From positions 1 through 16,314 of the IMG/VR virus record IMGVR_UViG_2547132273_000004: a stretch of DNA of 16,314 nucleotides; one strand, given 5' to 3'. Shown here one piece after another: positions 1-16,314 of the stretch. The notes below the pieces were generated by a model. It was not told the origin of the DNA and searched no databases. It was given only the letters and a program-made list of their open reading frames with translations. The stretch's first letter is position 1. Each line of letters starts with the position of its first letter. The position numbers and the translations under genes are program-made. The DNA is from a virus (lineage: Duplodnaviria > Heunggongvirae > Uroviricota > Caudoviricetes).

Positions 1-6554: not shown

Positions 6555-6683
6555 AATAACCAAAGTGAACTTTGGGGTGAATGCAGAAGCTAACCTTCTC
6601 GGCGGAGGCGCTTTGCAATGATTACGCGACCGGAGTTAGTCGCCCGGCTGTATTCACCGCTAAAGTTCATCAGGAGGTTCCAT

Positions 6684-7067
6684 ATGACACGCAGAACTCA
6701 GTTCAAAGGCAATTCTCGTTCTCGTCGTCGTGAGCGTTTAAAGGCAAAGGCATTAGCTAACGGCGTACTGGCCCGCGAAGAAGCAATAAGTTCAGAAGTA
6801 TTACACCGCCCAACTCTAAGTAGAGCGCAGATTCAGGCTAAAGGTACTCACGAAACGCCTGATCGCATAGAAGACGCTAAGCCAATTAAGTTCATGGCAC
6901 AGGACGTGATCTGGCAACAGAAAGAATACAGACGCAATCTGGAGCGAGCGGCCATTGTGTACGCGAATGAGTTTGGACATAAGCAACCAGAAACTGGTGT
7001 ATGTCTTCCAAACGTAGCCATTTACGCGGCAGGCTACCGGAAATCAAAACAACTGACGGCGAGGTGA
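6684..7067 (+). CDS. N: Antitermination protein N (127 aa; arginine-rich motif at N-terminus)
   Basis: Start chosen at ATG 6684 (AGGAGG at 6673-6678, 5-nt spacing) rather than track start 6618; N-terminal MTRRTQFKGNSRSRRRERLKAKA is an ARM like those of N proteins; lies between pL/nutL and the early leftward genes. Confidence 0.65.
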   Translation: MTRRTQFKGNSRSRRRERLKAKALANGVLAREEAISSEVLHRPTLSRAQIQAKGTHETPDRIEDAKPIKFMAQDVIWQQKEYRRNLERAAIVYANEFGHKQPETGVCLPNVAIYAAGYRKSKQLTAR

Positions 7068-7125
7068 CTTGTGTTGGTCGCCAGAAAATGAAATTAGGCA
7101 GCAAACCACTTATTTGAGGTGAGAT

Positions 7126-7596
7126 ATGACAAAATCATGGAGCGTACCTTTTCCTGAATCAGAAACTGAACATGATGGAATGCCTGTTTTCTGGAGATTC
7201 CAGGCGACAGTTGAAGAAGATGGGATAAAAATATTCGCACTTCAATATATAGCTTTTCATCAGACAGAGCATTATGCATGGTTGGTTCCTGCGCATTGGA
7301 TTGTTAATTTTAAACCAGCACCAAATCAGTGGTTACAGGAATGGAAACAAAGGAGAAATAGATATGCAATTAAGAAAGTAGCAAAAAATGCAGAAAGATC
7401 TTTTGCATTCCCAACGAAGAAACTTGCCATTGAAAGTTTATTGCGCCGGAAGAAATACCATTTAATGAGAATCAAACAAGATTTGGCTGTTGTATCAACT
7501 CTTGTTGATGGTATGAAGAATATTGATACATCAACACCAGATATTGAATATAACTTTGGACACAACCAAGAAACAGAAAATTGGGTATTTTATTAG
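7126..7596 (+). CDS. Hypothetical protein (156 aa), accessory gene in the ral/sieB slot
   Basis: Complete ORF with GAGGTGAGA RBS; AT-rich; no family recognised; basic central region (RRNRYAIKKVAKNAER...LLRRKKYHLMRIKQ). Confidence 0.5.
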   Translation: MTKSWSVPFPESETEHDGMPVFWRFQATVEEDGIKIFALQYIAFHQTEHYAWLVPAHWIVNFKPAPNQWLQEWKQRRNRYAIKKVAKNAERSFAFPTKKLAIESLLRRKKYHLMRIKQDLAVVSTLVDGMKNIDTSTPDIEYNFGHNQETENWVFY

Positions 7597-7610
7597 TACG
7601 AATAAGCACT

Positions 7611-7638
7611 GTGTATTCATTCCAACGAGTGAATACAC
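7611..7638 (+). other. Perfect 9-bp-stem hairpin (GTGTATTCA ... TGAATACAC)
   Basis: Inverted repeat with 10-nt loop directly after the 156-aa ORF; no U-tract, so an RNA processing or protein-binding site rather than a classic terminator. Confidence 0.4.
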
Positions 7639-7700
7639 GGAGCAATGTCGCTCGTAACTAAACAGGAGCCGACTTGTTCTGATTATTGGAAATCTTCTTT

Positions 7701-7727
7701 GCCCTCCAATGTGAGGGCGATTTTTTA
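7701..7727 (+). terminator. Rho-independent terminator (tL-type)
   Basis: GCCCTC-caatgt-GAGGGC followed by GATTTTTTAT. Confidence 0.65.
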
Positions 7728-7746
7728 TCTGTGAGGATATGAACAG

Positions 7747-8115
7747 ATGTCAAACATCAAAAAATACATCATTGATTACGACTGGAAAGCATCAATAGAA
7801 ATTGAAATCGACCATGACGTAATGACAGAGGAAAAACTTCACCAGATTAATAATTTCTGGTCAGACTCTGAATACCGACTCAATAAACACGGCTCTGTAT
7901 TAAATGCTGTATTAATCATGCTGGCGCAACATGCTCTGCTTATAGCAATTTCAAGCGACTTAAATGCATATGGTGTTGTGTGTGAGTTCGACTGGAATGA
8001 TGGAAATGGTCAGGAAGGATGGCCTTCAATGGATGGTAGCGAAGGAATAAGAATTACCGATATCGATACATCAGGAATATTTGATTCAGATGATATGACT
8101 ATCAAGGCCGCCTGA
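7747..8115 (+). CDS. ea10: Ea10-like early protein
   Basis: 122 aa; translation MSNIKKYIIDYDWKASIEIEIDHDVMTEEKLHQINNFWSDSEYRLNKHG... matches my recollection of lambda Ea10; position between N region and cIII agrees. Confidence 0.6.
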   Translation: MSNIKKYIIDYDWKASIEIEIDHDVMTEEKLHQINNFWSDSEYRLNKHGSVLNAVLIMLAQHALLIAISSDLNAYGVVCEFDWNDGNGQEGWPSMDGSEGIRITDIDTSGIFDSDDMTIKAA

Positions 8116-8187
8116 GTGCGGCTTTACCGCATACCAATAACGCTTCACTCGAGGCGTTTTTCGTTATGTATAAATAAGGAGCACACC

Positions 8188-8352
8188 ATGCAATATGCCA
8201 TTGCAGGGTGGCCTGTTGCTGGCTGCCCTTCCGAATCTTTACTTGAACGAATCACCCGTAAATTACGTGACGGATGGAAACGCCTTATCGACATACTTAA
8301 TCAGCCAGGAGTCCCAAAAAATGGATCAAACACTTATGGCTATCCAGACTAA
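8188..8352 (+). CDS. cIII: CIII (FtsH inhibitor, 54 aa)
   Basis: [54 protein letters not shown] equals remembered lambda CIII; internal start within track ORF 8116..8352. Confidence 0.85.
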   Translation: MQYAIAGWPVAGCPSESLLERITRKLRDGWKRLIDILNQPGVPKNGSNTYGYPD

Positions 8353-8464
8353 ATTCACTATCGCCACTTTTATTGGCGATGAAAAGATGTTTCGTGAAGC
8401 CGTCGACGCTTATAAAAAATGGATATTAATGCTGAAACTGAGATCAAGCAAAAGCATTCACTAA
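8321..8464 (+). CDS. kil: Kil (FtsZ inhibitor, 47 aa)
   Basis: [47 protein letters not shown] matches remembered lambda Kil; overlaps the 3' end of cIII in another frame, as in lambda. Confidence 0.8.
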
Positions 8465-8539
8465 CCCCATTTCCTGTTTTCCTAATCAGCCTGGCATTTC
8501 GCGGGCGATATTTTCACAGCCATTTTCAGGAGTTCAGCC

Positions 8540-8836
8540 ATGAACGCTTATTACATTCAGGATCGTCTTGAGGCTCAGAGCTGGGCGCGTCACTACCAGC
8601 AGATCGCCCGTGAAGAGAAAGAGGCAGAACTGGCAGACGACATGGAAAAAGGCCTGCCCCAGCACCTGTTTGAATCGCTCTGCATCGATCATTTGCAACG
8701 TCACGGTGCCAGCAAAAAAGCCATTACCCGTGCGTTTGATGACGATGTTGAGTTTCAGGAGCGCATGGCAGAACACATCCGGTACATGGTTGAAACCATT
8801 GCTCACCACCAGGTTGATATTGATTCAGAGGTATAA
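8540..8836 (+). CDS. gam: Gam (RecBCD inhibitor; 98-aa short form)
   Basis: [60 protein letters not shown]... matches lambda Gam. Confidence 0.9.
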
Positions 8837-8841
8837 AACGG

Positions 8842-9627
8842 ATGAGTACAGCACTCGCAACGCTGGCTGGGAAGCTGGCTGAACGTGTCGGCATGGATTC
8901 TGTCGACCCACAGGAACTGATCACCACTCTTCGCCAGACAGCATTTAAAGGCGATGCCAGCGATGCGCAGTTCATCGCATTGTTGATCGTCGCCAACCAG
9001 TACGGCCTTAATCCGTGGACGAAAGAAATTTACGCCTTCCCTGACAAGCAGAACGGCATCGTTCCGGTGGTGGGCGTTGATGGCTGGTCCCGTATCATCA
9101 ATGAAAACCAGCAGTTTGATGGCATGGACTTTGAGCAGGACAATGAATCCTGCACATGCCGGATTTACCGCAAGGACCGTAATCATCCGATCTGCGTTAC
9201 CGAGTGGATGGATGAATGCCGCCGCGAACCATTCAAAACCCGCGAAGGCAGAGAAATCACGGGGCCGTGGCAGTCGCATCCCAAACGGATGTTACGTCAT
9301 AAAGCCATGATTCAGTGTGCCCGTCTGGCCTTCGGATTTGCTGGTATCTATGACAAGGATGAAGCCGAGCGCATTGTCGAAAATACCGCATACACTGCAG
9401 AACGTCAGCCGGAACGCGACATCACTCCGGTTAACGATGAAACCATGCAGGAGATTAACACTATGCTGATTGCCCTGGACAAAACATGGGATGACGACTT
9501 ATTGCCGCTCTGTTCCCAGATATTTCGCCGCGACATTCGCGCATCGTCAGAACTGACACAGGCCGAAGCAATGAAAGCTCTTGGATTCCTGAAACAGAAA
9601 GCCTCTGAACAGAAGGTGGCTGCATGA
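8842..9627 (+). CDS. bet: Bet (Red-beta single-strand annealing protein)
   Basis: 261 aa, [66 protein letters not shown]... matches lambda Bet. Confidence 0.95.
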
Positions 9628-10304
9628 CACCGGACATTATCCTGCAGCGTACCGGGATCGACGTGAGAGCTGTCGAACAGGGGGATGATGCATGGCACAA
9701 ATTACGGCTCGGCGTCATCACCGCTTCAGAAGTTCACAACGTGATAGCAAAGCCCCGCTCAGGAAAGAAGTGGCCTGACATGAAAATGTCCTACTTCCAC
9801 ACCCTGCTGGCTGAGGTTTGCACCGGTGTGGCTCCGGAAGTTAACGCTAAGGCGCTGGCCTGGGGAAAACAGTACGAGAACGACGCCAGAACCCTCTTTG
9901 AGTTCACTTCCGGCGTTAATGTTACTGAATCCCCGATCATCTATCGCGACGAAAGTATGCGCACCGCCTGCTCTCCCGATGGTTTATGCAGTGACGGCAA
10001 CGGCCTTGAACTGAAATGCCCGTTTACCTCCCGGGATTTCATGAAGTTCCGGCTCGGTGGTTTCGAGGCCATAAAATCGGCTTACATGGCCCAGGTGCAG
10101 TACAGCATGTGGGTGACACGAAAAGATGCCTGGTACTTTGCCAACTATGACCCACGAATGAAGCGTGAAGGCCTGCATTATGTCGTGGTTGAGCGGGATG
10201 AAAATTACATGGCGAGTTTTGACGAGATGGTGCCGGAGTTCATCGAAAAAATGGACGAGGCACTGGCTGAAATTGGTTTTGTATTTGGGGAGCAATGGCG
10301 ATGA
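9624..10304 (+). CDS. exo: Exo (Red-alpha 5'-3' exonuclease)
   Basis: 226 aa, [65 protein letters not shown]... matches lambda Exo; ATGA overlap with bet. Confidence 0.95.
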
Positions 10305-10462
10305 AGCATCCTCACGATAATATCCGGGTAGGCGCGATCACTTTCGTCTACTCCGTTACAAAGCGAGGCTGGGTATTTCCCGGCCTTTCTGTTATCCAAA
10401 ATCCACTGAAAGCCCAGCGGCTGGCTGAGGAGATAAATAATAAACGGGGGCTGTATGACTGA
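10301..10462 (+). CDS. Small hypothetical protein (53 aa)
   Basis: ATG at 10301 overlaps the exo stop; reads [53 protein letters not shown]; ends overlapping the methyltransferase start; below the 60-aa track threshold. Confidence 0.3.
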
Positions 10463-11012
10463 TTTCACCGGAAGCAATACTCCTGCCGAACATCGCGACA
10501 GCTGGCGCACACCACCAGAGATTTTTGCTGCGCTTAATGCAGAGTTCGTTTTTCAACTTGATGCTGCCGCCAGCGAAAAAAACCGACTATGTCGGCTTTT
10601 TATCTCACAGGAGCAGAACACATTAACCACTTCATGGCCTGAAGCAATGGGATATGCCTCTGGTTATGTCTGGTTGAATCCACCATACAGCAATATTTCC
10701 CCTTTTGTGAAAAAGGCAGCCACTGAAAACAAATTCAGTAGTGTGGGATGTGTAATGTTATTGCCTGCTGACATATCTGTCGGATGGTTTCATGAAGCGA
10801 TACAAACCGCCAGTGAGGTCAGATTCATCACGGCAGGACGACTGGCATTTATTAACCCACTCACTGAGAAACCCGTCAGTGGAAATAATAAAGGCTCGAT
10901 GCTCATTATCTGGCACCCATACCCCCGTACACACTGCCACTTTACGACCGTTGATCGTGGAGAGTTGATGGCGTTCGGCTCAAGGATTCTTGCCCGTCGG
11001 GAGGCTGCATGA
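10455..11012 (+). CDS. Phage Dam-type DNA N6-adenine methyltransferase
   Basis: 185 aa; N-terminal WRTPPEIFAALNAEFVFQLDAAASEKN and catalytic motif IV WLNPPYSNISPFVKKA (N/DPPY) typical of the small phage N6-adenine MTase family. Confidence 0.8.
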   Translation: MTDFTGSNTPAEHRDSWRTPPEIFAALNAEFVFQLDAAASEKNRLCRLFISQEQNTLTTSWPEAMGYASGYVWLNPPYSNISPFVKKAATENKFSSVGCVMLLPADISVGWFHEAIQTASEVRFITAGRLAFINPLTEKPVSGNNKGSMLIIWHPYPRTHCHFTTVDRGELMAFGSRILARREAA

Positions 11013-11092
11013 CAACCACTGAATGCATTTTTCTGGCAGCGGGCTTCATATTCTGTGTGCTTATGCTTGCCGACATGGGACTTGTTCAATGA
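11009..11092 (+). CDS. Translationally coupled hydrophobic micro-ORF (27 aa)
   Basis: ATG overlaps the MTase stop (ATGA at 11009-11012) and its TGA overlaps the next ATG (ATGA at 11089-11092); reads MTTTECIFLAAGFIFCVLMLADMGLVQ, a single predicted hydrophobic helix. Confidence 0.25.
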   Translation: MTTTECIFLAAGFIFCVLMLADMGLVQ

Positions 11093-11304
11093 CACCTCAG
11101 CAAGAAAACGCCCTTCGCAGCATTGCCCGTCTGGCTAACTCTGAAATCAAAAAAGCCAGACAGCAGTTTCCGGATAAAAACGTCGATGACATTTGCCGTA
11201 GCGTACTGAAGAAGCACCGCGAAACGGTAACGCTGATGGGATTCACACCGACTCATTTAAGTCTGGCGATCGGCATGTTAAACGGCGTCTTTAAGGAGCG
11301 ATGA
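11089..11304 (+). CDS. Hypothetical protein (71 aa)
   Basis: Start chosen at ATG 11089 (coupled to the upstream micro-ORF) rather than track start 11023; MTPQQENALRSIARLANSEIKKARQQFPDKNVDDICRSVLKKHRETVTLMGFTPTHLSLAIGMLNGVFKER. Confidence 0.4.
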   Translation: MTPQQENALRSIARLANSEIKKARQQFPDKNVDDICRSVLKKHRETVTLMGFTPTHLSLAIGMLNGVFKER

Positions 11305-11325
11305 ACATGAAAAGCAAAATCATCA

Positions 11326-11347
11326 GGGAGCTACAGGCTCCTTTTTT
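11326..11347 (+). terminator. Rho-independent terminator inside the pL operon
   Basis: GGGAGC-tacag-GCTCC followed by TTTTTTATT. Confidence 0.6.
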
Positions 11348-11402
11348 ATTATTCGCATTCACCCTCAAGCGTATTAACCAACAATTCAGTGATTAATGAA
11401 AG

Positions 11403-11624
11403 ATGGCGGACATCATTGATTCAGCATCAGAAATTGAAGAATTACAGCGCAATACAGCAATAAAAATGCGTCGTCTGAACTACCAGACTATATCCGCCAC
11501 TCATTGTTGTGAGTGTGGCGATCCCATAGATGAACGAAGACGCCTGGTCGTTCAGGGTTGTCGGACTTGTGCAAGTTGCCAGGAGGATCTGGAGCTTATC
11601 AGTAAACAGAGAGGTTCGAAGTGA
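11403..11624 (+). CDS. TraR/DksA-family C4 zinc-finger protein (lambda Orf73-like)
   Basis: 73 aa with CCECGDPIDERRRLVVQGCRTCASC (two CxxC pairs), the TraR-type zinc finger; same length as lambda Orf73. Confidence 0.7.
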   Translation: MADIIDSASEIEELQRNTAIKMRRLNYQTISATHCCECGDPIDERRRLVVQGCRTCASCQEDLELISKQRGSK

Positions 11625-12175
11625 GCGAAATTAACTCTCAGGCACTGCGTGAAGCGGCAGAGCAGGCAATGCATGACGACTGGGGATTTGACGCAGACCT
11701 TTTCCATGAATTGGTAACACCATCGATTGTGCTGGAACTGCTGGATGAACGGGAAAGAAACCAGCAATACATCAAACGCCGCGACCAGGAGAACGATGAT
11801 ATTGCACTAACGGTTGGGAGGCTGCGTGTCGAGCTGGAAGCCGCAGAGAAGCGCAACGCAAAATTACAAAGCGAGAATGCATACATCCGCAACCGGTTCA
11901 AAGAACTGGACCTGTTAATCGGGAAAAACATTCTGGTCATGCAGGCTGCGATTATCGAATGGCAGGCAACTGGCGACGCTAAAAGCGGACTGGCATGGAT
12001 TTATAACACACTGTTTGGCCCTGGCGAATTGCCGGACGAATCTGAGAAAGATGCTCAGGCCTACTTTAATCGCAAATATGCACCGATTGACGAAAAGCTT
12101 ATGGCGCTTCATAAGTGGTTTTGGGAACAAAGTGAAGCCGAGCGCGCCGCTGGCATTCGCATCAAAGGAGAATGA
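11621..12175 (+). CDS. Ea22-like protein (coiled-coil)
   Basis: 184 aa; position and size fit lambda ea22; central heptad-like region LRVELEAAEKRNAKLQSENAYIRNRFKELDLL. Confidence 0.5.
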   Translation: MSEINSQALREAAEQAMHDDWGFDADLFHELVTPSIVLELLDERERNQQYIKRRDQENDDIALTVGRLRVELEAAEKRNAKLQSENAYIRNRFKELDLLIGKNILVMQAAIIEWQATGDAKSGLAWIYNTLFGPGELPDESEKDAQAYFNRKYAPIDEKLMALHKWFWEQSEAERAAGIRIKGE

Positions 12176-12176
12176 G

Positions 12177-13196
12177 ATGACCACTATGAACAGAGAAGAA
12201 CAAAAGCAAGTTCTCATAGATACAGCTAATCACATAATCAATCGTGATAATACTTCACCATATAGCGAAAATCTTAGGGAACTGGCACGAATTGCACTGG
12301 CCTCGCTTGAGGCAGAGCCAGTTGGTGCATTCCACATTGCTGAACAGCAAGTTGACGGCACAAGTGACTATCTCAAGGATGGAGAATGGCCTATTGATAA
12401 TGGGATTCTTGAAGTCTACGCCGCCCCGCCAGCGACGGTATCTGTGCCTGATGAAATCTACGCAGAGCTTTATCAATTGCGCGAAGAAGTTAAAGGTCCA
12501 GATGGATTCAATACCTGGCGCGATGCTGCGACAGCCGAAAAGGTATTGCGCTTAAGCATAGAGCGTGATGCTTTGCGCTATCGTTTCCTGCGAGACAAGG
12601 ATGCTTTCGGTGATGAAAACGAACCTGGGCTGGCTAGTTGGGGTGACCTGGCAGAGATGGAATATAACGAGTTTGATGCTAATGTGGATGCGAGAATGAA
12701 CAACTCAGACATACCGCGATACAGCATCACGCAAGCGCAGATGATAGAGAATGATGTAGCTGCATCAGAAAAGAAAGCCCCAAATGAAAGGTATAAACAA
12801 ATTTCAGATATCGACTATCTTGGTGCCATGAGCGCTTTTCATTCAGATAAGTGGCATAAGATGGGGTCTATTACTGGATATATGCATGGCTGGAATGCCT
12901 GCCGCGCAGCCATGCTTCATGGTAAATCCGAACAACCACAAAACGCACAACAAAATATTCCGGAAAATATTCCCGGAGGCAACTCTCCGGTAACTCCGGA
13001 TGGTTGGATAAGCTGTAGTGAGCTAATGCCAGATGATGGTCAGCACGTAATTATTTTATGTGATGGCGCATTCGTTCTTTATGCGCAATATCGAGACGGA
13101 GAGTTTTTCGATATTGTCCGCAATGGTGATGAATTTTTCGAAACACAGAGTCGCAATGTAACCGACTGGATGCAACTACCAGAACCTCCCCTTTGA
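12177..13196 (+). CDS. DUF551-domain protein (339 aa)
   Basis: Start chosen at ATG 12177 (AGGAG at 12166-12170) rather than track start 12015, which overlaps the upstream gene; C-terminus GWISCSELMPDDGQHVIILCDGAFVLYAQYRDGEFFDIV...VTDWMQLPEPP matches the DUF551 pattern common in lambdoid early regions. Confidence 0.55.
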   Translation: MTTMNREEQKQVLIDTANHIINRDNTSPYSENLRELARIALASLEAEPVGAFHIAEQQVDGTSDYLKDGEWPIDNGILEVYAAPPATVSVPDEIYAELYQLREEVKGPDGFNTWRDAATAEKVLRLSIERDALRYRFLRDKDAFGDENEPGLASWGDLAEMEYNEFDANVDARMNNSDIPRYSITQAQMIENDVAASEKKAPNERYKQISDIDYLGAMSAFHSDKWHKMGSITGYMHGWNACRAAMLHGKSEQPQNAQQNIPENIPGGNSPVTPDGWISCSELMPDDGQHVIILCDGAFVLYAQYRDGEFFDIVRNGDEFFETQSRNVTDWMQLPEPPL

Positions 13197-13292
13197 TAGC
13201 TAAGCTTATACATATCTTTTACATCAGCAATCTATTGTTAATCTCCAATCAATGTTACGTTGTCATCTCTCTCATGCTTTGGAGGTAGTGAT

Positions 13293-13472
13293 ATGTCTTG
13301 TCCAAAATGCGGTTCTGGAAATATTGCAAAAGAAAAAACAATGCGTGGATGGTCTGATGATTATGTGTGCTGCGATTGCGGATACAACGACTCTAAAGAC
13401 GCATTTGGAGAGCGTGGTAAAAACGATTTTGTCAAAATTAATAAAGAACGCGAAGGCAACGAAAAAAACTAA
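13293..13472 (+). CDS. Small zinc-ribbon protein (59 aa)
   Basis: GGAGG at 13281-13285 then ATG 13293; MSCPKCGSGNIAKEKTMRGWSDDYVCCDCGYNDSKD... carries CxxC ... CxDC cysteine pairs. Confidence 0.45.
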   Translation: MSCPKCGSGNIAKEKTMRGWSDDYVCCDCGYNDSKDAFGERGKNDFVKINKEREGNEKN

Positions 13473-13537
13473 TTTATTTATTCATATATGAAAACAATGT
13501 AACCAATATTCGAATTGAAGAACTGAAAGAACACCAA

Positions 13538-13559
13538 GCCGCCTGATGGCGGTTTTTTC
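13538..13559 (+). terminator. Rho-independent terminator upstream of xis
   Basis: AGCCGCC-tgat-GGCGGTT followed by TTTTTTCTT. Confidence 0.65.
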
Positions 13560-13585
13560 TTGCGTGTAATTGCGGAGACTTTGCG

Positions 13586-13804
13586 ATGTACTTGACACTT
13601 CAGGAGTGGAACGCACGCCAACGACGCCCAAGAAGCCTTGAAACAGTTCGTCGATGGGTACGCGAGTGCAGGATATTCCCTCCTCCGGTTAAGGATGGAA
13701 GAGAGTATCTGTTCCACGAATCAGCGGTAAAGGTTGACTTAAATCGACCAGTAACAGGTAGCCTTTTGAAGAGGATCAGAAATGGGAAGAAGGCGAAGTC
13801 ATGA
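13586..13804 (+). CDS. xis: Excisionase Xis
   Basis: 72 aa, MYLTLQEWNARQRRPRSLETVRRWVRECRIFPPPVKDGREYLFHESAVKVDLNRP... equals remembered lambda Xis. Confidence 0.95.
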   Translation: MYLTLQEWNARQRRPRSLETVRRWVRECRIFPPPVKDGREYLFHESAVKVDLNRPVTGSLLKRIRNGKKAKS

Positions 13805-14852
13805 GCGCCGGGATTTACCCCCTAACCTTTATATAAGAAACAATGGATATTACTGCTACAGGGACCCAAGGACGGGTAAAGAGTTTGGATTAGGCCGAGA
13901 CAGGCGAATCGCAATCACTGAAGCTATACAGGCCAACATTGAGTTATTTTCAGGACACAAACACAAGCCTCTGACAGCGAGAATCAACAGTGATAATTCC
14001 GTTACGTTACATTCATGGCTTGATCGCTACGAAAAAATCCTGGCCAGCAGAGGAATCAAGCAGAAGACACTCATAAATTACATGAGCAAAATTAAAGCAA
14101 TAAGGAGGGGTCTGCCTGATGCTCCACTTGAAGACATCACCACAAAAGAAATTGCGGCAATGCTCAATGGATACATAGACGAGGGCAAGACGGCGTCAGC
14201 CAAGTTAATCAGATCAACACTGAGCGATGCATTCCGAGAGGCAATAGCTGAAGGCCATATAACAACAAACCCTGTCGCTGCCACTCGCGCAGCAAAATCA
14301 GAGGTAAGGAGATCAAGACTTACGGCTGACGAATACCTGAAAATTTATCAAGCAGCAGAATCATCACCATGTTGGCTCAGACTTGCAATGGAACTGGCTG
14401 TTGTTACCGGGCAACGAGTTGGTGATTTATGCGAAATGAAGTGGTCTGATATCGTAGATGGATATCTTTATGTCGAGCAAAGCAAAACAGGCGTAAAAAT
14501 TGCCATCCCAACAGCATTGCATGTTGATGCTCTCGGAATATCAATGAAGGAAACACTTGATAAATGCAAAGAGATTCTTGGCGGAGAAACCATAATTGCA
14601 TCTACTCGTCGCGAACCGCTTTCATCCGGCACAGTATCAAGGTATTTTATGCGCGCACGAAAAGCATCAGGTCTTTCCTTCGAAGGGGATCCGCCTACCT
14701 TTCACGAGTTGCGCAGTTTGTCTGCAAGACTCTATGAGAAGCAGATAAGCGATAAGTTTGCTCAACATCTTCTCGGGCATAAGTCGGACACCATGGCATC
14801 ACAGTATCGTGATGACAGAGGCAGGGAGTGGGACAAAATTGAAATCAAATAA
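13782..14852 (+). CDS. int: Integrase Int (tyrosine recombinase)
   Basis: 356 aa, MGRRRSHERRDLPPNLYIRNNGYYCYRDPRTGKEFGLGRDRRIAITEAIQ... with HELRS and LLGH motifs; matches lambda Int; overlaps xis as in lambda. Confidence 0.95.
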   Translation: MGRRRSHERRDLPPNLYIRNNGYYCYRDPRTGKEFGLGRDRRIAITEAIQANIELFSGHKHKPLTARINSDNSVTLHSWLDRYEKILASRGIKQKTLINYMSKIKAIRRGLPDAPLEDITTKEIAAMLNGYIDEGKTASAKLIRSTLSDAFREAIAEGHITTNPVAATRAAKSEVRRSRLTADEYLKIYQAAESSPCWLRLAMELAVVTGQRVGDLCEMKWSDIVDGYLYVEQSKTGVKIAIPTALHVDALGISMKETLDKCKEILGGETIIASTRREPLSSGTVSRYFMRARKASGLSFEGDPPTFHELRSLSARLYEKQISDKFAQHLLGHKSDTMASQYRDDRGREWDKIEIK

Positions 14853-14925
14853 TGATTTTATTTTGACTGATAGTGACCTGTTCGTTGCAACAAATTGATA
14901 AGCAATGCTTTTTTATAATGCCAAC
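14853..14925 (-). promoter_or_regulatory. attL P' arm (Int arm-type and IHF sites)
   Basis: Reverse complement reads GTTGGCATTATAAAAAAGCATTGCTTATCAATTTGTTGCAACGAACAGGTCACTATCAGTCAAAATAAAATCATT, the lambda P' arm with CAGTCAAAAT-type arm sites. Confidence 0.75.
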
Positions 14926-14940
14926 TTAGTATAAAAAAGC
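14926..14940 (-). other. attL: attL core (lambda 15-bp common core GCTTTTTTATACTAA)
   Basis: Plus strand TTAGTATAAAAAAGC is the reverse complement of the lambda core; the surrounding reverse complement CCTGCTTTTTTATACTAAGTTGG is the B-O-P' junction. Confidence 0.85.
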
Positions 14941-14986
14941 AGGCTTCAACGGATTCATTTTTCTATTTCATAGCCCGGAGCAACCT

Positions 14987-16270
14987 GTGAACACATTTTC
15001 AGTTTCCCGTCTGGCGCTGGCATTGGCTTTTGGCGTGACGCTGACCGCCTGTAGCTCAACACCGCCCGATCAACGTCCTTCTGATCAAACCGCGCCTGGT
15101 ACCTCTTCTCGCCCGATTCTGTCGGCAAAAGAAGCGCAGAATTTCGATGCTCAACACTATTTTGCGTCCCTGACGCCAGGTGCTGCAGCGTGGAATCCTT
15201 CCCCGATTACCCTGCCTGCGCAACCTGACTTTGTTGTCGGCCCGGCGGGTACTCCAGGTGTAACGCATACCACGATTCAGGCGGCGGTAGATGCGGCAAT
15301 TATCAAGCGCACCAATAAGCGCCAGTATATTGCCGTGATGCCTGGTGAATATCAGGGAACGGTGTATGTCCCTGCCGCTCCGGGTGGAATTACTCTGTAC
15401 GGTACAGGTGAAAAACCGATTGATGTGAAGATTGGGCTTTCCCTTGATGGGGGCATGAGTCCTGCCGACTGGCGTCACGACGTCAACCCGCGCGGCAAAT
15501 ATATGCCAGGTAAACCAGCGTGGTATATGTACGATAGCTGCCAGAGCAAACGCAGCGACAGTATCGGCGTTCTCTGCTCTGCGGTCTTCTGGTCACAAAA
15601 CAATGGCCTGCAACTGCAAAACCTGACCATCGAAAACACGCTGGGTGATAGCGTAGATGCGGGTAACCATCCGGCGGTGGCACTGCGTACTGATGGCGAC
15701 AAAGTGCAGATCAATAACGTCAACATTCTCGGTCGTCAGAATACATTCTTTGTCACCAACAGTGGTGTGCAAAACCGTCTGGAAACCAACCGTCAGCCGC
15801 GTACTCTGGTGACCAACAGTTACATTGAAGGGGATGTGGATATCGTTTCTGGTCGCGGCGCAGTGGTGTTCGATAATACCGAATTCCGCGTGGTGAACTC
15901 ACGTACTCAGCAAGAAGCGTATGTGTTTGCACCGGCTACGCTGTCTAACATCTATTACGGTTTCCTCGCCGTAAACAGCCGCTTCAATGCTTCCGGTGAT
16001 GGCGTGGCGCAACTGGGCCGCTCGCTGGATGTTGATGCCAATACCAACGGTCAGGTGGTGATCCGTGATAGCGCCATCAACGAAGGTTTTAACACGGCGA
16101 AACCGTGGGCCGATGCGGTGATTTCCAATCGTCCATTTGCGGGTAATACCGGCAACGTTGATGATAACGACGAAGTACAGCGTAATCTGAATGACACTAA
16201 CTACAACCGCATGTGGGAATACAATAACCGCGGCGTGGGTAGCAAAGTGGTTGCAGAGGCGAAGAAGTAA
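14987..16270 (+). CDS. ybhC: Host lipoprotein YbhC (pectinesterase-like acyl-CoA thioesterase)
   Basis: GTG start with GGAG RBS; signal peptide plus lipobox LTAC; 427-aa translation matches remembered E. coli YbhC, the gene flanking attB(lambda). Confidence 0.9.
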   Translation: MNTFSVSRLALALAFGVTLTACSSTPPDQRPSDQTAPGTSSRPILSAKEAQNFDAQHYFASLTPGAAAWNPSPITLPAQPDFVVGPAGTPGVTHTTIQAAVDAAIIKRTNKRQYIAVMPGEYQGTVYVPAAPGGITLYGTGEKPIDVKIGLSLDGGMSPADWRHDVNPRGKYMPGKPAWYMYDSCQSKRSDSIGVLCSAVFWSQNNGLQLQNLTIENTLGDSVDAGNHPAVALRTDGDKVQINNVNILGRQNTFFVTNSGVQNRLETNRQPRTLVTNSYIEGDVDIVSGRGAVVFDNTEFRVVNSRTQQEAYVFAPATLSNIYYGFLAVNSRFNASGDGVAQLGRSLDVDANTNGQVVIRDSAINEGFNTAKPWADAVISNRPFAGNTGNVDDNDEVQRNLNDTNYNRMWEYNNRGVGSKVVAEAKK

Positions 16271-16287
16271 AAGCGATTAACTTTTTG

Positions 16288-16314
16288 CCGGATGCGGCGT
16301 AAACGCCTTATCCG
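16288..16314 (+). repeat. REP (repetitive extragenic palindrome) element, partial
   Basis: GCCGGATGCGGCGTAAACGCCTTATCCG, the typical E. coli REP sequence, after the ybhC stop; truncated by the window end. Confidence 0.55.

Follow-up and report, generated by a model that had tools for sequence, protein, structure and literature searches.

Probable remnant of a lambda/phage 21-type N gene end behind an apparently intact H-19B/HK97-type antitermination gene

Results

The N Gene and Its Surroundings

The window, a stretch of 16,314 nucleotides of a Caudoviricetes genome, carries an intact N antitermination gene of the H-19B/HK97 type at positions 6684-7067 (plus strand), recognized by its translation, DNA identity, Pfam match, and homologs. 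Its reading frame runs from ATG 6684 to the TGA at 7065-7067 (384 nt, 127 aa) and is preceded by a Shine-Dalgarno sequence, AGGAGG, that can be read directly at 6672-6677 (plus strand), 6 nt 5' of the start codon. Farther 5' of N, an inverted repeat with a 5-nt loop at 6540-6554 (plus strand) gives the nutL boxB hairpin GCGCTGACAAAGCGC; the same 15-mer occurs within the annotated nutL of P22 and at the same site 5' of N in H-19B and HK97. With this cognate boxB hairpin in the leader and an arginine-rich motif at residues 10-22 of the protein (NSRSRRRERLKAK), the N/nutL pair looks complete. Two co-oriented open reading frames lie 5' of the N leader, at 5155-5811 (plus strand, 218 aa) and 5808-6212 (plus strand, 134 aa), and overlap by 4 nt. 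The N-terminal part of the former resembles, by eye only, a helix-turn-helix antitoxin, and a strong terminator-like hairpin at 6221-6240 (ACCCGGCCTCAGCGCCGGGT, followed by a T-run) is found 3' of both; the pair may be a moron inserted between the repressor region and pL.

In a megablast comparison, positions 6600-7200 matched H-19B at 98.3% DNA identity over the full length, and the sequence from 6655 onward matched HK97 at 96.9% and many Stx1 and Stx2 phages at approximately 98.5%. The N protein is identical to that of H-19B at 125 of 127 residues, the C terminus differing only by I114L. The Pfam family PF25694 (N_peptide) matched the 127-aa protein with 57.1 bits (cutoff 27.9), residues 2-127 aligning with profile positions 6-100 of 100 and thus with the C-terminal end of the model, while a hypothetical fusion of N to the -1 frame described below scored lower, 49.6 bits, and its match ended at profile position 96. 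A sequence search found no solved structure of an H-19B-type N. The purified 127-aa N of H-19B is active in antitermination both in vivo and in vitro, its derivative without residues 121-127 shows no defect, and the same study cites earlier evidence that lambda N can do without its last 14 residues (PMC3526286). Judged by these similarities, the N of the window appears to be an ordinary, intact antiterminator of the H-19B/HK97 type with a P22-type tail, and, by analogy to the documented activity of the near-identical H-19B protein, it should be functional.

N is followed by the next gene of the leftward early operon, an open reading frame at 7126-7596 (plus strand, 156 aa) homologous to HK97 gp45, which occupies the equivalent position in HK97; no Pfam family matched the 156-aa protein. 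Its Shine-Dalgarno region, GAGGTGAG, can be read directly at 7116-7123 (plus strand). The HK97 gene numbers skip from 47 (N) to 45, and a small ORF 46 may once have been called in the interval.

A Lambda-Type N End in the -1 Frame

The interval between the two genes is occupied by a second, shifted reading. The -1 frame, one base apart from that of N, is open from 6983, reads ATRNWCMSSKRSHLRGRLPEIKTTDGEVTCVGRQKMKLGSKPLI, and stops at 7115-7117; the first-pass annotation had given these coordinates and translations, as well as those of the N stop, exactly. The end of this frame, TTDGEVTCVGRQKMKLGSKPLI and the stop, shares 11 of 17 residues with the tail of lambda N, including the terminal PLI, and the match lies at the very C terminus. 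The lambda sequence used in the first-pass annotation is correct, lambda N ending in GERGITCSGRQKIKGKSIPLI (NC_001416); when the -1-frame peptide was compared with lambda N by BLASTP, the likeness was confirmed with a pairwise E-value of 1e-05, a match far beyond chance.

At the DNA level, positions 7064-7128 match the in-frame 3' ends of other N genes, with 100% identity in Sf101 and Stx1_1649 and 97-98.5% in HK544 and HK633; N proteins of these types end in SEMGVTCVGRQKMKLGSKPLI or WYSKPRSEMGVTCVGRQKMKLGSKPLI. On the ground of this DNA identity, we consider positions 7068-7117 (plus strand) a probable relic of the last ~17 codons and the stop of a lambda/phage 21-type N (TCVGRQKMKLGSKPLI and stop), noncoding and in the -1 frame. 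The tail from which it would derive has the form TC(S/V)GRQK(I/M)K..S.PLI, and the relic corresponds to its DNA, being 100% identical to the Sf101-type allele. In contrast to the lambda/21-type genes, however, the window has it after the N stop, out of frame with the N body (-1 frame), with its upstream half (NRIYYRKPRSEMG) missing, and as part of no protein.

A 38-codon open reading frame starting from the ATG at 7001 and ending at 7117 was considered as a separate gene and rejected, as its ATG is missing in 933W-type loci and its only changes are nonsynonymous. In the record of Stx2 phage II (L003), an "ORF C53" at 476-736 on the minus strand spans both the 3' end of N and the relic and is probably spurious.

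Two Alternative Tails on the Same N Bodies

Sequence comparisons indicate that lambdoid N proteins end in one of at least two alternative tails. Tail A, LYAAG(Y/H)RKSKQ(L/I)TAR, is found in P22 gp24, H-19B, HK97, and 933W, and tail B, YY(R/S)KPRSEMGVTCVGRQKMKLGSKPLI, in N of the phage 21 type, with lambda having a diverged version of it. The window has tail module A in frame at 7002-7067 (plus strand), where it reads CLPNVAIYAAGYRKSKQLTAR before the stop, a C terminus of the P22 gp24 type; P22 gp24 itself ends in LLPGVALYAAGHRKSKQITAR. The DNA of this module (approximately 7002-7067) recurs in N genes with different bodies, those of VT1-Sakai, HK630, and the 933W-type Stx2 phage II, and megablast split the region into separately shared blocks. 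Among IMG/VR loci, N bodies of the P22, 21, and HK630 types each occur with the A tail as well as the B tail, switching directly after RCKKAEE (L106, L160, L166, L201, L179, and L149 vs. L126, L004 [VT1-Sakai], and L001 [HK630]). Since the same bodies are found with either tail, the RNA polymerase-binding tail of N appears to be an exchangeable cassette.

We searched a collection of 5.8 billion proteins with the hypothetical fusion of N and the -1 frame and obtained 222 relatives at E ≤ 0.001. Nearly all of the 120 best-scoring ones are 120-129 aa long, and every fetched relative that keeps the N 3' end finishes with (Q/E)(L/I/V)TAR(G), including diverged proteins from Salmonella, Enterobacter, and Cronobacter. 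None of the best 120 of the 222 covers the fused query beyond 92%, with the caveat that gene callers would leave a frameshift product unannotated anyway. Together with the tail comparisons, this conservation of a P22/H-19B-type end supports an option that the first-pass annotation had kept in reserve, namely, that the frame-0 CLPNVAIYAAGYRKSKQLTAR is a genuine ending of N: related N genes share it, and the frame downstream of it is not conserved.

P22 gp24 resembles the N of the window in its tail (ALYAAGHRKSKQITAR), the boxB 15-mer, the N-terminal arginine-rich motif, and the match to PF25694; it differs in the center of the protein and in having no relic, with unrelated DNA and a convergent sieB lying 3' of its stop codon. 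In H-19B (AF034975) and HK97 (gp47), on the other hand, the N gene is 97-98% identical to ours in DNA, likewise encodes 127 aa, and ends with the same stop; the 50-nt relic and the downstream gene (gp45 in HK97) follow it as in the window, and the boxB sequence is identical. Both differ from the window by point differences only; H-19B, for example, has AGA TGA for AGG TGA at the joint and TCC AAA for TCA AAA.

The survey of N ends also brought up further variants. A third C terminus, NRSIYYKDSNPLGNKIHAVQKIKLYSKLPYGAY and stop, occurs on bodies of the 21 and HK630 types (L136, L180, and L183) and appears to be a diverged homolog of the lambda/21 tail. In these three loci, it is followed by a gene of 112-117 aa (88 aa and truncated in L183) and then by a long relic, and gene and relic are separated by an intrinsic-terminator hairpin, which is degenerate in L180 and intact in the two other loci. 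In place of GSKPLI, tail B can also end in GSK(P/L)LYEG (GGCAGTAAGCTACTGTATGAGGGGTGAG), which is a living, in-frame gene end in L272 and a relic in L014 and L037. One protein (P0003) is a chimeric N with the N terminus and arginine-rich motif of the P22 type (MTVIVYGKSTFAGNAKTRRHER) and a body of the H-19B type from LKAKALANG onward, and thus shows another joint, within the N gene.

The Relic Is Dispensable for Both Neighbors

As our initial, pattern-based sample required an intact motif and was hence biased, the counts come from two other samples, anchored on the proteins to either side of the relic. Among 80 loci picked by the N protein alone, the relic follows the N stop in 52; in 27 of the 80, five other, unrelated sequences come straight after QLTAR and the stop, so that, with the relic included, six different sequences follow the same stop position. 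Also, the N of P22 (gp24) and of Salmonella phage Oslo has tail A and then unrelated DNA, without the relic. The relic is dispensable for N.

The second sample consisted of 80 loci picked by the downstream protein alone, 78 of which were assessable for TTATTTGAGGTGAGATATG. Only this sequence, allowing for a 1-nt variant, was common to these 78, the exception being L272 with its variant N end, and the relic was truncated, disrupted, or missing 5' of 16 of the 77 copies of the downstream gene (kept at no more than ~20 nt, disrupted, or altered at its 3' end). The N remnants 5' of this gene range from full-length and in frame through ~93, 50, and ~20 nt to ~0 nt. The ~93-nt relic starts with TTTACTACCGCAAGCC and comes after an inserted gene or an intrinsic-terminator hairpin, the ~20-nt relic is GGCAGCAAACCACTTATTTGA, and the shortest class has nothing beyond TTATTTGAGGTGAGATATG. 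In one locus (L248), a 10-nt insertion in the 50-nt relic (AAATTAGG-CTGTAGTGGT-CAGCAAACC) has broken the -1 frame, which shows directly that the relic can decay. Given this insertion and the several lengths of the remnants, the downstream gene needs no N remnant, and the relic is dispensable for it, too. Such a series would be expected from joins that occurred repeatedly and independently close to a single gene boundary.

The longest and the shortest remnants have features of their own. The ~93-nt relic encodes (N)RIYYRKPRSEMGVTCVGRQKMKLGSKPLI and a stop and lies several hundred nucleotides 3' of N (L211, L216, L220, L225, and L283; L011, L045, L203, L182, L090, L136, L183, L128, and L140), either after inserted genes of 88, 112, 138, 143-148, or 161 aa or directly 3' of the intrinsic-terminator hairpin AGCCCACTTCGGTGGGTTTTTTATT; the context looks like a moron insertion combined with a replacement of the N tail. 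The shorter remnants, which consist of the ~20 nt GGCAGCAAACCACTTATTTGA or only of TTATTTGA (L212, L268, L275, L238, L262, and L263; further L276, L214, L213, L219, and L222), form a nested series of joints with one common right-hand boundary.

These samples bear on the idea that the 50 nt have been kept for a role as nucleic acid, either in the initiation of translation of the next gene or as a patch of homology for modular exchange. The relic always adjoins the translation start signals (ribosome binding site and ATG) of the next gene, the same sequence is found with many different upstream and downstream partners, and remnants of different lengths share their right-hand boundary. Against this stand the 16 of 77 loci that have the same downstream gene with a relic reduced to at most ~20 nt, disrupted, or changed at its 3' end, and we detected no significant folding, Rfam family, or promoter or terminator pattern in the region. 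The predicted minimum free energy of positions 7045-7130 was -15.6 kcal/mol in comparison with a shuffle mean of -14.9 (z-score -0.28), an Rfam scan at E ≤ 1 gave no match in the same interval, and neither did a promoter/terminator scan. A passive homology patch, furthermore, follows from shared sequence and is not a selected function. A nucleic-acid role is therefore unlikely. The only terminator-like hairpin nearby, a weak one at 6986-6998, is inside N and of a kind found at chance rate.

An Abrupt Joint at the N Stop

By alignment, a recombination joint can be placed at positions 7064-7067 (plus strand), where the sequence (G/A)TGA comprises both the N stop codon and the start of the identity to lambda/21-type N. 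Tail-B genes and the window are identical from (G)TGACTTGTG onward, and identity is 100% from 7064, whereas the 60 nt 5' of the joint have no DNA similarity to tail-B genes detectable by global alignment, 889 of 2000 shuffles aligning equally well. A short protein-level likeness, IY..YRK, exists between tails A and B 5' of the joint. The (G/A)TGA is the sole sequence common to both parents at the joint: elsewhere, the end of tail-A genes is AGG TAA or AGA TGA, whereas tail-B genes have GGT GTG ACT. The same joint is present in the references of H-19B and HK97, in dozens of IMG/VR loci, and in 642 of 5426 complete Escherichia coli genomes, counting as present those with at least 80% of positions 7030-7128. 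The locus thus has an abrupt switch from no similarity to near-identity, and relatives have other sequences at the same boundary, as expected of a mosaic joint.

This configuration speaks to the possibility, raised by the first-pass annotation, that a frameshift or indel arising in situ in a lambda/21-type N cut off the RNA polymerase-binding tail and left N crippled or a pseudogene and the prophage defective in antitermination. That the frames are only one base apart, that the -1 frame continues past the N stop, and that IYAAGYRKSK is weakly similar to IYYRKPRS just 5' of the joint are what such an event might leave. A one-base indel would, however, leave similarity on both sides, and we find none in the 60 nt before the joint and 100% identity in the 50 nt after it; what is seen is therefore a joint and not a point frameshift. 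In addition, the TAR end is conserved in P22 and in diverged homologs from Salmonella and Enterobacter, all without the relic, the Pfam match extends to the last residue, and the layout is the same in HK97 and in H-19B, the 127-aa N of which has the same end and is experimentally active (PMC3526286). A disabling frameshift is accordingly very unlikely.

Selection on Frame 0 Only

We collected 21 distinct joint-bearing haplotypes from the N- and downstream-anchored samples. In the 63 nt of coding sequence before the joint (7002-7064), they have 16 polymorphic sites, 14 of which are synonymous in frame 0, while all 16 are nonsynonymous in the -1 frame; at one of them, 7040, a G>T change (the 933W-type CGT) creates a stop in the -1 frame. 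Selection acts on frame 0 only. The relic is less variable, with 4 of 47 sites polymorphic across the same 21 haplotypes, and such low variation next to a coding neighbor with 16 could hint at constraint. However, the relic contexts (41 loci) contain three haplotypes and the in-frame copies of tail B (19 loci) four, with the same major allele; the in-frame copies being equally uniform, the uniformity belongs to the allele and not to the relic. The relic sequence is the commonest allele of the living tail-B gene end, and its pristine state does not require constraint, since recency or exchange with living copies accounts for it.

For tail A itself, there are two diverged synonymous alleles, AAC GTA GCC ATT...ACG GCG AGG and AAT GTA GCT CTT...ACA GCA AGA. 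Many recombinants between the two are found inside the 63 nt of 7002-7064, which implies that co-resident lambdoid prophages undergo gene conversion on a very fine scale.

We can picture two ways in which the relic might still matter, and regard the pair as highly unlikely: either a low-level -1 slip at the A_AAA of phages with TCA AAA yields a minor N isoform with a lambda-type, RNA polymerase-contacting tail, or the retained N-tail DNA is a selected linker for modular exchange between N and the downstream gene. If the slip were real, these phages would have two N species of different processivity. Even less probable, and by our estimate barely credible, is the recoding that the first-pass annotation had placed last among its explanations, a programmed -1 frameshift, for example at A_AAA in TCA AAA CAA (7046-7050), giving a minor, longer N with a lambda-type tail; were it true, a classic regulatory system would have a second N isoform. 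In the window, a tRNA-Lys could re-pair at A_AAA and the -1 frame stays open as far as 7117; most loci with the joint have this frame intact. Nevertheless, the overlap contains no X_XXY_YYZ heptamer, and its sole slip site, A_AAA, is lost by a change of TCA to TCC in 8 of the 21 haplotypes, that of H-19B included. All 16 polymorphisms of the overlap alter a -1-frame residue, one of them creating the stop at 7040, neither a stimulatory RNA structure (z-score -0.28) nor an Rfam match was detected, 27 of the 80 N genes have no relic, one relic has the 10-nt insertion, and no fused protein ending in GRQKMKLGSKPLI was among the protein-collection matches listed. Finally, a sequencing or assembly error in the contig, which only the one-base frame offset would suggest, has practically no chance of explaining a joint seen in H-19B, HK97, dozens of IMG/VR loci, and 642 complete E. 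coli genomes.

Discussion

Our analyses favor, with a probability of roughly 90%, the interpretation that positions 7068-7117 are a noncoding relic of a lambda/21-type N end left at a mosaic joint. Among the explanations offered by the first-pass annotation, a fossil of this kind is the one borne out, by the abruptness of the joint and the 100% identity downstream of it.

The simplest origin would be a join in an ancestor in which an A-tailed N gene, through its stop codon, was brought into the interior of a B-tailed N gene, approximately 50 nt before the stop of the latter. The join would have been nonhomologous (illegitimate) or mediated by microhomology and would have kept or created the TGA. 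With the A tail bringing its own stop, the product would have been a complete, functional N of 127 aa, and the displaced B tail would have left its last 16-17 codons behind as a 50-nt out-of-frame spacer before the ribosome binding site of the next gene, presumably untranslated and without demonstrable function. The relic may look pristine because it matches the commonest living tail-B allele and could recombine with living copies. We infer both the direction and the mechanism of this founding event, and the direction is not provable from present-day sequences.

Gene remnants at the mosaic joints of lambdoid phages are a well-known kind of feature. Such remnants at "novel joints" in lambdoid phages are reportedly described in the genome papers of HK97/HK022 and of HK620, and the window resembles them in its abrupt switch near a gene boundary, in the short piece of a displaced gene, and in a boundary reused with many partners. 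There is no difference in kind; the remnant is just easily recognized, being the well-known end of lambda N. The full-text literature that we searched, which included functional work on H-19B N, makes no mention of the relic.

The relic carries little biological weight. The N of the prophage is intact and not to be annotated as frameshifted or defective, and the locus calls neither for a pseudogene nor for the 38-codon -1-frame ORF (7001-7117). It is, rather, a clean example of how lambdoid phages appear to swap the RNA polymerase-binding tail of N as a cassette, with scraps of genes left at the joints, and as such it makes a teaching case.

What the first reader, a model, noticed from the sequence alone, without database searches (positions are those of the whole stretch)
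7126..7596. Unknown 156-aa gene in the N-proximal accessory slot (ral/sieB position)
A complete ORF with a good RBS, AT-rich, between N and ea10, where lambda carries ral and sieB. I recognise no family. It is followed by a perfect 9-bp hairpin and a terminator, so it forms its own small unit. The basic central region (RRNRYAIKKVAKNAERSFAFPTKK...RRKKYHLMRIKQ) could bind nucleic acid. A superinfection-exclusion, anti-restriction or defence role is plausible from position alone.
Basis: inference. Interest (0 to 1): 0.5.

Follow-up and report, generated by a model that had tools for sequence, protein, structure and literature searches.

The report
Uncharacterised early phage gene after N
A real, strongly conserved 156-residue gene sits just after the N antiterminator of a Shiga-toxin-type lambdoid phage, in the place where lambda carries ral/sieB; it belongs to a widespread phage protein family of unknown function with a predicted fold that matches no solved structure, and it is most likely a small basic binding protein made early in lytic growth.

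Summary
The ORF at 7126-7596 (+) is real. It is ORF18 of Stx1 phage BP-4795, identical in many Stx1a/Stx2a phages, H-19B and BASEL phages Bas106/Huey, and present in 598 of 5,426 complete E. coli genomes, always as "hypothetical protein". It matches PHROG 1636 full-length and has no Pfam, NCBIfam, PADLOC or PDB-sequence match. dN/dS is 0.07-0.17.

The gene is a discrete mosaic cassette (~7095-7600), nearly always the first or second gene after N, and never together with ral or sieB (0 of 59 loci).

No promoter of its own was found, so lysogenic expression is unlikely.

Best guess (about 0.4): a non-enzymatic early protein that binds nucleic acid or an acidic host target, acting in host takeover or counter-defence. 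The function remains untested.

The parts
7095..7125 (+). 5' edge of the mobile cassette, including the ribosome-binding site (GAGGTGA, about 7115-7121)
   Evidence: GCAGCAAACCACTTATTT(G/A)AGGTGAGATATG is shared with phage Bas106, whose sequence further upstream is unrelated. In 80 loci carrying the identical ORF, upstream similarity to the window mostly breaks 0-60 nt before the ATG.
7126..7596 (+). Coding sequence of the 156-aa protein (BP-4795 ORF18; PHROG 1636)
   Evidence: ORF. PHROG 1636 at E 2.7e-112 over 1-156. 100% identical in Stx phages and BASEL phages. Annotated ORF18, CAD88820.1, in BP-4795. dN/dS 0.07-0.17. AlphaFold2 mean pLDDT 95.6.
7606..7643 (+). Stable hairpin in the conserved lambda-type segment upstream of ea10. 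It is the slot boundary and not part of the cassette.
   Evidence: Inverted repeat of 17 nt at 82%. 12-bp stem in an RNA fold with z = -5.5. Essentially identical to lambda's ral-ea10 spacer.
7699..7726 (+). Intrinsic terminator (8-bp GC-rich stem plus T-run). It is the first clear one after pL/N, and lambda has the same one downstream of ral.
   Evidence: Terminator scan of the window. The same element is at L002 2594-2615 in lambda. Alignment.
6618..7067 (+). Antiterminator N, the upstream gene in the same operon. The true start is probably M23 at 6684.
   Evidence: Pfam N_peptide 2.8e-15 covering residues 23-149, and PHROG 271. No terminator-like site lies between its stop codon and the ORF.
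7747..8115 (+). ea10 (DUF2528), the downstream gene in this phage. The downstream gene varies in other carriers of the ORF.
   Evidence: Pfam DUF2528 2e-47. Lambda Ea10 annotated under the DNA match. The neighbour analysis shows ea10, cIII, GP17 and other genes following the ORF.
6443..6554 (+). Probable pL promoter (6443-6471) and boxB-like nutL hairpin (GCGC-TGACAAA-GCGC, 6540-6554) that would drive the operon. This is inferred.
   Evidence: Promoter-like hit TTGCCA-17-TAAAGT. The hairpin was read from the sequence. Assigning these as pL and nutL is inference from lambda's gene order.

Best explanation
The ORF is a genuine accessory gene of the early-left (pL) operon of a BP-4795/H-19B-type lambdoid Stx phage. 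It is a self-contained mosaic cassette that takes the first slot after N, as an alternative to lambda's ral/sieB.

It is transcribed together with N from pL, so it is repressed in the lysogen and made at once on infection or induction. It encodes an 18.6-kDa non-enzymatic protein with three parts: a bent beta-sheet, a long helix carrying a conserved, strongly basic surface, and an acidic C-terminal tail.

The most likely mode of action is stoichiometric binding through the basic surface to nucleic acid or to an acidic host protein. This would serve host takeover or counter-defence during lytic growth.

Shown: the gene is real, and its family, predicted fold, cassette structure, operon position and basic core are established.

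Inferred: the timing of expression, the binding, and the biological role.
For: Real and constrained:
- 22 full-length homologues at 55-99% identity.
- dN/dS 0.07-0.17.
- Present in 598 of 5,426 complete E. coli genomes.

Family:
- PHROG 1636.
- A profile search finds 87 proteins at E<1e-3. All 68 that I aligned also hit PHROG 1636, and 58 hit PHROG 13631.

Fold:
- pLDDT 95.6, pTM 0.82 with the deep alignment.
- No solved-structure match.
- Twelve uncharacterised phage proteins in BFVD match at E<1e-3.

Non-enzymatic:
- The conserved polar positions are mostly Lys/Arg.
- The superfamily's E46, H115 and R118 are Q, R and Q in the E. coli clade.

Basic core conserved:
- Net charge of residues 75-120 is median +10, minimum +5, in 68 members.
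- 91% have pI above 8, and the tail is acidic.

Cassette:
- The identical ORF sits in many different flank contexts, with breakpoints at its ends.

Operon:
- It is the first or second gene after N in nearly all of about 80 loci.
- No + strand promoter and no terminator lie between N and the ORF. The first clear terminator is at 7699-7720.

Alternative to ral/sieB: 0 of 59 loci carry either.

Distant relatives lie in early-left operons between the repressor and xis/int, several with a DNA methyltransferase 1-3 kb upstream.
Against: - No experiment or homology ties the family to any activity.
- A basic surface could equally bind an acidic protein.
- Position in a mosaic slot does not imply a shared function: ral and sieB share the slot and do different things.
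- Rho-dependent termination or an unconventional promoter cannot be excluded by the consensus scans.
- The methyltransferase neighbourhood is seen in only about half of a handful of contexts and may simply reflect early-operon content.
Confidence: 0.4

Rival explanations
1. It is a functional analogue of Ral. As an early protein it would alleviate restriction, for example by modulating a Type I R-M enzyme or shielding unmodified phage DNA.
For: It occupies the ral position. It never co-occurs with ral (0 of 59 loci). In some phages the order is N-ORF-gene 17, which from my recollection of the P22 map is where ral sits. It is co-transcribed with N ahead of the first terminator. DNA methyltransferases lie in the same operon in several distant relatives.
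Against: There is no profile similarity to lambda Ral (hhalign probability 0.1). It is more than twice Ral's size, with a different predicted fold. sieB, which has an unrelated role, occupies the same slot. The protein was not found in the supplementary files held for the one accessory-gene screen I checked.
Confidence: 0.12
2. It is a phage-internal factor: a regulator or accessory of transcription, replication or recombination. For example it might bind RNA polymerase or Nus factors alongside N, or bind DNA in the Red/Erf recombination operon.
Confidence: 0.22
3. It is a lysogen-expressed superinfection-exclusion or anti-phage defence protein, as one of the first reader's readings proposed.
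For: Lambda's sieB lies in the same slot. The gene is AT-rich and cassette-like, as many prophage defence morons are.
Against: There is no promoter of its own, and the terminator is not its own. It lies downstream of the CI-repressed pL. There is no PADLOC match beyond a spurious E = 0.018 hit. The lysogen-expressed slot next to cI in this phage already holds a PD-Lambda-2-like cassette. The wider family sits among early lytic-phase genes, and its structural relatives are in virulent phage families.
Confidence: 0.08

Closest known systems
PHROG 1636, with the related PHROGs 13631 and 25384 (phage protein families of unknown function)
   Same: Full-length match at E 2.7e-112. All 68 aligned superfamily members hit PHROG 1636 and 58 hit PHROG 13631.
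   Different: Nothing differs, since this is the family. It has no name, no Pfam model and no known function, so membership explains nothing mechanistically.
Lambda/P22 Ral (restriction alleviation protein)
   Same: Same genomic slot directly after N in the pL operon. The two are mutually exclusive. Both are small early proteins.
   Different: No sequence or profile similarity. 156 aa against 66 aa. The predicted beta-sheet plus long-helix architecture was not compared with a Ral structure.
Lambda SieB (superinfection exclusion B)
   Same: An alternative occupant of the same slot.
   Different: SieB lies on the opposite strand to N in the lambda record used. tblastn with SieB found no match in any ORF-bearing locus. 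The ORF has no promoter-like site of its own.
Tudor/KOW/PipX-type SH3-like small beta-barrels
   Different: All scores are below the usual significance level. Foldseek finds nothing. The long basic helix and the conserved C-terminal tail have no counterpart in those domains.
orf184 of Silas et al. [quoted passage not shown]
   Same: The paper places orf184 in the same accessory region as ral.
   Different: It is a different protein: orf184 starts MEALVVERSEDGYWT. Our protein was not found in the supplementary files held for that paper.

Membership tests
PHROG 1636 (uncharacterised phage family) | Significant full-length match to the family profile | tested here: met
   E 2.7e-112, residues 1-156 on profile positions 1-156 of 156.
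Ral (restriction alleviation) | Sequence or profile similarity to lambda Ral | tested here: not met
   hhalign of the 68-sequence profile against lambda Ral: probability 0.1, 4 aligned columns.
Ral (restriction alleviation) | Alleviates Type I restriction or enhances modification when expressed | not testable with these tools
   Needs a plating assay of unmodified phage on EcoKI/EcoBI hosts.
SieB (superinfection exclusion) | Sequence similarity to SieB | tested here: not met
   tblastn with lambda SieB found no match in any of the 59 ORF-bearing loci.
SieB (superinfection exclusion) | Expression from its own promoter in the lysogen | tested here: not met
   No + strand promoter-like site between N and the ORF. 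This is a consensus scan only, so the result is not decisive.
Known anti-phage defence proteins (PADLOC-DB) | Match to a defence-system protein model | tested here: not met
   The only hit is Cas1_II at E 0.018 and 12.4 bits over 45 residues, which I consider spurious.
Moron (autonomous promoter-gene-terminator unit) | Own promoter upstream and own terminator downstream that travel with the gene | tested here: not met
   No promoter found. The terminator and hairpin are lambda's ral-ea10 spacer and are absent after the identical ORF in Bas106.
Tudor/KOW SH3-like barrel proteins | Significant structural superposition on a Tudor or KOW domain | tested here: inconclusive
AP2 / integrase arm-type DNA-binding domain (considered because of the RFAF-x-TKE-x-A strand-to-helix motif) | Structural or profile match to AP2-like three-strand-plus-helix domains | tested here: not met
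Any Pfam, NCBIfam or PDB family | Significant sequence match | tested here: not met
   Pfam 0 families. NCBIfam 0. Best PDB sequence E-value 0.13 for the single sequence and 0.3 for the profile.

The most novel reading that the evidence does not exclude
The protein is the E. coli/Stx-phage representative of a structurally new, very widespread class of phage early proteins. By sequence the class reaches lambdoid, Pseudomonas, Pantoea, Vibrio and marine temperate phages. By predicted structure it may reach N4-like and Vi1-like virulent phages. On this reading the class neutralises a conserved host function, such as a nuclease-based immune system or a nucleic-acid transaction, through a basic barrel-plus-helix module. 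That would make it a new anti-defence or host-takeover family sitting in the classical ral slot of Shiga-toxin phages.
Probability: 0.2. Interest if true: 0.7.

Novelty: new member of a known kind. Interest (0 to 1): 0.38.

Why it matters
The gene is carried by about 11% of complete E. coli genomes and by many Shiga-toxin phages. It is placed to be made together with N on infection or induction. Yet it has no assigned function, no Pfam family and no structural relative among solved structures.

Its slot is a known reservoir of restriction-alleviation and exclusion functions. One other gene from the ral accessory region has been reported to trigger an abortive-infection system. This makes it a well-defined, cheap candidate for anti-defence and host-takeover screens, and a target for structure determination of what may be a new fold.

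As it stands it is one of many uncharacterised phage accessory genes, and nothing here shows an unusual mechanism.

Tried and rejected
- **Known families.** Pfam, NCBIfam, PADLOC and PDB sequence searches with the single protein and with the 68-member profile gave nothing.
- **First structure model.** With the shallow 22-sequence alignment it was poor (pLDDT 62). I replaced it with the deep-alignment model.
- **AP2/arm-type DNA-binding idea.** I raised it because of the RFAF-TKE-A motif. Fold and profile searches did not support it.
- **HET motif as a catalytic site.** Rejected because the E. coli clade has HQT, and Y/R replace H elsewhere.
- **Domain fusions.** The two long hits, P0059 and P0081, are repeat or low-complexity proteins and therefore spurious.
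- **Hairpin plus terminator as a known sRNA.** No Rfam match. The Stx-phage anti-sRNAs of Tree et al. map to the pR' moron site (PMC4104026).
- **Literature.** Searches on BP-4795 ORF18, H-19B, PHROG ids and lambdoid hotspots found no functional study.
- **orf184 of Silas et al.** It comes from the same accessory region but is a different protein, and ours was not found in the supplementary files held.
- **Sequence-level link to Ackermannviridae proteins.** hhalign did not confirm it, so the link is at the level of predicted structure only.
- **Locus searches.** The search for related loci with the wide alignment failed for lack of a conserved block. The viral-contig scan returned only identical E. 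coli alleles.

Full report
**1. The observation**

The window carries a lambdoid immunity and early-left region on the + strand:
- cI at 4030-4734
- a three-gene cassette at 4871-6212
- N at 6618-7067
- the ORF in question at 7126-7596
- ea10 at 7747-8115
- then cIII, kil, gam, bet and exo.

DNA comparison shows the 1.6-kb query around the ORF (6600-8200) matches Stx1 phage BP-4795 along its full length at 99.4%. There the ORF is annotated "ORF18, hypothetical protein".

- The ORF has an ATG start and a GAGGTGA ribosome-binding site 5-6 nt upstream.
- It is AT-rich, 35.7% GC against 46.5% for the window.
- It has a basic centre: 17 K/R against 5 D/E in residues 56-130, pI 9.07.
- A hairpin at 7606-7643 and an intrinsic terminator at 7699-7720 lie downstream.

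**2. It is a real gene**

- The exact protein occurs in many Stx1a and Stx2a converting phages, in H-19B (where it is unannotated), and in BASEL phages Bas106 and Huey.
- It is present in 598 of 5,426 complete E. coli genomes, with up to four copies per genome, always as "hypothetical protein" (names).
- Full-length homologues at 55-85% identity occur in Pectobacterium, Brenneria, Cronobacter, Rosenbergiella and metagenomes. They share 40 invariant positions.
- Pairwise dN/dS is 0.07-0.17 where it can be estimated, and synonymous sites are saturated in the other pairs.

**3. What belongs to it and what does not**

I compared about 80 loci that carry the identical ORF. Similarity to the window breaks 0-60 nt upstream of the ATG and mostly 0-150 nt after the stop. 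Bas106 shares only about 30 nt upstream, including the RBS, and nothing recognisable after the stop codon.

Window ~7601-7747, which holds the hairpin and the terminator, is essentially identical to lambda's spacer between ral and ea10. The same terminator is at L002 2594-2615 in lambda.

So the cassette is about 7095-7600. The hairpin and terminator are the conserved boundary of the slot, not a private terminator. No promoter-like site precedes the ORF on the + strand. No terminator-like site lies between N and the ORF either; the only other candidate is a weak 5-bp stem inside N. Lambda, by contrast, has a terminator-like hairpin about 100 nt after N.

The simplest reading is that the ORF is co-transcribed with N from pL. 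A probable promoter lies at 6443-6471 and a boxB-like hairpin at 6540-6554; assigning them as pL and nutL is inference. On this reading the gene is repressed in the lysogen and made immediately on infection or induction. Rho-dependent termination cannot be assessed with these tools.

**4. Position**

- In nearly all of the roughly 80 loci the ORF is the first gene after N, or the second after one small variable ORF. The gene that follows varies: ea10, cIII/kil, P22-type gene 17 (Pfam GP17, 1.2e-55) or others.
- None of 59 loci with enough flank carries ral or sieB. Lambda, DE3, PhiR57_1 and Sf6 share part of the query region, lack the ORF, and have ral and/or sieB annotated under the match. 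It is therefore an alternative cassette of the ral/sieB slot.
- In Brenneria and Pectobacterium prophages the 62-63% identical homologue is instead the last early-left gene before xis/int. N-adjacency is therefore not universal, although early-left operon membership is.

**5. Family and fold**

- The protein matches PHROG 1636 (unknown function) end to end. It has no Pfam, NCBIfam, PADLOC or PDB-sequence match.
- A profile search of 1.84 billion representatives found 87 proteins at E<1e-3, mostly 130-160 aa and matching positions ~20-140. These correspond to PHROGs 13631 and 25384.
- They occur in Pseudomonas, Pantoea and Vibrio phages and in marine prophages.
- With the 68-sequence alignment AlphaFold2 gives pLDDT 95.6 and pTM 0.82. 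The elements are strands 19-30, 33-46 and 50-55, short helices, strand 83-86, a 33-residue helix at 98-130, and an ordered C-terminal tail. A shallower alignment gave only pLDDT 62.
- Foldseek against the PDB finds nothing (best E 0.69).
- BFVD returns 12 matches at E<1e-3, all "uncharacterized" or unnamed. The named ones come from Erwinia, Tenacibaculum, Achromobacter, Sinorhizobium, Rhizobium and Delftia phages; a Cellulophaga phage follows just above that threshold.
- Three of those I looked up belong to Schitoviridae and Ackermannviridae. By established knowledge these are virulent families.
- For LIET2 gp064, which its record annotates as similar to the phiEa2809 protein, a profile-to-sequence comparison found no sequence similarity. 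That link is therefore structural only.

**6. Clues to mechanism**

- Conserved positions across the superfamily fall into two groups. One is hydrophobic core residues. The other is a set of polar residues dominated by Lys/Arg (R24, K75, K83/R84, K87, R91/92, K98, R108, K109, R118), plus E46-T47 and A101.
- The superfamily's E46, H115 and R118 are Q, R and Q in the E. coli clade. This argues against a catalytic centre.
- Net charge of residues 75-120 is median +10 and never below +5 in 68 members. The C-terminal tail is acidic (median -3). 91% have pI above 8.
- No fusions to other domains exist; the two long hits are repeat artefacts.
- Distant relatives lie in early-left operons among small ORFs, between an S24 repressor and xis/int. 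Several have a DNA methyltransferase 1-3 kb upstream. In one Brenneria prophage the gene lies next to a DNA pol III theta homologue.

Together these point to a small, non-enzymatic binder of nucleic acid or of an acidic partner that acts early in lytic development. I put about 0.4 on that class of mechanism, covering host takeover or counter-defence. Within or beside it:
- about 0.12 on a specifically Ral-like restriction-alleviation role
- about 0.22 on a phage-internal transcription, replication or recombination accessory role
- about 0.08 on lysogen-expressed exclusion or defence.

**7. Literature**

I found no functional study of this protein.

The accessory-gene screen of Silas et al. (bioRxiv 10.1101/2023.04.06.535777) tested a gene, orf184, from the same accessory region as ral, and found that it triggers the gop-beta-cII abortive-infection system. 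Its deposited model starts MEALVVERSEDGYWT, so it is a different protein. Our protein was not found in the supplementary files held for that paper. The Stx-phage anti-sRNAs map elsewhere, at the pR' moron site (PMC4104026).

**8. Verdict**

The interpretation [quoted passage not shown] stands. The lysogenic exclusion or defence option is the least likely of the three roles offered.

The gene is a catalogued but uncharacterised family member. It is a new member of a known kind, the mosaic accessory cassette of the lambdoid early-left operon. Its predicted fold has no solved relative and its distribution is unusually wide. It is moderately interesting as a screening and structural target, and nothing yet indicates an unprecedented mechanism.

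Noticed in passing
window 4871-6212 (+): Three overlapping ORFs sit between cI and pL, in lambda's rexAB position. The first is a HigB-like toxin (Pfam PF09907 4.5e-30; PADLOC PD-Lambda-2_A 2.5e-42). The second is a 218-aa HTH protein matching only positions 3-125 of the 402-position PD-Lambda-2_B profile (5e-50). The third is a 134-aa protein matching PD-T4-9_C (3e-11). A terminator follows at 6221-6240. This looks like a lysogen-expressed PD-Lambda-2-like defence or toxin-antitoxin cassette with a shortened B component and a different third gene.
   Followed up: partly
window 7606-7725 (+): The spacer upstream of ea10 folds far better than shuffled sequence (z = -5.5). It forms a 12-bp hairpin, a second hairpin and the terminator. 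It is essentially identical to lambda's ral-ea10 spacer, and it is where similarity resumes or breaks in many mosaic relatives. Apart from termination, its role (recombination boundary, RNA processing site or other) is unknown. It has no Rfam match.
   Followed up: partly
window 6618-6684 (+): The N ORF as listed begins at ATG 6618 (149 aa). The Pfam N_peptide match covers only residues 23-149, and the arginine-rich motif (MTRRTQFKGNSRSRRRERLKAK) begins at M23. The true start is probably 6684, giving 127 aa.
   Followed up: no
window 377-562 (-): Rfam matches above the gathering score to C4 antisense RNA (377-460, 66.7 bits) and the isrK Hfq-binding sRNA (486-562, 74.7 bits) lie at the left end of the window.
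   Followed up: no
window 8175-8233 (+): The lambda cIII thermoregulator RNA element is present upstream of and into cIII (Rfam RF01804, 88.5 bits).
   Followed up: no
window 8540-8836 (+): The gam ORF is 98 aa here and in the BP-4795 annotation. The lambda record annotates 138 aa. I did not examine whether a longer form is encoded.
   Followed up: no
L090 5684-5935 (Brenneria alni prophage): A DNA polymerase III theta-subunit homologue (Pfam DNA_pol3_theta 6.1e-33) lies directly upstream of the ORF's homologue, which is itself the last gene before the integrase.
   Followed up: no
L005 (Pantoea phage LIET2) 3977-4432 and 5818-6249: The phage carries a sequence-level relative of the family (gp069). 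Five genes downstream it carries gp064, which belongs to a group common in Ackermannviridae. A phiEa2809 protein, to which gp064's record says it is similar, matches our model by predicted structure (Foldseek E 1.7e-6). hhalign finds no sequence similarity between gp064 and the family. These may be very distant paralogues in one early region.
   Followed up: partly
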